This document shows positions 1-64,000 of a stretch of DNA of 64,000 nt, piece after piece (position 1 is the stretch's first letter; each line of letters begins with the position of its first letter). The stretch is from Desulfurococcaceae archaeon. Its GTDB lineage: Archaea > Thermoproteota > Thermoprotei_A > Sulfolobales > Desulfurococcaceae. A program made the translations under genes and the position numbers. Under the pieces are notes generated by a model that worked only from the letters and a program-made list of their open reading frames with translations, made no database searches and was not told the DNA's origin. Location of the stretch: NCBI GenBank assembly GCA_038824035.1, contig JAWBBW010000004.1:34243-98242 (forward strand). The letters run 5' to 3'.

Positions 1-980
1 ATCCCACTTCCTTCGTCATAGACCACGAGATATCCTGGGACAAGGTCTCTAAGCCTTATCCCTTTATCCGGGTCCACGGGCCTATCCTTTACGCATATGG
101 GCCCTGCTCCAGGGCCTCCGCCGCCATGAGGTGAGCTAAATGTCTTGTGTAGATTTAAATGGGCAATGTCGAACCCCATATCCCCTGGCCTTGTATAACC
201 CATTATGCCATTTAAGTTAGCACCATCGTAGTATAGTAGCGCGTCATATTCATGAATGATCTTCGCTATCTCTATTATGTTCTCCTCGAATAATCCGAAT
301 GTATTTGGATTAGTGATCATGAGGCCTGCCGTTGAATCCCCTACCACAGCCCTCAACGCGTTCATGTCTATGTTTCCATCGGGGTTAGATGGTATCTCTA
401 TTACCCTGAAACCCGCCATGCTCGCACTAGCCGGGTTTGTGCCGTGTGCACTATCTGGTATTATTATGTCCCTTTTCCTATCCAGTTGCCCACGTATTTC
501 ATGGTATTTCCTGATAGTTAATACACCAGCCAATTCCCCATGAGCGCCTGCCGCCGGGTGTAAGACACAGATATCCATACCGGTTATATTTGCAAGCCAT
601 TTCTGAAGTTCATACATTATCTCCAAGATCCCTTGTACAGTGCTTTCATCTTGCAGTGGATGTAAGTATAATATGTCCTCGTTGAACGCTATATCCCATG
701 CTATTCTTGGATTATACTTCATGGTGCACGAGCCAAGGGGCACAGGGCCTGTGTCCACTCCATGCGACATTTGCGATAACCTTGTGAAATGCCTAATGAC
801 CTCTATCTCGCTGAGCTCAGGTAGAGCTGGTTCTTTTTCTCTCAACATCTCAGCTGGGATCTCAAGTCCACCAACTAGTTCCTTTACATCGTTCTCTATG
901 TCTGGTAGCAGTATACCTATTCGGCCTGGAGAGCCCATTTCGAATACCAATGGCTCACTCCACTTGGATTGTCTATACAA
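1..980 (-). CDS. gcvPB: Glycine dehydrogenase (decarboxylating) subunit 2, partial (runs off left edge)
   Basis: Not in the ORF track. Minus strand from TTG at 980 (SD AGGTGA upstream) reads MYRQSKWSEPLVFEMGSPGRIG..., later PLGSCTMKYNP, PAAGAHGE and HLNLHKTFSSPHGGGGPGAGP (PLP-Lys motif). Directly follows gcvPA. Confidence 0.92.
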   Translation of the reverse strand, partial: MYRQSKWSEPLVFEMGSPGRIGILLPDIENDVKELVGGLEIPAEMLREKEPALPELSEIEVIRHFTRLSQMSHGVDTGPVPLGSCTMKYNPRIAWDIAFNEDILYLHPLQDESTVQGILEIMYELQKWLANITGMDICVLHPAAGAHGELAGVLTIRKYHEIRGQLDRKRDIIIPDSAHGTNPASASMAGFRVIEIPSNPDGNIDMNALRAVVGDSTAGLMITNPNTFGLFEENIIEIAKIIHEYDALLYYDGANLNGIMGYTRPGDMGFDIAHLNLHKTFSSPHGGGGPGAGPICVKDRPVDPDKGIRLRDLVPGYLVVYDEGSG

Positions 981-986
981 TTCACA

Positions 987-2396
987 TCACCTGTTATTCA
1001 ATATCTCTAGAAGGGCTTCAACGAGCAAGTCTATGTCTTTTTTCAAGTGAAGCTCCGTGAAAGCGAATAAGGCTGTTTCACCGAGTTCCTTGAAAAGCCC
1101 CCCTATATATAGCCCGCCATGAATACCTCTTTCCAATAGTTTAATATGTATGTGTGAATACCTAGTACCGGTTTTAGTGAATGATACTGGAAACTCGTTG
1201 AAGAAAGCTCCTTTGAACACATCCACGTCGAGTCCAGCTTTCCTCATTTTTAGCCATGCATAATGAGCTCTGTAATAATTGATCTCGGCTAATTTCTTGA
1301 CACCGTTTTTACCGAGCAACGATAGATATACCGCGACCGCTATCGCTACCAATGCCTCGTTTGTACAGATATTCGAAGTGGCCTTTTCCCTCCTGATATG
1401 TTGTTCCCTTGCCTGGAGTATCATTGCAAATGCCCTTTCACCGCCATCCAACGTGTTCGTTAAACCAATGATCCTGCCTGGCATTTGTCTTAATAAGTTA
1501 TTGTCATACCTAATGGCGAAGATCCCCAGGTGTGGTCCACCATAACTCATGCCTAGTCCAAATGGTTGTCCATCTCCCACCGCTATATCCGCACCAAGCT
1601 CTCCAGGCGGTTTTAAAAAACCCAATGACACCGGGTATACCCCTATTATAAACAAGGAGTCCTTCTCATGAGCTATCTCCCCCATTGCTTTTACGCCTGT
1701 CTCCACTATGCCGAAGAAATTAGGATATTGAACATATACAGCCGCTGTATCGTGGTCTACTTGCTCCTTAAGCTCCTCAATATCCACCATACCGGTGTAT
1801 TCATCATATTTAACATTTACTATCTTGACATTGTGCGGCCACGTATATGTCTCCACCACTTTCCTATGCCATGGATTCATATTACTGGGTAATATTATCT
1901 TCTTCCTATCTTTCTTAACCCTCAGAGCCATTAACACGGCCTCTGCCAGCGAAGATCCCCAGTCATACATGGAGGCATTGACGATATCCATATCGAGTAA
2001 TTCCGCCATCAAGCTCTGGTATTCAAACAACGCTTGCATCAATCCCTGCGAGATTTCGGCTTGATAAGGTGTATATGCTGTGAGGAACTCGCCTCGTGAA
2101 ATAATGTATTTCACAACCGGTGGGACATAGTGAGGATATACACCGCCCCCCATGAATGGGGGTGCAACGAGTTTCTTATTCTTAGATAATTTCTCGTTGA
2201 TAATCCTCTTCACCTCGATTTCCGATAACGGTCTTCCAAAGCCTATTTCAATGGAATTCCATAGATCCCTTGGGATCCTGAGGTCCCTGGGTATGTCGTT
2301 GAATAATTCCTCTACATCTTTAATGCCAATCGTCTCTAGCAGTTTGCCGAGATCTCTTTGCGTGGAACTAGGTATCCATGGGTTTGATCTACTCAA
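987..2396 (-). CDS. gcvPA: Glycine dehydrogenase (decarboxylating) subunit 1
   Basis: Motifs FLTAYTPYQAEISQG, NASMYD, REQHIRREKATSNICTN. Confidence 0.95.
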   Translation of the reverse strand: MSRSNPWIPSSTQRDLGKLLETIGIKDVEELFNDIPRDLRIPRDLWNSIEIGFGRPLSEIEVKRIINEKLSKNKKLVAPPFMGGGVYPHYVPPVVKYIISRGEFLTAYTPYQAEISQGLMQALFEYQSLMAELLDMDIVNASMYDWGSSLAEAVLMALRVKKDRKKIILPSNMNPWHRKVVETYTWPHNVKIVNVKYDEYTGMVDIEELKEQVDHDTAAVYVQYPNFFGIVETGVKAMGEIAHEKDSLFIIGVYPVSLGFLKPPGELGADIAVGDGQPFGLGMSYGGPHLGIFAIRYDNNLLRQMPGRIIGLTNTLDGGERAFAMILQAREQHIRREKATSNICTNEALVAIAVAVYLSLLGKNGVKKLAEINYYRAHYAWLKMRKAGLDVDVFKGAFFNEFPVSFTKTGTRYSHIHIKLLERGIHGGLYIGGLFKELGETALFAFTELHLKKDIDLLVEALLEILNNR

Positions 2397-2499
2397 TTAG
2401 ATCACACGTCATACTCACTATCGTGTACCAAATACTTAAGTGTCATTTTTTACTTTTTCCAATAATGAATAAAAACAATTGACATGGGTAAGTATTTAT

Positions 2500-3618
2500 A
2501 TGCCTCGGATACCATTGCTAGATCTCCATTTGGAGAGGCTTGGTTGTGAGACCGGTTTTTTCAGCGGTTGGGAAGTGCCACTGAGGTATACCAGTGCTAT
2601 TGAAGAGCACATGAATGTACGTAGAGATGTCGGCTTTTTCGATGTCTCCCACATGGGCAAGATCTCGTTGAAAGGTCCCGACGCGTTTCCACTAATACAG
2701 TACATATATACCAGGGATATGAGCAAGGTCAAGGAATACCATATGAGTGGCCCCACACTAGCCTTAAATGAATATGCCCGTGTAAAGGATGATGAAATGC
2801 TTTATAAAATACATGACGAGGAATGGCTCGTGGTGGCTAACGCGATCGCTACTAACAAGATGATTGAATACATTGAAAACGTTGTCAAGGGAAAGGGGTT
2901 TAGAGTTAAAGTAATGGACCTCACTCACGAATACTCTATTATAGCATTACAAGGGCCAAGATCAATTGATGTTATGGAATCCATTGGCGCGAAATGGGCA
3001 GGTGACTTGAAGCCGCTGGAATTTGTGACCAACGTGGAGATAAGTGGTTCTAAATTGTTCTTAGTGAGTAGAAGTGGTTGGACAGGTGAAGATGGATTCG
3101 AGATCTGGGGACATCATGGCGAGATCAAAAGGTTCTTGGAAATGCTTATTGAAAAAGGGGTTAAACCAGCTGGCCTCATAGCGAGGGATACCCTTAGAAT
3201 TGAAATGGGATACGTGCTTAATGGCCAGGATTATGGAGAAGATCCATTGAAATACCCATGTGCTATCAGCCTCAGGTATGGAATGGGGGCTATTTCTTGG
3301 AGTAAAAGAGGATATGTGGGTGAACAAATGTTGAGATCATATAGAATAGAGGGGGTTAAATGGGTTAGAATGGGGTTGAAGCTGAGTAAAGAAGCCGGTA
3401 AGTTATTTCCAAGAAATGGCGCCGGCATATATGTTGAGAACAATATGATAGGGTGGATCACGAGTGGTTGTTACTCTCCTGTGTTGAACAGGGGTATTGC
3501 AATGGGCTATATCAGGGCAGAATACGCCATCCTAGGTGAAGAGGTTGAAGTGGATATAAGGGGTAATAGGTATTCGGCCAAGGTAGTTGATTTTCCATTT
3601 ATTAATATTAATAAATAA
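2500..3618 (+). CDS. gcvT: Glycine cleavage system aminomethyltransferase T
   Basis: FDVSHMG, ALQGPRS, SRSGWTGEDGFEI, ARDTLRIEMG. ATG 2500 preferred over TTG 2479. Confidence 0.93.
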   Translation: MPRIPLLDLHLERLGCETGFFSGWEVPLRYTSAIEEHMNVRRDVGFFDVSHMGKISLKGPDAFPLIQYIYTRDMSKVKEYHMSGPTLALNEYARVKDDEMLYKIHDEEWLVVANAIATNKMIEYIENVVKGKGFRVKVMDLTHEYSIIALQGPRSIDVMESIGAKWAGDLKPLEFVTNVEISGSKLFLVSRSGWTGEDGFEIWGHHGEIKRFLEMLIEKGVKPAGLIARDTLRIEMGYVLNGQDYGEDPLKYPCAISLRYGMGAISWSKRGYVGEQMLRSYRIEGVKWVRMGLKLSKEAGKLFPRNGAGIYVENNMIGWITSGCYSPVLNRGIAMGYIRAEYAILGEEVEVDIRGNRYSAKVVDFPFININK

Positions 3619-3660
3619 TTTTTTACAAGATTCGCTGTATTTTCATAATAGGGTGGTATC

Positions 3661-5013
3661 TTGGCATATGAATATGGCGAATCTCCGGGCTTAGATGCAC
3701 TTATCGAGATCTACCCTGATCTAAGGGAGGTTTTGAATCTAACCATAAACCACACAGTGTGGAGAAAGAGAGAATGCTTGAACATGATTGCAAGTGAAAA
3801 CGTCATGTCACCATTGGCTATGCTTGTCTACTTAAATGACATGATGCATAGATATGCCGAGGGGAAACCGTATAAGAGGTTTTACCAAGGGCTTAAATAT
3901 GTAGATCCTCTCGAAACCAAGGCACAGCAGATCCTAGGCGATCTATTGAACACTAAATATGTCGATCTACGCCCAATAAGCGGGACAACGGCCAATGCAT
4001 CTGTGTTCAGGGCTTTCACGAAACCGGGTGATAAGGCTGTGGTTGTGCCAGTGCAAGCCGGTGCCCATGTAAGCCACACACGACATGGCACACTTGGTGC
4101 ATTGGGAATACAGCAGATTGATATGCCATTCGACATAGAGGAGTGGAATATAGATGTGGATAAGGCTACTAAGTTGATCGAGGAGGTTGAGCCGAAAATA
4201 GTGACCCTTGGTGGTTCCCTTTACTTGTTCCCACATCCCACAAGGGAGATAGCGGAGGTAGCACATAGAGTAGGAGCTAAGGTGATCCACGACGTCGCAC
4301 ATGTACTTGGCCTCATAGTTGGCAAGGTATGGGAAAACCCGCTTGAGCTCGGAGCCGATGTAATCACGTCATCAACTCACAAGACTTTTCCAGGCCCTCA
4401 AGGAGGTCTAATAGCCACTTCTAATGAAGAGGATTACAAGGAGATCGGTAAAGTGGTGTTCCCGATGTTTGTCTCCAATCACCATTTACATAGATTATCC
4501 GCAACAGCTGTCACAGCTATCGAGATGAAGATATGGGGACAACAATACGCCAGACAAGTAGTTGAGAACGCTAAAATCCTTGCCGAGGCGCTCGCCAACG
4601 AAGGGTTTAAGGTAGTTATGGAGAAGAAAGGGTTTACTCAAAGCCACCAAGTGGTTCTTGATGTCACCAATATGGGTAGAGGCTCTAAAGTGGCTTTGAT
4701 GCTCGAGGAGGCAAATATAATTGTCAACAAGAACATGTTACCATGGGATAAGCCCGAAGATGTCAAGGACCCGAGTGGGTTGAGACTTGGCACACAGGAA
4801 TTGACAAGGTGGGGTATGGGCAAAGACGAGATGATCGAGATAGCCAGGTTTATGAGAATGGTTGTTATCGATAAAAAAGATCCAGCGGATGTCCGTAAAA
4901 AGGTCGTGGAGTTCAGGAAAGACTTCATGGAGGTCCAATACGGTTTCAAGATCACTAGAGAAGATGAGACAAGGTTATTAAAAATAATGCTACACGCGGA
5001 GAGGTGGGATTAA
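3661..5013 (+). CDS. glyA: Serine hydroxymethyltransferase
   Basis: [27 protein letters not shown] (PLP lysine), SGLRLGT. Confidence 0.95.
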
Positions 5014-5441
5014 TGAGCGAGATCATCGTGGAGATAGGCAAGAGGAAATACATTGTCAAGGCTGATAGAAAATACACAGAAACCGATGAATGGGTATTAA
5101 TGGAGAAATCCGGCGCGAAAATAGGCATAACTGATTACGCACAAAAGGAGCTAAAGGACGTAGTCGCAATAGAGATGCCTGAGCTAGGCAGGGTTGTGAA
5201 AAAAGGCGAGGAATTAGGCATGATAGACTCGGTGAAGGCTACATCGCCTTATTACGCCCCGATCTCTGGTAAAATAGTGGCTGTGAACAAGGAATTGGAG
5301 ACCTCGCCAGAGCTCTTGAATAAGGATCCATATGGAGCTGGCTGGATACTCGTAATAGAGCCCAGTGATCCAAGCGAATATGAAGAACTCTTAACACCGG
5401 AGAAATACGTGGAATTGATCAAGAGTAGGAAACGGCAGTGA
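5013..5441 (+). CDS. gcvH: Glycine cleavage system H protein
   Basis: GITDYAQ, IDSVKA (lipoyl-Lys), LLNKDPYGAGWI. ATG overlaps the glyA stop (TAATG). Confidence 0.93.
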   Translation: MSEIIVEIGKRKYIVKADRKYTETDEWVLMEKSGAKIGITDYAQKELKDVVAIEMPELGRVVKKGEELGMIDSVKATSPYYAPISGKIVAVNKELETSPELLNKDPYGAGWILVIEPSDPSEYEELLTPEKYVELIKSRKRQ

Positions 5442-5458
5442 AGTGAAAGGGGCGTATT

Positions 5459-6172
5459 GTGGAAAACCAAATATCATTTCCAAAGTTAACTGCTAAGGAA
5501 CTCGCATCGATGATTGACCATACATTGTTGAAGCCGGATGCTGATTACAAATTGCTCGAGAAATACATAGATGACACAAAGAGATATGGCTTTAAACTAT
5601 TAATAATACCGCTCTCGCTTGTGGAAAAGGCATTAGAAATTAGTGGCAAGACCATTGACATAGGCACTGTGATAGGGTTCCCTCTAGGTAATACATCCAT
5701 TAATGTGAAAGTGGCTGAAGCAATTGAAGCGGCCGAGCTCGGCGTGGCCGAGATAGATATGGTCATGAACATCAATTTGTTTAAATCAAGGGAATATGAC
5801 AAGGTATTAGAAGAGATAAGGAGAATTGTGAGTGAAAGTAGGAGACGCGGAGTCAGGACAATAAAAGTGATCATAGAGACGGGTTTACTAAGTGATGATG
5901 AAAAGGCCGCGGCAACCGAGATCGTCGCGAAATCGGGAGCTGATTATGTAAAGACCTGTACAGGGTTTCTAGGCTCTGTCGCGACAATTCACGATGTTTA
6001 TTTATTGAATAGAGTGGCTAAGGGAAGGGTTAGGATTAAGGCAGCTGGCGGTATAAGACATGCCGTGGATGCGTTAACGATGATAATGGCTGGGGCTAGT
6101 AGGATAGGGACAAGCACAGGCAATGTCATTATAGACGAGTTTCAACAACTCGAAAAAGCCTTTGATATTTAA
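5459..6172 (+). CDS. deoC: Deoxyribose-phosphate aldolase
   Basis: IDHTLLKP, VIGFPLG, EIDMVMN, KVIIET, YVKTCTG, KAAGGIR, RIGTS. Confidence 0.93.
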   Translation: MENQISFPKLTAKELASMIDHTLLKPDADYKLLEKYIDDTKRYGFKLLIIPLSLVEKALEISGKTIDIGTVIGFPLGNTSINVKVAEAIEAAELGVAEIDMVMNINLFKSREYDKVLEEIRRIVSESRRRGVRTIKVIIETGLLSDDEKAAATEIVAKSGADYVKTCTGFLGSVATIHDVYLLNRVAKGRVRIKAAGGIRHAVDALTMIMAGASRIGTSTGNVIIDEFQQLEKAFDI

Positions 6173-6204
6173 TAAAGGTTGGCGATTTTAACGGAATAAA
6201 GACG

Positions 6205-7062
6205 GTGTCACCCATGTACGAGGGCATATATCTCGTAGAACCAGCTGGAGGAGGGCTGAAGCTGCTGTTCAAAATAATCAAGGTATATGCCACGGAGAAA
6301 TCGCCTTACCAAGAAATAGTGTTAGCCGAGCTCGAGGGTTTTGGAAAAGCACTTATAATAGATAATTTCATACAGAGCGCTGAGAAAGATGAATATATAT
6401 ACCATGAGTTATTAGTTCATCCAGCTATGGCTACTCATCCAAGTCCTGAAAATGTCCTGATAATAGGAGGTGGCGAAGGCGCGACACTGAGAGAAGTGTT
6501 GAAACATAGCTGTGTGAAAGAGGCCGTGATGGTTGATATAGACCCCATAGTGGTCGAGTTTTCGAAGAAATACCTTGAATACATGCACCAGGGCAGTTTC
6601 TATGATCCAAGGGCAAAAGTCTTGATCATGGATGGCAAGGAATATGTCGAGAAGGCGCCATCTAATTACTTTGACGTGGTTATAATGGATCTAACGGACC
6701 CCTATGCAGGCGAGGTTGCAAAGCCTCTATATAGTGAAGGGTTCTTCAGGGAATTGAAAAGGATTTTAAAACCAAATGGTGTATTGGCAACACAAGCTGG
6801 AAGTAGCTATTTCTACAGGAACGAATACATATATGTAAGGGATAACTTGAGAAAAGTGTTTAAAAACACCGTAGAATATTGGTTCTGGATACCTAGTTTC
6901 GGGTTAAACGTGAATTTCATAATTGCCTCAGATCTTTATGACCCCGCTAAGACATCGAAGATCATGGATGAGATCTTGCGTAAAAGGGGCGTTAAAACCA
7001 GGTTCATCAATGGGGGTATCTTAGAGGGCTTGATCAACATAGGGGTTTTGTATCCAAGTTGA
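6205..7062 (+). CDS. speE: Polyamine aminopropyltransferase (spermidine synthase family)
   Basis: KSPYQEI, YHELLVHP, VLIIGGGEG, MVDID, DVVIMDLTDP. Confidence 0.9.
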   Translation: MSPMYEGIYLVEPAGGGLKLLFKIIKVYATEKSPYQEIVLAELEGFGKALIIDNFIQSAEKDEYIYHELLVHPAMATHPSPENVLIIGGGEGATLREVLKHSCVKEAVMVDIDPIVVEFSKKYLEYMHQGSFYDPRAKVLIMDGKEYVEKAPSNYFDVVIMDLTDPYAGEVAKPLYSEGFFRELKRILKPNGVLATQAGSSYFYRNEYIYVRDNLRKVFKNTVEYWFWIPSFGLNVNFIIASDLYDPAKTSKIMDEILRKRGVKTRFINGGILEGLINIGVLYPS

Positions 7063-7191
7063 TTTTTTGATTAATCATGAAATTGAGGAAAAATGTTTTA
7101 GCGAAAACGACAACCATGAACAATGCTCAAGTCCATGCGATCATTTGAACGCATTAACTGAGATCACATCGATATTATGAAGAACCATATG

Positions 7192-7833
7192 TTATTTCCT
7201 AAGCCTGCTTTTGAATAATTCCATTTGTAATTTGAGGGACTCTTCGGGGATTAAATAGGGCTTGCCAATCAATTTGCTTAATATATATACCTGGGCAGCC
7301 CTCTCCACTAACACGAGGATCTCTAGTGCCTCCTCCAAATTTTTACCACAAGCAACCACTCCATGATTAGCTAATAGGGCTGCTTTACGGCCTTCAAGCG
7401 CCTTGACAACGTTCTCTGCTAGTTCTTTACTACCGAAATGAGCATAGTCTGCCACCCTTACCTCGCCTCCCACGTATATCACTATCTCCTCTATGACAGG
7501 TGGTAAAGGCTCTCTCACGGCTGCTAATGCCGTTGCATATATGGTGTGTGCGTGTATCACGGCATTTATATAATCATATGCTTTATATATACTTGTATGT
7601 AATGGGTATTCAACCGTGGGTGGGAGCGTGCCCTCGATTACCTTGCCATCCAATGTCATTACGATTATATCCTCTGGCCTTAACTTAGCCTTGTGTAAAC
7701 CACTAGGGGTCATTAAGACATGCCCTGTTTCCCTGACATATACGCTTACATTTCCAGATCTGCCGTAGTTTAGCCATCGCTCTTCTAAGTAACTCATTAC
7801 ATCCGCCATAGCTGTCTTTATCTCCTCGTACAT
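7192..7833 (-). CDS. Class II aldolase/adducin family protein (FucA/MtnB-like)
   Basis: SGNVS, TPSG, E..LH..IY, HAH, LLANHGVV metal-binding motifs. Confidence 0.88.
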   Translation of the reverse strand: MYEEIKTAMADVMSYLEERWLNYGRSGNVSVYVRETGHVLMTPSGLHKAKLRPEDIIVMTLDGKVIEGTLPPTVEYPLHTSIYKAYDYINAVIHAHTIYATALAAVREPLPPVIEEIVIYVGGEVRVADYAHFGSKELAENVVKALEGRKAALLANHGVVACGKNLEEALEILVLVERAAQVYILSKLIGKPYLIPEESLKLQMELFKSRLRK

Positions 7834-7906
7834 GTGGGTCCCTGGATAATAGTTATATAATCATGATTAATTAAGGTGTTTCATAGCAGTGTCCAATTCA
7901 TTGATA

Positions 7907-9265
7907 CTAGCTTATTCGCTTTCTCTTGACTATTAATACACCGTCATCGCGTATATCGATTACGACAACGTATTCATCGGCTTGTATGTTCTCATCTGAA
8001 ATAGCTCTCCAATACTCACCCTCCACTTTGATGAAACCTATCTTACCTGGTTCAAGGCTTTCCACGGCTCTACCTATTTTACCGACAGGAGTGTATTGAA
8101 TTGGTTTCTTGCGTTTCACTTCAACCACTTTGTAAATTGCAAGCCCAAATACTGAACCAAGAATTAGCGCTGTCCCTATTATAAATACCCTCAACGCCAT
8201 GATGTACTCCCCTGGCGGTAAAGCCCCCGTGGGTATGTATACAGGCAATAGCGCCAGGCCCAGTGTAAGCAAAACCACACCGCTTATCCCTACAATACCG
8301 AAACCCGGTAACACGAATAGCTCTATAGCCAATAAGATCGCCCCTAACAATACGAGAAATGTCGACACCATGTTTGGGTTTATACCAGTTCCGATCAAGC
8401 CTAGCAAGATCATAGCTATGCTTATAGGCAAAACAACCAGTCTACCAGACACAAGGGCAAATATTGTGGCTAAAACCCCTATTGACAGCAATACATTGGC
8501 CAGGTATGAATTGGAGAGAATAGATAAAAACCTGGAACGCAGACTACATGAAAACTCCTGGATATCCCTGCGATTTATACTCAGTTTTATCGTTATCCCA
8601 GATACATTTAATTCCAAGTCACGTAATTTCTCAATTAATTCGTCCAAATCCTCCACCTCTATATCACCGATGTTCTGATCCACTGCTGTCCTCGAATTCA
8701 CTACCTTGGAGCGAAGTATGAACTCCTCGATCAACGATATATTTCTGCCTCTCTTATTCGCGTAGACCCTGGCCTTCTCTATTATGGGATTTATGACCTT
8801 TGACTCATTGAGGAACACTATTTCCCCTGTAGCTGGGTTAACCATGACTGGTTGCATAGCACCTATTATCGAGTTTTTCTGCAAAGCTATGAAATCCGCT
8901 GGGAGTATTATCAATGTCCCGGCACTCAGGGCTTTATTCTCCACGTAGGCTATTACTGGCACCTTGGCGTATAATATGGAATCACCTATTCCAAAAGCCG
9001 AATCCAAATACCCGCCATAGGAGTTAACTCTATATATAAGCACTGCGTTTATTCCCTCAGCATATCTAAGCGCGTCTATAAAACACTCTTTAACGCCCTC
9101 GTCAATGGTATCCCATGGCGGGGTTATATCTATTAAAACAGCCCTAGTGAAAAACAATGGGGTCTCGCTCTGACCGCTCATCTCTAGATAATATACCGGC
9201 ATAATCACGAATAGGATCAATATGGATAGTGATAAAACCCTGGTGAAAGCGATGAGTTTCAACAA
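7907..9265 (-). CDS. nfeD: NfeD family membrane-bound serine protease (ClpP-like domain, TM region, OB fold)
   Basis: NSYGG, ALSAG, IGAMQPV; several TM helices; C-terminal GFIKVEGEYWRA; adjacent to a stomatin gene. Confidence 0.88.
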   Translation of the reverse strand: MLKLIAFTRVLSLSILILFVIMPVYYLEMSGQSETPLFFTRAVLIDITPPWDTIDEGVKECFIDALRYAEGINAVLIYRVNSYGGYLDSAFGIGDSILYAKVPVIAYVENKALSAGTLIILPADFIALQKNSIIGAMQPVMVNPATGEIVFLNESKVINPIIEKARVYANKRGRNISLIEEFILRSKVVNSRTAVDQNIGDIEVEDLDELIEKLRDLELNVSGITIKLSINRRDIQEFSCSLRSRFLSILSNSYLANVLLSIGVLATIFALVSGRLVVLPISIAMILLGLIGTGINPNMVSTFLVLLGAILLAIELFVLPGFGIVGISGVVLLTLGLALLPVYIPTGALPPGEYIMALRVFIIGTALILGSVFGLAIYKVVEVKRKKPIQYTPVGKIGRAVESLEPGKIGFIKVEGEYWRAISDENIQADEYVVVIDIRDDGVLIVKRKRIS

Positions 9266-9270
9266 GCAAC

Positions 9271-10065
9271 TCAGCCTTGTCCAGTTCTTTTCTCATGCTC
9301 CTTAATAGCCCTGTATACCCCTATCATGCCTCCAAGTGCCGGAGAAGAAGTCTCTGTGACCACTACGAGGGATTTCTCCCTGGCAATCTCTATGAGTGTC
9401 TGTAACTCCCTCAGCCTCATCGCAGTCGGGTGTTCTTCGTATATTCTAGCAGCATCTGCCAATATCAATGAGGCCTGTCTCTCGCCCTCCGCCTCTATTA
9501 TCCTAGCCCTTCTCCACCTTTCGGCCTCAGCTTGCTTAGCCATAGCCCTTGTCAGCTCTTCTGGTAATTCAACGGACTTGATTGTCACAGCAACTATTTT
9601 AATGCCCCATGGCAATGTCATCTCATCCAATATCCCCGAGATCTTTTTATTCAACTCCTCTCGTTTCTGCAATAAGTCATCCAAGTCCACTTGGCCAAGG
9701 ACATCTCTCAGGACTGTTTGACCCAGCATGCTCACAGAGTAATGGTAATTCGCCACCTTTGTGATCGCCGATATGGGATCAACTACGCGGTAATATATCA
9801 CTGCATCCACTTTAACACTGACATTATCTCTTGTGATGACTTCTTGTTTAGGCACATCGACCGTCACTATTCTCAGGTCCACTTTTGCTATAGTATCGAA
9901 GAACGGTATGATGATTATTAAGCCAGGCCCTTTAGCCTCTTTCAATCTACCTAGTCTGAACACCACTGCTCTCTCATATTCCTTTATTATCTTTATGGCT
10001 GAAGTTAATAACGGTATGCCTATGAATAGTATTAGCAATACTACTATCAACACTGTTAGGAGCAT
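9271..10065 (-). CDS. SPFH/stomatin (band 7) protein
   Basis: EYERAVVFRLGR, QEVITRDNVSVKVDAV, AKQAEAER. Confidence 0.92.
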   Translation of the reverse strand: MLLTVLIVVLLILFIGIPLLTSAIKIIKEYERAVVFRLGRLKEAKGPGLIIIIPFFDTIAKVDLRIVTVDVPKQEVITRDNVSVKVDAVIYYRVVDPISAITKVANYHYSVSMLGQTVLRDVLGQVDLDDLLQKREELNKKISGILDEMTLPWGIKIVAVTIKSVELPEELTRAMAKQAEAERWRRARIIEAEGERQASLILADAARIYEEHPTAMRLRELQTLIEIAREKSLVVVTETSSPALGGMIGVYRAIKEHEKRTGQG

Positions 10066-10271
10066 TTATAACCCACCCATGTGTCATATGAGTAAACAGC
10101 ATTATAAATGATTAATCTATAACATAGCCAATATAGTCCCGAGACGCCACTAGGCCATTAATGGTTAACGGGGTAGCCATGGAAAAATAGCGTGTTAACC
10201 ATGTTGTTTGAAAAAATTAATGTATTAATGTATTTCGACATAGTAGTACTTGCCTAAAGAGGTAGGCCTGA

Positions 10272-11243
10272 TTGGTGAATAAATCTATTGATGCATTAAT
10301 CGTAGGCGGTTTTGTGGTCGACAACATATTAGTGATAGAAAACATGCCGATCCCAGGGAAATGCCTATATGCACGTGATTTCAAAGTGCTGGTGGGTGGT
10401 TCAGCGAATTTTGCCATCACGGCTAGTAGGCTTGGGCTGAAAACTGCCTTGCTAGATGCCGTTGGACTCGATGACACGGGTAAAATGGCATTGAATATTC
10501 TCAGAGAGGAGAATGTCGATGTCTCGTTCACGATATCTAGGAATGGGTTAACGAAGCGGGTGCTTCTATTAATTACTATTAAAGGGGAGAGATCTTTTAT
10601 AAACCTAGTGAGGGGATCCGCCACTATATCACCCAATGACGTGGATGAAGAAGTGATCAAGAGAAGTAAGAGCATATATGTCACAGGGTTTAGCCTTGGA
10701 ATAGACGAGATTGCCTCATCAGAGGGCGAGGCCGTGTTAAAGGCTATTGAAACAGCGAATAAGCATGGCAAAATAGTCTTCTTCGACCCAGGCCCATTTG
10801 TGGGATCCATCGATCCTAAAACCCTGGATAAGGTTCTCGAGAGAACAGATATATTGTCCATGAACCTGCAGGAGGCAGTCATACTGGCCGGCGAGGATAG
10901 GCCAGAAGACATAGTAACTAGGTTACATGGAAAAGGACCTTGGGTCATTGCCGTGAAAATGGGCGAAAACGGGTGTTTTCTCTTAGTTAAGGGGAAATAT
11001 TATAGACAACCAAGTATAAAAGTCCCAGTTATAGATACCACAGGTGCTGGCGACGCATTTAACGCCGCTCTCCTATATGGCTTTCTCAGAGGGCTGAGCC
11101 CTTACATGGTGATTAAGTTAGCTAATATAGTGGGGGCGCTTGCCGCTACTAAGCTAGGGGCAGGGCAGAACCTTCCAAGAAAACAAGAGATCGTTAGTTT
11201 CCTGGAGAAATTGAATGAGGGTGAATTGCTAAGGACCCTTTAA
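10272..11243 (+). CDS. PfkB family carbohydrate kinase
   Basis: GGSANFA...RLG, VGLDDTG, DTTGAGDAFNA signature. Confidence 0.9.
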   Translation: MVNKSIDALIVGGFVVDNILVIENMPIPGKCLYARDFKVLVGGSANFAITASRLGLKTALLDAVGLDDTGKMALNILREENVDVSFTISRNGLTKRVLLLITIKGERSFINLVRGSATISPNDVDEEVIKRSKSIYVTGFSLGIDEIASSEGEAVLKAIETANKHGKIVFFDPGPFVGSIDPKTLDKVLERTDILSMNLQEAVILAGEDRPEDIVTRLHGKGPWVIAVKMGENGCFLLVKGKYYRQPSIKVPVIDTTGAGDAFNAALLYGFLRGLSPYMVIKLANIVGALAATKLGAGQNLPRKQEIVSFLEKLNEGELLRTL

Positions 11244-11305
11244 CTAAGTGAACCGGATATACAATGTTTATTATTTAATCCATAGAATATTTACTAGGTG
11301 ATGAG

Positions 11306-11803
11306 TTGGGTAAACAATGGATATTAATAGATTACTCGAAATGCAGTGGTTGTAGGCTATGCATGGTAATGTGTTCTCTGAGAAACGAGGGATTGATATG
11401 GCCTAGTGCATCCAGGATCCAGGTGTACGAACCCTATCCTGGTGCACCTGTCCCAGTTATATGTGTACAGTGTGATGATTATCCATGTGTTAATAATTGC
11501 CCTTATAGAGCTTTAAGTGTAAACGAATCCACGGGTGCTGTGAATGTAGATCCAAACAAGTGCACACTGTGTGGTATATGTAAGAGCGTGTGCCCAGCTG
11601 GGATTCCAAGGATACTTCCTGGCAAAAGCCATGTGATAATATGTGATCTATGTGGTGGACAACCAGAGTGCGTTAAAATATGTAATGAACTTGGATATGG
11701 GGCTTTGAAATTCGTTGAAAAACCAGATAATGGAGTTGTCAAGACATACCTAGTCAATCCATATGACTTATCCAGGATCATCTTTCAAAAATATACATCA
11801 TAG
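11306..11803 (+). CDS. 4x[4Fe-4S] polyferredoxin, small subunit of a WOR5-like oxidoreductase
   Basis: CSGCRLC..C, CVQCDDYPCVNNCP, CTLCGICKSVCP, CDLCGGQPECVKIC; directly upstream of an AOR-family gene. Confidence 0.88.
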   Translation: MGKQWILIDYSKCSGCRLCMVMCSLRNEGLIWPSASRIQVYEPYPGAPVPVICVQCDDYPCVNNCPYRALSVNESTGAVNVDPNKCTLCGICKSVCPAGIPRILPGKSHVIICDLCGGQPECVKICNELGYGALKFVEKPDNGVVKTYLVNPYDLSRIIFQKYTS

Positions 11804-11812
11804 GTGAGTTAA

Positions 11813-13648
11813 ATGTATGGTGTGAATGGCAAGATCTTGGAAGTGGAATTGGATAATGGCAAATACAAAGTAATAGACGTGGATGAGAAAATCTATAAAA
11901 TGTTCATAGGAGGAAGGGGCTTGGCCACTTATTATCTGGCTAAAAACTATGGAGAGATCTGGAAACACCTGGACCCCTTTTCACCGAGCAATCCATTAAT
12001 CATATCAACCGGCCCTCTCACGGGCTTTTACCCTGGACTCAAGCTTTCCATTACTGGTAAATCACCTCAATCACATGGAGTAATTGGATCAACCGTTTCC
12101 AGCGAGATCGCAATAGAGTTGAAGGCGGCTGGGTATGACGCATTGATTATAAAGGGCGCGTGTCATAGGCCATCATACCTCTATGTGGAAGATGGCAAAG
12201 TCGAGGTTAGAGAGGCCGATGAGCTGTGGGGTTTAACTGGGTTAAAGTTGATCGAGAAATTCTCGGAGATTGCTAGGAGAGAACATGGATTGGAAACCCC
12301 TCCGGGTTTGCTCTACATTGGCCCTGCTGGCGAGAACGTTGTGAGGACAGCTACAGTAATGGCTAAGTTGACGCATGCTGCCGGCTACGGGGGGTATGGC
12401 TCCTTAATGGGGGCCAAGAAATTGAAAGCCATAGCTGTCAAGGGATATGGGCCTTTTCCCAAAGCATTTGACCCCGCCAGGCTACGTGATATCCTGTACA
12501 AGACCCTGAACACTATATATGGTAAAATGAAAAGGTTTAGACAATGGGGTACAACTGAGGGCTTATGGCACTTTGGATACCACACGAGCAGTATACCGAT
12601 CAGGAATTGGCAGGAGGAATGGCATGATAACATGGAGTTATCGCCATTACAATTTGAGGCAAGGACCTGGATCAAGAATCCATGGTCGGAATATGCTTGC
12701 CCCGTTGGCTGTATGAAACTGAGCAAAATAAAAACCGGGGACAAAGTGTACATTACGGATGGGCCAGATTACGAAATGGGGGCTTATCTAGGCCCTAATC
12801 TAGGTGTCTTTAAACCCGAGGATATCGTTAAGCTAACTAGTTTAATGGACGAATTAGGATTGTGCGGCATTCAGACAGGCAATGTGATTGGCTTTGCCAT
12901 AGAGCTATATGAGAAAGGGGTTTTAAGCAAAGATGATATAGGTTACGAGCTTAAATGGGGGGATGTGAAGTCCATAGAGAGGCTCATATACGACATAGCA
13001 TATAGGAGAGGTATAGGCAATATACTGGCAGAAGGGATCTATCGTGCATGCAGAGAAATATCGCGCTTAAAGGATGTCGATGCATGTAAATATGCTGTTC
13101 ATGTAAAGGGCATAGGCATTGGGGCTCATGGAATAAGGAGTGGAAAAGATTATCCACAGCCAATATCTTATGCGGCCTCTGTTCAGGGAGGCGATCACAC
13201 GAGTGTGGCCGGGCTACCAGTCAAATCAACTGAATCCGAGGCATGGGCAGCTTTCATGGACAGTGCTGTTGTCTGCATGTTCTTGGCACAAGAGGATGAC
13301 TATATGTTGGAGTACCTTAACACCGTCACAGGCTGGGGATTCACCAAGGATGATCTATACAATGCTGGTATAAGGATATTGACATTACAGAGAATACTAT
13401 TGTTGATCGGAGGTCCTGACTTGAAATGGGATCCAATTATACATGATGAAAACCCGGAAAAGTTCTATGAACCATTGCCGAAAGGGCCGTTTAAGGGCTC
13501 GGCCGTTGATAAAACAAAGATGATTGAACAAAAGAAGCAATATTACAGTGAACTGGGATGGGATGAACGAGGTATTCCATTGCCAGAGACCATGGATAAA
13601 CTCGGCATAGGTGAGTTCAAACACTTGATCGAAAAAATAGTGAACTAG
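11813..13648 (+). CDS. Tungsten aldehyde:ferredoxin oxidoreductase family protein, WOR5-like
   Basis: GGRGLA, KSPQS, ELKAAGYD, IGPAGEN, MGAKKLKA, GPDYE, DELGLC. HAAGYGGYG, IRNWQEE and SVQGGDHTS recall Pyrococcus WOR5 (from memory). Confidence 0.88.
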   Translation: MYGVNGKILEVELDNGKYKVIDVDEKIYKMFIGGRGLATYYLAKNYGEIWKHLDPFSPSNPLIISTGPLTGFYPGLKLSITGKSPQSHGVIGSTVSSEIAIELKAAGYDALIIKGACHRPSYLYVEDGKVEVREADELWGLTGLKLIEKFSEIARREHGLETPPGLLYIGPAGENVVRTATVMAKLTHAAGYGGYGSLMGAKKLKAIAVKGYGPFPKAFDPARLRDILYKTLNTIYGKMKRFRQWGTTEGLWHFGYHTSSIPIRNWQEEWHDNMELSPLQFEARTWIKNPWSEYACPVGCMKLSKIKTGDKVYITDGPDYEMGAYLGPNLGVFKPEDIVKLTSLMDELGLCGIQTGNVIGFAIELYEKGVLSKDDIGYELKWGDVKSIERLIYDIAYRRGIGNILAEGIYRACREISRLKDVDACKYAVHVKGIGIGAHGIRSGKDYPQPISYAASVQGGDHTSVAGLPVKSTESEAWAAFMDSAVVCMFLAQEDDYMLEYLNTVTGWGFTKDDLYNAGIRILTLQRILLLIGGPDLKWDPIIHDENPEKFYEPLPKGPFKGSAVDKTKMIEQKKQYYSELGWDERGIPLPETMDKLGIGEFKHLIEKIVN

Positions 13649-13655
13649 GTTGTTT

Positions 13656-13943
13656 TTACTGAGCTTTCTCATTTCCATTTAATTCCACTATCTCCCATAT
13701 AACAATTCCATTGGGATCTGGACATTGAACAAGTCTTACCTTGGGTAACCAATCGTTCTCCTCCACAATGTTTCTCTGCTTAGCCGGAATCAATGGCAAC
13801 AAGCTCGCTAATGCATATATGCACACGTGTTTATTTCTCCCGGGGAAACTCAGTTTACCGCCATCTACTCTAAAACAATCCCCAACAACATGGTTATCGC
13901 ATTTGCCCTTGATCTCCTTAACTTTGATCAAGAGTGACCTCAC
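13656..13943 (-). CDS. Small Cys-containing protein, TIGR04076-like
   Basis: IKVKEIKGKC...GD.F, C.YALASLLP, QCPDP pattern. Confidence 0.65.
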   Translation of the reverse strand: MRSLLIKVKEIKGKCDNHVVGDCFRVDGGKLSFPGRNKHVCIYALASLLPLIPAKQRNIVEENDWLPKVRLVQCPDPNGIVIWEIVELNGNEKAQ

Positions 13944-14139
13944 TCAAAACACCTCGATCCAATTATTTAACATGAAATCATTAAAGTGAAGCAATTAATA
14001 TTAAGGTTACTTTATCTCGCCTTTAACTCATAACAACATAATTTATTCATGAACACTATCTCCTTGTTGCATGGAAAACGAAAAGCCTGACTTTATAGGC
14101 AGGTTTCATCAAATTCTATGCCCATGGTTGGAAATCTAT

Positions 14140-14859
14140 TTAACCCCTATATTTCCCTGTGAAAAACAGTTTTTCAATCATATCTGGAGAGGCCTCGTTC
14201 TTTGTATATGTTCCCACAATTTCCCCGCCAACGATCACGTATACCCTATCAGCGATTTCAAGGGCTTTCTTGATATTTTGTTCTGCAAATAACACACTTG
14301 TCCTCCTTGTCCTACTGATTTCAACGATCTTTTTAAACAATCCCGAGACCGCTTTAGGTGCTAGGCCACTTGTCGGCTCATCCAGGAGTAGCAAGCTTGG
14401 ATTACCCATGAGTGCTCTAGCTATGGCGAGCATTTGTCTTTCACCACCACTAAGGGTTTTCGCTCTTTGTTTAAGACATCTCCTCAATTCGGGGAATAAT
14501 TCCAATATTTCATTTATTACATTGTTATATATCTCCTTACGATCACGTTTAACATAACAACCTAATAATAAGTTCTCCTCGACAGTTAGATTAGGAAAAA
14601 CATTGTCATTCTGTGGAACTAGTTGTATACCTAGTTTCACTATTTCATAGGGCTTGAGGTGATTAAGCACTATATCACCGAATTTCACTACTCCGTGGAA
14701 AATACTAGTCAAGTTCAACACTGTGTTTAAAAGCGTGGATTTTCCAGCACCATTAGGCCCGAGGATCGCCACGATCTCTCCTTTATTCACATCTATGTTT
14801 ATGTTCCTTATCACTGGTATTCTATTATATCCAGCTATCAATTCCCGGATAATTAACAA
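14140..14859 (-). CDS. ABC transporter ATP-binding protein (LivF-like)
   Basis: GPNGAGKST, LSGGERQMLAIARALM, LLLDEP. Confidence 0.9.
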   Translation of the reverse strand: MLIIRELIAGYNRIPVIRNINIDVNKGEIVAILGPNGAGKSTLLNTVLNLTSIFHGVVKFGDIVLNHLKPYEIVKLGIQLVPQNDNVFPNLTVEENLLLGCYVKRDRKEIYNNVINEILELFPELRRCLKQRAKTLSGGERQMLAIARALMGNPSLLLLDEPTSGLAPKAVSGLFKKIVEISRTRRTSVLFAEQNIKKALEIADRVYVIVGGEIVGTYTKNEASPDMIEKLFFTGKYRG

Positions 14860-14862
14860 CCC

Positions 14863-15642
14863 TCATTCACCTATGTATGCCCTCACGACTTTAAAGTCAT
14901 TGATGATTTCACTAGGAGTGCCCGATGCCAGTAAAAAACCGTTATGCAGGACATATACAAAATCCGCGATCTCCATTAAAAGATCTATGCGATGCTCCAC
15001 TATGAGGAATGTGAGGCCATGGTTTTTGTTTAATTCCCTTATTAGCCTAAGCAAGGATCGTGCAACGTGGAGATCCAGACCTGCCAAGGGCTCGTCGAGA
15101 AGATAGAGACGGGCAGGGGTCATAAGTCCCCTAAGTGTCTCAATGAGCTTAATATCACCTATTGAGAGCTCAGAGGGGTATTTGGAAGCTATATCAAGCC
15201 TATTAAACGTCTTCAATAGGTTTACGGCCCTGTGGACTAGTTCCTCCTCTTCTCTAAGCCATTTACTTCTTCTAAGAGAGTTAACAACGCTCTCACCTCG
15301 CTGGTTTAATGGCGTTATTAACAGGTTTTCAAGGACCGTTAGACTTGGGAAAAGCCGTGGTATTTGAAAAGTCCTAATTACTCCCATTTTAAATACCTCA
15401 TGAGGGTTTAGACCAGTGATGTCCACGAAATTGCCACTAAGTGTTTTATACATGATTTTACCCTCGTCTGGTGGATAAAAACCAGTTATTACGTTGAATA
15501 AAGTGGTTTTACCGGAACCATTAGGTCCTATTAACCCAACAATGCATTTCTCCGGGATCTCGATGGTCACTTTGTTCAATGCCTTTAATCCTCCAAAATA
15601 CTTGGAAACATTGTTAATCACTAGTATTGCCTCCTCTTCCAT
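14863..15642 (-). CDS. ABC transporter ATP-binding protein (LivG-like)
   Basis: FGGLKAL, GPNGSGKTT, RTFQ, LLDEP, VEH. Confidence 0.9.
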   Translation of the reverse strand: MEEEAILVINNVSKYFGGLKALNKVTIEIPEKCIVGLIGPNGSGKTTLFNVITGFYPPDEGKIMYKTLSGNFVDITGLNPHEVFKMGVIRTFQIPRLFPSLTVLENLLITPLNQRGESVVNSLRRSKWLREEEELVHRAVNLLKTFNRLDIASKYPSELSIGDIKLIETLRGLMTPARLYLLDEPLAGLDLHVARSLLRLIRELNKNHGLTFLIVEHRIDLLMEIADFVYVLHNGFLLASGTPSEIINDFKVVRAYIGE

Positions 15643-15651
15643 TCACCTCAC

Positions 15652-16671
15652 CTATCCCCTTAAGTGTTTTCTCAAAAAACCCATTGTGATCTTGGGTGGT
15701 TTCTCCGAGATCAATCCTCTGGGTTTTTTCACCAATATAGCTATCATGATACAACCTATGAAGATGGGCCTCAAGTAATCAGCACTGAATAACACACCTC
15801 CAATAACCGGTGTCGCATATTGTAACAACCTGTCCACCAGTGATAATAAAGCAGCCCCGAGCATAGCTCCCATAGGGCTTGACCAGCCGCCAATAATGAT
15901 CATAGCCCATACATTGAATGTTACAAGCACAACGAACATCTGGGGATTCACAGATCCTATGTAACATGCATAGAGAGCGCCAGCTACCCCTGATAAACCG
16001 GATGTTAGGAAAAACACACTCGATTTAATACGCGGGACATCTTTGCCGAGGAAAAGTGCCGCAACATCGTCATCTCTAATAGCTCGAAGAACCCTGCCCA
16101 GAGGTGATTCATAGATCCTGGATACCAATATATATGTTAATAAAAATATGGAGAAGGTCACGGCTAAATAGCAAAGAGCGCTTAACACGGGGTTTCTAAG
16201 CCATGTGAATGGTTGAGGTATGCCGAACATGCCATAGGTTCCACCTAGAAAAGGCATATTCATGTAAATGGCCCTGAGGATCTCTCCAACGCTGAGCAAT
16301 GTGAACCCTACAAAACCCACTCCAACTCTTATCACCGGGTATATCAATAACCTTCCAAATAGACCTGTAATCACAAATGATATGGTCAATGACATGAAGA
16401 AAATCGTCATTACAATAATTGGCTCGGAAGCGGCGATCTTAGAGAGCACTGTAACACCCTGAGCCGTGAATGGAGTATATGTGTTTATATCGTAACCTAG
16501 TAGTGCGAGTAATATGTAAGTGTTTACAACTGCACCGATATATGCCCCCAGGCCAAAAAATGCTACTTTGCCAAAATTCGTTATACCACTGATGCCGGAT
16601 TCCAACACAAGCGTGATCGCCAGTATTGCGTAGATCGCGAAATACGTGAGCCAATGTATTGCAAAGTTCAA
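15652..16671 (-). CDS. Branched-chain amino acid type ABC permease (LivM-like)
   Basis: NFGKVAFFGLGAY, SPLGRVLRAIRDD, multiple TM helices. Confidence 0.88.
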   Translation of the reverse strand: MNFAIHWLTYFAIYAILAITLVLESGISGITNFGKVAFFGLGAYIGAVVNTYILLALLGYDINTYTPFTAQGVTVLSKIAASEPIIVMTIFFMSLTISFVITGLFGRLLIYPVIRVGVGFVGFTLLSVGEILRAIYMNMPFLGGTYGMFGIPQPFTWLRNPVLSALCYLAVTFSIFLLTYILVSRIYESPLGRVLRAIRDDDVAALFLGKDVPRIKSSVFFLTSGLSGVAGALYACYIGSVNPQMFVVLVTFNVWAMIIIGGWSSPMGAMLGAALLSLVDRLLQYATPVIGGVLFSADYLRPIFIGCIMIAILVKKPRGLISEKPPKITMGFLRKHLRG

Positions 16672-16679
16672 TATGTCTA

Positions 16680-17660
16680 TCAGGGCTTAGCCACCTCCCT
16701 GCTAATCCTTATTCTAAACCTATACGGTAATCCACCCCCTGCACCAAGTGGAGGTCTGATAACCAGGATTGTGAACACAACTCCGAACACTATGGCGAGT
16801 CTTATGGTGGGTTGTAATCCGAGGTGATAACTCAAAAAGAGGAATACGATGTTCTCGGTTAAGGCAAGTGCAGCTGAGGCTAAAGCCGTTACTAGGAGCG
16901 AGGAAAGCCCTCCTATGAACGATGCGGCGAAATTTATTACCACAATGTGAAGGCCTATTTCCGGTGTAGTGGAGCCGGAGAAATTAACCCATAAAATACC
17001 ACTAAATGCCGTGATCCCGCCTGTTAGAAACCATGTCAATGCTATGAGCTTATCGCGAGGTATACCACAGAGAGTTGCGAGAATTTGGTTATCGGCTATG
17101 CCTCTCATAGCAAATCCTACCATGGTTTTATTTAGAAGAACATGTATAGATAGGATCACCAGTAATCCCAATGCTGTCGAGGTTATGATGTATTGTGGCA
17201 GAGTGTTTAACCCTAATGCTCTCTGAATATATAAGATATCAACGTACTCCACAGTTGGATAAGAAAGGAAACTTGCTCCGCGAAGTTTCATGAGTACTTG
17301 GCAAATAATGTAAAGCGCGTACTGATACACGAACCACGCGCCCATCGTGGCGATCATGTGTACGTTGGGGCTTGCACCTCGTTGATGCAGCGGCCTAATG
17401 ATCAACAGATAGTTGATAACACCTATGAGACCACCAGCTATGAACGAGAACAATGCCGCGATGGAAAGAGGTGTGTTTTTATCTAAAAATTCGTTTAAAA
17501 ATATGGCAATATATGCCCCATAGGTTATGAAAACGGGGTGTGCGAAATTAAATACCTTCGTAGTCCTATATGAAAGGGTTAAAGGAATACTGGACAGGAT
17601 ATATATCCATGAAAAAACATATGAACATATAAGTGCTCTAGCGATCTCCACGATCTCCAC
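16680..17660 (-). CDS. Branched-chain amino acid type ABC permease (LivH-like)
   Basis: VFNFAH, KTMVGFAMRGIADN, multiple TM helices. Confidence 0.86.
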   Translation of the reverse strand: MEIVEIARALICSYVFSWIYILSSIPLTLSYRTTKVFNFAHPVFITYGAYIAIFLNEFLDKNTPLSIAALFSFIAGGLIGVINYLLIIRPLHQRGASPNVHMIATMGAWFVYQYALYIICQVLMKLRGASFLSYPTVEYVDILYIQRALGLNTLPQYIITSTALGLLVILSIHVLLNKTMVGFAMRGIADNQILATLCGIPRDKLIALTWFLTGGITAFSGILWVNFSGSTTPEIGLHIVVINFAASFIGGLSSLLVTALASAALALTENIVFLFLSYHLGLQPTIRLAIVFGVVFTILVIRPPLGAGGGLPYRFRIRISREVAKP

Positions 17661-17675
17661 CCCTTATCGACATTT

Positions 17676-18932
17676 TCACGACTCCATCACTATTGTTGAA
17701 TCAGAGATATAGCCTATGTCAACGTATTGTGGCGTCCCATCCACCATAGTCAATGTCCACAGCTTGAAAGCTGCTTGAACTCTGTCTCCATTTTCATCAA
17801 GCAACCCCCATCCACCTGGTCCGTAATAGGTTTTAGCCACCTGTACTATGGCTTCGCGTAATTCATCCGGGTCTGTTGATCCACCAGTTCTCAAGACAGC
17901 TAAACCCGCTATCATCACCGCATCATACACGTTTTCACTGCAATGCGTTGGCATACCGCCATAGTTTTTCAGCCTATCGACAAACTCGTCATATAATGGA
18001 TTAACCAGGGGTGCAGGCCTTATGCCAATCATTTTCACTTGTTGTGCAAATTCAATGATTTTTGGCACAAGGACCTCTGAAGCCCCGTAGAAACTCTCGA
18101 CAACGAGCCATCTTGTAGCCCTTAGAACCGGCTCTTCTGCCGCATGGCTTAAAATATTCGCGCCGTCTGTTCCATAACCACAGTATAGTATTGCATCAGG
18201 TGTCGATGCCCTGGTGAATGAGGCTAATGTTGCCACGTCTGTTCCATAATCAGCTTGTCCAGGCGAATAGACGATCTCATGTATGACTCGTCCACCTCTT
18301 TTTTCAAAAGAATCCTTGAAGTATTTTGAGAAGACATTGCAGAACTCGTCATCTATGTGGAACGAGATAATACTCCTTATATTCTCCCTAATAGCCAACA
18401 TAGCGAGAGCCTCGCTTTCTGCAATAGCGCTTGGTTGCGTCCTGAAAATGTAATCGCCTGGTATGGCTAATGTGGGCGAGTTGGAACAAGGGGCTATGAC
18501 GATGAATTTGTTTGCATCCGAGAACGCCTTTAAGGCCTTGACTTGACTACTGAGCGGGGGCCCTATCATGATCCTGATACCAGCTGCGTGGAAGGTCTGG
18601 GCGTTTTTGAGGGCTTCCTCGGGGCTACCTTTATCATCCAATATATAAGGCTCAAACACTAGGTTCAATCCCATGGACCTTGATATATTGTTTAAATCAT
18701 CTATAGCCATCCTGACAACGGGTTCCCATTGAACACATATCGAGGATATTGGACCGGATAACGCTATTGATACGCCTAGTACATATTTACGCTGAGCTGG
18801 CGTTATCGTAGCCTGGATCGCCGGGATGGTGCTCTGACCCATGTAATAGCCTATGGCATATCCAACGACAACCCCGATCAACAGGGTTATAATTATGATC
18901 ATGATTAGTCTAGGATTCACGGACAACCGCAT
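17676..18932 (-). CDS. ABC substrate-binding protein (LivJ/LivK-like, N-terminal membrane anchor)
   Basis: N-terminal TM; LGVSIALSGP, DDKGSPEEA, YIFRTQPS, YDAVMI. ATG 18932 follows GAGGT (ORF track start 18941). Confidence 0.85.
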   Translation of the reverse strand: MRLSVNPRLIMIIIITLLIGVVVGYAIGYYMGQSTIPAIQATITPAQRKYVLGVSIALSGPISSICVQWEPVVRMAIDDLNNISRSMGLNLVFEPYILDDKGSPEEALKNAQTFHAAGIRIMIGPPLSSQVKALKAFSDANKFIVIAPCSNSPTLAIPGDYIFRTQPSAIAESEALAMLAIRENIRSIISFHIDDEFCNVFSKYFKDSFEKRGGRVIHEIVYSPGQADYGTDVATLASFTRASTPDAILYCGYGTDGANILSHAAEEPVLRATRWLVVESFYGASEVLVPKIIEFAQQVKMIGIRPAPLVNPLYDEFVDRLKNYGGMPTHCSENVYDAVMIAGLAVLRTGGSTDPDELREAIVQVAKTYYGPGGWGLLDENGDRVQAAFKLWTLTMVDGTPQYVDIGYISDSTIVMES

Positions 18933-18937
18933 ATACC

Positions 18938-20884
18938 TCACCTCGCCTCGTTGAAGGGATTACCAGTGATCTCGAAAACTTGCATTGATTTATCACCGCT
19001 ATATAGATCTTTGATGACGTTATAGAGCCCTAGTTTCTTCAGTTTCCCAATAGTTGGTAGACCCGTCTCCCCATCCCATTCACGTACCTCGTAATACTCC
19101 TTCAGCATTACTTCAAGTTCCACCACATGACCAGCTGAAGGTCCTTTTCTTAATGGTTCTCTGAGAAACCTGGATGGAAGTGTGTCATGGGCCTTGTTAA
19201 AGCCTTCCCTGGCATTATATGCTCTTTCGAGGTTAACTATCCTTTCCCCGATCTCCTCTACATTGGATGGGGAAAGCTCTAATCCCGTGACAGACTCTAT
19301 TAATCTTGCAATTTTCTTGTAGTCAAGGATATTCATGTTCTCCGCGAGGTTTTTACATACACCAAGAGAATCCACGAGTGCACATATATTCTCATAATAT
19401 GCCACCAACTTGCCCTTACCCTTAACGCCAAGTCTTAGCGTGGCTTCCGGTTCTCCAAACATCTTGATCCCTAGCTCGACATTATCACTTAATTCTATAA
19501 ATGGCTCTGATCTCAGATGATCAGCACCTCTCGAAGAAACCGCAAATCCTAATCCATACCCCTTTAAACCCCTTGGATCAGCTTGTATCATCTCGAGTTT
19601 TTTAACGTGAAACGCCAATTCATGTCCTTTACCCAGTTTATCAGCTGCATTTACAACCCCGTCTGCTAATATATTGCCAAAGCCCCTCCTGTAGGCTATG
19701 TCCTCTATCAGCTTGAACACCGTGTCCATGTTTCCCCATTCTAGCTCGATGCCGCCTGTCTCATCTTTTGTCAATAACCCATTCGAATATAGCTCCATGG
19801 CCCACGATATCACCTCGCTTGTCGAGATAACATCGAGCCCGAGATCATTGATTAAATCAATGGCTTTCAATGCCCTGTCTAGATCGCTGTTTCCAATCCT
19901 CACAGTCATACCAGCCAATGCCTCGTATTCGGGCCCCTCACTTAGTAGCATATCATTCACCTTTTTCACCACGAAAACCCTACTACATGGAACTATGCAT
20001 GAGAAACAAGCCCTATTCTTGACGTTGTATTTCAATGCCAATTTCTCGCCACTGATTTCGAAAGCATATGGCACAACCGGCTCTGTGAAATGTTTACCCG
20101 GTAATATCCCAATTTTATTCGCTGCCATTAATATCCTCGAAGTACCCATGATCCTCCTAGGCCAATATTGATCGTGTGTATATACCTCAATTTCTATTTC
20201 CTCGACAATTTTCTCAAATAACTCTGGTTTCGCCACCTCCACATATCCATCACCTCTCACGACAATGGCCTTGAGGCTTTTAGACGCCATTAATGTTCCT
20301 AGACCCGTCCTGGCCGCTGGCCTTATCCTATTGAAGAATATGCCAGAGAACTTGACCATGTTCTCGGCCGCTGGACCTATTAACGCTATCTGGACACCTG
20401 GATCCCCTATTTCTCTTCTCAACGCGTCATACGCCTTTGATATGGGCATACCCCATATGCCACTTGCATCCCTGATCTCGACTACGTTATTGCTTATGTA
20501 CAGGTAAACTGGGCGAGGACTCCGTCCCTCCAAGATCACTTGATCAAAGCCGGCGTACTTGAGTTCTGCAGCGAAATGCCCGCCCACATTGGAGTCCCCT
20601 AGTATTCCTGTCTGAGGGGACTTGGCCGTGACATTTAACCTTGACCCAAGTGGGAAACCCGTCCCAGCAATGGGCCCCGTAGCGATCATCAGTTTATTCG
20701 CCAGTGACAGGGGATCTACGCCTGGGCCTACTTCGTGATATAGTTTAGCGACATTAAATCCTCTTCCACCTAGGAACATCTTGGCAAATTCGCTGTCCAC
20801 TCCCTCTTCTCTGATCTCCCCGCTCGTTAGATTTATTCTCAATATCTTACCAGCATATCCAAATAACTTACTCGATCCCGACAT
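18938..20884 (-). CDS. Tungsten aldehyde:ferredoxin oxidoreductase family protein
   Basis: GYAGKILRINL, KSPQTG, ELKYAGFD, CFSCIVPC, EGPEYE, DLGLD, RGADH, DSLGVC. Confidence 0.92.
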   Translation of the reverse strand: MSGSSKLFGYAGKILRINLTSGEIREEGVDSEFAKMFLGGRGFNVAKLYHEVGPGVDPLSLANKLMIATGPIAGTGFPLGSRLNVTAKSPQTGILGDSNVGGHFAAELKYAGFDQVILEGRSPRPVYLYISNNVVEIRDASGIWGMPISKAYDALRREIGDPGVQIALIGPAAENMVKFSGIFFNRIRPAARTGLGTLMASKSLKAIVVRGDGYVEVAKPELFEKIVEEIEIEVYTHDQYWPRRIMGTSRILMAANKIGILPGKHFTEPVVPYAFEISGEKLALKYNVKNRACFSCIVPCSRVFVVKKVNDMLLSEGPEYEALAGMTVRIGNSDLDRALKAIDLINDLGLDVISTSEVISWAMELYSNGLLTKDETGGIELEWGNMDTVFKLIEDIAYRRGFGNILADGVVNAADKLGKGHELAFHVKKLEMIQADPRGLKGYGLGFAVSSRGADHLRSEPFIELSDNVELGIKMFGEPEATLRLGVKGKGKLVAYYENICALVDSLGVCKNLAENMNILDYKKIARLIESVTGLELSPSNVEEIGERIVNLERAYNAREGFNKAHDTLPSRFLREPLRKGPSAGHVVELEVMLKEYYEVREWDGETGLPTIGKLKKLGLYNVIKDLYSGDKSMQVFEITGNPFNEAR

Positions 20885-21398
20885 AAACCCCCCACCTAGC
20901 TAGGAGTTTTTCATACTCGTTTAATGCCCTGAGATATCTTTTCCCCAATCGCGCTGGGTCTTTCAAGGATATCTCGCCAAGCGGGTAAATCGAGAGAGCG
21001 TTTGTAGGGCATTTAGCTACACATACTGGGTTTCCACCGCATAAGTCGCATATTAAAGGAGTGTTGTCAAGTGGGTTTTGAAATATAGCTCCATAGGGAC
21101 ATGCAATGATGCAGGAACCACATTTAATGCATTTCTCCTTGTCTAGTTTAACATGGCCATTGATATCCCTATACAACGCATCCGTTCCACATGCTGATAA
21201 ACAAGGGGCGTCGAGGCAATGTCTACATACAACGGGGTGGTCCATCTCTATTAGATCATCTTTTATAACCTTTATTCTCGACATCGATGTCGAGAAGACC
21301 TTTTCATGGGAGAAGGAACACCAAACCTCGCAATATCTACAACCAGAACACTTCGAGAGATCTACGATTATGTGTGTTACCATTGGCGCATATACCAC
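20868..21398 (-). CDS. 4x[4Fe-4S] polyferredoxin (AOR partner)
   Basis: CSGCRYCEVWC, CRHCLDAPCLSAC, CIKCGSCIIACP, CDLCGGNPVCVAKCP. Confidence 0.88.
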   Translation of the reverse strand: MVYAPMVTHIIVDLSKCSGCRYCEVWCSFSHEKVFSTSMSRIKVIKDDLIEMDHPVVCRHCLDAPCLSACGTDALYRDINGHVKLDKEKCIKCGSCIIACPYGAIFQNPLDNTPLICDLCGGNPVCVAKCPTNALSIYPLGEISLKDPARLGKRYLRALNEYEKLLARWGVYVGIE

Positions 21399-21431
21399 AC
21401 CTCAATACTTGGGTACATTTATGGGACTAGG

Positions 21432-21446
21432 TATATAAATTTTTCG
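21432..21446 (-). promoter_or_regulatory. BRE-TATA promoter of the ferredoxin-AOR-ABC operon
   Basis: Minus strand CGAAAAA-TTTATATA about 35-50 nt upstream of the ferredoxin gene. Confidence 0.6.
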
Positions 21447-21674
21447 CATAATCAAGACATGGTTAAATGCCCTCATATAGGGATTCAATCATAGGTTGAA
21501 TCCTAGAATTGGCGAAAAACACATTAAATACGAGATAGGTTACAGAGTAATCATTGGCGAGCATGGATGCATCGATATAGAGACAACTCGGTAGTTATAT
21601 CATGGTGATATTTAACCCTCACTAATTAACCCGTCAAGGTATTTAAGATGACAACTACTCAGCGGTGAGCATAA

Positions 21675-21902
21675 TTGCACAGGATTTGTATAAGACTTGT
21701 GTGGAGTGATATAGCGGAGTGTTCCGATATCGATAATTGTGTTGAAACAAGAGATTTGATTGAAAGGATATTTAGAAAACACGATATCAGGATCAATATG
21801 GAATCCATAGGCATAGCGATCAATGGTAGACCCGGGGAATTGAATGAAAAACTATGCAAAGATGCGCTAATCACTGTTTTCAGGGTTTTTAAAGGCGGTT
21901 GA
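21675..21902 (+). CDS. MoaD/ThiS/SAMP-like ubiquitin-fold protein
   Basis: 75 aa; IAINGR; C-terminal VFRVFKGG; SD GCGGTGAG upstream. Confidence 0.7.
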   Translation: MHRICIRLVWSDIAECSDIDNCVETRDLIERIFRKHDIRINMESIGIAINGRPGELNEKLCKDALITVFRVFKGG

Positions 21903-22892
21903 TCTCAATTTCTCAATTCCCTTTCTCCTAATATTTACCAAGACATCGCTTGTAATATCGCCTGGGCTATATCCCTGAGATGCTAAATCCATTTCGAGAT
22001 CTAGCTCTGTGTATATGCCTAACTTGTTCAATATGTTATTGGCTTCGAATATCGACTTAGTTCTCTTGATCATCGAGGCTGGTTTCACCGTCTCCAGTAC
22101 AATGTTTGATCTCAGTATAAAGGTCATCGTGCTGAATAAATTCACGTTGACCTGCCTCGAACCATTTCTTATTTCCCTTATACCTCTAAAGCCCCTGTAA
22201 GCCAGCAGGGATATGTATGACGCCTCACTCTTAACGAATCTCAGTATTTCCTCGAGGAAAACAGCATCTTCTTCACACATCAATTTAACCCCCACGAGGC
22301 CTCTCATAGCAGAGATCTCATCTATTCTCCTTAGAACGTATTCATGGCTCAATTCCCCATCACTACCAGGGCTGTGTACAGCTATCAATCCACCCACCTC
22401 TGATACAGCCGCGAGGCCCATCCAATCAGCCAGTGGGCTCCACAGGTTTTCCTCAAACCCCATTGCCACGATATCTCCACCAACATCGATCGCCATTGCC
22501 ATGTCGACACCGTTTTCACTCATGATCTCCTTAATTGCCTTCACATAGCCCTCAACCCCATTGTACATGTCTACGATATATATCTCTCTGCCTAGAAACC
22601 TAGAGGCGTTGATGGCCTGGAAAAATAATTTTCTACCACCACGTATGGCGTAAGAACCCCCATTGATCACCACGTATCCTTCCCCACTCCTGACAACTCC
22701 GTATATTTCCTCTAGTCTTACAGGGCCAGGGACAGGGTCGTATACATACCTTTCCCAAGCTATTGAAGCCAACACTGTCTTTAATCCACGTTTCTCAAAT
22801 GATCTCGCTATCATGGCAGCTGACGCTATATCGCCACCCCCACCAATAGCTATCACTAGAAGCCTATTCACTGTTTTATCTAAGCAGAGCAT
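21867..22892 (-). CDS. DUF1152 family protein
   Basis: IGGGGD, WERYVYDPVPGP, DVGGD, SPLAD, GSDGEL. Confidence 0.75.
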   Translation of the reverse strand: MLCLDKTVNRLLVIAIGGGGDIASAAMIARSFEKRGLKTVLASIAWERYVYDPVPGPVRLEEIYGVVRSGEGYVVINGGSYAIRGGRKLFFQAINASRFLGREIYIVDMYNGVEGYVKAIKEIMSENGVDMAMAIDVGGDIVAMGFEENLWSPLADWMGLAAVSEVGGLIAVHSPGSDGELSHEYVLRRIDEISAMRGLVGVKLMCEEDAVFLEEILRFVKSEASYISLLAYRGFRGIREIRNGSRQVNVNLFSTMTFILRSNIVLETVKPASMIKRTKSIFEANNILNKLGIYTELDLEMDLASQGYSPGDITSDVLVNIRRKGIEKLRSTAFKNPENSD

Positions 22893-22955
22893 TTCTCAAT
22901 CACTAAGATTGCTTATAGGCTTTATTGACATAAAAACAATACAGAGTTGATGTAA

Positions 22956-23828
22956 ATGCATGCAATGAACCATGGGAGAAAAAAGGCTGGGCTAACCGAG
23001 GGAATGGTATCCATTATTGTGAATACTTGTCTTTTCGCGTTGAAGTACTATGCCGGGTACGTGTCAAACTCCATAGCAGTGATATCAGAGGCGTTCCACA
23101 CACTCTCAGATAGTATAACATCGATCGCGCTTATCATAGGCTTTAAAATAGCCTTCAAACCACCTGATTCAGAACACCCGTTTGGACATCAGCGATTTGA
23201 GATAGTTACATCGGTCATAATAGGCACATTACTGGGTGTAGTGGGGTTCGAATTCATGATTAGAAGCATCGATAAAATATTAAATAGGCAACCAGCCTCG
23301 TTCACGTTAATGGCAATCATCGCGATGTCTTTGTCCATGTTAGTCAAAGAGGTATTAGCTCGCTGGGCCATGAAATTGGCTAAAAGACATGGCTCTGAGA
23401 GCATAATGGCAGATGCATGGCATCATAGAAGCGATGCAATAGCATCAGGCCTTGTATTATTGCCCGTAGTTTTCGGCGAAAAATACTGGTGGTTAGATGG
23501 GTTATTCGGATTAATAGTGTCATCTCTAATAGTCTACACGGCGTATGACATAATAAACAAGTCCACTAGGAAAATACTGGGCAGAGCCCCATCCATGGAA
23601 GAGATCGAATCCTTGAAAAGGATCATCAACACTGTATCAGATAAGGCAGAGGACCTACATCATATCCATATACATGAATACGGAGACCACGTAGAGGTGA
23701 CCCTGCATATCAGGTTACCAAGTGACATAAAGCTTCACGAAGCGCATGAAATAGCCTCCTTGGTTGAGAAAGCGATTAAAGAGAAACTTGGCTGGGAGGC
23801 AACAGTGCATACGGAGCCACGTGGTTGA
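22956..23828 (+). CDS. Cation diffusion facilitator transporter
   Basis: EAFHTLSD, KPPDSEHPFGH, DAWHHRSD, C-terminal dimerisation domain. Confidence 0.9.
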   Translation: MHAMNHGRKKAGLTEGMVSIIVNTCLFALKYYAGYVSNSIAVISEAFHTLSDSITSIALIIGFKIAFKPPDSEHPFGHQRFEIVTSVIIGTLLGVVGFEFMIRSIDKILNRQPASFTLMAIIAMSLSMLVKEVLARWAMKLAKRHGSESIMADAWHHRSDAIASGLVLLPVVFGEKYWWLDGLFGLIVSSLIVYTAYDIINKSTRKILGRAPSMEEIESLKRIINTVSDKAEDLHHIHIHEYGDHVEVTLHIRLPSDIKLHEAHEIASLVEKAIKEKLGWEATVHTEPRG

Positions 23829-23841
23829 GCCAGTGCCGTTG

Positions 23842-24774
23842 TCAATGTTTTCTCCTCCTATATTGATTCCTCGTGAAATCCGGTGTTAAAACGACATCTA
23901 CATGGTATATGAGATCTGATTCCTCTCGTATCCTATTGATCAGCTTAGACCTCATACGATAGGCATCCATGATCGACATTTTGGGATCTACTAGCACGTT
24001 GATAGCGACGACGTAAAAAGATCCATATTTCCTTACATCAATGTTCTTCACCTTTATATCACCGAACGCGTTCATTACCCTATCCAGTATCCTGAGTTTC
24101 ATGTCGATATCGATGTTTTTTCCAAGTATGGCTCTAAAAGCGTCTTCCAATATCTCAAACGCGCTGTGGATAACGAAAAACGTTAAGATCATTGTAAACG
24201 CCACTTCCACGCCGAAATTACGCGTTGAACTGACAATTAATATACCACTGGTAGCTATGATCGAGGCCACCATGTCTATCAATGCATGTGTCAAGTCTAC
24301 CTTTAACAACTCTACTCTAAGCCTCATGTAATACCTTCTCTGAATTATGAACAATAGACCAGTGATCATGCCTCCAAACGCCGTTACAAATGACAAGAGC
24401 GGGTCTACATCAATACTGATACCTGGGTTTTGTATGAAGTAATTGATGTAATCGACGAATACATATCCATATATAACGCTTATGATCATCACGATCACGA
24501 TCATCAGTGATGACTCCAATATTATAGCGCCAAATGGGAATCTCCTAGTAGACCTTGATGCATACACTATCGAGATCAGTAGAAGCGCTTCTAGCCATGT
24601 ATCCACGAACCAGTGTACTAGGTCTGTCAACAAGATCATGTTACGGGATACAAAGAAAACAACGATACCCTCAACTACAGTACCAAGTATACTCAGTGTC
24701 AACGAGATCTTAAACGCCTTTACTGCTTCGCGCAGTCTTAGGCCGAGATCACCATGCCTAGGCATCGATATCAC
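23842..24774 (-). CDS. Cation diffusion facilitator transporter (divergent paralog)
   Basis: DLVHWFVD, RFPFG, DLTHALID, RKYGS and HVDV C-terminal domain. Confidence 0.8.
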   Translation of the reverse strand: MISMPRHGDLGLRLREAVKAFKISLTLSILGTVVEGIVVFFVSRNMILLTDLVHWFVDTWLEALLLISIVYASRSTRRFPFGAIILESSLMIVIVMIISVIYGYVFVDYINYFIQNPGISIDVDPLLSFVTAFGGMITGLLFIIQRRYYMRLRVELLKVDLTHALIDMVASIIATSGILIVSSTRNFGVEVAFTMILTFFVIHSAFEILEDAFRAILGKNIDIDMKLRILDRVMNAFGDIKVKNIDVRKYGSFYVVAINVLVDPKMSIMDAYRMRSKLINRIREESDLIYHVDVVLTPDFTRNQYRRRKH

Positions 24775-24979
24775 CGATTATTGATTTTAGGAAACATTTT
24801 CCATTTCAGGATCAATATATAAGATGAACTTATTGGAAAAGCCATAATAATATTATGATTACGCGGTTATTTAAATTAACCAGATAATCGCTGAGATCGA
24901 TTGAAATAATGGGTTCTTGGGCATAAAATATAAATCATTTTAAATCTCCATACATTACTGTAAACACGGGTTATCAAAA

Positions 24980-26329
24980 ATGGTTGTTGTACCAGGCGAG
25001 GTCGGTTTACATAGGCATAAGCCTATTTTAGTCATACTGATCATCCTGATCAATGTCCTCGTATACATATATACCAGTTATTCGAATGAAACTCCTTTGA
25101 TCAGCTCAACTATTAACAGCATTTACAAACTTGGCTTCATACCCGCAATGATTTTTACCAATCCATTAAAGACCTTGACAAGGATCTTTACAAGCATGTT
25201 TACCCATGCCGATCTCCTCCACATATTCTTCAATATGTATTTCCTATGGATATTTGGCTCTAGGATTGAAAGTGTGCTGGGACATAAGAGGTTCCTGGTG
25301 CTCTACATGCTCTCGGGTCTATCAGCTATATTATTCCACATGGGCTTTATATCGGCCAGTGATTACTCATCCCTGGTCATACCAGCTGTAGGGGCTTCTG
25401 GAGCCATTAGTGGCGTGCTCGGGGCATATCTCTTATTGTTTCCACACACGCGTTTGGTTTTCTGCACATATTTCCTCGTACTACCATATTGCTTTCCAAT
25501 ATCTTCATCAATATTCTTATTAATATGGTTCGCACAACAAGTTATATATGGCTACATGAGGCTTGGAGGCGTAGCATATTTCGCGCACATAGGTGGATTT
25601 GTGCTGGGATTAGCGATAACCCCTGTGCTCGCCAAGCACATCGTGGAGAACTACAGGTATATGGGTGTCTTCGACTGGATCTACAAATACCTTGGCATAA
25701 GCATCAAGAAGCCGAAAGGGCTAGGGGGATTTGCTAAAGCAATATTACTCTTATTACTGATAGCCATTGTCGCCGGCTTCATATATTCCTCGATCATAGC
25801 TATCTCTAGCCCACTTTCAAATACATATGCCTTAAGCATTTCAGCGAATAACAATGAAGAGGTCTTAATGTTCTCCATAAATAGGGGAGATCTCAGTATA
25901 TCCTCGAGCCAAGTTGACTCTGTCAGAATATTTGTGAATAGATTACCCAGGAACCTCATATATAGTAAAGAGTATGCTGGAAAGACCATAGAGGATAATC
26001 TGAGCTATAGTGTTGTTATAAGAGGAGTAAGAGTGCCGGTTGAATTGACTATTTCAGGGAAATATGATGAAAACGGCTTACTCAGGAGTGCAAGCGGAGT
26101 CATGAACACGGAAAGTGTCCTAGTGAACATATATGGCAGGACTTATACAGAGCCCATAACGATAAACTATGAAGTGGAGATCAATGCCATAGACACACAG
26201 CCCCTTGGAGCATCTGCCCTCATGTCAGCCGCCCTCTCACTACTAGCCATACCGGCTATATTTAAATCCGATGAGCTGGTTATCGTCGAAGAATCAGAGG
26301 CCTATTCACGTAGATATCCATATATATAA
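24980..26329 (+). CDS. Rhomboid intramembrane serine protease with C-terminal extension
   Basis: SMFTHADLLHIFFNM, VGASGAISG, AYFAHIGGF. Confidence 0.88.
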   Translation: MVVVPGEVGLHRHKPILVILIILINVLVYIYTSYSNETPLISSTINSIYKLGFIPAMIFTNPLKTLTRIFTSMFTHADLLHIFFNMYFLWIFGSRIESVLGHKRFLVLYMLSGLSAILFHMGFISASDYSSLVIPAVGASGAISGVLGAYLLLFPHTRLVFCTYFLVLPYCFPISSSIFLLIWFAQQVIYGYMRLGGVAYFAHIGGFVLGLAITPVLAKHIVENYRYMGVFDWIYKYLGISIKKPKGLGGFAKAILLLLLIAIVAGFIYSSIIAISSPLSNTYALSISANNNEEVLMFSINRGDLSISSSQVDSVRIFVNRLPRNLIYSKEYAGKTIEDNLSYSVVIRGVRVPVELTISGKYDENGLLRSASGVMNTESVLVNIYGRTYTEPITINYEVEINAIDTQPLGASALMSAALSLLAIPAIFKSDELVIVEESEAYSRRYPYI

Positions 26330-26357
26330 AAACGATATTGCAGAAATCACGCAGAAA

Positions 26358-26891
26358 TCACTTAGTGCTCACTGTTATTTTTGAACCATATTTATTCAAA
26401 TAGACTATTTCCTCGAGCGGCTTACGCGGCCTGAGCGATGGCGTCTCATCCGGATACCCAATAGCTACAATGGCGACTGGTATGGCATTTGACGGTATAT
26501 TGAGTATTTTCCTTATCTCGTCTATGTTCCTCAAGGCCTGGATCCAGACAGTGCCCAGGCCCATGGCATGCGCCGCTAATAGGAAATAGAGCGTTGCACT
26601 TGCACAATCCAACATGTATGATAAAGGTGATTCATCAATTACACACGCCACCACCACGGCTAAAGGAGCTGATTCAAGTGGCTTAGCGTGGATATGTATG
26701 GATGCTAGCTTACTCTTTAAGATGGGGTCATTGACCACTATGAATCTCCATGGCTGGCTGTTACCGGCACTGGGGGCGTATCTAGCCGTGTCAATAGCTT
26801 TTAAGACGAGATCCATTGGCGGGGGTTCTGGCTTAAATTTCCTAATACTCCTCCTGGACTTTATGAACTCTAGGAGGTGTTCATTACTCAT
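26358..26891 (-). CDS. Nitroreductase family protein
   Basis: RRSIRKF, APSAGNSQPW, AHAMGLGTVW, AIGYP. ATG 26891 follows GGTGA. Confidence 0.9.
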   Translation of the reverse strand: MSNEHLLEFIKSRRSIRKFKPEPPPMDLVLKAIDTARYAPSAGNSQPWRFIVVNDPILKSKLASIHIHAKPLESAPLAVVVACVIDESPLSYMLDCASATLYFLLAAHAMGLGTVWIQALRNIDEIRKILNIPSNAIPVAIVAIGYPDETPSLRPRKPLEEIVYLNKYGSKITVSTK

Positions 26892-27000
26892 TGAATCACC
26901 TTGCATGGTTATTTATTTTAGTAATCATGGATTTAAAAACAATAATATCGCCTGTGTTTTTAAACAATACATCGCTTTCTCTCATTAACCCAGCCAGTGG

Positions 27001-27277
27001 TTATATGAAATAACATGGATTATTGACATCTACGTGCTTAGGCAGTCCCCTCACTCTTGCAATAGCTTCGAGATCCCTGGAGATATCGTACCCATATTTC
27101 CAGGCATCGAAAATACGATCTCTCGGGCATGTCGCTCGCATTGTCAGTATTTTACCCGATAAAGTCTTGCCAAGCGCTATACCTGGTATCATGATTTTAT
27201 GCATATCGCTTGGATCAATTGATATGTTGACCCTTGACGGAGACCTCAATTTTCATATCACTGGTTATTTCATATAA
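27001..27277. repeat. 277-bp segment bounded by perfect 14-bp inverted repeats
   Basis: TTATATGAAATAAC at 27001-27014 and its reverse complement GTTATTTCATATAA at 27264-27277. Confidence 0.6.
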
Positions 27278-27605
27278 GCATGAAGAACGGTGGTTTGTCA
27301 AGGAACATAGCCGTAGTAGTCATTTCAAATCTATCCAGGGTAACGGCGATGTCATCGGCCGACCTAGTCATGATCTATTCCAGCTCATGATAGTTAACGG
27401 AAATATTCCACATATAACATGACATTGAATACCACGATGTATTCACCACTAAACATAGCCACGTTAACACACATTACCTTATCCATCACGTAGTTATTAT
27501 CCCTGCACACAGTTACAAGATGGATAAATACCTGAAAAAACACGTTAAGTTGTTAAAGAACATATTTAAACCCCTTTTACAATATGAATGAATGGGGTTC
27601 AATCT

Positions 27606-28073
27606 ATGAAAGCCATTTCACCAGTAATAGCCACAGTTATAATAGTGGCCGTTACAATAGCCATTACAATAGCAGTTGCACTATGGATGACAGGCATAAT
27701 AGGCGGCTTCACAGGCACAGAGAACCTGCAAATAATTAATGCCTATGTGAAGTCATCGAATTTTACAAATGGAGGGAATATAACCATAGTCCTGGATGTT
27801 AAAAACGTTGGAACAGTGGATGCCACAATAGACAACATATTCTTCAATGGAAGATCTTGCACAGATTTCGCAATAAACGGAACTGCTGCTCCACCAGTTT
27901 CAATACCAATAAAGGTTGGTGAATCCAAGACCCTTATAATCAATTTAACTCTGAGTTGTGGGCAGAACGTTTGTGAGTTCTGTGGTTTCAATATAGGTCC
28001 TGGTCAAATGCTTGAAATAAAACTTCACACTGCTAGTGGTAAAGAATATCCAAAGATGATTACTGTTTATTAG
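27606..28073 (+). CDS. Archaeal type IV pilin
   Basis: Class III signal MKA|ISPVIATVIIVAVTIAI followed by a hydrophobic helix. ATG 27606 (ORF track start 27588). Confidence 0.88.
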   Translation: MKAISPVIATVIIVAVTIAITIAVALWMTGIIGGFTGTENLQIINAYVKSSNFTNGGNITIVLDVKNVGTVDATIDNIFFNGRSCTDFAINGTAAPPVSIPIKVGESKTLIINLTLSCGQNVCEFCGFNIGPGQMLEIKLHTASGKEYPKMITVY

Positions 28074-28161
28074 GTATAAAGTCCTTTTTTAAATGAACCT
28101 GGTTCCTCGCTGTAATTGTTTTTAAACCACTGGTTTCTTTATTATCAAATGTGTGGTTTAA

Positions 28162-28617
28162 ATGAGAGCTGTTGAACCCGTATTAGCCACTGTTATCATA
28201 GTCGCCATCACCATTACTATAGCAATGGTGATCGCCCTCTGGATCTCTGGTATCATAGGCGGGTTTACAAGGATTGAGCGATTAGATATCGTGAGCGGAT
28301 ATATCAGTGAAACCAGTGATAGCTTAATAGTCACTCTCATCGTCAAGAACACTGGGACAATTGACGTGACCATCGAGAGAATTTTGATTAACAATAGGTT
28401 GATCAACCTTGACAAGGCGAATTTAATGATAGATAACGAGCCCTCTAAATTGCCCTATAGGATCAGAATTGGCGAAAACATCACCTTGGTCTTCGATCTC
28501 CTGGGAGCACTGGAAGGTACTGGAGTGAATGTTATGCCTGGCCAGATGATCGAGGTTAGATTGAGGACCTCGAGTGGCAATGACTACTTGAAATTAATGT
28601 TTCTACCCTATCGATAG
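28162..28617 (+). CDS. Archaeal type IV pilin (paralog)
   Basis: MRA|VEPVLATVIIVAITITI; shares W..GIIGGFT, VKN.GT.D.TI, PGQM.E with the upstream pilin. Confidence 0.85.
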   Translation: MRAVEPVLATVIIVAITITIAMVIALWISGIIGGFTRIERLDIVSGYISETSDSLIVTLIVKNTGTIDVTIERILINNRLINLDKANLMIDNEPSKLPYRIRIGENITLVFDLLGALEGTGVNVMPGQMIEVRLRTSSGNDYLKLMFLPYR

Positions 28618-28630
28618 TTTTCATGATTGT

Positions 28631-29881
28631 TCAAACCTTCGTTCTCAGCAATCTCTCTATTTCATCCGAGAACTCTTCTTGATACACTATGATCACTCTA
28701 TCTCCAGGTCTCAACGCCATATCCCTTGCAAATGGATATGCTATCCACGTGTCACGGGTTCTAATGGCCAATATTGTGCCCCCATATTTCCTCAAGTAAT
28801 GTTCTAGACCACCTAGATTGACATCTCTTGATATAGTCACCGTTTTCACTTTCTCCCCGAAGCTTTCAAAGATCTTGCTGAAAAGCTCCCTGTATTCCTC
28901 TGGAAATTCCTCTTGTAACCCCGGTATATAGCTAATAGTGTTGCTCGCGTCTGCTATGTCTTCCAGTTCCTTGAGCAACGTGATTAACCCCATGAACGTG
29001 TCTGGGTCTATCTTGTTGGCCAGGCTCCTTAACTGATCCATTGTCTCCATGTGTCTCCAATCAATGTATATCTCCAGGTCCTCTACCTCCTCCATTAACT
29101 CTGGACTATGTTCCATTAACACGTAGTGAGCTAGGTCAAGCATTAATATGGTGCAGTCCTTTATATTGACAATACTTTTAATAACTTGCTCCAACTCGGG
29201 TATTTCCAAGTCCTCGAAACTGTATTCAACGCCGTGATCAGCCAATAAGCGCATGACATTTTCCTTAAAGCCCCTTACATATAGGACAGAGCCTTTGTGC
29301 ACATTCTCGTCTTGGCGAGGCGCGAACTTGTATCTATCCCCATTGACGATCACTATTATGTCTACCGGGTATTTATCTGTCAACTCGAGTACCTTGAGAT
29401 CTCTGTCAACCCTTAACTTAGCTATGATCTCTCCATCTATGTATGGCAAGATCTGTGCATATCTAAGCCTAGGCGTGTACCCTATCAACAATGTATATAC
29501 AATGTCTTTCACGGAATCCGATATCGTGTCTATCGCGGAGCTATAGTAGAATGATAATAAACTAGCATAACCACCTTCCCTAGATCTCCTGAATGCCATT
29601 GAGTTATGCATTACGAATTGACCTATATTCTCCACTATAGTTTTATCCAATTCAAGTATTCTAAGAGCGAGTTCGTGGTCTCTGGCGAAATATGCGTAAA
29701 AGGCGAGATCTATTGATATATTAGTTAATCTCCAGATCCTGTCCAATATATTCTTCACAGAATCAGGCTTGTATTTGACAAGCGGTGGCCTGATATGGAA
29801 TCTCCTATGTATATCTGGAGTAAGCTTCGACAATACCGACTCCTCGTGAAGATATTTTAACAACACCACTCTTTTAAGCAT
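28631..29881 (-). CDS. PhoU/TrkA-C (RCK-C) domain protein, putative ion-transport regulator
   Basis: Two helical PhoU-like repeats (DLAFYA...ISDS; DLAHY...LEDIADAS) alternate with TrkA-C-like segments (ILAIRT...LRPGDRVII). True start may be TTG 29833 (GAGGAG upstream). Confidence 0.7.
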   Translation of the reverse strand: MLKRVVLLKYLHEESVLSKLTPDIHRRFHIRPPLVKYKPDSVKNILDRIWRLTNISIDLAFYAYFARDHELALRILELDKTIVENIGQFVMHNSMAFRRSREGGYASLLSFYYSSAIDTISDSVKDIVYTLLIGYTPRLRYAQILPYIDGEIIAKLRVDRDLKVLELTDKYPVDIIVIVNGDRYKFAPRQDENVHKGSVLYVRGFKENVMRLLADHGVEYSFEDLEIPELEQVIKSIVNIKDCTILMLDLAHYVLMEHSPELMEEVEDLEIYIDWRHMETMDQLRSLANKIDPDTFMGLITLLKELEDIADASNTISYIPGLQEEFPEEYRELFSKIFESFGEKVKTVTISRDVNLGGLEHYLRKYGGTILAIRTRDTWIAYPFARDMALRPGDRVIIVYQEEFSDEIERLLRTKV

Positions 29882-29905
29882 TAATGTCCACTGATAGAGA
29901 AATAG

Positions 29906-31057
29906 GTGGGTAAAATTGCGGTGATGAAAGAGTGGCTGATACCGTTGATCACGTTGGCAATGGCCGAGGCCTTGGCTGGTTTATCGCTGAAACTGAATAT
30001 AGATCTATTGATCCAATACCCAGTACTACTAGTGTTGATCCCTGGTTTAATGGATCTAAGGGGAAATGTATATGGCGCTGTTGGATATAGATTGGTGAAG
30101 GGATTACACCTTGGTTTGACAAAACCCAGCCTCTTCACCAGGTTCAACTTGATTAATGTATTGACAGGATACGTCATATCAGTGATAGCGACGTTATTCC
30201 TATGCCTAATAGGGACAGCATTATCCCATGTAGCTGGCCTTGGAGCACCGAGCCCTATATCGCTTTTATTCATAGCATCCATGTCAACGCTAATAGTGTT
30301 CGCGATCCTCACCCCTTTTACTGTATTATCAATAATCCATCTGTATAGAAATGGTCATGACCCCTCCCCATTTGTAGCCACAATTGTCACTGGCATAGGA
30401 GACGTGTTAACGCCTATCGCGTTAATAACAATAGCCTACCTACACGAAGCGTTCAACGACATGGTTAAAGCCCTGTTCATAATAGTTTTCATATCAGCCA
30501 CGATCATATCGTCCATATACATAGTGCGTGCTAGGGAACATAGGAATTTACTTGAAAACCTTGTGTCGAGTGTGATAGCGTCAAGTGGTAGTAGTTTCGG
30601 CGGGTTTTTCTTAGCAACAATGACGTATGTGGTGGGTGAGAACCCCGAGGTAATAGGGGTTTTGCCGGCATTTAACGCCGTAATCGGGGCTGCCATGGGT
30701 TATTTAAGTAATTCACTGAACATAGATCTCCACCTAGGCGTGGAAAACCCCAGGAGCGCTTTCTATGGAAAAACCCTGGTGGGTTTAGCGGCGACATACG
30801 CCTCCATTATATTGGCCTTGGTGTTGACATCCCCATCTTCGTTGCTCCTAGTATTCAGGTTCATCGGCATAATAACGTGTATCACTATTTCATGCATAGC
30901 GATATACTCCATCTCCGTGGTCATAACCTACTTATTGACAACCATGTCCTTTAACCATGGATGGGATCCAGACAACTTGGTCTTTCCCCTTATGACGACT
31001 TTCGTGGATCTCATGGGCCCGATAGCCTTATCGCTCACAACTTACCTATTCATGTGA
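29906..31057 (+). CDS. MgtE-type divalent cation transporter (SLC41-like, duplicated membrane domain)
   Basis: PGLMDLRGNVYG, GHDPS...TGIGD, GWDPDNLVFPLMTTFVD. Confidence 0.82.
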   Translation: MGKIAVMKEWLIPLITLAMAEALAGLSLKLNIDLLIQYPVLLVLIPGLMDLRGNVYGAVGYRLVKGLHLGLTKPSLFTRFNLINVLTGYVISVIATLFLCLIGTALSHVAGLGAPSPISLLFIASMSTLIVFAILTPFTVLSIIHLYRNGHDPSPFVATIVTGIGDVLTPIALITIAYLHEAFNDMVKALFIIVFISATIISSIYIVRAREHRNLLENLVSSVIASSGSSFGGFFLATMTYVVGENPEVIGVLPAFNAVIGAAMGYLSNSLNIDLHLGVENPRSAFYGKTLVGLAATYASIILALVLTSPSSLLLVFRFIGIITCITISCIAIYSISVVITYLLTTMSFNHGWDPDNLVFPLMTTFVDLMGPIALSLTTYLFM

Positions 31058-32257
31058 ATTACTTGTCTCTAAACAATACTTAGCAACAAGGGATTCCATC
31101 AACTCTATGTACTTGACCCCGTGATCTGGTATTATAACCACCAAGTCTCCCTTGACCTCGCCTCTTTCTATCAATTTCTCGGCAGCATATATCGTTGCCC
31201 CAGCACTCATGCCCACCAATAGCCCATCAGCCCTAGCCACTCTCAATATTCCTTGAAACGCCTCATCTAATGAGACATCTATCAACCCATCTAGTTCAAT
31301 CATGTGTATCCACTTCATACCTGTCTCAATTCTCCTTAAACCGGGTATATGGCTATCCTTGCTTGGTTGAACCCCATATACTTTCACATTCCTATACTTG
31401 TTCTTAAAGTAGAAAGCCACTGCTGATAAGTGGCCAGATGTCCCAACCCCACTTATGATCGCCGATGGTTTGACACCTTTACTAGATAATTGATAATCCA
31501 CTTCTTTGGCTGTATATCTCAGGTGGGCTATGAAATTGTAATCGTTTTCAAACTGATTGGGTACAAAGGCGCTATCTCTTTCAGCGTCTCTCAACACCTC
31601 GTCGATCATGGCTGTCGTTATAGGCACATTTTTCCTAATGGTCTCAGACCCCATGGCTGCGAATATGTAGTCAACGCATCTCTGAGCAGTAGATGGCAAG
31701 TAGATCCTGGTCTTGAAGCCATAATAATTAGCAAGCCCAACTATCCCTAGACCTGTATTAGTCGAAGTCGCCTCGTATATCAGCTTATTCCTTAATACCC
31801 CTTTCCTAATAGCGTTGTGTAGGATAAACCAGGCTATCCTGTCCTTTATACTGAGGCTGAAGGGGTGATACCATTCGAGCTTAGCCCAAGTGGTCACTTC
31901 TCGATTGCTCAGCGATCTCAGCTTAACCATGGGTGTTGGTAGATCCCTTGCAACTAATTCGACCACGGAGTCGTAAATTCTCTTGTTATCACCCACGATC
32001 TCGTGGAAAGGATCAAGCAAGTCCAGCGAAACCCTACTCGGAATCCCTTGACCATGTCCTTGTTTAACCGGGACATAGAGAACACCGAATGCCATGAGCG
32101 CGTTGAATGTCTCCACTTCGTCGATGACCTCGCCTTGGTCATTCACTGAGATAGGTTTCGTGGACCAGGACGCTATTATTTCGCCTAGCTCCGTTAAGTA
32201 TTCCTCGAGCGGGAGCTCTCTTCCACTAACGTCATCTATTTTCATTAAACTTATCAT
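31046..32257 (-). CDS. cysO: PLP-dependent cysteine synthase, O-phosphoserine sulfhydrylase-like with N-terminal domain
   Basis: PTPMVKL, KLEWYHPFSLSIKDR, ATSTNTG, GTSGH, IPGLRRIETGM; ~100-aa N-terminal extension as recalled for Aeropyrum OPSS. Confidence 0.75.
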   Translation of the reverse strand: MISLMKIDDVSGRELPLEEYLTELGEIIASWSTKPISVNDQGEVIDEVETFNALMAFGVLYVPVKQGHGQGIPSRVSLDLLDPFHEIVGDNKRIYDSVVELVARDLPTPMVKLRSLSNREVTTWAKLEWYHPFSLSIKDRIAWFILHNAIRKGVLRNKLIYEATSTNTGLGIVGLANYYGFKTRIYLPSTAQRCVDYIFAAMGSETIRKNVPITTAMIDEVLRDAERDSAFVPNQFENDYNFIAHLRYTAKEVDYQLSSKGVKPSAIISGVGTSGHLSAVAFYFKNKYRNVKVYGVQPSKDSHIPGLRRIETGMKWIHMIELDGLIDVSLDEAFQGILRVARADGLLVGMSAGATIYAAEKLIERGEVKGDLVVIIPDHGVKYIELMESLVAKYCLETSNSHE

Positions 32258-32348
32258 GAAGACCGCCTTATCAATAACATTGTTATTAAGGAAACGGGTT
32301 ATTTAACCCAATAGGACTTTGTATTTTAACGTATTTTAATCGTCAAAA

Positions 32349-33581
32349 TCACTTAGCCATCTCTTTCAGTAGGATTGAGATCCTCTTTATCCCTTCCTCT
32401 ATTAGTGTTTTCTTGGCCTGGGAGAAATTGAGCCTAATCACGTTTTTGCCAGAGCCATCAGTGTAAAATGGAGTAGCAGGTATTACAGCGACATTATATT
32501 TCTCCAGTAATATTTCACTAAATGAGTGTGCATCCATCCCCATGGGTAACCACAACAATATGAACATGCCGGCAACGGGCCTTGTGTGTTTTAATCCACC
32601 TAGGTATTTTTCAATGGAGCTTAGCATTATATCCCTTTTCTCCCTGTACTCCATTATGGCTCTTTGCCTAATCTCTTCGAGTATGTTGTTCCTCAACAAC
32701 TCCATCACAAGATACTGGGAAGGAACGGGTGGGCACATGTCTGTGGGGCCCTTAGCTGTCCTGATCTTATCCGAGATCTCTGTGGGCGATTCGATCCACC
32801 CAATTCTGAGACCGGTGCCGAGGATTTTACTGAAACTCCCAACGTAGATCACTCTTCCATAACTATCCATTGATCTGATCGTCCTCAGCTCGATGGGCTC
32901 ATATACTAAGAGGTTGTATGCACCGTCTTCGACGATCAATAGATCGTGTTCATTCGCTATCTCTAACAAGTGCTTTCTCCTGTCAATACTCATGGATATG
33001 CCAGATGGGTTTTGACCCGTTGGTATAGTGTATATCAGTTTCAATTTCTTACCACTGTTTTTCAATTTCTTCGCGATATCTTCCAATACATCTGTTCTCA
33101 TGCCGTGATCATCGATCGGTATACCGATGATCATTGCCCCGTATTGTCTCCAAACCAATATAGTGTTCACATATGATGGGTTCTCCATGAACACTATGTC
33201 CCCTGGATCCAGGAATATGCGCCCCACAAGATCTATTGCTTGTGATCCACCCAATGTCACAATTATGTTATCGCTTGAAGTATTAACCCCTTCATATCTC
33301 TCCATATATCTGGCTATATCATCCTTGAGTCCTGGAACACCATCGGTAGGAGAGTAGACAACGATGTTTCTGACCTCTTTGAACAACCTATTCATGATCT
33401 CTCCATACAACTCTCGCGGTATCACATCTGGATCAGGGTCTCCAGCCGCGAATGATATCACCTGTGATATCTTTGATCTAGCCGCTATTTTCGCGACCAT
33501 CTCTCTTATAGGACTTGGCTCAACGTAGTTCACACGACTACTCATGAACCTGTAATAATTGATGCCCCTCAATAAAGCCAC
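32349..33581 (-). CDS. PLP-dependent aminotransferase (class I/II, LysN/ARO8-like)
   Basis: ISFAAGDPD, YTIPTGQNPSG, IVEDGAY, GSFSKILGTGLRIGW, IRLNFS. Confidence 0.9.
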   Translation of the reverse strand: MALLRGINYYRFMSSRVNYVEPSPIREMVAKIAARSKISQVISFAAGDPDPDVIPRELYGEIMNRLFKEVRNIVVYSPTDGVPGLKDDIARYMERYEGVNTSSDNIIVTLGGSQAIDLVGRIFLDPGDIVFMENPSYVNTILVWRQYGAMIIGIPIDDHGMRTDVLEDIAKKLKNSGKKLKLIYTIPTGQNPSGISMSIDRRKHLLEIANEHDLLIVEDGAYNLLVYEPIELRTIRSMDSYGRVIYVGSFSKILGTGLRIGWIESPTEISDKIRTAKGPTDMCPPVPSQYLVMELLRNNILEEIRQRAIMEYREKRDIMLSSIEKYLGGLKHTRPVAGMFILLWLPMGMDAHSFSEILLEKYNVAVIPATPFYTDGSGKNVIRLNFSQAKKTLIEEGIKRISILLKEMAK

Positions 33582-33602
33582 CGGTGAGAACTATATTTCC
33601 TG

Positions 33603-33621
33603 GGCAAAAATATTTTTTGCC
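33603..33621. promoter_or_regulatory. Palindromic candidate operator
   Basis: GGCAAAAA-TAT-TTTTTGCC just upstream of the aminotransferase gene. Confidence 0.45.
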
Positions 33622-33664
33622 AAACAAGGACATCAAGGTTTTAGAGATCTACATTAGGTTGTCT

Positions 33665-35275
33665 TTAAGGCCACACCTTAATGCCAGAAACATATGTCTC
33701 TAACACCTTTACATCCTTCAATTCCCTTTCACACACTGAAAACGGATCCTTGTCGACAACTACAAAATCGGCTAACTTACCGGGCTCCAAGCTACCTAGC
33801 TCCCTCTCCTCATGCAATATGTAGGCTGAGCCATATGTATATGCATAGAGAGCGTCCTCTAAACCAAGGCATTCGTCCTTGGTATCTCTATAATACTCTA
33901 CAGAGTCGTATTTACCCCTGGTCACTGCTGCATATATGGTTTCCCATGGATTCAATGGCTCTACTGGGCTATCCGTTGAAAGACCGATTGGGATTTTCAT
34001 CGACATAATTGACTTAAATCTATATAACCATTTAACCCTTTTTTCGCCTACACGTCTCTTAGCCCACCAATCAGAGATCACGAAATGGGGTTGAACGGAG
34101 ATCGCTATGCCAATTCTCGATATCTTGACTAATTGGTCATCTCTTAGGAGGGACGCATGTTCTATTCTGTGTCGATATCTCTCTACATCGTCCAATTCGC
34201 TATATGTCTCCAAGATCATGTCTATTGTCTTATCGCCAATTCCATGTATAGCTAGTTGTAGACCAGCGTGATGAACCTCTCTGGCCACTTTTTTCAATAC
34301 ATCTCTCTCGATATTGGGATAACCATGTGTGGAAGGATCATCGCTATATGGATCACTGAGCCATGCTGTCCTAGCACCTAGGCTTCCATCTGCAAGTATT
34401 TTCACACCCATTATTTTTAAGTAATCGTCCCCGAAGCCTGTTTTAATACCCAGTTTAATCAACATGTCGATTAAACCAGTATCGTAGAGGGCTGTCTCAC
34501 TTGATTTGCCAATGCCTGGTGTCAAATATACCCTTATCCTTGCCTTGAGTTTACCTCTATGCCTAAGCCTAAACAAGGCGTTTAAGGACTTTAAATCACA
34601 ACTCATGAAACCAAGTGTTGTGACTCCTTGTGATAACGCGTATTTAATGGCGTCTTCGAGTATTTTCTCATAATCCCCTATTCCTAGTATCTCCTTGAAA
34701 CGCTCCTTTGCAATCTCGAGAGCCTTCTCTTTCACGATCCCGGTTGGCCTGCCTTGCTCATCGCGTTCTACATCTTTGAGGTTGCTGTGGATTAAGCCAG
34801 TTTGCTCGAGTGCCTTTGTATTTAATACACCAGCGTGTAAACAGATCCTGGTCAATATGACTGGCTTATCACTCACTACCTCGTCGATGTCATATCTCGA
34901 GGGCCATCTCTTTTCTTCGAATAACTCGTGATCCCAGCCATGTCCAATGATCCAAGATGTCTTAGCCCTGTTAGAGTATTCGCTAAGCCTATTTTTCAAC
35001 TCATCAATGCTCCTCACGCCTCGTAGATCAAGCATATTCAGGTAAATGCCAAGGCTATCCAGGTGCATGTGCGAGTCTATGAACCCCGGTAATACGGTTT
35101 TGCCATCTAGATCCACTATTTCGCCGTTGAGGCTATTGACTATTGACCTGGCCTTGGCGTTATCGCCGATATATAAAACCCTGTCACCAGCTATTACCAT
35201 GGCATTGACCTTTCTCATAGGTTTAAAAGACACGTATATTGATCCATTTAGAAAGCCCACAATTCTCATAAACAA
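33665..35275 (-). CDS. Amidohydrolase (YtcJ-like, Amidohydro_3)
   Basis: PGFIDSHMH, KILADGSLGARTA, AIHGIGD, RHRIEHAS, STDSPV, GSLEPGKLADFVV. Confidence 0.9.
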   Translation of the reverse strand: MFMRIVGFLNGSIYVSFKPMRKVNAMVIAGDRVLYIGDNAKARSIVNSLNGEIVDLDGKTVLPGFIDSHMHLDSLGIYLNMLDLRGVRSIDELKNRLSEYSNRAKTSWIIGHGWDHELFEEKRWPSRYDIDEVVSDKPVILTRICLHAGVLNTKALEQTGLIHSNLKDVERDEQGRPTGIVKEKALEIAKERFKEILGIGDYEKILEDAIKYALSQGVTTLGFMSCDLKSLNALFRLRHRGKLKARIRVYLTPGIGKSSETALYDTGLIDMLIKLGIKTGFGDDYLKIMGVKILADGSLGARTAWLSDPYSDDPSTHGYPNIERDVLKKVAREVHHAGLQLAIHGIGDKTIDMILETYSELDDVERYRHRIEHASLLRDDQLVKISRIGIAISVQPHFVISDWWAKRRVGEKRVKWLYRFKSIMSMKIPIGLSTDSPVEPLNPWETIYAAVTRGKYDSVEYYRDTKDECLGLEDALYAYTYGSAYILHEERELGSLEPGKLADFVVVDKDPFSVCERELKDVKVLETYVSGIKVWP

Positions 35276-35575
35276 TCACCTTCAAGCCATGGTAACAAGT
35301 CCCTGGTAAATACAGTCTAGAACAAGGATTTATTACTTGAGAAATTCATAGAACATCGCCGCAACGAGCTGTTCTATATGTTTCACGTAATCCAGCACAC
35401 AGTGATCATGTTGGCCAAGATGTTTGGCCAACGCCTTGCTCGATGATCAACCGAATTATTGGATGTCCCAGCCAAGCAATCAAGTAATAACATAGTTCAA
35501 TGATGGTGGATCTATCGCTATGAATATGCTTAAAACCTTGTACAGCTTGAATTTAGTAAAAAAGGGGCTGTGTGA

Positions 35576-36262
35576 ATGAAAAGCTCTAAGCCCATTTCAC
35601 AATACGTGAACGAGATATTAGCTGGAGATCCTGTCCTACAACAGTGCATTAAGAGAGGTATTGTCAACTATAGTAAATTGGCTAAAAACCTCAGAAACGC
35701 CTTAACCCAGGCTATGGGATCCGATGTATCTGAAAACGCCGTGAAAATGGCGTTGATAAGATATGCTGAAAAAGCGAAATCCGAGAAACGTGTATTGGTC
35801 AAAGGAGTTTTAGAGATATTGGCTAAATCTAATATAGAAGTCAAATCCGGGATCACTATAATAAATATAAGGACATGGTCGATAAACAAATTGTTAAATG
35901 ACTTACCAAAGATAATATCAAGAGCCAGGTTTTCCGCGATAATGCAGGGTGTTAGTGCACTGACACTTGTACTAGATAATGACAGCGCCACGGATGTTCT
36001 GAAGACACTTGATAACCGAGACATCATAAGCGTCCAAGAAGATCATGCAGCTCTCTTAATCGTTAGCCCCGAGGAAATAATGTACACGCCGGGTGTCGTG
36101 GCTTATTTAACCACGGTGTTGGCCGAGAACGGCATTAACATTGTTCACATAGAATCCAGCTACACTGATACAATTATCATTGTCTCCAAGAACGATGTAA
36201 TAAGGGCATTTGAGGTATTAAACACTGTGATAGGGATAGCGAGAAAAATTAATTATACATGA
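35576..36262 (+). CDS. ACT domain-containing protein
   Basis: N-terminal GIVNYSKLA...AVKMALIRY; C-terminal TPGVVAYLTTVLAENGINIVHIESSYTD. Confidence 0.78.
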   Translation: MKSSKPISQYVNEILAGDPVLQQCIKRGIVNYSKLAKNLRNALTQAMGSDVSENAVKMALIRYAEKAKSEKRVLVKGVLEILAKSNIEVKSGITIINIRTWSINKLLNDLPKIISRARFSAIMQGVSALTLVLDNDSATDVLKTLDNRDIISVQEDHAALLIVSPEEIMYTPGVVAYLTTVLAENGINIVHIESSYTDTIIIVSKNDVIRAFEVLNTVIGIARKINYT

Positions 36263-36293
36263 AATTTATAAAACCCACGAGATAGTTGTAATC

Positions 36294-36896
36294 ATGACAC
36301 CTAATAAACCAGGTGATTTGTTGAAATTACCAGAGGTGGATAAATCCACGCCACTTTTCCAATTATTAACCAGGAGGAAAAGCATAAGAAGATATAAGGA
36401 TAAACCACTGGGTTTAAACGAGTTATCAAGGATCCTCTGGGCCACCTATGGCTTTGTAAATGGGCGTAGAACAGCGCCATCGGCTGGCGCGATCTATCCA
36501 ATAGAGATATATGTGGTTGTCAAGAATGTAGTGGACCTGAAACCTGGCATATATAAGTATATTGAGAAAAACCATGAACTGGAATTAGTGAAAGAGGGCG
36601 ATTATTCCAGGAAACTGGCAAACGCGTGTCTTGGACAAGGATGTGTCTTGATGGCTCCTTTAAACATAGTTATAACGGCTATTCCGGAAAAGGTGATTAA
36701 GTGGTATGGGGAAAGGGGTTATAGGTACATATACATGGAGGCCGGTCACATAGGTCAAAACATATACCTTGTTGCAACCGAGATGAACTTGGGAACGGTG
36801 GCTGTTGGAGCATTCAATGACGACGCTGTGAGAGAAGTTCTTGGGCTTGGAAGAGAATACATGGTCCTGTATATATTTCCGATCGGCATTCCGTGA
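36294..36896 (+). CDS. SagB/ThcOx family (nitroreductase-like) dehydrogenase
   Basis: RKSIRRY, RTAPSAGAIYPIE, RYIYMEAGHIGQNIYL, GAFND. Confidence 0.88.
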   Translation: MTPNKPGDLLKLPEVDKSTPLFQLLTRRKSIRRYKDKPLGLNELSRILWATYGFVNGRRTAPSAGAIYPIEIYVVVKNVVDLKPGIYKYIEKNHELELVKEGDYSRKLANACLGQGCVLMAPLNIVITAIPEKVIKWYGERGYRYIYMEAGHIGQNIYLVATEMNLGTVAVGAFNDDAVREVLGLGREYMVLYIFPIGIP

Positions 36897-36901
36897 AGCT
36901 A

Positions 36902-37426
36902 CTAGGGCTTATTTGATTTTGTGACAATTATATTATTGGGCGTTGTCACGGTTAACGTAGCATATCTTCTCCTATAATATAGCTTAACACTTCTCACGTA
37001 CACGATGTAATCGGGGTTAACTAATGAGACCGGTCTTTTAATGCCCTCTGCTATGATCTTTACAGCATCATACGTATGAGCCGGTAACCTTGTTTCAAGC
37101 CAATAAAGCCTACCATGCAGAGTCACCCTAAATGATTTATCAAACGGGATCCTCTCCTCTGCAAGCCTAGTTGCATTCTCAGCTACCACTTCCACGTAGG
37201 GATCCATGACCATGTCAACGGGTATAACACGATAAAGGACCTGTATATTGTTTACAATATCCTTGACTTTCTCAACGAATTCATATGGATCTCCTGCTCT
37301 GAGAAGTATCACTGAAGGGCCTTTATCAACTAATACGTAGTCTATTCCATGACTCCTCAGCCTTGAGAGTATAAACCTGTAATTATCTATACCTGGCTCA
37401 TGTGTTATCAGTATATTGAAATTCAT
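36902..37426 (-). CDS. THUMP domain protein
   Basis: YRVIPVD, SFRVTLHGR, VSLVNPDYIVYV. Confidence 0.72.
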   Translation of the reverse strand: MNFNILITHEPGIDNYRFILSRLRSHGIDYVLVDKGPSVILLRAGDPYEFVEKVKDIVNNIQVLYRVIPVDMVMDPYVEVVAENATRLAEERIPFDKSFRVTLHGRLYWLETRLPAHTYDAVKIIAEGIKRPVSLVNPDYIVYVRSVKLYYRRRYATLTVTTPNNIIVTKSNKP

Positions 37427-37564
37427 TTAATTCCCCCAATAGGCTTTAATGTGGTTCTCGGGTTATTAACACACCATATCCGGTATCGTTGAGAATGCAA
37501 ATGACCGAATGCAGATTGGGTTTTAAATCACATTTTCCCCATATTTGTAGGAAGGGTATTTACC

Positions 37565-39307
37565 GTGAATAATTATTTGAAAATAATAATAGTGATCGTG
37601 GTAGCTATAACAGCTGGACTTATTTTATACAATATAACGCCGGAGATGGACTACGGCATATATACGGGTTTATTGGAACTGGAGATAGAGGGTAAAACAA
37701 TTGAAATACCATTCCACTTCATCATTGGGAAAGACTCTGTAGCTAATGTAACTAAGGTTGACATATATATCGATGAAAGGCCCTTGTCGATAACAATAGA
37801 AACACCCGCTATAAAGGAACTGAAACTGGGAAGGACTTTCAACATAACCGTATCGATCACAGGCTTAGAAAAAGGCTCTACGCCATTATGTAGGCTTAGA
37901 ATAAGCACCCCCAGTGGACATGATCTACCGTATACGCCGACTAGTGTGGTTGAGAACAAAGTTAACTTCACTGTAAAGATTCTTTACAAGACCAAGACAG
38001 CGTCATTCATATTTGCATCATCGATAGTGCTATTCGCCTCAGCATCTCTCGTGCCATTCGTCTTAACCAGCATATATCTTACAATAGCCATGTATCTTAC
38101 AGGGGTAATAGGTCTGGCAGATCCATTCCAACTGTACATGTCAGATATATGCCTGGTTTTCCTAGCTGGAAGCGCTCTGGAACTGGTATTGAGAAACACT
38201 GGATTAGCTGAGAGAGTTGCATCGATATTAAAGAGAGTGTCGACCTCTCCCTCCAAGCTATTTCTTAGTGTCTTCGTGATATCGGGTTTCATAAGCATGT
38301 GGATGAGCAATACTAGCACCACTTACTTAATGTTACCTATAGTCATGACCCTTTTATCGATCCTTGGCATTGAAAATACCGCTTTACAGGAATTGGTCCT
38401 AGTAGGCTTAGCTGTGGGCACGACGGCTGGCGGTATAGGCACAATAGTAGGTACACCACCAAACTTGATAGCAACTGGCTATATAAACAAAAATATCTAT
38501 GGCCAAGATGTAATTACGTTTTCAACGTGGCTAATATGGGGTGTGCCTTTATTTGTGCTGAGGGTTCTAATAGCATTTATCCTATTCCTAGTAATGTACC
38601 AAATCATGGGTAAACACGAGAAAGCTGTTATCTTGAATAAATTCCATGGCATAACCAGTGAGCATGAAGCAAGGCCCTGGTCTAGGGAAGAAATACTTGG
38701 ATTAGCTGGTTCACTGTTCATAGCGTTAATGTGGCTAACAGAACAATATCACGGCGTAAAGACCGGTGTAGCCGGCATGATTGGTTTACTGGTCTTCCTA
38801 GCACTAGGTGTGTTAAAGCCCAGGCAGGTGAAAGACCTTGGATGGGACATAGTCATATTAATGGGTGGTGGTTTAACACTTGGTAGAGGGCTCATGGATA
38901 CTGGTTTCTCCGATTACTTAGCAAGCACTTTGACAACATTTGTTGAACAACCCCTTATCGCTATGTGGTTGCTCGCATTCATATCATTGTTCATAGGCAC
39001 CATTATATCCAGTCACACGGCTGCCGCTGCCTTTTTAGCTCCGATAATGGGGCCTATAGGGATGAGTATGGCAAGGTTTCTCGGAATTTCTACAACCCTG
39101 GGAGGAGCCCTCTCAGTTCTGATCTCGACATTGGCCCTGGGCTTCGCCGTGGCATTGCCAATATCTACCCCGCCATCAGCCATAGTATATGGCACGGGAA
39201 AGGTGAGATTGAAAACCCTGTTCATATTCGGCATTCTCTGGGGCATTATAGGCACATCGTTGATGCTGTTGATCACGCCCACTATCGTGATATCAGTGCT
39301 TGGTTAA
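37565..39307 (+). CDS. SLC13/DASS sodium:anion symporter with N-terminal extracellular domain
   Basis: SMWMSNTST, GGIGTIVGTPPN, WDIVILMGGG, LPISTPPSAIVYGTG. Confidence 0.87.
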   Translation: MNNYLKIIIVIVVAITAGLILYNITPEMDYGIYTGLLELEIEGKTIEIPFHFIIGKDSVANVTKVDIYIDERPLSITIETPAIKELKLGRTFNITVSITGLEKGSTPLCRLRISTPSGHDLPYTPTSVVENKVNFTVKILYKTKTASFIFASSIVLFASASLVPFVLTSIYLTIAMYLTGVIGLADPFQLYMSDICLVFLAGSALELVLRNTGLAERVASILKRVSTSPSKLFLSVFVISGFISMWMSNTSTTYLMLPIVMTLLSILGIENTALQELVLVGLAVGTTAGGIGTIVGTPPNLIATGYINKNIYGQDVITFSTWLIWGVPLFVLRVLIAFILFLVMYQIMGKHEKAVILNKFHGITSEHEARPWSREEILGLAGSLFIALMWLTEQYHGVKTGVAGMIGLLVFLALGVLKPRQVKDLGWDIVILMGGGLTLGRGLMDTGFSDYLASTLTTFVEQPLIAMWLLAFISLFIGTIISSHTAAAAFLAPIMGPIGMSMARFLGISTTLGGALSVLISTLALGFAVALPISTPPSAIVYGTGKVRLKTLFIFGILWGIIGTSLMLLITPTIVISVLG

Positions 39308-39358
39308 TCAATCCCTTATTTTTTAAACCCGGGCCATTGGATTATGTAAAGGGGCTTA

Positions 39359-39865
39359 ATGGATACATCGATATCGCAAACCCCTGTAAATTACCTTGAT
39401 TCTCAGGAAATGAGCGTAGATGACTTAATAGACACGATCCTGGTTAATTACGAGCTATATGTAAATACCTGGGATGAAAGGACATATATTGGTTTGATCA
39501 GGCTAATGAACAAGTATTTTGAATTGGTAACGCCCATTAAATACTTGCCAAGAGCCGCCGAGTTACTTCAAGAACGCTTGGTTCTTAGACTTTGGGAATC
39601 CAAGATACCAATTGAATTGCTGAGAGAGTTCATGAGGCAAATAATTACATTGAAAGAGCTTGCGAGTAGGAGAGATGATAGAATAATATATGAATATGAG
39701 AAGGCAAATGAGGTGCTTAACAAGATATTGAGCGAGCTCAGCGATAGATCTACGCCCATAAATCTAAATAAATTCTCAGAGTGCAATGAAGACATCTACG
39801 AGAAATCGCTCTGCTTGATATCACTGTCAATAATAGTGTTGATCATCTCGACTAACCCCGGTTAA
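39359..39865 (+). CDS. Hypothetical protein with hydrophobic C-terminus
   Basis: 168-aa ORF filling the gap; GGGG SD-like sequence before ATG; no recognised motif. Confidence 0.6.
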   Translation: MDTSISQTPVNYLDSQEMSVDDLIDTILVNYELYVNTWDERTYIGLIRLMNKYFELVTPIKYLPRAAELLQERLVLRLWESKIPIELLREFMRQIITLKELASRRDDRIIYEYEKANEVLNKILSELSDRSTPINLNKFSECNEDIYEKSLCLISLSIIVLIISTNPG

Positions 39866-41535
39866 AACGACTCGACAACCCTCAATATATCGTTCTCATC
39901 TGCTTTAATAACGCGGAAGTATTTGTATGAAATAGACCTGAGGCTCTTATTGTCTCCCATCACCATTACTGTCAACAACCTCGTTCCCGCTCTTTTCAAA
40001 CCATTTTCAACTGTTTTCTCAGCTATTCTATCTATACCATCCGTTATCAATACCAAGTCGGATACTTTGCTCGATACATCTCTCTCTATATCGGATATGG
40101 ACACTAATATAGCCCTGGATATATCTGTGCCACCACTACCCTTAACACGGGCAATGTACTCTATTAACTTAACAACATCCCCAGCTCTGGGTCTCTTATC
40201 AACCTTGATCAAAGGATATGGCTGGCTGTCAAAAAACCTCATATAGAACTCTCTACCACTTCTCACAGCCTTCATGTATAAGCTGATTGCAAGCGCCTTG
40301 GCCCATGTGATCTTTGAACCATCCATGCTGCCACTATTATGAACCACTATGTTATTGGCAAAGAACAAGTGGCGTTTATCGAGCCTTATGTCATATGTCC
40401 TTGAAATACCTGTCTCAAATACTCCATAAACCCTGGCGTGCTGTATTTCGAAGTCCTTCTCATTCAGAGATAAAAGTATATCACCGGCTTTCAGTTCACC
40501 GGCGAATTTGAATAATACTTCGCCCTTATTTATAACTGGCAATATATGATTAGAAGTTGTCTTCAATATCCCTTTCTCCGTGACAATTCCATATACCTTG
40601 TCAATAGACATCGCCTTGTCAATCACTCTTGCCTTCTCAATCAAGGGGCCATTATTGCTCATGCCCAGTACATATAACTCCTCGCCTATCTCTATTTTTT
40701 CAATTGGTTTCACAACACCATTTGAAAGCATGATGGATGTCCCCTCGGCAAGGCATTTATCCAATAACACATAAATCGGGCCTGGTCGCTCTGATAGTAC
40801 TTTCTCATATAACAACAACTGCTTCTGCATGTACTTTAAGTAAAATATTTCCTGTGGGTAAAGAAGATTCGATGGAACTATCCTTTCAATGTCATTGCCC
40901 AGCTCGTAACCTGAGATCTCACCTTTACGAGCCCTTTGCTTAGCTAGCTTCCCACGTAATTCCCATTTCTTTGTCTTGCCTATGATCTCCATTATTTTTC
41001 TAACATCCACATCTTTTGCTAACCTTATGACATCTATCGCTAGATCTTCAAGGGAGAAATCCGATATAGTCCCAGGTTCTAGGCCCTCCATTACCGATCT
41101 CAGCTTTTTCACATCCTCGATATCCCTTAACACGTTTCTAACAGCCTTATCCACCAATTGATCGACGCTTTTGATCTTGGTTAAACCCGCTGTTCTAAGT
41201 GTGTTCTCTAATTCCATTAGGTTTGTGTATTCGGAGAGAAATAATGCTGATGCAACACTGCTGAGAAACGCGTCCAGGATGGTTTTACTTCTCAATATAT
41301 GCGTCACTCCGATTTTCAATAGATTGTTAACAATGTTCTTGACATATTCGTTCTCACTCTCTTCATTCACCAATGGAAGTGGTAGATAAAATACGTAGAA
41401 GGTGTCAATGGCCAGTGCCAGTGGGATATCCGTTTTCCTACCAGATAACAACCTTGTTATTTTCCTGACTTTCTCCCCTCTATAGATCACGAGGGGGTCT
41501 TCGTACTTGATATTGCTCAATGCCCCTTTTTCCAC
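39862..41535 (-). CDS. vWA domain protein (ViaA/CoxE-like) containing a mini-intein
   Basis: GYELGNDIERIVPS; GPIYVLLDK-[140-aa intein]-SGSM; GGTD; LITDG; downstream of a MoxR AAA+ gene. Confidence 0.88.
   Translation of the reverse strand: MEKGALSNIKYEDPLVIYRGEKVRKITRLLSGRKTDIPLALAIDTFYVFYLPLPLVNEESENEYVKNIVNNLLKIGVTHILRSKTILDAFLSSVASALFLSEYTNLMELENTLRTAGLTKIKSVDQLVDKAVRNVLRDIEDVKKLRSVMEGLEPGTISDFSLEDLAIDVIRLAKDVDVRKIMEIIGKTKKWELRGKLAKQRARKGEISGYELGNDIERIVPSNLLYPQEIFYLKYMQKQLLLYEKVLSERPGPIYVLLDKCLAEGTSIMLSNGVVKPIEKIEIGEELYVLGMSNNGPLIEKARVIDKAMSIDKVYGIVTEKGILKTTSNHILPVINKGEVLFKFAGELKAGDILLSLNEKDFEIQHARVYGVFETGISRTYDIRLDKRHLFFANNIVVHNSGSMDGSKITWAKALAISLYMKAVRSGREFYMRFFDSQPYPLIKVDKRPRAGDVVKLIEYIARVKGSGGTDISRAILVSISDIERDVSSKVSDLVLITDGIDRIAEKTVENGLKRAGTRLLTVMVMGDNKSLRSISYKYFRVIKADENDILRVVESF
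40336..40755 (-). mobile_element. Mini-intein (140 aa, no homing endonuclease)
   Basis: Block A CLAEGT; block B LKTTSNH (TxxH); block F TYDI..HLFFAN; block G VHN followed by +1 Ser. Removal restores DKSGS. Confidence 0.92.
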
Positions 41536-41545
41536 GAAATCATCC

Positions 41546-42709
41546 TCATAAAATTAATTTCCTCTTTATCAACTCGATTATGTGCTCTATTTCTGTGAGG
41601 ACATTTATAGCCCTGTTCCTGACAATGTCATCGCTCAGTTCCTTGACCATTTTCCGGATTTTGTCACGTGCTATTTCAAGCCCCTTTAAATACTCCAAGA
41701 GCCTTGGATCCAACTCAGTTGTAGACAATAAATATGCTTTCACCTCCTTGATGTTCTCCTCTATTTCTTCTAGTTCTCTAAGCCTTTTCTCCCTGGCCTC
41801 TATCTCCTCGATCAATATTGCATATACTTTGTCTAATTCATCCCGATCTCTCGGGGCTACGTATTTCAACACCATTAGGTCTTCTTCAATTGCCTTTAAC
41901 CTATTGTTTAGGAAAGCTTGTGCAGCTATCAATTTCAAGGCTTTCCCCTTTCTCCTATCCGTCAAATGTACCCCTTGATCCTCCATTATGGCGTATAATT
42001 TCAATAGTTTCTGCTTAACAGAGGATAGATCGACCTCGAATATCAATGAGTTGATTACCTTGAGCTCTTCGAGACTTAATACTGGTTTCGCGGCCTGGTA
42101 AACACCTTTCTCAATTCTCCAAACCGCGTCAACCAATTCACCCCACTTGTCTTCTCCAACTGGTTTTACGAAATGCCTTATCAAGAACCTATCGTATATG
42201 GCCTGGTATTCAGGCTCATCTGGCACATTATTACTTGCTGAGATCAGAGTCCACAGTGGCACTTTGATCTCGTTGTACCCATCATATATGATCCTCTCAT
42301 TCATCAAGGTCAAGAACATGTTTAACACAGCTGAACTGGCGTTGAATATTTCGTCGATAAAGACGATCTCCGCTTCTGGCAATTTATTACGCGTGATCCT
42401 AACATATTTGCCCTCTTTAAGCGCGTTTATATCCAACGGCCCGAAAAGCTCATCGGGCTCCGTGAACTTTGTCAATAGGTATTTGAAAAACCTCGCATTC
42501 AGTAAATCGGCCGCTCTCCTCGCAAGCGCTGATTTTGCCGTGCCGGGTTCCCCTATTAATATCACGTTCTCAGCGACCATTAATGCCAGTGTTAATACAT
42601 CTGCCTCCTCCTCTCTACCCACAAATGGTTTTCTAAGCTCTTTTCTAAATAAGTTCAGCCTCTCAGCCAGCTCTTCAGCTTTTCTATGGAGATCTTGCAA
42701 ACACAACAC
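41546..42709 (-). CDS. MoxR/RavA family AAA+ ATPase
   Basis: GEPGTAKS, LTKFTEPDELFGP, VFIDEIFNASSAVLN, ISASN, AIYDRF, LTDRR. Confidence 0.9.
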   Translation of the reverse strand: MLCLQDLHRKAEELAERLNLFRKELRKPFVGREEEADVLTLALMVAENVILIGEPGTAKSALARRAADLLNARFFKYLLTKFTEPDELFGPLDINALKEGKYVRITRNKLPEAEIVFIDEIFNASSAVLNMFLTLMNERIIYDGYNEIKVPLWTLISASNNVPDEPEYQAIYDRFLIRHFVKPVGEDKWGELVDAVWRIEKGVYQAAKPVLSLEELKVINSLIFEVDLSSVKQKLLKLYAIMEDQGVHLTDRRKGKALKLIAAQAFLNNRLKAIEEDLMVLKYVAPRDRDELDKVYAILIEEIEAREKRLRELEEIEENIKEVKAYLLSTTELDPRLLEYLKGLEIARDKIRKMVKELSDDIVRNRAINVLTEIEHIIELIKRKLIL

Positions 42710-42717
42710 CCATTTGA

Positions 42718-42768
42718 TCAGCGAGGTAACTCCTCACTCACATGTCAGATAAAACCAGGTCTCATCAC
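42718..42768 (-). ncRNA. C/D-box methylation guide sRNA (candidate)
   Basis: Minus strand GTGATGA - 13 nt - CTGA - cat - GTGAGTGA - 12 nt - CTGA; intergenic. Confidence 0.72.
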
Positions 42769-42827
42769 TGCCACGCTTGTTGTATCATGTTTTATCCCCC
42801 TAATAATTAATATCCCATTGATACTAA

Positions 42828-43310
42828 GTGCGCGCGACGTTAACGAGGGCTATGGATATGGACATGAGCGTATACCAATATTATGTCCTAGTGATATATC
42901 TGCTAAGTGATGTGGAAATAACCATTAGGGGTAATAAAGTCCTATTAAATAAGGGGGTCTACCTGTACGTTGGATCGTGTAAAGGGAGTGGAGGCGTATG
43001 GCCTAGGATCATAAGGCATCTCGAGTCGTCCAAAAAGACCAGATGGCATATAGATCAATTGACTACTAATAAGTTTTCAAGGATAATTGGGGTATTCGTT
43101 ATAAAGGGCAATGATGTTGATTATGAATCATTATTATCAAACGAGTTCTCAAAGATATTTAGGTATATTCCTCGTTTTGGCTCCAGCGATAAGCTATCTG
43201 ACCCCTCGCATTTATTCATATGTAATCACATAATCGACAAGTGCTTGGACAATGTGGTTAAGGTGTTTGAGGATAAAGACGTAGACTACATATGGATACA
43301 CAACGCTTAA
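42828..43310 (+). CDS. GIY-YIG (DUF123/Uri) endonuclease family protein
   Basis: GVYLYVGS, RIIRH, WHIDQL, FGSSD...SHLF. Real start is probably a downstream Met. Confidence 0.8.
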   Translation: MRATLTRAMDMDMSVYQYYVLVIYLLSDVEITIRGNKVLLNKGVYLYVGSCKGSGGVWPRIIRHLESSKKTRWHIDQLTTNKFSRIIGVFVIKGNDVDYESLLSNEFSKIFRYIPRFGSSDKLSDPSHLFICNHIIDKCLDNVVKVFEDKDVDYIWIHNA

Positions 43311-43361
43311 AAACCTTTTTCTCAATAACATATTCAACCAATATATCGAGTCGAATTCGAA

Positions 43362-43829
43362 ATGTATCCAAGTACGTCCACGAGAAAAGAGAGCCCTTCT
43401 CACGTAAACATAATGGATCTTAAACCTGGAATGGAGAACGTAGCCGTGAAGGTAAGAGTGATTAGTGTTGATAAGCCGAAAGTCATACAGACCAAGAAAG
43501 GCCCAAGGACAATAAGCAATGCAATGATAGGGGATGAGACAGGCCGAGTAGAGGCCACTCTTTGGGGGGAGAAAGCTGGAAGTATTGACAAAGGACAAGT
43601 CATCGAGATCAAAGGGGCCTGGGTCACAGAGTTTAAGGGCAAGGTCCAATTAAATGTGGGCAAATCAAGCACTATATCGCAATTGCCACAAGACGCTGTG
43701 AGCGAAAATATACCGGATCAAATGCCAAGAGGTGGGGGAGCAGAGACCAGGCAATATCGTGGAAGAAAACCTCCTAGAAGAGGTACGCGTGAAAGGAGGG
43801 GTAGCGAGGAAGGGGAGGAATATGAGTGA
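43362..43829 (+). CDS. ssb: Crenarchaeal single-stranded DNA-binding protein
   Basis: Single OB fold (DLKPGMENV, IGDETGRV..TLWG, GAWVTEFKGKVQLNVG), Gly/Arg-rich tail and acidic end. Confidence 0.9.
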   Translation: MYPSTSTRKESPSHVNIMDLKPGMENVAVKVRVISVDKPKVIQTKKGPRTISNAMIGDETGRVEATLWGEKAGSIDKGQVIEIKGAWVTEFKGKVQLNVGKSSTISQLPQDAVSENIPDQMPRGGGAETRQYRGRKPPRRGTRERRGSEEGEEYE

Positions 43830-44142
43830 AGACGAGTTAAAGGGAAAAGTCTCAGATACCACTTTAAGTAAATACAACGAGATAAAAAGCCTAAAACCAA
43901 CCAGGCAAGGGGAGTTCATAGGGGCGGAGGAGGATAAATTCTACATAGCCCTGAGCGAAGAAGATGTATACGAGTTATCACCACTAGCATACTATGTGTG
44001 GGCCATGTGTGATGGCGAACACAGCGTCAAAGAGATCGCAGAGACCATTGTAAAAGAGGCTATAGTGGAATACCATGAAGTCGTCGAGCCCCTTGTAATA
44101 GTCCTGGATCAATTGGAGAAAGTTGGGCTAATAAAGTACTGA
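43822..44142 (+). CDS. PqqD/RRE-like winged-helix protein
   Basis: YELSPLAYYVWAMCDGEHSVKEIA...LDQLEKVGLI. ATG 43822 follows GGAGG and overlaps the ssb end. Confidence 0.75.
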   Translation: MSEDELKGKVSDTTLSKYNEIKSLKPTRQGEFIGAEEDKFYIALSEEDVYELSPLAYYVWAMCDGEHSVKEIAETIVKEAIVEYHEVVEPLVIVLDQLEKVGLIKY

Positions 44143-44213
44143 AGGCATTATCAGCTGTGCTTAGCCATATTCGTGTAAAATTTTATTAATTTTTTAAAAA
44201 TTATCATTCATAG

Positions 44214-44264
44214 ATGACCGGAGACTCCAGTTCTGATTCAATGAAGAAACTCCACCCCTAGGGA
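44214..44264 (+). ncRNA. C/D-box sRNA candidate with two 16S rRNA-complementary guides
   Basis: ATGACCG - 12 nt - CTGA - ttca - ATGAAGA - 13 nt - GGGA; guides GACTCCAGTT and CTCCACCCCT; AT-rich promoter-like tract upstream. Confidence 0.65.
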
Positions 44265-44266
44265 TT

Positions 44267-45268
44267 TCATCTCCTAACGGCAAGTCCCACAGCATCTTCC
44301 AGTTTATCTATGCCCATGATCTCCAGCCACTTGGTTATACCGTCTATAATCTCCTGGATAACGCCCTCGTTCATCACAAGAGCCGTTCCAACTTGAAGTG
44401 CTTTCGCGCCAGCTAATATTAATTCAATAGCCGATTTCCACGAATATATACCACCACACCCTATGATCTCTGCTTCATGTTCTTTGAAGACATCGTATAC
44501 GACTCTCACCGCAATAGGATGTATAGGGGGGCCTGATAACCCACCATATATATTGGATAAAATGGGTCTCAATGTATAGATGTCTATTGCCATAGCTTTC
44601 AAGGTGTTTATCAGAGTCAACGCCATTGCACCGCCCTCAAGAGCTTTACCGGCTGATTCCACGACCTTATCGCTTAAACCCAATTTAACTATCACTGGTT
44701 TCTTCAACACAGATGAAGTGTCCTTGACGACCTGGTATACTAGAGAAGGATCTGCACCCATTTCTAGCCCAAAGCCCTTTGTATGCGGACAACTCAGATT
44801 TAGTTCTACTGCATCGGCCCCCGCATCCTCTGCTATTAATGCAGCCTTCACGAATTCATCTATATTACTGCCCCCAATGCTCACTATGATCGGCTTACCA
44901 TATAGCTTGGCTCTCTTGACCAGTCTATCAATACTCTTAACACCAGGGTTAGATAACCCTACGGCGTTTAATGCCCCTTGGTTTTCCAGTATTACGATGA
45001 TTGGTGGCTCAAAGCCTTTTCTCGGTTCCAATGTCATGGTCTTTGTCACGAACGCTGAGACGCCTCTCTTGGCCATGAGATCTATATGTTCTGGCTCAAA
45101 TCCGCCTAATACTCCACTCGCGTTCATAACTGGGTGCTCTATTGCCATGCCAGCTATATTGATTGCTATCTTTGTGTTATGTCTCAAGGTGTTTTCCCAC
45201 CTCTTTGCATTTAAACACCGGGCCTTGTCTACACAGTAGTACTGGGTATGGCTTGACAACGCAATCAC
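44267..45268 (-). CDS. pyrD: Dihydroorotate dehydrogenase B, catalytic subunit
   Basis: MNASG, TKT, NAVGLSNPG, ELNLSCPH, LINT, GGLSG, QVGTA. True start probably TTG 45187. Confidence 0.92.
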   Translation of the reverse strand: MIALSSHTQYYCVDKARCLNAKRWENTLRHNTKIAINIAGMAIEHPVMNASGVLGGFEPEHIDLMAKRGVSAFVTKTMTLEPRKGFEPPIIVILENQGALNAVGLSNPGVKSIDRLVKRAKLYGKPIIVSIGGSNIDEFVKAALIAEDAGADAVELNLSCPHTKGFGLEMGADPSLVYQVVKDTSSVLKKPVIVKLGLSDKVVESAGKALEGGAMALTLINTLKAMAIDIYTLRPILSNIYGGLSGPPIHPIAVRVVYDVFKEHEAEIIGCGGIYSWKSAIELILAGAKALQVGTALVMNEGVIQEIIDGITKWLEIMGIDKLEDAVGLAVRR

Positions 45269-45932
45269 CGCAAAAGCCTATTCCACATTTAACCATTGTT
45301 TCAAGGGATACGTATGTCTCAATGCCAAATTCATTCCCGGTTTTACATACATGGGTCAACATCTCTTTCGGACCAATAGCTATTATCGTGTCCCATTTAT
45401 CATCACTTCTCAACAACTCCAAGACATAATCACTTACATTTCCACAAAAGCCGGTTTTACAATCATTCGTGGCATAATAGACCTCTCCAACGCCTTTAAC
45501 AATTGATTTAACATCAAATAACATGTCGCTAGACTTCACGCCCCATACAACATCCACGTGTACTCCTAGTGAATTAGCAATTCTAACCAGGTATGGAAGA
45601 GGGGCTATCCCGGATCCACCTGCTACGAACAAGATCCTCTCTCCTTTTCTGGGCATATATCCATTGCCCAGAAACCCCTTTATACCCAAAACCCCTCTAT
45701 ACCTGCTCAAAGCCCTTGTCCCCTCACCGACGACTTTGAATAAAATGGTTATTTCATTATCCACATAATCGGCTATTGACATGGGTAATTCATCTACACC
45801 AGGGATCCATACCATGGTGAATTGCAATGGCCTTGGCTTTTCTACAACGTTTTCAAATATCCTCGCCTTCAGAATATGCATTGAACTACTTAGTTTTCTA
45901 TTCTCAGTCACCACGGCGTGGTAATACATCAT
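45177..45932 (-). CDS. pyrK: Dihydroorotate dehydrogenase electron-transfer subunit
   Basis: QFTMVWIPG, VGEGT, AGGSGIAP, SLETMVKCGIGFCGDC...LCRQGPVF. Confidence 0.9.
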   Translation of the reverse strand: MMYYHAVVTENRKLSSSMHILKARIFENVVEKPRPLQFTMVWIPGVDELPMSIADYVDNEITILFKVVGEGTRALSRYRGVLGIKGFLGNGYMPRKGERILFVAGGSGIAPLPYLVRIANSLGVHVDVVWGVKSSDMLFDVKSIVKGVGEVYYATNDCKTGFCGNVSDYVLELLRSDDKWDTIIAIGPKEMLTHVCKTGNEFGIETYVSLETMVKCGIGFCGDCVVKPYPVLLCRQGPVFKCKEVGKHLET

Positions 45933-45935
45933 CCA

Positions 45936-46541
45936 TCACTTATCGTTCTTAAACGACTTCAGGTAACTCTGTATTTCATTATATGTGTTCTCGTCAATTA
46001 ACCCATTTGAATAGAGTATTTCAAATAATTCAGTGACCCTGATCAATGCGTATAATTCTATGTTCTTAGCCACGAGTTTTTCCCTGGCACCTTGCTCTCT
46101 ATCTATTAGAACGATTGCCCTGATAGGTATAGCACCCACTTTTTCAAGGCTTTCAATAGCCCTCATTATCGATGTACCTGTCGTGACAACATCATCTATC
46201 ACCGCCACTTTCTTGCCAACCACATCCCCCTCCACCATTGATTCCGTGCCATGGTTTTTTCTATCGCTTCTTACATATGCAAGTGGCCTGTGAGTTAAAC
46301 ACGCCATATACGATGCCAACGGGATGCCAGCTGTGGCCACGCCAGCGAGTACTTCGACATCGCTTAATGGAGCATTACGTATTAGTAGTGAAACAATGCG
46401 CCAGGCTAGATCTGGATAACTATATAGCCTTCTCATGTCTATGTAAAATGGGCTCTCTAGTCCAGATGATAGCTTGAACTTGCCCAGCTTAACCATGCCA
46501 TGTCTATAAAGCTCCTTCACCACGATGTCTAACCACGACAC
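45936..46541 (-). CDS. pyrE: Orotate phosphoribosyltransferase
   Basis: FKLSSGLESPFYID, RSDRKNHG, VIDDVVTTGTS. Confidence 0.93.
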   Translation of the reverse strand: MSWLDIVVKELYRHGMVKLGKFKLSSGLESPFYIDMRRLYSYPDLAWRIVSLLIRNAPLSDVEVLAGVATAGIPLASYMACLTHRPLAYVRSDRKNHGTESMVEGDVVGKKVAVIDDVVTTGTSIMRAIESLEKVGAIPIRAIVLIDREQGAREKLVAKNIELYALIRVTELFEILYSNGLIDENTYNEIQSYLKSFKNDK

Positions 46542-47203
46542 GATCTCACCCGGTTGACTTGCTTGTTCTTAATCATGATTGCGGCTTCATACGGGTTTGA
46601 AGAATTCGTTATCGCCCTGCCTATGATCTCGTAATCGGCTCCGGCACATAGAGCGTCACCCGGCTCAGCGCCTTGAACGCCTATTCCAGGCGAATATATC
46701 TTGATCTTTTCTCCAATCATCTCTCTGACCTTTCTTATAATGCTCGGCCTCGTGGCTGGGGCCACAACACCATGTACATTTAGTTCGATCGCGTTGTTCA
46801 CCAATTCATTCAAATGCCTATCAATGTATTCCATCGAGCCTGGATGAGACATGGAGACCACTAGTATTAGTTTCAAGCCTAGTCTATCACATGTTGATTT
46901 CAACTCGCTAAGAGCGCCCTTAACGCCTACGAATCCATGGGCTATCACGGAGTCAAAGCCTTTTTCCGCTAATTTGTTCACAATCATCGACATTATATGC
47001 CCTATGTCCGCTAGCTTTAGATCAGCTATCAGCTCTTTGTCCGTATATTGTCTCAGTCTATGTGTTTTCTCCAAGCCGTATTCAAAGATATATGGTAATC
47101 CAATTTTGAAACCAGAGACAATGGGGTTCAATGAGTTGACTATTTCTTCTCCTACTCCTTCAACGCTGGAACTGAACGGTGGATCAAGAGCAACTACTAA
47201 CAC
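46529..47203 (-). CDS. pyrF: Orotidine-5'-phosphate decarboxylase
   Basis: VALD, FKIG, DLKLADIG, MSHPG, SPGIGVQG, IIGRAI. Confidence 0.93.
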   Translation of the reverse strand: MLVVALDPPFSSSVEGVGEEIVNSLNPIVSGFKIGLPYIFEYGLEKTHRLRQYTDKELIADLKLADIGHIMSMIVNKLAEKGFDSVIAHGFVGVKGALSELKSTCDRLGLKLILVVSMSHPGSMEYIDRHLNELVNNAIELNVHGVVAPATRPSIIRKVREMIGEKIKIYSPGIGVQGAEPGDALCAGADYEIIGRAITNSSNPYEAAIMIKNKQVNRVRSCRG

Positions 47204-47359
47204 GATGCCCGATTAGACTATTTGATGTGAGAGGTATATAAAACCTTATCCTGGCTTTGTTTGAAAACACGTATTGATATCTATGAATGCCTTTTGTGTT
47301 GAAAACGACTGATTCATTGAAACCACTTGGGGGATTCACCAGTATAAGTCCGGTTCTCT

Positions 47360-48427
47360 TCATGTCAAGACCTTATGTAATATGTTTTTCTCAATAGCCA
47401 TTTTGAGCTCTCTTGCAATTCTTCTACCAGTGCTCATTGGTTCATTCCAATATAGATAGGAATAGGGGCTCCCATCTATGTATAGATTTGTGCCAGCCAC
47501 AATCCTACCTGAGAACTCGAACACCACGATATCCATGGTTTCAGTGATAATGCTTTCCAAGCAGAAGGGGCCTATGACCCCTGGTGGTATTCTGTACGCA
47601 GAGTATTCGACAAACTTTTTACCATATTCCAGGATCTTGGGCAACAAGCTCTCCCTAAGCACAAGGGGCAAATTACCCACTACAATGAAAGATGGATCCA
47701 CGTTGAATTCCCCATACATGTTCACAGGTATTCTCCTTAAACCATCAACATTGCTTTCATATCTTATATCAGCACCCATGATCTCCAATCTATTCATGAC
47801 GGGACTATAAAAGTAGTGGTAATATGCAGGCGTGCCCACTACATATTCCTGTATAATGATCTCTTCGACACTTCTTATCAACCCCCTTTCAATGTATTCT
47901 CTCACTCGTTTCTCAACGATATCCATAGAGGATGATATAAAATATCCTTTCCCACCTTTCGCTCCCGGCAATTTCACGATAACGGGCCTATCGAGTTTTT
48001 CACCCAATTTATATGTCCTTGGTATTGGGATACCAGCGTTTGCGAGGAAATTCATCTTGGCTTGTTGATCTCCTTCAATTACGAATAAATGTCTATTGCC
48101 AAAGTAAGGTAATGATAAACCCGTTGCACAATCCAGCCCAATGTATTCAACTAAACTGCCATGGGGGATCATCACTGCATTGTTTTCAACTAATTTTGAT
48201 AGAACTATCTCGCTACATACGTCTCTCCATTTATCCACCACAATCATTTCATCAACTAGGTGTTGGAACTCTTTATAAAACCACTCCCTTTCTCTCAGTG
48301 TTATCAAAACCGTTCTCAAGCCCTCTTGCTTAGCTCCATGAATTATTTGAAGAGAGCTATGACTGGCTAACGTGGCAACTGAGATCTCGCCGGTTCTTTC
48401 ATATTTCTTGATCAGTTCTTTTACCAC
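47360..48427 (-). CDS. purP: Formate-dependent FAICAR synthetase (PurP)
   Basis: SHSSLQI, PHGS, GAKGGKGYF, RYESNVDG, LRESLL, GPFCLE, RIVAGTN. Confidence 0.85.
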   Translation of the reverse strand: MVKELIKKYERTGEISVATLASHSSLQIIHGAKQEGLRTVLITLREREWFYKEFQHLVDEMIVVDKWRDVCSEIVLSKLVENNAVMIPHGSLVEYIGLDCATGLSLPYFGNRHLFVIEGDQQAKMNFLANAGIPIPRTYKLGEKLDRPVIVKLPGAKGGKGYFISSSMDIVEKRVREYIERGLIRSVEEIIIQEYVVGTPAYYHYFYSPVMNRLEIMGADIRYESNVDGLRRIPVNMYGEFNVDPSFIVVGNLPLVLRESLLPKILEYGKKFVEYSAYRIPPGVIGPFCLESIITETMDIVVFEFSGRIVAGTNLYIDGSPYSYLYWNEPMSTGRRIARELKMAIEKNILHKVLT

Positions 48428-48434
48428 GACATCG

Positions 48435-49781
48435 TCACCCTTGTCTTAGCACGTTTTTCGCGTACTCAATAGTCCTCTTGACCAAGTCCTTTATACAACC
48501 TAGATAGTTCTCCGGTCTAAGTAGTTTTATTAATTCATCTCTAGTGAAATAATTGGTGAGTTCGGGATCCCGCATTACAGCGTCCACTAATGTCTCACCT
48601 TCCCTGATAGACCTGGATATATCCATTATCTTGCTATGTGCCTTGTGGCGCGGCCAGCCTTTCTCAACTAGTTTCACCATTAACAACTCGCTGTAAATGA
48701 GCCCCTTCGTTATCTCGATATTCCTTCTACCAGCCTCCGTGTTCACGTAAAGGGTATCAAGTAACTTAGCCATGTCATTCAACATCTGGTCTATGATTAG
48801 GAACGCGTGTGGTATCAATATCCTCTCACTGGAGCTATTAGTCAGATCCCTTTCATGCATCAAGGGTATGTTCTCTAATGCCGTTACGACTAACCCTCTC
48901 ATGACCTTGGCTAAGCCCGATATCCTCTCCGAGATAACGGGGTTTCTCTTATGAGGCATGGTGCTACTGCCGATCCTGGGGCTGGACTCGTATAGCTCAT
49001 TGATCTCAGGCCTAGACAGCTCCCTGACTTCCAGTGCAAATCTATCAAGCTGGGATGCCAATATAGCCAGGACAGCTATTAACTCAGCAAAGCCATCCCT
49101 GGGAGCTATCTGCGTTGATATGATATGGGGCTCTATACCTAGCTCTTGGGAAACAACTTTCTCGATCAAAAGCCCCTTATCACCCCACGCCGCCATAGAG
49201 CCCACTGCACCCGATATTTTAGCTCTCACAATCCTTTTCTCTATTTCAACTAGTCTTTCATAACTCCTCGTCAACTCGTAGACATAGTTAGCGAATTTGA
49301 AGCCAAAGGTTATTGGAACAGCATGTTGGCCATGAGTTCTACCAGGCTCTACTGCATCAATGTACATGTTTGACATGTTCATCAATCTCTCCATTATAGC
49401 CCCTAGTTTCCTCTTAACAATGCCGAGAGCGTCCTTAATTAAAAGGGCCCAGGCAGTATCAACTACATCATAACTCGTAGCCCCGAGATGGACGTATTTA
49501 CCACACTCACCACATCTATCGCCTAATATATATGTCATCGCTGCTATGTCGTGTCCTAGTGTCTTCTCTTTTTCATATATCTCCCAGGGCTCTACGTTCG
49601 CGCTACACCTGTCAAACTCCTCTACGCAATGAGGAGGAGCCATTCCGGCTTCTACGAGCCCTTTCATCAACGCTCTTTCCACCTTTATGTAAATGTTCAC
49701 CATGTTTGGCAACGTAAATATCTGCCTCATCTCGGGAGATCCGTATCGCCATTCGAATACACAAACACGTTCATAACTCAT
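48435..49781 (-). CDS. purB: Adenylosuccinate lyase
   Basis: RYGS, HLGATSYD, GRTHGQHA, GSSTMPHKRNP, HERDLTNSSSER. Confidence 0.95.
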   Translation of the reverse strand: MSYERVCVFEWRYGSPEMRQIFTLPNMVNIYIKVERALMKGLVEAGMAPPHCVEEFDRCSANVEPWEIYEKEKTLGHDIAAMTYILGDRCGECGKYVHLGATSYDVVDTAWALLIKDALGIVKRKLGAIMERLMNMSNMYIDAVEPGRTHGQHAVPITFGFKFANYVYELTRSYERLVEIEKRIVRAKISGAVGSMAAWGDKGLLIEKVVSQELGIEPHIISTQIAPRDGFAELIAVLAILASQLDRFALEVRELSRPEINELYESSPRIGSSTMPHKRNPVISERISGLAKVMRGLVVTALENIPLMHERDLTNSSSERILIPHAFLIIDQMLNDMAKLLDTLYVNTEAGRRNIEITKGLIYSELLMVKLVEKGWPRHKAHSKIMDISRSIREGETLVDAVMRDPELTNYFTRDELIKLLRPENYLGCIKDLVKRTIEYAKNVLRQG

Positions 49782-49790
49782 ATCGACACC

Positions 49791-50915
49791 CTATGTTATT
49801 ATTTCGCTTAGACAACCCATTCGAGCACACTCTTTGATCTCGATTGCTATTCTCCTGCCAAGGCTTATTGGACGCCCGAAATATAACTTGCTGTACTGGC
49901 TACCTATTCCCATATATGCATTGGTGCCTCCACCTATTCTTGGAGCCACATCATATACCACTGGTTCCAGGTTCTTTGTTATCATCAATTGCAATGTAAA
50001 CGGCCCTATAATACCGGGCGGCTCTATTTTCCTCGTAGCATCTACAAATTTCTCCCCTATCTCGTATACTCTCTCTAATAAACTCTCTCTCATAGTTACT
50101 GGGATGTGTCCAACCTCTATCATCTCGATATCGAAGTGATCTTTCAAATCGATCTGTATGTCGGCAGGTAACCTTATGAAACCATCTATATCAGACTGTA
50201 TTCTCCTATCAATACTGATCAATTCTAATCTACTATATGCAACTGAATAGAAATAATTAACATTGAAATGCGCCCCTAACACGAATTCCTCGATCGACAT
50301 TTTATCTATATCTTCTTTTCTCACGACACCTGCGTGGACTAGCTTATTAAATCTCCTGTAAAAATCATCTCTATCCACCGCTATGAAAAATCCCCTTTCA
50401 ACACGTTTAATGGCATGCGGTATCTTAACAATCACTGGCCTATCTATTTCATCGGGGTTTCCGAATGTCCTGGGCCTTTTAATACCAGCCAAGTCCAGTA
50501 TTCTATAGTAGTTTTTCTCGCCAACTCTCTCTTCATATCTCAACAGGTATCTATTGCCAAAAACGGGAACTGTGAAATATCTCTCAATGTTCTCATATCC
50601 CACATAGACAGCGAAACTCCTATTGGGTATAAAGATCGTGTTTTTCTCTATCAATTTCCCTATGATCTCCGGTTTGACCACATCAACGAATTTCTCGAGG
50701 ATTAGTACCTCGCCTATGAGCCCTGGGAACAGTGCTGTGTATGTTTTCTCGCGTCCTTTCTGGCAAATCGCTATTGTTTTAAAGCCTTCATCACGGGCTC
50801 CATCAAACACATCTAAAGCCGAATGACTGGCTATGCATGATATGGTTATTTTGTCCTTGCTATATGAGTTTAGGACACTTGTTACATCTATCTTAGAGCT
50901 CGACAACTCTATCAC
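49791..50915 (-). CDS. PurP-like ATP-grasp protein (second paralog)
   Basis: [38 protein letters not shown]. Confidence 0.82.
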
Positions 50916-51906
50916 CTGCCCAATCTATATGTAACCTCACGATTCCTTGACCGGGTTTAACATGACCAAGTATGTATGGGTAAAAACCATGTCTATGAAT
51001 CATGGACACGAGCTCGTCCACACGGGATTTATGCGTGGTTAGGACAAGACCTATACCCATGTTGAAAACCCTGTAAGCCTCGTCGAGCGGGATATCCCCT
51101 TTTTCCATTAATAACCTGAATATGGGCATAGGTGGGGGTGGTCTCAGCTCCATGTCAAGTGATTCACTTAATACTCTTTTCAACTTACTCCACCCGCCAC
51201 CGGTTACATGGGCAATGGAGTTCGCGATGCCGTTTTCCACGGCCTCTAACGCCAGGTTATAATATATTGCCGTTGGCTTACTTAATTCGTCCCCGATATT
51301 TATCCCATCGATTTCCTTGTTGTAATCACCTATCACTTCTTCCACGATCTTCCTGGCCAGGCTATAGCCATTTGCATGTAAACCATAACTATTCACCCCT
51401 ATCACCACATCATAGCTCTGTGCCTTGTTTTGAAACGGCTTTCTCCTAATTGCCAGGGCTATGCATACAACATCTAGGCCCCTCACTACACCAGGCATTA
51501 TGGCCGTCTCGCCAGATATTATCGGGGCCTTAACGCGGATCAACGCATCCTCGATGCCCTTCATGACCTCTGCATACATGTTTACATCTGGTTTTTCCAT
51601 AGCTATGTAATCGGAGAAAGCGAGTGCCCTGAAACCGTCACAGGCGATGTCATTTGCATTCATAACCACACAGTCCCATCCAGCTATTCTTAGTTTACCG
51701 GTCTTCAATAAGACCAATGTCTTTGTCCCAACACCATCTACATGTATCCCTATATCCCCTATTTCGCCCCGGATGAACTGAACATATCCCCCTATATTGC
51801 CTATTTCCACACCTATATGCGAACTAGTTTTCTCCACGATCTTTCTCGCTATCATGTGCATTTGCCTATGTATATCGAGGTCAACCCCTGCATCACGATA
51901 TCTCAT
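50893..51906 (-). CDS. purM: Phosphoribosylformylglycinamidine cyclo-ligase (AIR synthetase)
   Basis: [39 protein letters not shown]. Confidence 0.92.
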
Positions 51907-51910
51907 ATTA

Positions 51911-53308
51911 TCACCTCGAACATGCAATATCTCCTTGATATTTCAATGGAATTGGATAAAGACAGGAGAAACACGCGTGACAAACTCTGGGTAATCCAAT
52001 AGCTTTAGACAAGTTCTCTAGGGTATTATAAGCTAGGCTATCAGCATTGATTAGTTTCTTCACATCCTCAATATTATTTGAAAACGCGAGTTCCCGTTTC
52101 GAATACACATCTATTCCCATGTAACATGGGCATTTAAACGGAGGAGATGCTATTCTCGCATGCACCTCTAACGCGCCCCTGAATTTGACAAGGCTAACTA
52201 TTTGCCTCATTGTAGTTCCTCTTACAATTGAGTCATCTATTAATATGACCCTTTGTCCTTGAATAGCTGTCTTTATGGCATTGTACTTGAGACTTGATAT
52301 CAGGCTACGCATATTGGGCGGTGTTATAAACCCTCTGCCTACATATCTGTTCACGAAAAGGCCCTCTATATATGGGATCCCGGATTTACTGCTATATCCA
52401 AGGGCTATTATCCTACCCCCCTCTGGCACCGGGATCACTACATCTCCATCCACTGGTTCAACTGTGGCCAGTAACTCACCCATTTTAAAACGAGCATCAT
52501 ATACACTTATGTTGTTGAATACCGTGTCAGGTCTACTGAAGTATACATATTCAAATACACATGGGGATGGATCTATGTTTCCACGTGCCCTTGTCCTTTC
52601 AACAACGTGTCCATCGTAGGATATTATCTCTCCATAACCAACTTCTCTCCATGTTTGAAGCCCCATCACCTCCAATGCCGGGTTCTCGGAGGCGACGTAA
52701 AAGCCATCGTTTACTGCATAAACCAATGGATGAAAACCATGTAAATCCCTGGCAACGACTATTCTTGGTTCATTAGTTAATACAACCAGGCTATAAGCAC
52801 CGTTCACGAAACTGGGTAAATCCTTTAATGCCTCTATAACATCATATCCATTATTCATTACAAGTTTCAGCAACACTCCAGCCAGGGCAGTTGAGTCGTT
52901 ATCGAATACACTTGGATGTATTTTCTTCAAATCTATTTCCTTCCCAATATACTCAAATATCTCTGCGTAGTTGGCTATCGTGCCGTTGAATGCCATTGCT
53001 ATCTTGATCTTATCAGTCGATATCACGACTGGCTGAACTGGTGTACTGTATTCACCGGTCGTGGAATACCTGGCATGGGCTATCCCGGCTATGGCCTTGG
53101 CTGGGCTTTTAACATATTTATCGATACCCCACATAAAGTCGTATAGATGAAACCGTGTCTTGATGACTCTCAATCTCAGCTCATTACTCACGATGGCGAA
53201 TCCATAACCTTCTTGGCCCCGATGCTGTAGATTTATTAACATTTTGATCATTGTTTCGAAAATCTCTTTAAGGTCTCCTGGTTTGAAAACACCTATTATA
53301 CCACACAT
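51911..53308 (-). CDS. purF: Amidophosphoribosyltransferase
   Basis: N-terminal MCGIIG, LQHRGQE, HARYST, CVFEYVYFSRPD, DDSIVRGTT, PCYMGID, CHACF. Confidence 0.93.
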   Translation of the reverse strand: MCGIIGVFKPGDLKEIFETMIKMLINLQHRGQEGYGFAIVSNELRLRVIKTRFHLYDFMWGIDKYVKSPAKAIAGIAHARYSTTGEYSTPVQPVVISTDKIKIAMAFNGTIANYAEIFEYIGKEIDLKKIHPSVFDNDSTALAGVLLKLVMNNGYDVIEALKDLPSFVNGAYSLVVLTNEPRIVVARDLHGFHPLVYAVNDGFYVASENPALEVMGLQTWREVGYGEIISYDGHVVERTRARGNIDPSPCVFEYVYFSRPDTVFNNISVYDARFKMGELLATVEPVDGDVVIPVPEGGRIIALGYSSKSGIPYIEGLFVNRYVGRGFITPPNMRSLISSLKYNAIKTAIQGQRVILIDDSIVRGTTMRQIVSLVKFRGALEVHARIASPPFKCPCYMGIDVYSKRELAFSNNIEDVKKLINADSLAYNTLENLSKAIGLPRVCHACFSCLYPIPLKYQGDIACSR

Positions 53309-53311
53309 GTT

Positions 53312-55513
53312 CTACACGCTTTCAAGGATTTCCGAGAGCCCTTTCTCATAGATGTTTACTAATTCCCAGAGGTCTATCGATATCAATTCCACGTCTTTCT
53401 TGGTGAAGACGATAACCGGCTTGTCTATGGTCTCGCCAATAACCCCTATTACAACCCCGTGTTTTTCAGCTATTTGTTTAACTAATTCAATACTACTAGC
53501 TGGGATCTCGATTATATAACGAGCCTGTGTCTCGGAGAATAATAATTCATCCAGCCTATCACATGCTTTATGAGGTATTAATGCCGTGTCAACTTTAAAT
53601 CCTATTCTACCGAGAACGCTCATCTCAATAAGAGCTGATGCTATTCCGCCAAGTCCAATATCGTGCACAGAGTAAGCTAGATCTCTTTCTACGAGCTCAT
53701 GGATGAACCCACTCGTTTTTAGTTCCGAGACAGGTCTAGGCCTGGGTATTTCGCCTTCCTCGATACCATGCACTGTATATAGGTATTCAGATCCACCAAG
53801 TTCCGGGTACGTGATTCCCGCTATCAATATCAATGAACCTGGTTGCTTGAAATCAAAGGTCTTAGCCCTGGAGACGTCATTTACTCGTCCAATTCCAATT
53901 ATAGTTGCAGTGGGCTTTACTTGAACTCCCCTATGATCCTCATTGTAAAAGCTGACTTTTCCCCCTATTACTGGCAAACCTAGCTCGCTAGCCATCCATG
54001 CAATGCCCTTTAACATCATCTCGAAATACCAGTAATGCCATGGTTTCTCTGGGTTACCGGCATTTAATTCATCTACAATTGCAAGAGGTGTTGACCCCAC
54101 AGCTACGAGGTTCCTAAAACACTCTGCTACGACATTCGCTGCCCCATTAAATGGATCTATACTGGTATATCTCGGGTTTCCGTCTCCCTTGATCGCTATA
54201 CCCCTTTTATCGCTTAGATCGCCTGGATTTATTCTCAATACAGCTGCGTCTCCGTAGCCCGGTTTAACGATTGTTCTAACACCCACCTCATGATCATATT
54301 GTTCGAAAATCCATTTCCTCGATATTATGTTAAACGAGGAAAAGACCTTTAATACGGCCTCCCTCAGATCTACTTCTCGTAACTTATATATTGGTTTAAG
54401 CCCTTTGAGGGCATCTAATGGGGGCTCCGAATCCCTTCTAATACTCCGTGGCTTGGCGAGTTCTTTAACAGGTACATCTGCCACTTTAACACCTTTATAA
54501 TAGACCTTTAGGCGATTTGTAGAATCAGTAACGCCTATCACAGAGTACTGTAAACCATACTTCTCAAGCACCTTGATCACTTCTCCTAATTTATCTCTTC
54601 CAAGTATCAATAACATTCTCTCCTGGCTCTCAGAGACCAGTATTTCCAATGGCGTTAGATTCGTTCTAAGATGTAAATTGCTCAATTCTATTTCACCGCC
54701 AAGGTTAAACTCCGCCAGTGTCTCACTAATCGCCGTGGTTAATCCGCCACCTCCAAGATCCTTGACGTATTTGACCAGTCTTTTCCTAGCCAGCTCTAAC
54801 ACAGCGTTTATCAATAACTTCTCGGTCAACGGGTCTCCTACCTGTACAGCACCAATCTCTTGATCTACATTATCGCTCAGAGCCTTGGATGCGAAACTAC
54901 TACCAAGTAGTCCGTCCCTGCCCGTTGGGTTACCGATTATTACGATCAAATCACCTGGCTTGGCATCTCCGATGATTATCGTGTTTGACTCAACTATGCC
55001 AACGCATCCAACGTTGACTAATGGCTGTCTATTGAATGAACTATCGAACCATGTATCGCCGGCGATTGTGGGCACACCGATTCTATTTCCATAATCACTT
55101 ATGCCCTTGACAATGCCCTTGATTAGCCAATTTGCATGAGGTTCCCTTGGATCTCCCATGTATAGCAAATCTAATAGTGCTATTGGCTTAGCCCCTAGTG
55201 TTAGTACATCCCTGACAACCCCACCTATACCTGTGGCAGCTCCATTATAAGGGTCCACAGCCGATGGGTGATTGTGGCTCTCTATTTTGAAGACCACTGA
55301 AATTCCAGGAAATACTTCAATTGCAGGTGCATCTCTGCCAGGCCCTATTACAACGTGTTTGCCCTCTGAGCTGAATAATCTCAACAATAATCGACTGCTC
55401 TTATATGAACAGTGCTCACTCCATTGGGCCTCGAACATTGCTAGTTCTTCCTGGGTTGGCTCCCTTCCAAGTATAACCCTGATCTCATCTATTTCCTCGC
55501 GGGATAGGGGCAT
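53312..55513 (-). CDS. purL: FGAM synthase subunit PurL
   Basis: WSEHCSYKSS, ESHNHPS, GAATGIGG, DLGGGG, SESQERM. Confidence 0.95.
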   Translation of the reverse strand: MPLSREEIDEIRVILGREPTQEELAMFEAQWSEHCSYKSSRLLLRLFSSEGKHVVIGPGRDAPAIEVFPGISVVFKIESHNHPSAVDPYNGAATGIGGVVRDVLTLGAKPIALLDLLYMGDPREPHANWLIKGIVKGISDYGNRIGVPTIAGDTWFDSSFNRQPLVNVGCVGIVESNTIIIGDAKPGDLIVIIGNPTGRDGLLGSSFASKALSDNVDQEIGAVQVGDPLTEKLLINAVLELARKRLVKYVKDLGGGGLTTAISETLAEFNLGGEIELSNLHLRTNLTPLEILVSESQERMLLILGRDKLGEVIKVLEKYGLQYSVIGVTDSTNRLKVYYKGVKVADVPVKELAKPRSIRRDSEPPLDALKGLKPIYKLREVDLREAVLKVFSSFNIISRKWIFEQYDHEVGVRTIVKPGYGDAAVLRINPGDLSDKRGIAIKGDGNPRYTSIDPFNGAANVVAECFRNLVAVGSTPLAIVDELNAGNPEKPWHYWYFEMMLKGIAWMASELGLPVIGGKVSFYNEDHRGVQVKPTATIIGIGRVNDVSRAKTFDFKQPGSLILIAGITYPELGGSEYLYTVHGIEEGEIPRPRPVSELKTSGFIHELVERDLAYSVHDIGLGGIASALIEMSVLGRIGFKVDTALIPHKACDRLDELLFSETQARYIIEIPASSIELVKQIAEKHGVVIGVIGETIDKPVIVFTKKDVELISIDLWELVNIYEKGLSEILESV

Positions 55514-56202
55514 TACCAACCCCTTTTGAGGGAGTCTTCAAGGCTTTTGAAAACCAAGTAACCATTTCCAATGAAACCCCGTGGAGGCAAGTTTTTATTC
55601 ACCGATCTCTCGGGATGCGGCATTAGACCGAACACCAGGCCGCTTTCATCGCCCACACCGGCAATGTCATATAGGCTTCCATTGGGATTGTAACCGGGTA
55701 GGTAATATAGAACTGGCGATGTTGTCTTAATTTTATCGTATTCCTCGCGTGGAATATAGTAACGGCCCTCGGCGTGCGCAACTGGCATGTTTATCTCATC
55801 GTTATCTCTCAATAACTTAAGCCAAGGCCCCTTGGGATTAGATATTCGCGTCTTAACCCATTTACAGGTAAATCTGCCGTGTTCGTTGTATAATAATGCC
55901 CCTGGTAGTAAACCCGCCTCCACCAGTATTTGAAATCCATTACAAATACCCAACACCGGTGTACCTTTCTCGATGTCTTCTTTTACATATTCCATTGTCA
56001 TAGTTCTAGCAGCAATAGCGCCGGCTCTTAGCCAATCACCATAACTAAAACCACCAGGTATCACCACGGCGTCATATATTCCTGGTTTAAACTCTGTGTA
56101 CCACACAATCTCCGCTTCCAGGCTAGTTGTCTCCCTGAATGCCACTACCACGTCTTCGTCGCAATTTGTCCCAGGGAAACTAATCACCGCTACCCTTGCC
56201 AT
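55513..56202 (-). CDS. purQ: FGAM synthase glutaminase subunit PurQ
   Basis: FPGTNC, PGGFSYGD, GICNGFQ, AHAEG, MPHPER. Confidence 0.95.
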   Translation of the reverse strand: MARVAVISFPGTNCDEDVVVAFRETTSLEAEIVWYTEFKPGIYDAVVIPGGFSYGDWLRAGAIAARTMTMEYVKEDIEKGTPVLGICNGFQILVEAGLLPGALLYNEHGRFTCKWVKTRISNPKGPWLKLLRDNDEINMPVAHAEGRYYIPREEYDKIKTTSPVLYYLPGYNPNGSLYDIAGVGDESGLVFGLMPHPERSVNKNLPPRGFIGNGYLVFKSLEDSLKRGW

Positions 56203-56452
56203 ATTCGAATACCTCGAGGCTGTGCACAATTGGGTTATAGATCCTCAGCTTCTCACACATCTCTTTCACAATTCTTTCTGCTTCTTCAAAACTATTGGCC
56301 TCGACGTCTAGTAGGAAGAACTTGCCTGTCTCCACTTTTTTAACCATGTTATATCCTTTCTTGAGCACCAGGTCTTTGTATATTACCTCGCTCTCCGGAT
56401 CTCTGAGACCTCTCTTATATTTAACCACCACGCCTACCTTGTAAATCCTCAT
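56180..56452 (-). CDS. purS: FGAM synthase subunit PurS
   Basis: RDPE, GKFF, MCEKL..YNP; upstream of purQ. Confidence 0.88.
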   Translation of the reverse strand: MRIYKVGVVVKYKRGLRDPESEVIYKDLVLKKGYNMVKKVETGKFFLLDVEANSFEEAERIVKEMCEKLRIYNPIVHSLEVFEYGKGSGD

Positions 56453-56453
56453 A

Positions 56454-57683
56454 TTAATCACCGGGGCAAACTGTGCTTAGATAGCTATGAGCTAGGCGGG
56501 CTTTTTCAAGGGCTTCCTTTACATTATTACCTCTTGCCAGGATCACTGCCATCCGTCGATCTCTGTAGGTATATGGTTTTCCAAATACCCTTACATCCAC
56601 GCCGGGAATCGACAACGCCTTTGAAACACCGCTCAGGCTACAATCCCATGCATTGTCTTCATCAACATAGTAGGCTATGCTTACACCGGGTGATATGATC
56701 TTGGGCCTTGGCACAGGTAACCCCACTGCAGCTCTCACATGTATAGCGAATTCGCTCAATTCTTGTGTAACCATGGTCACCATGCCGGTGTCATGTGGCC
56801 GGGGCGCGACTTCGCTGAACAACACTCTTCCATCTGTTGTCAAGAACACTTCGACCCCAAATATGCCAAGGCCCCCTAAGCCGTTCGCCACTTTAATGCC
56901 TATTTCTCTTGCCTTCTCTAATATGTTGGACGACTTATCTGATGGCTGCCATGACTCTATGTAATGGTATTTCCCATATCTCCAGTGTTCTACGGGTTCG
57001 CAAGTCTCTGTGATTACTTTTCCATCTTGGTCAACATATCTATATGTCAACACCGTGAACTCTGTTTCAAGGGGTACGAACTCCTCGATAATGACTTTTT
57101 TGCTCTTACCTCTTGCATGTGATATCGCGTAATTATATGCACTGATTATTCTCTCCCTATTAAATTCCATGACCTTGACATGGCCATGCCCACTGCTACT
57201 CATCTCCGGCTTTATTATACATGGGTATCCAACTTTCTCGCATCCTTCAATGGCCTCTTCATGGTTCTCGGCGAAGTAATACCTAGTGGTGGGTAAGCCT
57301 AGTTTCTCGGCAGCGAATTTCCTCAATTCGATCCTATTCATAGCTATTTTAACAGCCATGGCGTTCGGCACTACGTGATAACCCTCTTTCTCGAGGTCTA
57401 TTAACGTGTCTGCAGCTATGGCCTCTATCTCCGGTATTATCACATTGGGATTTTCGCGTCTGACAACGGCTTTCACAGCGTTCTCGTTCAACATGTCCAC
57501 GACGTATCTACGGCTAGATACATGCATTGCCGGTGCCATGTCGTACCTATCCACGGCTATTACTTCAAACCCTAATCTAACCGCCTCTATAGCGACCTCT
57601 TTACCGAGTTCGCCACTACCCAGTAGTAATACTTTTAATGGCTTGGAGAGAGTGGTTAAAGGGATCTTGTCACGTGGATTCAT
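56454..57683 (-). CDS. purT: Formate-dependent GAR transformylase
   Basis: LLGSGELGKE, VDRY..APAM, KPEMSSSGHG, EVAPRPHDTG, SEFAIHVRA. Confidence 0.93.
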   Translation of the reverse strand: MNPRDKIPLTTLSKPLKVLLLGSGELGKEVAIEAVRLGFEVIAVDRYDMAPAMHVSSRRYVVDMLNENAVKAVVRRENPNVIIPEIEAIAADTLIDLEKEGYHVVPNAMAVKIAMNRIELRKFAAEKLGLPTTRYYFAENHEEAIEGCEKVGYPCIIKPEMSSSGHGHVKVMEFNRERIISAYNYAISHARGKSKKVIIEEFVPLETEFTVLTYRYVDQDGKVITETCEPVEHWRYGKYHYIESWQPSDKSSNILEKAREIGIKVANGLGGLGIFGVEVFLTTDGRVLFSEVAPRPHDTGMVTMVTQELSEFAIHVRAAVGLPVPRPKIISPGVSIAYYVDEDNAWDCSLSGVSKALSIPGVDVRVFGKPYTYRDRRMAVILARGNNVKEALEKARLAHSYLSTVCPGD

Positions 57684-59175
57684 TTAACCCACCCAGGAGA
57701 ACTATAAGGGGATTTGAAAACAGCCCTTTAGATGGGATCCACACATAGTACTCACCTAGAATACCCTTTGAGGTCCTATACCTATAGATCCTCCTAACTC
57801 TCTCGGCCAAACTGATCCTTTCATGCAATAACTCATATGAGCCTATATCGCTCCTATGGAAAAGGGGCCAACCATCTAGCGATCTAACATATGAGACAGC
57901 TTTCTCTGCTTTTTCATATGCACTTGGATAACCGTCGTCAACACACACGATCTCCACTGAACGCGATCCCTTCGTTACGATGCCGCTATCCCCTAGTTCT
58001 ACACTGCCATATACTACATCACACCCGAGATCCATTATACGAGCCTCATCCACTTGAACCGGATGACCTGTTGCCTCCTTTCTATGAGAAGGATAGCCTA
58101 GAGGCGCCACGGCCTTCACTATTGATACTTTTTCCTCGTTTATTACAAGCTTGTAGCCAGCTAATCTCCTATTAGCGGCGCGATCCAGTAATTCCAAGAA
58201 ATCGCTCTCAACCAAGGGAAGTATTGCCGTGATCTCCGGGTCTCCAAACCTGCTGTAGAATTCTATTATTGTTGGCCCCCAGAACCACGTCAACATCATT
58301 TGACCAGCTAGAACGCCCGTGTATTGTTCTCTCATTTCCTCGGATAATTTCCTAACTATATCCGAGACTATTTCGATGCTCCTATCATACTCCTCGATAG
58401 TCAGGAAAGGTGGTGTTTTACCTGGGCCGGCTATGCACCCCATTCCACCTGTCTCTGGGCCTATATCCCACTCGAAAGCATGCGGATGATCCTGTATAGC
58501 GGGTAATGACACGAAACTACTACCATCCGTGATCACGTGGACAGTATATTCAACCCCCTCAACCCTTTGCTCCACAAGTATCTTGTATTCAATATCATCG
58601 TAATGTTTCATCTCGTTTAATACATCTAGGGCAGCTGCTTGCTTGATCTTTGATTTCTCAGATGAGAGATATGCCCTCGTATCCCTCAGTACTCTAACAC
58701 CTTTTCCTCCAACTTGCCTAGCTGGCTTAACCACTACATCGCCAGCATATTTCATGAACTCCTCTGCCTCCTTCAAGTCTCTGAATGCCTGGAAAAACAA
58801 TCTACCAGGTATTTTATGTCTCCACATAAAACTCCTTGCAAACACCTTGCTCTGCTCTATAATCGAGAGTTTCTTAGAGGCCCCGAAAACTGTGAAACCG
58901 TTCTCTCTCAGAGCGTCTGTGACACCCGCGAACTGTGGTTCCTCCGGTCCTATTACCACGAGGTCGGGCGATATTTCCTCTGCTACCTTGACAATGTGAT
59001 CTGGACTGGGCGTGCTAGCCACATATAACTTACCCCCTGTTCTCTCCGATTCGCGTTTTAACCCTGGATTAACATAATCAGCGATCGAATACAGCTTGAC
59101 ACCAATAGTGCTTTTCAAAACGAGCTTGGCTAAGACGTGTTCCCGGGCCCCAGAGCCAATTATTAATACCTTCAT
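57670..59175 (-). CDS. purD: Phosphoribosylamine-glycine ligase
   Basis: MKVLIIGSGAREH, VIGPE, GGKGV, QDH, GPETGGMG, RFGDPE. Confidence 0.93.
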   Translation of the reverse strand: MKVLIIGSGAREHVLAKLVLKSTIGVKLYSIADYVNPGLKRESERTGGKLYVASTPSPDHIVKVAEEISPDLVVIGPEEPQFAGVTDALRENGFTVFGASKKLSIIEQSKVFARSFMWRHKIPGRLFFQAFRDLKEAEEFMKYAGDVVVKPARQVGGKGVRVLRDTRAYLSSEKSKIKQAAALDVLNEMKHYDDIEYKILVEQRVEGVEYTVHVITDGSSFVSLPAIQDHPHAFEWDIGPETGGMGCIAGPGKTPPFLTIEEYDRSIEIVSDIVRKLSEEMREQYTGVLAGQMMLTWFWGPTIIEFYSRFGDPEITAILPLVESDFLELLDRAANRRLAGYKLVINEEKVSIVKAVAPLGYPSHRKEATGHPVQVDEARIMDLGCDVVYGSVELGDSGIVTKGSRSVEIVCVDDGYPSAYEKAEKAVSYVRSLDGWPLFHRSDIGSYELLHERISLAERVRRIYRYRTSKGILGEYYVWIPSKGLFSNPLIVLLGGLNEST

Positions 59176-59180
59176 GCATA

Positions 59181-60443
59181 TCACCCGAAGAATTGTCTTC
59201 CAAAACACCTCCCACATAGGCGTATATTACAAGCCCTAGCTACGTGGTCCAGGCTATCCTCGTTGAGCCATGTTAAGCTATCCACCTCCAGATACTTGAC
59301 TATCGCGTCCTCGCTAAGATTTGAAGCTATCAACAATTTCTCATCTATATACATGTAACCATATGGACAACTTCTCGTCAACCGAGGACTGGCTATTAAA
59401 AGGTGTATTTCCTCGACCCCTACCTTGTTACGTAGTATTTGAGAAATGGTCTTAATAGTGGTGCCCGTGACCATGCTGTCATCGACAAGCGCTATTCTCT
59501 TACCCTCTAATACCTTTCTAATAGGGTTCATTTTCAAGTGTATAGCTATTAATCTCTCTGTCCCAGTTCTCTTAAGCATAGACCTATATCTACCAGGTGT
59601 TGGATGAAAGCCCAGTTCAAATGGCTTACGGAGTTCGCGCGCTAATCCAATTGCATATGGATAAGCTGTCTCTGGGACTCCAACAACAATATCGATCTCG
59701 TTGTTAAAGCCCCTAGCCAGTTCTCGGCCTAACTCTTTCCTAAACTCGTATACATGTATATTGTAATCCATAATGGAGTCGTGCCTAGCCAGGTATAATG
59801 GTTCAAAAACACATAGCGAGCCATTATCCATGTTCGATTCAAACACCTTGAACAACGACCTAGCAATGTAGATCATTTCACCCGGCTTAACATGTTTCCT
59901 TATATCACTATCCAATATGTCTATTAGCGAAGACTCCGATGAAACTATTGCGAGGTCGAATCCATACCCTCCTATAACCAGCGGCGAAATACCGAGATTA
60001 CTCCTCATCGACAATATCTCGCCTCTACTCGTTAAAGCGATGAACGACGGTATGTCTAGATCCATGCTATTTGTCAAATCTCTTGCTATACGTCCAGCTT
60101 CGTTAACTATATTATTTGATCTCTCCAATAACTTGTCTAAAAAGAACTCCAGGTCATTTGTGAACCTATCATATATTGCTACAAGTCTAATTCCATTTCT
60201 CTCGATCTCCAGCCAATGCCTTGATGGCTCATCTGATGATGTAAATGCCACAACGGGCTTTGAAATACCCTGTGAAATCCCCTCTCCCTCATATTCCATG
60301 CATAATGGCCTATTATCCACAAGTGTACAGTAGACCTTGTTATCACCGCCCCTATGCTGTAATCCTAGGAAAGCATAGTGTAGATATGGCCTGAGATCCC
60401 AGTCCTCTTCAAAAGGCATTATGGCGACCATGCCTATAGGCAT
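59181..60443 (-). CDS. Amidophosphoribosyltransferase-like paralog lacking the catalytic Cys1
   Basis: LQHRG, CVFEPLY, VDDSMVTGTT, CPYG, CGRCF, but the N-terminus is MPIG rather than MCG. Confidence 0.82.
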   Translation of the reverse strand: MPIGMVAIMPFEEDWDLRPYLHYAFLGLQHRGGDNKVYCTLVDNRPLCMEYEGEGISQGISKPVVAFTSSDEPSRHWLEIERNGIRLVAIYDRFTNDLEFFLDKLLERSNNIVNEAGRIARDLTNSMDLDIPSFIALTSRGEILSMRSNLGISPLVIGGYGFDLAIVSSESSLIDILDSDIRKHVKPGEMIYIARSLFKVFESNMDNGSLCVFEPLYLARHDSIMDYNIHVYEFRKELGRELARGFNNEIDIVVGVPETAYPYAIGLARELRKPFELGFHPTPGRYRSMLKRTGTERLIAIHLKMNPIRKVLEGKRIALVDDSMVTGTTIKTISQILRNKVGVEEIHLLIASPRLTRSCPYGYMYIDEKLLIASNLSEDAIVKYLEVDSLTWLNEDSLDHVARACNIRLCGRCFGRQFFG

Positions 60444-60453
60444 ATGTAATACC

Positions 60454-61188
60454 TCAGTAGCCTTCAACCCCCTCGATGGATACCCCTAATCGCTTGCCTA
60501 ACTCTATATATCTCTTGATCAATAGTTGGACGTTCCTGGTTTTCCTAAAGATCTCTTTATCCAAGTGCTCCCCTTTCTCATCCAGAGCCCTGAAACTATC
60601 CCCCGTGATCTCGTCTCCAACCACGATCTCACCGTTCTCGTCAAAGCCGAACTCCAATTTGAGGTCAATGAGCTTGATGCCCTTTTTCTCCATGTCATTT
60701 GCCATTATGCTGTTTATTCTAAGTGAGAGGTCCTCTATTAATCTCAGTTGTTTCTCAGTCACAACACCTGCATATATTACATCCTCGCGTAGGACAAGGG
60801 GATCATGTAATTCATCGCTCTTATAGTGATATTCTATTATGGGTGGTTTAAGCGGCTGTAATGCTTTAAACAGAGGCATTCTTTTCAATTGCGAACCATA
60901 TGCGTAATTCCTAATGACCACTTCAAGCGGGATCATTTTAAGTTTCTTAACCACCATTGTATCAGAGTTATCGTAGCTTATCATATGTGTTCTTACTCCA
61001 TTATTCTCCAGTAACTTGAAGAAATAAGCACTGATCCTGGCATTCAATAATCCTTTACCTTTCGCGATCATCCTGATAGCTCCATCAGCCGCTGTAACAT
61101 CATCTTCGAATTTCATGATCAATGCATTCGGTATTGTAGGATGTTGGTAAAGGGTTTTGCTTTTCCCTCTATATATCAGGGTAAGCAA
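60454..61188 (-). CDS. purC: SAICAR synthetase
   Basis: YRGKSK, IPLEVVIRN..YGS, YKSDELHDP, DLKLEFG, DEI, LDKEIFR. Confidence 0.93.
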   Translation of the reverse strand: MLTLIYRGKSKTLYQHPTIPNALIMKFEDDVTAADGAIRMIAKGKGLLNARISAYFFKLLENNGVRTHMISYDNSDTMVVKKLKMIPLEVVIRNYAYGSQLKRMPLFKALQPLKPPIIEYHYKSDELHDPLVLREDVIYAGVVTEKQLRLIEDLSLRINSIMANDMEKKGIKLIDLKLEFGFDENGEIVVGDEITGDSFRALDEKGEHLDKEIFRKTRNVQLLIKRYIELGKRLGVSIEGVEGY

Positions 61189-61309
61189 GATTTAATACAC
61201 CTTTTTCTACTTCAGGATGTGTGGATGTATATACAGGTATAGATTAAAAACCTTCATTACATAATCAAATCAATAACTCTGTGAACCCACAATATTGGGA
61301 TTCAAGGTC

Positions 61310-61329
61310 ATTTAATCAATTGATTAAAT
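61310..61329. promoter_or_regulatory. Perfect 20-bp palindrome upstream of the pur operon
   Basis: ATTTAATCAATTGATTAAAT is its own reverse complement. Confidence 0.45.
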
Positions 61330-61564
61330 TTTTGAATAATTTATATCGAAAAATTCTTCCAAAAATAAGAATTTATAGAAAAAGAGGTTTATAAACCTAA
61401 CTATTCTCCAATCCACTTATTTTAAGTACAGAGAAAAGCATAGCATAGAGTCTCTAGATAACTCATCCAGCGAAAATAGTTTGACAAAATTGACGAAGTC
61501 CATATGTCTTTTTATGCAGTGTTTTGTTTATAAACTTATCAACACATCACTCGGCATATACATG

Positions 61565-62992
61565 CTAAAGAACACTTGTTATGGCCCTAGCCGCTAAGAT
61601 ACCAGTAGCAGCCGCCACGTTTATCCCTCTTGAAAGCCCCACACCATCCCCAGCCACGAATATGCCTTCAATGTTTGTTTCCAGCTTGTAATCCGCCTTT
61701 GCCTTTACACCGTAATATTTTATCTCAGGGGCATATAGAAGTGTTTGTGGAGATGCTACACCTGGATATATCTCATCAAGTCTCTCTATGGCTTCAAGTA
61801 AATTCTGTATAACTCGGTGTGGTAGAACTATGCTTATATCCCCAGGTGTTACATCTTTCAGGGTAGGGGTTATAACGCTCCTAGAGATCCTTTCCCATGT
61901 ACTTCTCCTGCCTTTTTCTAAATCCCCTAATCTCTGTATAATAGGTTTCCCTATGCCCACCCTTGTCGCTATTCTGGCAATTGATTTAGCCAATTCGAGA
62001 ACATCCGAGTATGGATCAGTCAACCTTAAAGTGACTAGTAATGCGAAATTGGTGTTCTTTGATTTGAATACTCGATATGTCTCGCCGTTAACCCCGATCG
62101 TGCCATCATCATAGTATTCCTTGAGTACATAGCCCTGTGGATTAGTGCAAAAAGTTCTAACCATATCGTCATATACCTTGGTGTACATGACGATCTTGGG
62201 GTCGTGATTTATACTTGTAATATGCTCTGCTACATAATATGGTATTTCAACTCTGACACCGATGTCCAGGGGCCCTGGCTCGATCTCTATGCCTATCTTC
62301 ATCGCTATCTCCTTAAACCATTTCGCCCCGCCACGTCCTGGAGCTATTAATAACTTTTTAACATAAAACTCGCCCCTATTTGTAATCAACTTAAAACCCC
62401 CCTGATCTCGCCTTATATCCTCCACGCTAGTTAAAGTGGAGATCTTGACATTCCTCTCCTCGAGATATCTTGTCATATTGCTTACTATTTGAACCATTAC
62501 ATCCGTCCCTAGAACCCTCTGGGGCGTGGGTATGTACTTGGCGCCGGCCTTTGCAGCCAATTTCTCTATGTTTTTGGATTTCTTGGGATCTGGCATGATC
62601 AGGGAATCCTTTGGCGCGCCGAATTCGACGAAGATCTCATCAATGTATTTGATGAGCTCCTCTGCTTTATTCCAATCGCCCAGTAGCTTATCCAGATCAC
62701 CTCCAACGTCTGGCCTTAAGTTGACTATGCCACTACTTAACGCACCTGCTCCGCCGACCCCGTACATTATATGACATATTTGACAATCCCCGCAATTATA
62801 CGTCTTAATAGGAGGTGAAGGTATCAAGTTGTTTTCCTGCCTCACTGCAAGGGGGCATTTCCTATGTTCAACCCTTAACCCCTTATCAAACACTATTACT
62901 CTGGCCTTACCCCCAGTCCTCTTCTCAAGTTCTATGGCAGCAAATATCCCAGCTGGCCCTGCACCTATTATCCCTACATCGAATTCCCTCAT
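61565..62992 (-). CDS. NAD(P)/FAD-dependent oxidoreductase with a Cys-rich insert
   Basis: IIGAGPAG, C...CGDCQIC, GVGGAG, RTFCTNP, AGDGVGLSRG. Confidence 0.82.
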   Translation of the reverse strand: MREFDVGIIGAGPAGIFAAIELEKRTGGKARVIVFDKGLRVEHRKCPLAVRQENNLIPSPPIKTYNCGDCQICHIMYGVGGAGALSSGIVNLRPDVGGDLDKLLGDWNKAEELIKYIDEIFVEFGAPKDSLIMPDPKKSKNIEKLAAKAGAKYIPTPQRVLGTDVMVQIVSNMTRYLEERNVKISTLTSVEDIRRDQGGFKLITNRGEFYVKKLLIAPGRGGAKWFKEIAMKIGIEIEPGPLDIGVRVEIPYYVAEHITSINHDPKIVMYTKVYDDMVRTFCTNPQGYVLKEYYDDGTIGVNGETYRVFKSKNTNFALLVTLRLTDPYSDVLELAKSIARIATRVGIGKPIIQRLGDLEKGRRSTWERISRSVITPTLKDVTPGDISIVLPHRVIQNLLEAIERLDEIYPGVASPQTLLYAPEIKYYGVKAKADYKLETNIEGIFVAGDGVGLSRGINVAAATGILAARAITSVL

Positions 62993-64000
62993 ATCTCTAC
63001 ACCCAGGTCTTTTGTCCTGTCAATTATGTGACTAACTTCTTCGCCTGTTCCAATGAGAGTTATAGGTCTTTTTAACTCGTTTTCCAGGTTCTCAATCCAT
63101 TTCCTAGCCTCCAAGGGTAGTTTAGCCCACTCCTTGATACCATATGCTTCCTTGAATAACGAATCAAGCCTGGTTATAGCTATCTGTGTCGCCGAGTTAA
63201 GCATTATAGCCCTCTTAGCCAACTCCACGTTAAATGGCGCAACTCTCCGAGGTCTCCCACTCACTGTGCCATATTCTATCCATCCCATTCTCTCTATCTC
63301 CTCACGAGTTAACTCGTTTTCAAGGGGCCCACTTCCAACTCTCGTTACATATGCCTTGAAGACGACGATGACCGCATCAACTCTCTTCGGTCCCACACCG
63401 GCCTCTGACAACAAAGCCGACGCTATGGTGTCACGGCTCGTTACATATGGATATGTTCCATGGTAAAGTGAGAGAAATGTGCCCTGAGCTCCTTCTATTA
63501 ATACTTTACCACCCTTATCCAACTCTTCATTGATCATCAGAGGTGTGTCTGCCAAAAACCCCTTTAACACTTCGAAATCCCTTGCAAGCCTCAATCTCCT
63601 TAAAACCCTGTCAGACATGGCTGCCCCAACACCCTGAAATGTTGAACCTATAGCACTTAACACATTATCCCTTTTCTCGCGTTCGACATGCCCCTCTTCT
63701 ATGATCCCAGTATTATAATCCACATATATTCGGTCCTTGACATCGAGTTCATTAACCTCTCGGAGAAAGACATCGAGCCTTATTAAGGCACCTGGTGGTA
63801 TGACAAGCCTTGTGTTCTTGTTGATAAATCCTGCTGAGATGCATCTCAGCTTGTATGTTTTTCCACAGTGAACGACGGTATGCCCAGCATTGATCGAGCC
63901 TGTCCTAACAGCTATGTGGTAATCCCCAGCTAGCGATGTATATGCGGCTATTTTACCCTTGCCCTCATCTCCGAAAAACCCGCCAACTATAACCGTTAAC
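62989..64000 (-). CDS. purA: Adenylosuccinate synthetase, start just off the right edge
   Basis: The same frame continues upstream of the track ORF: LTVIVGGFFGDEGKGK...NAGHT; then EGAQG, GTYPYVTSR, TRVGSGP, GTVSGRPRR. Confidence 0.94.
   Translation of the reverse strand, partial: LTVIVGGFFGDEGKGKIAAYTSLAGDYHIAVRTGSINAGHTVVHCGKTYKLRCISAGFINKNTRLVIPPGALIRLDVFLREVNELDVKDRIYVDYNTGIIEEGHVEREKRDNVLSAIGSTFQGVGAAMSDRVLRRLRLARDFEVLKGFLADTPLMINEELDKGGKVLIEGAQGTFLSLYHGTYPYVTSRDTIASALLSEAGVGPKRVDAVIVVFKAYVTRVGSGPLENELTREEIERMGWIEYGTVSGRPRRVAPFNVELAKRAIMLNSATQIAITRLDSLFKEAYGIKEWAKLPLEARKWIENLENELKRPITLIGTGEEVSHIIDRTKDLGVEI

Follow-up and report, generated by a model that had tools for sequence, protein, structure and literature searches.

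A ViaA-like vWA protein of a Desulfurococcaceae archaeon is interrupted in its first MIDAS loop by a class-1 mini-intein of 140 amino acids; the gene for this protein lies within the window analysed here, a stretch of 64,000 nucleotides of contig JAWBBW010000004.1. The identity of the insert as a class-1 mini-intein with a HINT fold is confirmed far beyond chance. It is probably a splicing-competent element which once was a homing intein, and which now persists and splices constitutively without a regulatory role.

The coding sequence of the vWA precursor (557 amino acids) occupies positions 39865..41535 of the minus strand in the list of open reading frames, with the stop codon at 39862-39864; the intein corresponds to precursor residues 261-400 (40336..40755, minus strand, as for all features below), as determined from the sequence, profiles and the fold model. 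The translation of the insert begins with CLAEGT and ends with VVHN, Ser401 being the next residue, and all marks of a class-1 intein are present: Cys1, a TxxH motif, a His-Asn end followed by Ser at +1, a HINT fold, and in-frame insertion. In an alignment of six same-site inteins (A2), the N-terminal splicing nucleophile Cys1 (40753..40755) is invariant in 6/6, as are the penultimate His and the cyclising terminal Asn of block G (H139-N140; 40336..40341), N69 and H70 of block B (TxxH, T67-S68-N69-H70; 40546..40557), and D122 of block F (D122 to H129, DIRLDKRH; 40369..40392). Both block F residues, D122 and H129, lie within YDIRLDKRHLFFAN, and H129 is replaced in a 338-residue same-site allele and in P0011. 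Cys1, described in the initial annotation as the only cysteine of the insert, is also the only cysteine of the whole 557-residue precursor. Class-3 inteins are marked by the WCT triad (Trp in block B, Cys in block F and Thr in block G), and their residue 1 is not a nucleophile; assignment to this class was rejected, the matching positions here being Thr/His, Asp and His-Asn and the single cysteine being Cys1. The redox-trapped type was rejected as well: a second cysteine that could form a disulfide with Cys1 is absent from the precursor, and an intrachain disulfide trap is thus excluded.

The Pfam model Intein_splicing (PF14890) matches the insert with an E-value of 2.8e-7 and 30.9 bits, below the gathering score of 35.8, and the whole precursor with 25.6 bits against the same cut-off; these scores count against the explanation preferred here. 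A gathering cut-off is a scoring threshold and not a biochemical feature. Precomputed PF14890 matches exist for several same-site alleles, and P0014 is above the cut-off when scanned. The NCBIfam model intein_Cterm scores 20.2 bits on the insert, above its cut-off of 15.6. A phmmer search with the insert against 1.84 billion representatives gave 424 proteins at E<=1e-3, and the AlphaFold model of the insert (pLDDT 94.8) has a HINT fold, for which Foldseek found 67 chains at E<=1e-3, with TM scores of 0.85-0.87 to the Mtu RecA, Npu DnaB and Tvo VMA inteins. The best match both in sequence and in fold is the Mycobacterium tuberculosis RecA mini-intein (PDB 2in0 and 3ifj; TM 0.85, rmsd 2.2), with residues 1-140 of the insert aligned end to end with residues 1-139 of 3ifj in a phmmer search of PDB (E 1.3e-6). 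The two share their length class (139 amino acids in the RecA mini-intein), Cys1, the TxxH motif and the terminal His-Asn; however, their identity is 25-26%, the RecA mini-intein resides in a bacterial RecA and is a laboratory deletion of the endonuclease, whereas that of the window is naturally small. The residue at +1 of the Mtu RecA intein is Cys, as opposed to Ser in the vWA intein. The absence of an endonuclease domain noted earlier is in agreement with the length of 140 residues and with a Pfam scan of the insert that gave no endonuclease match, so that it does not qualify as a homing intein.

The host is a ViaA-like vWA protein with a predicted MIDAS metal site. Its N-extein (residues 1-260; 40756..41535) consists of a helical N-domain, a low-confidence linker and the first vWA strand, which ends in D259-K260, and the C-extein (residues 401-557; 39865..40335) contains the remaining vWA domain with GGTD (T470) and TDG (D499). 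Pfam VWA_2 matches precursor residues 396-500 alongside the intein families, the intein-free orthologue P0018 is above the cut-offs of both VWA_2 and VWA, and the LDKSGSM of an intein-free orthologue aligns with identical letters in the VWA domain of human CLCA1 (6pyo). When the insert is removed in silico, the product has 417 amino acids with the junction IYVLLDK/SGSMDG, followed downstream by GSGGTD (T470) and LITDG (D499), in line with the initial annotation. We compared 23 proteins in an alignment (A1) composed of that of the window, 13 other intein-bearing homologues and nine intein-free orthologues. The DxSxS motif (D259-K-S401-G-S403), T470 and D499 are invariant in 23/23 rows, as is K260; thus the DxSxS, Thr and Asp elements of a MIDAS are all found. 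The MIDAS Asp, D259, is at position -2, and S401-G402-S403 (40327..40335) provides the +1 Ser, that is, the C-extein nucleophile, and both MIDAS serines. Since all nine intein-free orthologues read VLLDK/SGSMDG unbroken across the insertion site, the insert splits the DxSxS motif, and the +1 Ser is its first serine. That this Ser is a predicted metal ligand counts against our preferred explanation. Before splicing, the precursor can reasonably be expected to have no normal MIDAS, but such loss of a motif is true for nearly any intein placed in an active-site motif. In the model of the precursor, helices lie within residues 14-186, residues 189-252 have pLDDT <50, a strand spans residues 254-256, and helices and strands alternate in the C-extein. 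A fold search with this whole-precursor model returned intein matches only, and none for the N-terminal helical domain.

The vWA gene, an orthologue of which is present in 41/41 family genomes searched, lies just downstream of a gene for a MoxR/RavA-like AAA+ ATPase (41546..42709, minus strand; Pfam bpMoxR, E 1.5e-63, and AAA_5, E 8.5e-30), with 10 bases between its end and the start codon of the vWA gene. The two genes likely form one operon, and the proposed role of the vWA protein as a partner of the adjacent ATPase is supported. The arrangement resembles that of RavA and ViaA in Escherichia coli, where the genes for a MoxR-type ATPase and a vWA/MIDAS protein also adjoin on the same strand, and RavA and ViaA are the best named NCBIfam matches of the archaeal pair. 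However, the archaeal scores are far below the equivalog cut-offs (RavA, E 1.4e-50, 172.8 bits against 681; ViaA, E 1.4e-6, 27.8 bits against 500), the N-terminal helical domain of the archaeal vWA protein has no family match, and E. coli ViaA has no intein.

Splicing of the precursor would proceed in four steps, which make up the standard class-1 pathway. An N-S acyl shift by Cys1 would occur at Lys260-Cys261, the thioester would be attacked by Ser401 with formation of a branched intermediate, Asn400 would cyclise with the help of His399, and an O-N shift would finally link VLLDK to SGSMDG, rebuilding the DxSxS motif in the 417-residue protein. At growth temperature the reaction is most likely constitutive, with no adopted regulatory role.

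The distribution of the intein is patchy. It was found, judged by length or by Pfam, in 14/120 homologues listed, one of which is the cluster representative of the window's own protein, and in 6/41 family genomes, 35/41 being without it. Same-site inteins are carried by at least five Desulfurococcaceae lineages, by two genomes of a second family, and by three more distant homologues; the same-genus orthologues found are all intein-free (14/14). On the extein tree, where 16/61 rows are intein-bearing, at least five changes of intein state are required, and in the AU test a tree that unites all intein-bearing exteins in one clade is rejected (lnL difference 160, p 1.7e-51). One candidate for an intein-free Thermosphaera allele, P0284 (423 aa), was rejected: its gene call is truncated at the N-terminus, and the intein is present in it.

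The initial annotation had suggested looking for endonuclease-containing alleles at the same site. A candidate is the 338-residue allele, which has ~200 extra residues between blocks B and F, the usual position of the endonuclease, where the window's intein has a gap in alignment A2. The allele gives a weak match to Pfam LAGLIDADG_3 (E 1.2e-3, below the cut-off), and in a phmmer search of PDB only the splicing parts of the allele were matched, with no endonuclease match. The LAGLIDADG-like insert has probably decayed, and no same-site allele was found in which the endonuclease is clearly active, which counts against the preferred explanation. From this one weak LAGLIDADG-like insert at the same site we infer that the ancestor was probably a homing intein, whose endonuclease was lost and with it the mobility. 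Any deletion other than a precise one would damage the invariant MIDAS motif, which probably explains why the intein persists and why selection keeps it able to splice.

Transfer of the whole gene together with its intein was suspected from the low similarity of the window's extein to same-genus orthologues (38-44% and 47-56% in its two halves, some other genera being closer), but it was rejected because the extein tree places this extein as sister to its own genus (SH-aLRT 98), which has long branches. The host gene looks vertically inherited. Composition gave no signal of recent acquisition: GC and GC3 are 0.402 and 0.450 in the intein versus 0.415 and 0.468 in the exteins, and the GC3 of the intein ranks at the 31st percentile among the 159 coding segments of the window. 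At a coarse level the branching of the intein tree follows that of the extein tree (pairwise identities, r 0.85). The sister position, the similar GC3 and this agreement of the trees speak for a long residence of the intein. Both the intein and the extein of the window are on long branches. Outside the catalytic blocks, the rate of evolution of the intein is about fourfold that of the extein. The closest pair that could be compared, which comes from another genus and does not include the window's intein, has dN/dS values of 0.29 (intein) and 0.095 (extein); for a pair further apart, dN is 0.48 and 0.11, respectively. Selection on the intein is, judging from these values, purifying, though weaker than that on the host. 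Among five near-identical full-length public copies, the intein shows 0 changes and the exteins show 4, too few for inference. The lasting of mini-inteins at this site in several lineages, together with the coarse agreement of the trees, would also fit a useful retained element and counts against a selfish reading.

Another explanation is that the mini-intein serves as a post-translational gate on the vWA adaptor, with temperature, a divalent metal bound at the MIDAS or contact with MoxR as the signal; we regard it as improbable. The intein does split a metal-site motif, whose Asp is at -2 and whose serines are at +1 and +3, and endonuclease-free alleles with intact catalytic residues last in several lineages. 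Moreover, two family models, PF14890 and TIGR01445, detect no other intein in this genome, which is 99.67% complete, and conditional splicing is on record for archaeal inteins (PMC5790916, PMC5238726 and PMC4760082). The closest parallel of this kind is the Pyrococcus horikoshii RadA intein, which is likewise small, archaeal, endonuclease-free, from a hyperthermophile and placed in a cofactor-binding loop, and whose structures 4e2t and 4e2u match the fold model (TM 0.75-0.80). For the RadA intein, splicing dependent on temperature and on ssDNA has been measured (PMC5790916 and PMC5238726); its host protein and insertion motif are different from those of the vWA intein. However, nothing favours a conditional switch over selfish persistence. 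An allele with a LAGLIDADG-like insert exists at the same site, the occurrence of the intein is irregular, and its evolution outside the catalytic blocks is fast relative to the extein. The single cysteine makes an intramolecular disulfide trap impossible, and the host machine needs no such gate, because the same-genus orthologues and most of the family genomes do without the intein.

A more specific form of the same idea appears still less probable. As the residues at the splice junction are themselves MIDAS ligands, occupancy of the half-formed MIDAS by a divalent metal or docking of MoxR to it could set the rate of splicing, so that the metal or the partner would act as a natural gate on the intein. 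If true, such gating would time the activation of the MoxR-vWA pair, and it might explain why endonuclease-free copies last at one site in several lineages. A regulatory role would be of significance only if it were demonstrated experimentally.

It is quite unlikely that the insert is a splicing-dead relic in a vWA gene that has been inactivated or has taken a new role in this species, as the Pfam scores below the gathering cut-offs and the long branches of intein and extein might suggest. All catalytic residues are intact and the frame is open, the MIDAS and other vWA motifs are invariant in the exteins, the intein is unchanged in the five near-identical public copies, and the HINT model, with its high confidence, points to a folded domain. 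A HINT domain of another type (bacterial-intein-like or Hedgehog-type), which would cleave rather than ligate its flanks, is highly improbable: Foldseek also gives BIL and Hedgehog HINT domains at TM ~0.8, but true inteins are the best sequence and fold matches, the insert lies within one conserved domain across which the orthologues are contiguous, and its His-Asn end is followed by a Ser nucleophile.

The insertion site, which the initial annotation treated as novel unless already catalogued, is not new, as relatives of the intein are already in a published survey. Table S2 of Novikova et al. (2016, Mol Biol Evol 33:783; PMC4760082) counts one intein in a vWA protein (COG2425, YieM/ViaA-type) of Thermosphaera aggregans, that is, in the same host protein family; this entry is a spreadsheet count only that does not describe the MIDAS position, and the main text contains neither 'vWA' nor 'Willebrand'. 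In addition, the Thermosphaera-labelled proteins P0004, P0008 and P0284 (99% identical to P0003) have a mini-intein of 141-144 residues between the same DK and SGSM, in another genus and with an identity to the window's protein of 32-35% in the intein and 49-52% in the extein. Among the titles and abstracts listed in literature searches, none deals with an intein in a vWA protein, and where the terms co-occurred in articles that were examined, they were unrelated.

The intein described here is a clean example of one outside the usual replication and repair proteins, with a +1 nucleophile that doubles as a predicted metal ligand of the MIDAS motif of its host. Because it has only 140 residues, the named relatives of its source lineage are hyperthermophiles and the precursor has no non-catalytic cysteine, it is a possible thermostable splicing module for cysteine-free constructs, although many such mini-inteins already exist. 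The same-site set, comprising mini-inteins, one probably decayed endonuclease-like insert and many empty sites, forms a small natural series for the decay and loss of inteins.

The vWA precursor is encoded on the minus strand of the window by an open reading frame at 39862..41535 (557 aa). Its residues 261-400 (40336-40755, minus strand) translate into a 140-aa insert that starts with CLAEGT, ends with VVHN and is followed by SGSMDG. Block B of the insert reads T67-S68-N69-H70, block F comprises D122 and H129 within YDIRLDKRHLFFAN, and the C-terminal H139-N140 is followed by Ser401 as the +1 residue; by script count, the single Cys of the insert is the sole Cys of the precursor. All of these residues, listed in the initial annotation, are readable from the translation. 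The 417 extein residues (window 39865-41535, minus strand) lack cysteine, the catalytic Cys1 of the intein being the precursor's only one.

The NCBIfam model intein_Cterm matches the insert at 20.2 bits, above its cut-off of 15.6, and Pfam Intein_splicing matches it with E 2.8e-7 and 30.9 bits, below the gathering score of 35.8. In a phmmer search of the PDB, residues 1-140 were aligned to residues 1-139 of the M. tuberculosis RecA mini-intein (E 1.3e-6), the next matches being the inteins Pho CDC21-1, Ssp and Npu DnaB, Spl DnaX, and gp41-1. An AlphaFold2 model of the intein, built from six same-site inteins, is all-beta (pLDDT 94.8, pTM 0.85); Foldseek matched it to 67 PDB chains at E<=1e-3 with solved inteins on top, among them Mtu RecA 2in0 (TM 0.85) and Npu DnaB 4o1r (TM 0.86, rmsd 1.6). 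The sequence matches, the predicted model and its Foldseek matches thus indicate the presence of both a HINT fold and the class-1 set of residues. Judged from sequence and model, the insert is a real intein predicted to splice, and the original intein call holds. A search with the insert only against 1.84 billion representative proteins gave 424 matches at E<=1e-3, of which 32 reach E<=1e-10. The top-scoring matches to the intein alone (P0122-P0142) are proteins of 550-1130 aa rather than intein-bearing enzymes; they carry three to five HINT domains in tandem (PT-HINT, Hint, Hint_2), often along with a Tim44-like domain at the C terminus, and AXH-like matches occur in some of them.

The MIDAS site of vWA domains follows the DxSxS...T...D pattern. 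In our alignment of 23 vWA homologues, nine rows are intein-free and run through the site ungapped as YVLLDK|SGSMDG; proteins of Desulfurococcus mucosus, Staphylothermus hellenicus, Thermogladius calderae and Sulfurisphaera are among them. D259, K260, S401, G402, S403, T470 (part of GGTD) and D499 (part of TDG) are unchanged across 23/23 rows and contain the DxSxS...T...D residues of a predicted MIDAS site. P0018, an orthologue with no intein, scores above the Pfam cut-offs of both VWA_2 and VWA, and its LDKSGSM is aligned with identical letters in the VWA domain of human CLCA1 (6pyo). From the DxSxS alignment and the VWA matches it follows that the intein separates the first Ser of DxSxS from the x before it, as had been proposed from the sequence, and its Ser+1 is a predicted MIDAS metal ligand. 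The precursor model (overall pLDDT 73.6) has four parts: residues 14-186 form a helical N-domain modelled with confidence and 189-252 a linker of low confidence, the intein comes next, and the C-terminal part (401-557) alternates between helices and strands.

Among the best 120 homologues listed, 14 carry the intein, as recognized by length or Pfam; the intein-bearing rows of the alignment are the window protein and 13 of these carriers, the window's cluster representative P0002 being left out. The insert position is identical in all of them. Mini-inteins of 139-144 aa occur in ten full-length rows, and the fragment P0056 has one of the same kind. Two 776-aa rows (P0014/P0015), one named Desulfurococcaceae archaeon MEX13E-LK6-19, have a 338-aa intein, the only long allele seen at the vWA site. 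Its extra residues, about 200, are placed between blocks B and F in this alignment and in that of the six same-site inteins. This extra insert has a weak LAGLIDADG_3 match (E 1.2e-3, 19.6 bits against a cut-off of 22.5) and no sequence match in the PDB. Its two motif-like stretches, LLGLLTGG.. and FLAGVIDACG, seem to miss the acidic residue expected from the LAGLIDADG consensus, and the 338-aa intein (L024:2320-3333, G203) may represent an endonuclease in mid-decay. Three remoter homologues (583, 585 and 633 aa) read DK|C...VHN|SGSM, a reading shared by two genomes from a second family of the same order. The window intein is 26-39% identical to other same-site inteins; for the exteins the values are 46-52%, and 61% for one partial row.

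In Novikova et al. (PMC4760082), supplementary Table S2 has a single entry of 1 for this vWA family (COG2425), in Thermosphaera aggregans, where it is the only intein of the genome. Over the intein and flanks, P0284, which UniRef labels as T. aggregans, shares 99% identity with P0003, another protein from our searches. Going by this table entry, the host family is already catalogued and the hope of a novel site lapses; the window allele is a new, divergent member. The terms vWA, Willebrand and Thermosphaera are all absent from the main text of that paper. Full-text literature searches gave no title or abstract on an intein in a vWA protein, the terms being unrelated in the co-occurrence hits examined, and a MIDAS-level description of the site seems absent from the literature searched. 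The vWA intein is of an ordinary type, its host is less usual, and the survey had already counted it for a related genus.

A vWA orthologue was found in 41/41 sampled genomes of the family and the intein in six: that of the window, three of another genus (g5), one carrying the 338-aa form, and one where it is split over two contigs. Of the 16 other species genomes in the window's genus (17 in all), 14 contain the orthologue, intein-free in 14/14, in open frames of 420-448 aa with two abutting matches. The two genomes without an orthologue match are 76% and 92% complete. Across the order, searching with just the intein matched 16/201 genomes, six at the vWA site and ten in other open frames with no SGSM. 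No second intein was detected by PF14890 or TIGR01445 in the window's genome (1.33 Mb, 99.67% complete).

An extein-only tree was built from 61 rows (44 genome loci and 17 chosen listed homologues), leaving out P0004, P0015 and P0056 as near-copies or a fragment. The window extein branches as sister to the 14 other rows from the window's genus (SH-aLRT 98), hence the host gene is inherited vertically; by the same placement, one gain on the window branch is as parsimonious as a single loss on the stem of the other 14. These same-genus orthologues (L049-L062) are unusually divergent, with end branches of up to 1.8 changes per column and an N-terminal half just 38-44% identical to the window protein; orthologues in other genera of the family are far more uniform. 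The intein is borne by 16/61 rows, requiring at least 5 changes of state, and a single clade of intein-bearing exteins is rejected by the AU test (lnL lower by 160, p 1.7e-51). Branches of the intein tree are few and poorly supported, but its coarse split matches the extein tree and pairwise intein and extein identities correlate (r 0.85), which speaks for long residence and recurrent loss rather than recent jumps. Base composition is in line with this (GC3 0.450 for the intein, 0.468 for the extein).

The dN/dS comparison proposed at the outset was made on two g5 genomes, the closest pair for which DNA was available: the ratio is 0.29 over 141 intein codons and 0.095 over 428 extein codons. 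A more distant pair has saturated dS, with dN at 0.48 for the intein versus 0.11 for the extein. Purifying selection thus acts on the intein, much more weakly than on the host, as expected if splicing competence alone matters. The simplest account is a typical homing-intein life history: a homing intein would have invaded the highly conserved MIDAS-site motif, its endonuclease would have decayed and been lost, and the splicing core would survive long, because only precise deletion spares the host motif. Ideas of invasion, endonuclease decay and splicing-core survival are presented in PMC4760082. The intein might, as the initial annotation proposed, be retained as a switch gating the vWA protein, a plausible but unlikely reading; the same MoxR-vWA pair occurs without an intein in most relatives, and a disulfide trap, one known type of control, is excluded within the chain since the precursor has a single Cys.

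The MoxR AAA+ ATPase gene of this pair (41546..42709, same strand; bpMoxR E 1.5e-63) lies 10 bases upstream of the vWA gene. NCBIfam RavA matches the ATPase at E 1.4e-50 and ViaA is the best named NCBIfam relative of the vWA protein at E 1.4e-6, both below cut-off; the pair can be likened to RavA-ViaA, yet would be no equivalog of it. Divergent from the MoxR gene and just upstream of it is a DUF123 gene (42828-43310, plus strand; Pfam E 7.2e-21), followed by an SSB-like OB-fold gene (43362-43829) and a PqqD-like ORF (43732-44142) overlapping it; no connection of these three to the intein is evident. A CitMHS-type transporter also flanks the locus. The neighbours look ordinary, with no mobile element apparent among the flanking genes. 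Two ORFs beside the likely MoxR-vWA operon, of 174 aa (36902-37426, minus strand) and 168 aa (39359-39865, plus strand), have no Pfam match at E<=1e-3; the latter is convergent with the vWA gene, and its final bases overlap the vWA stop codon.
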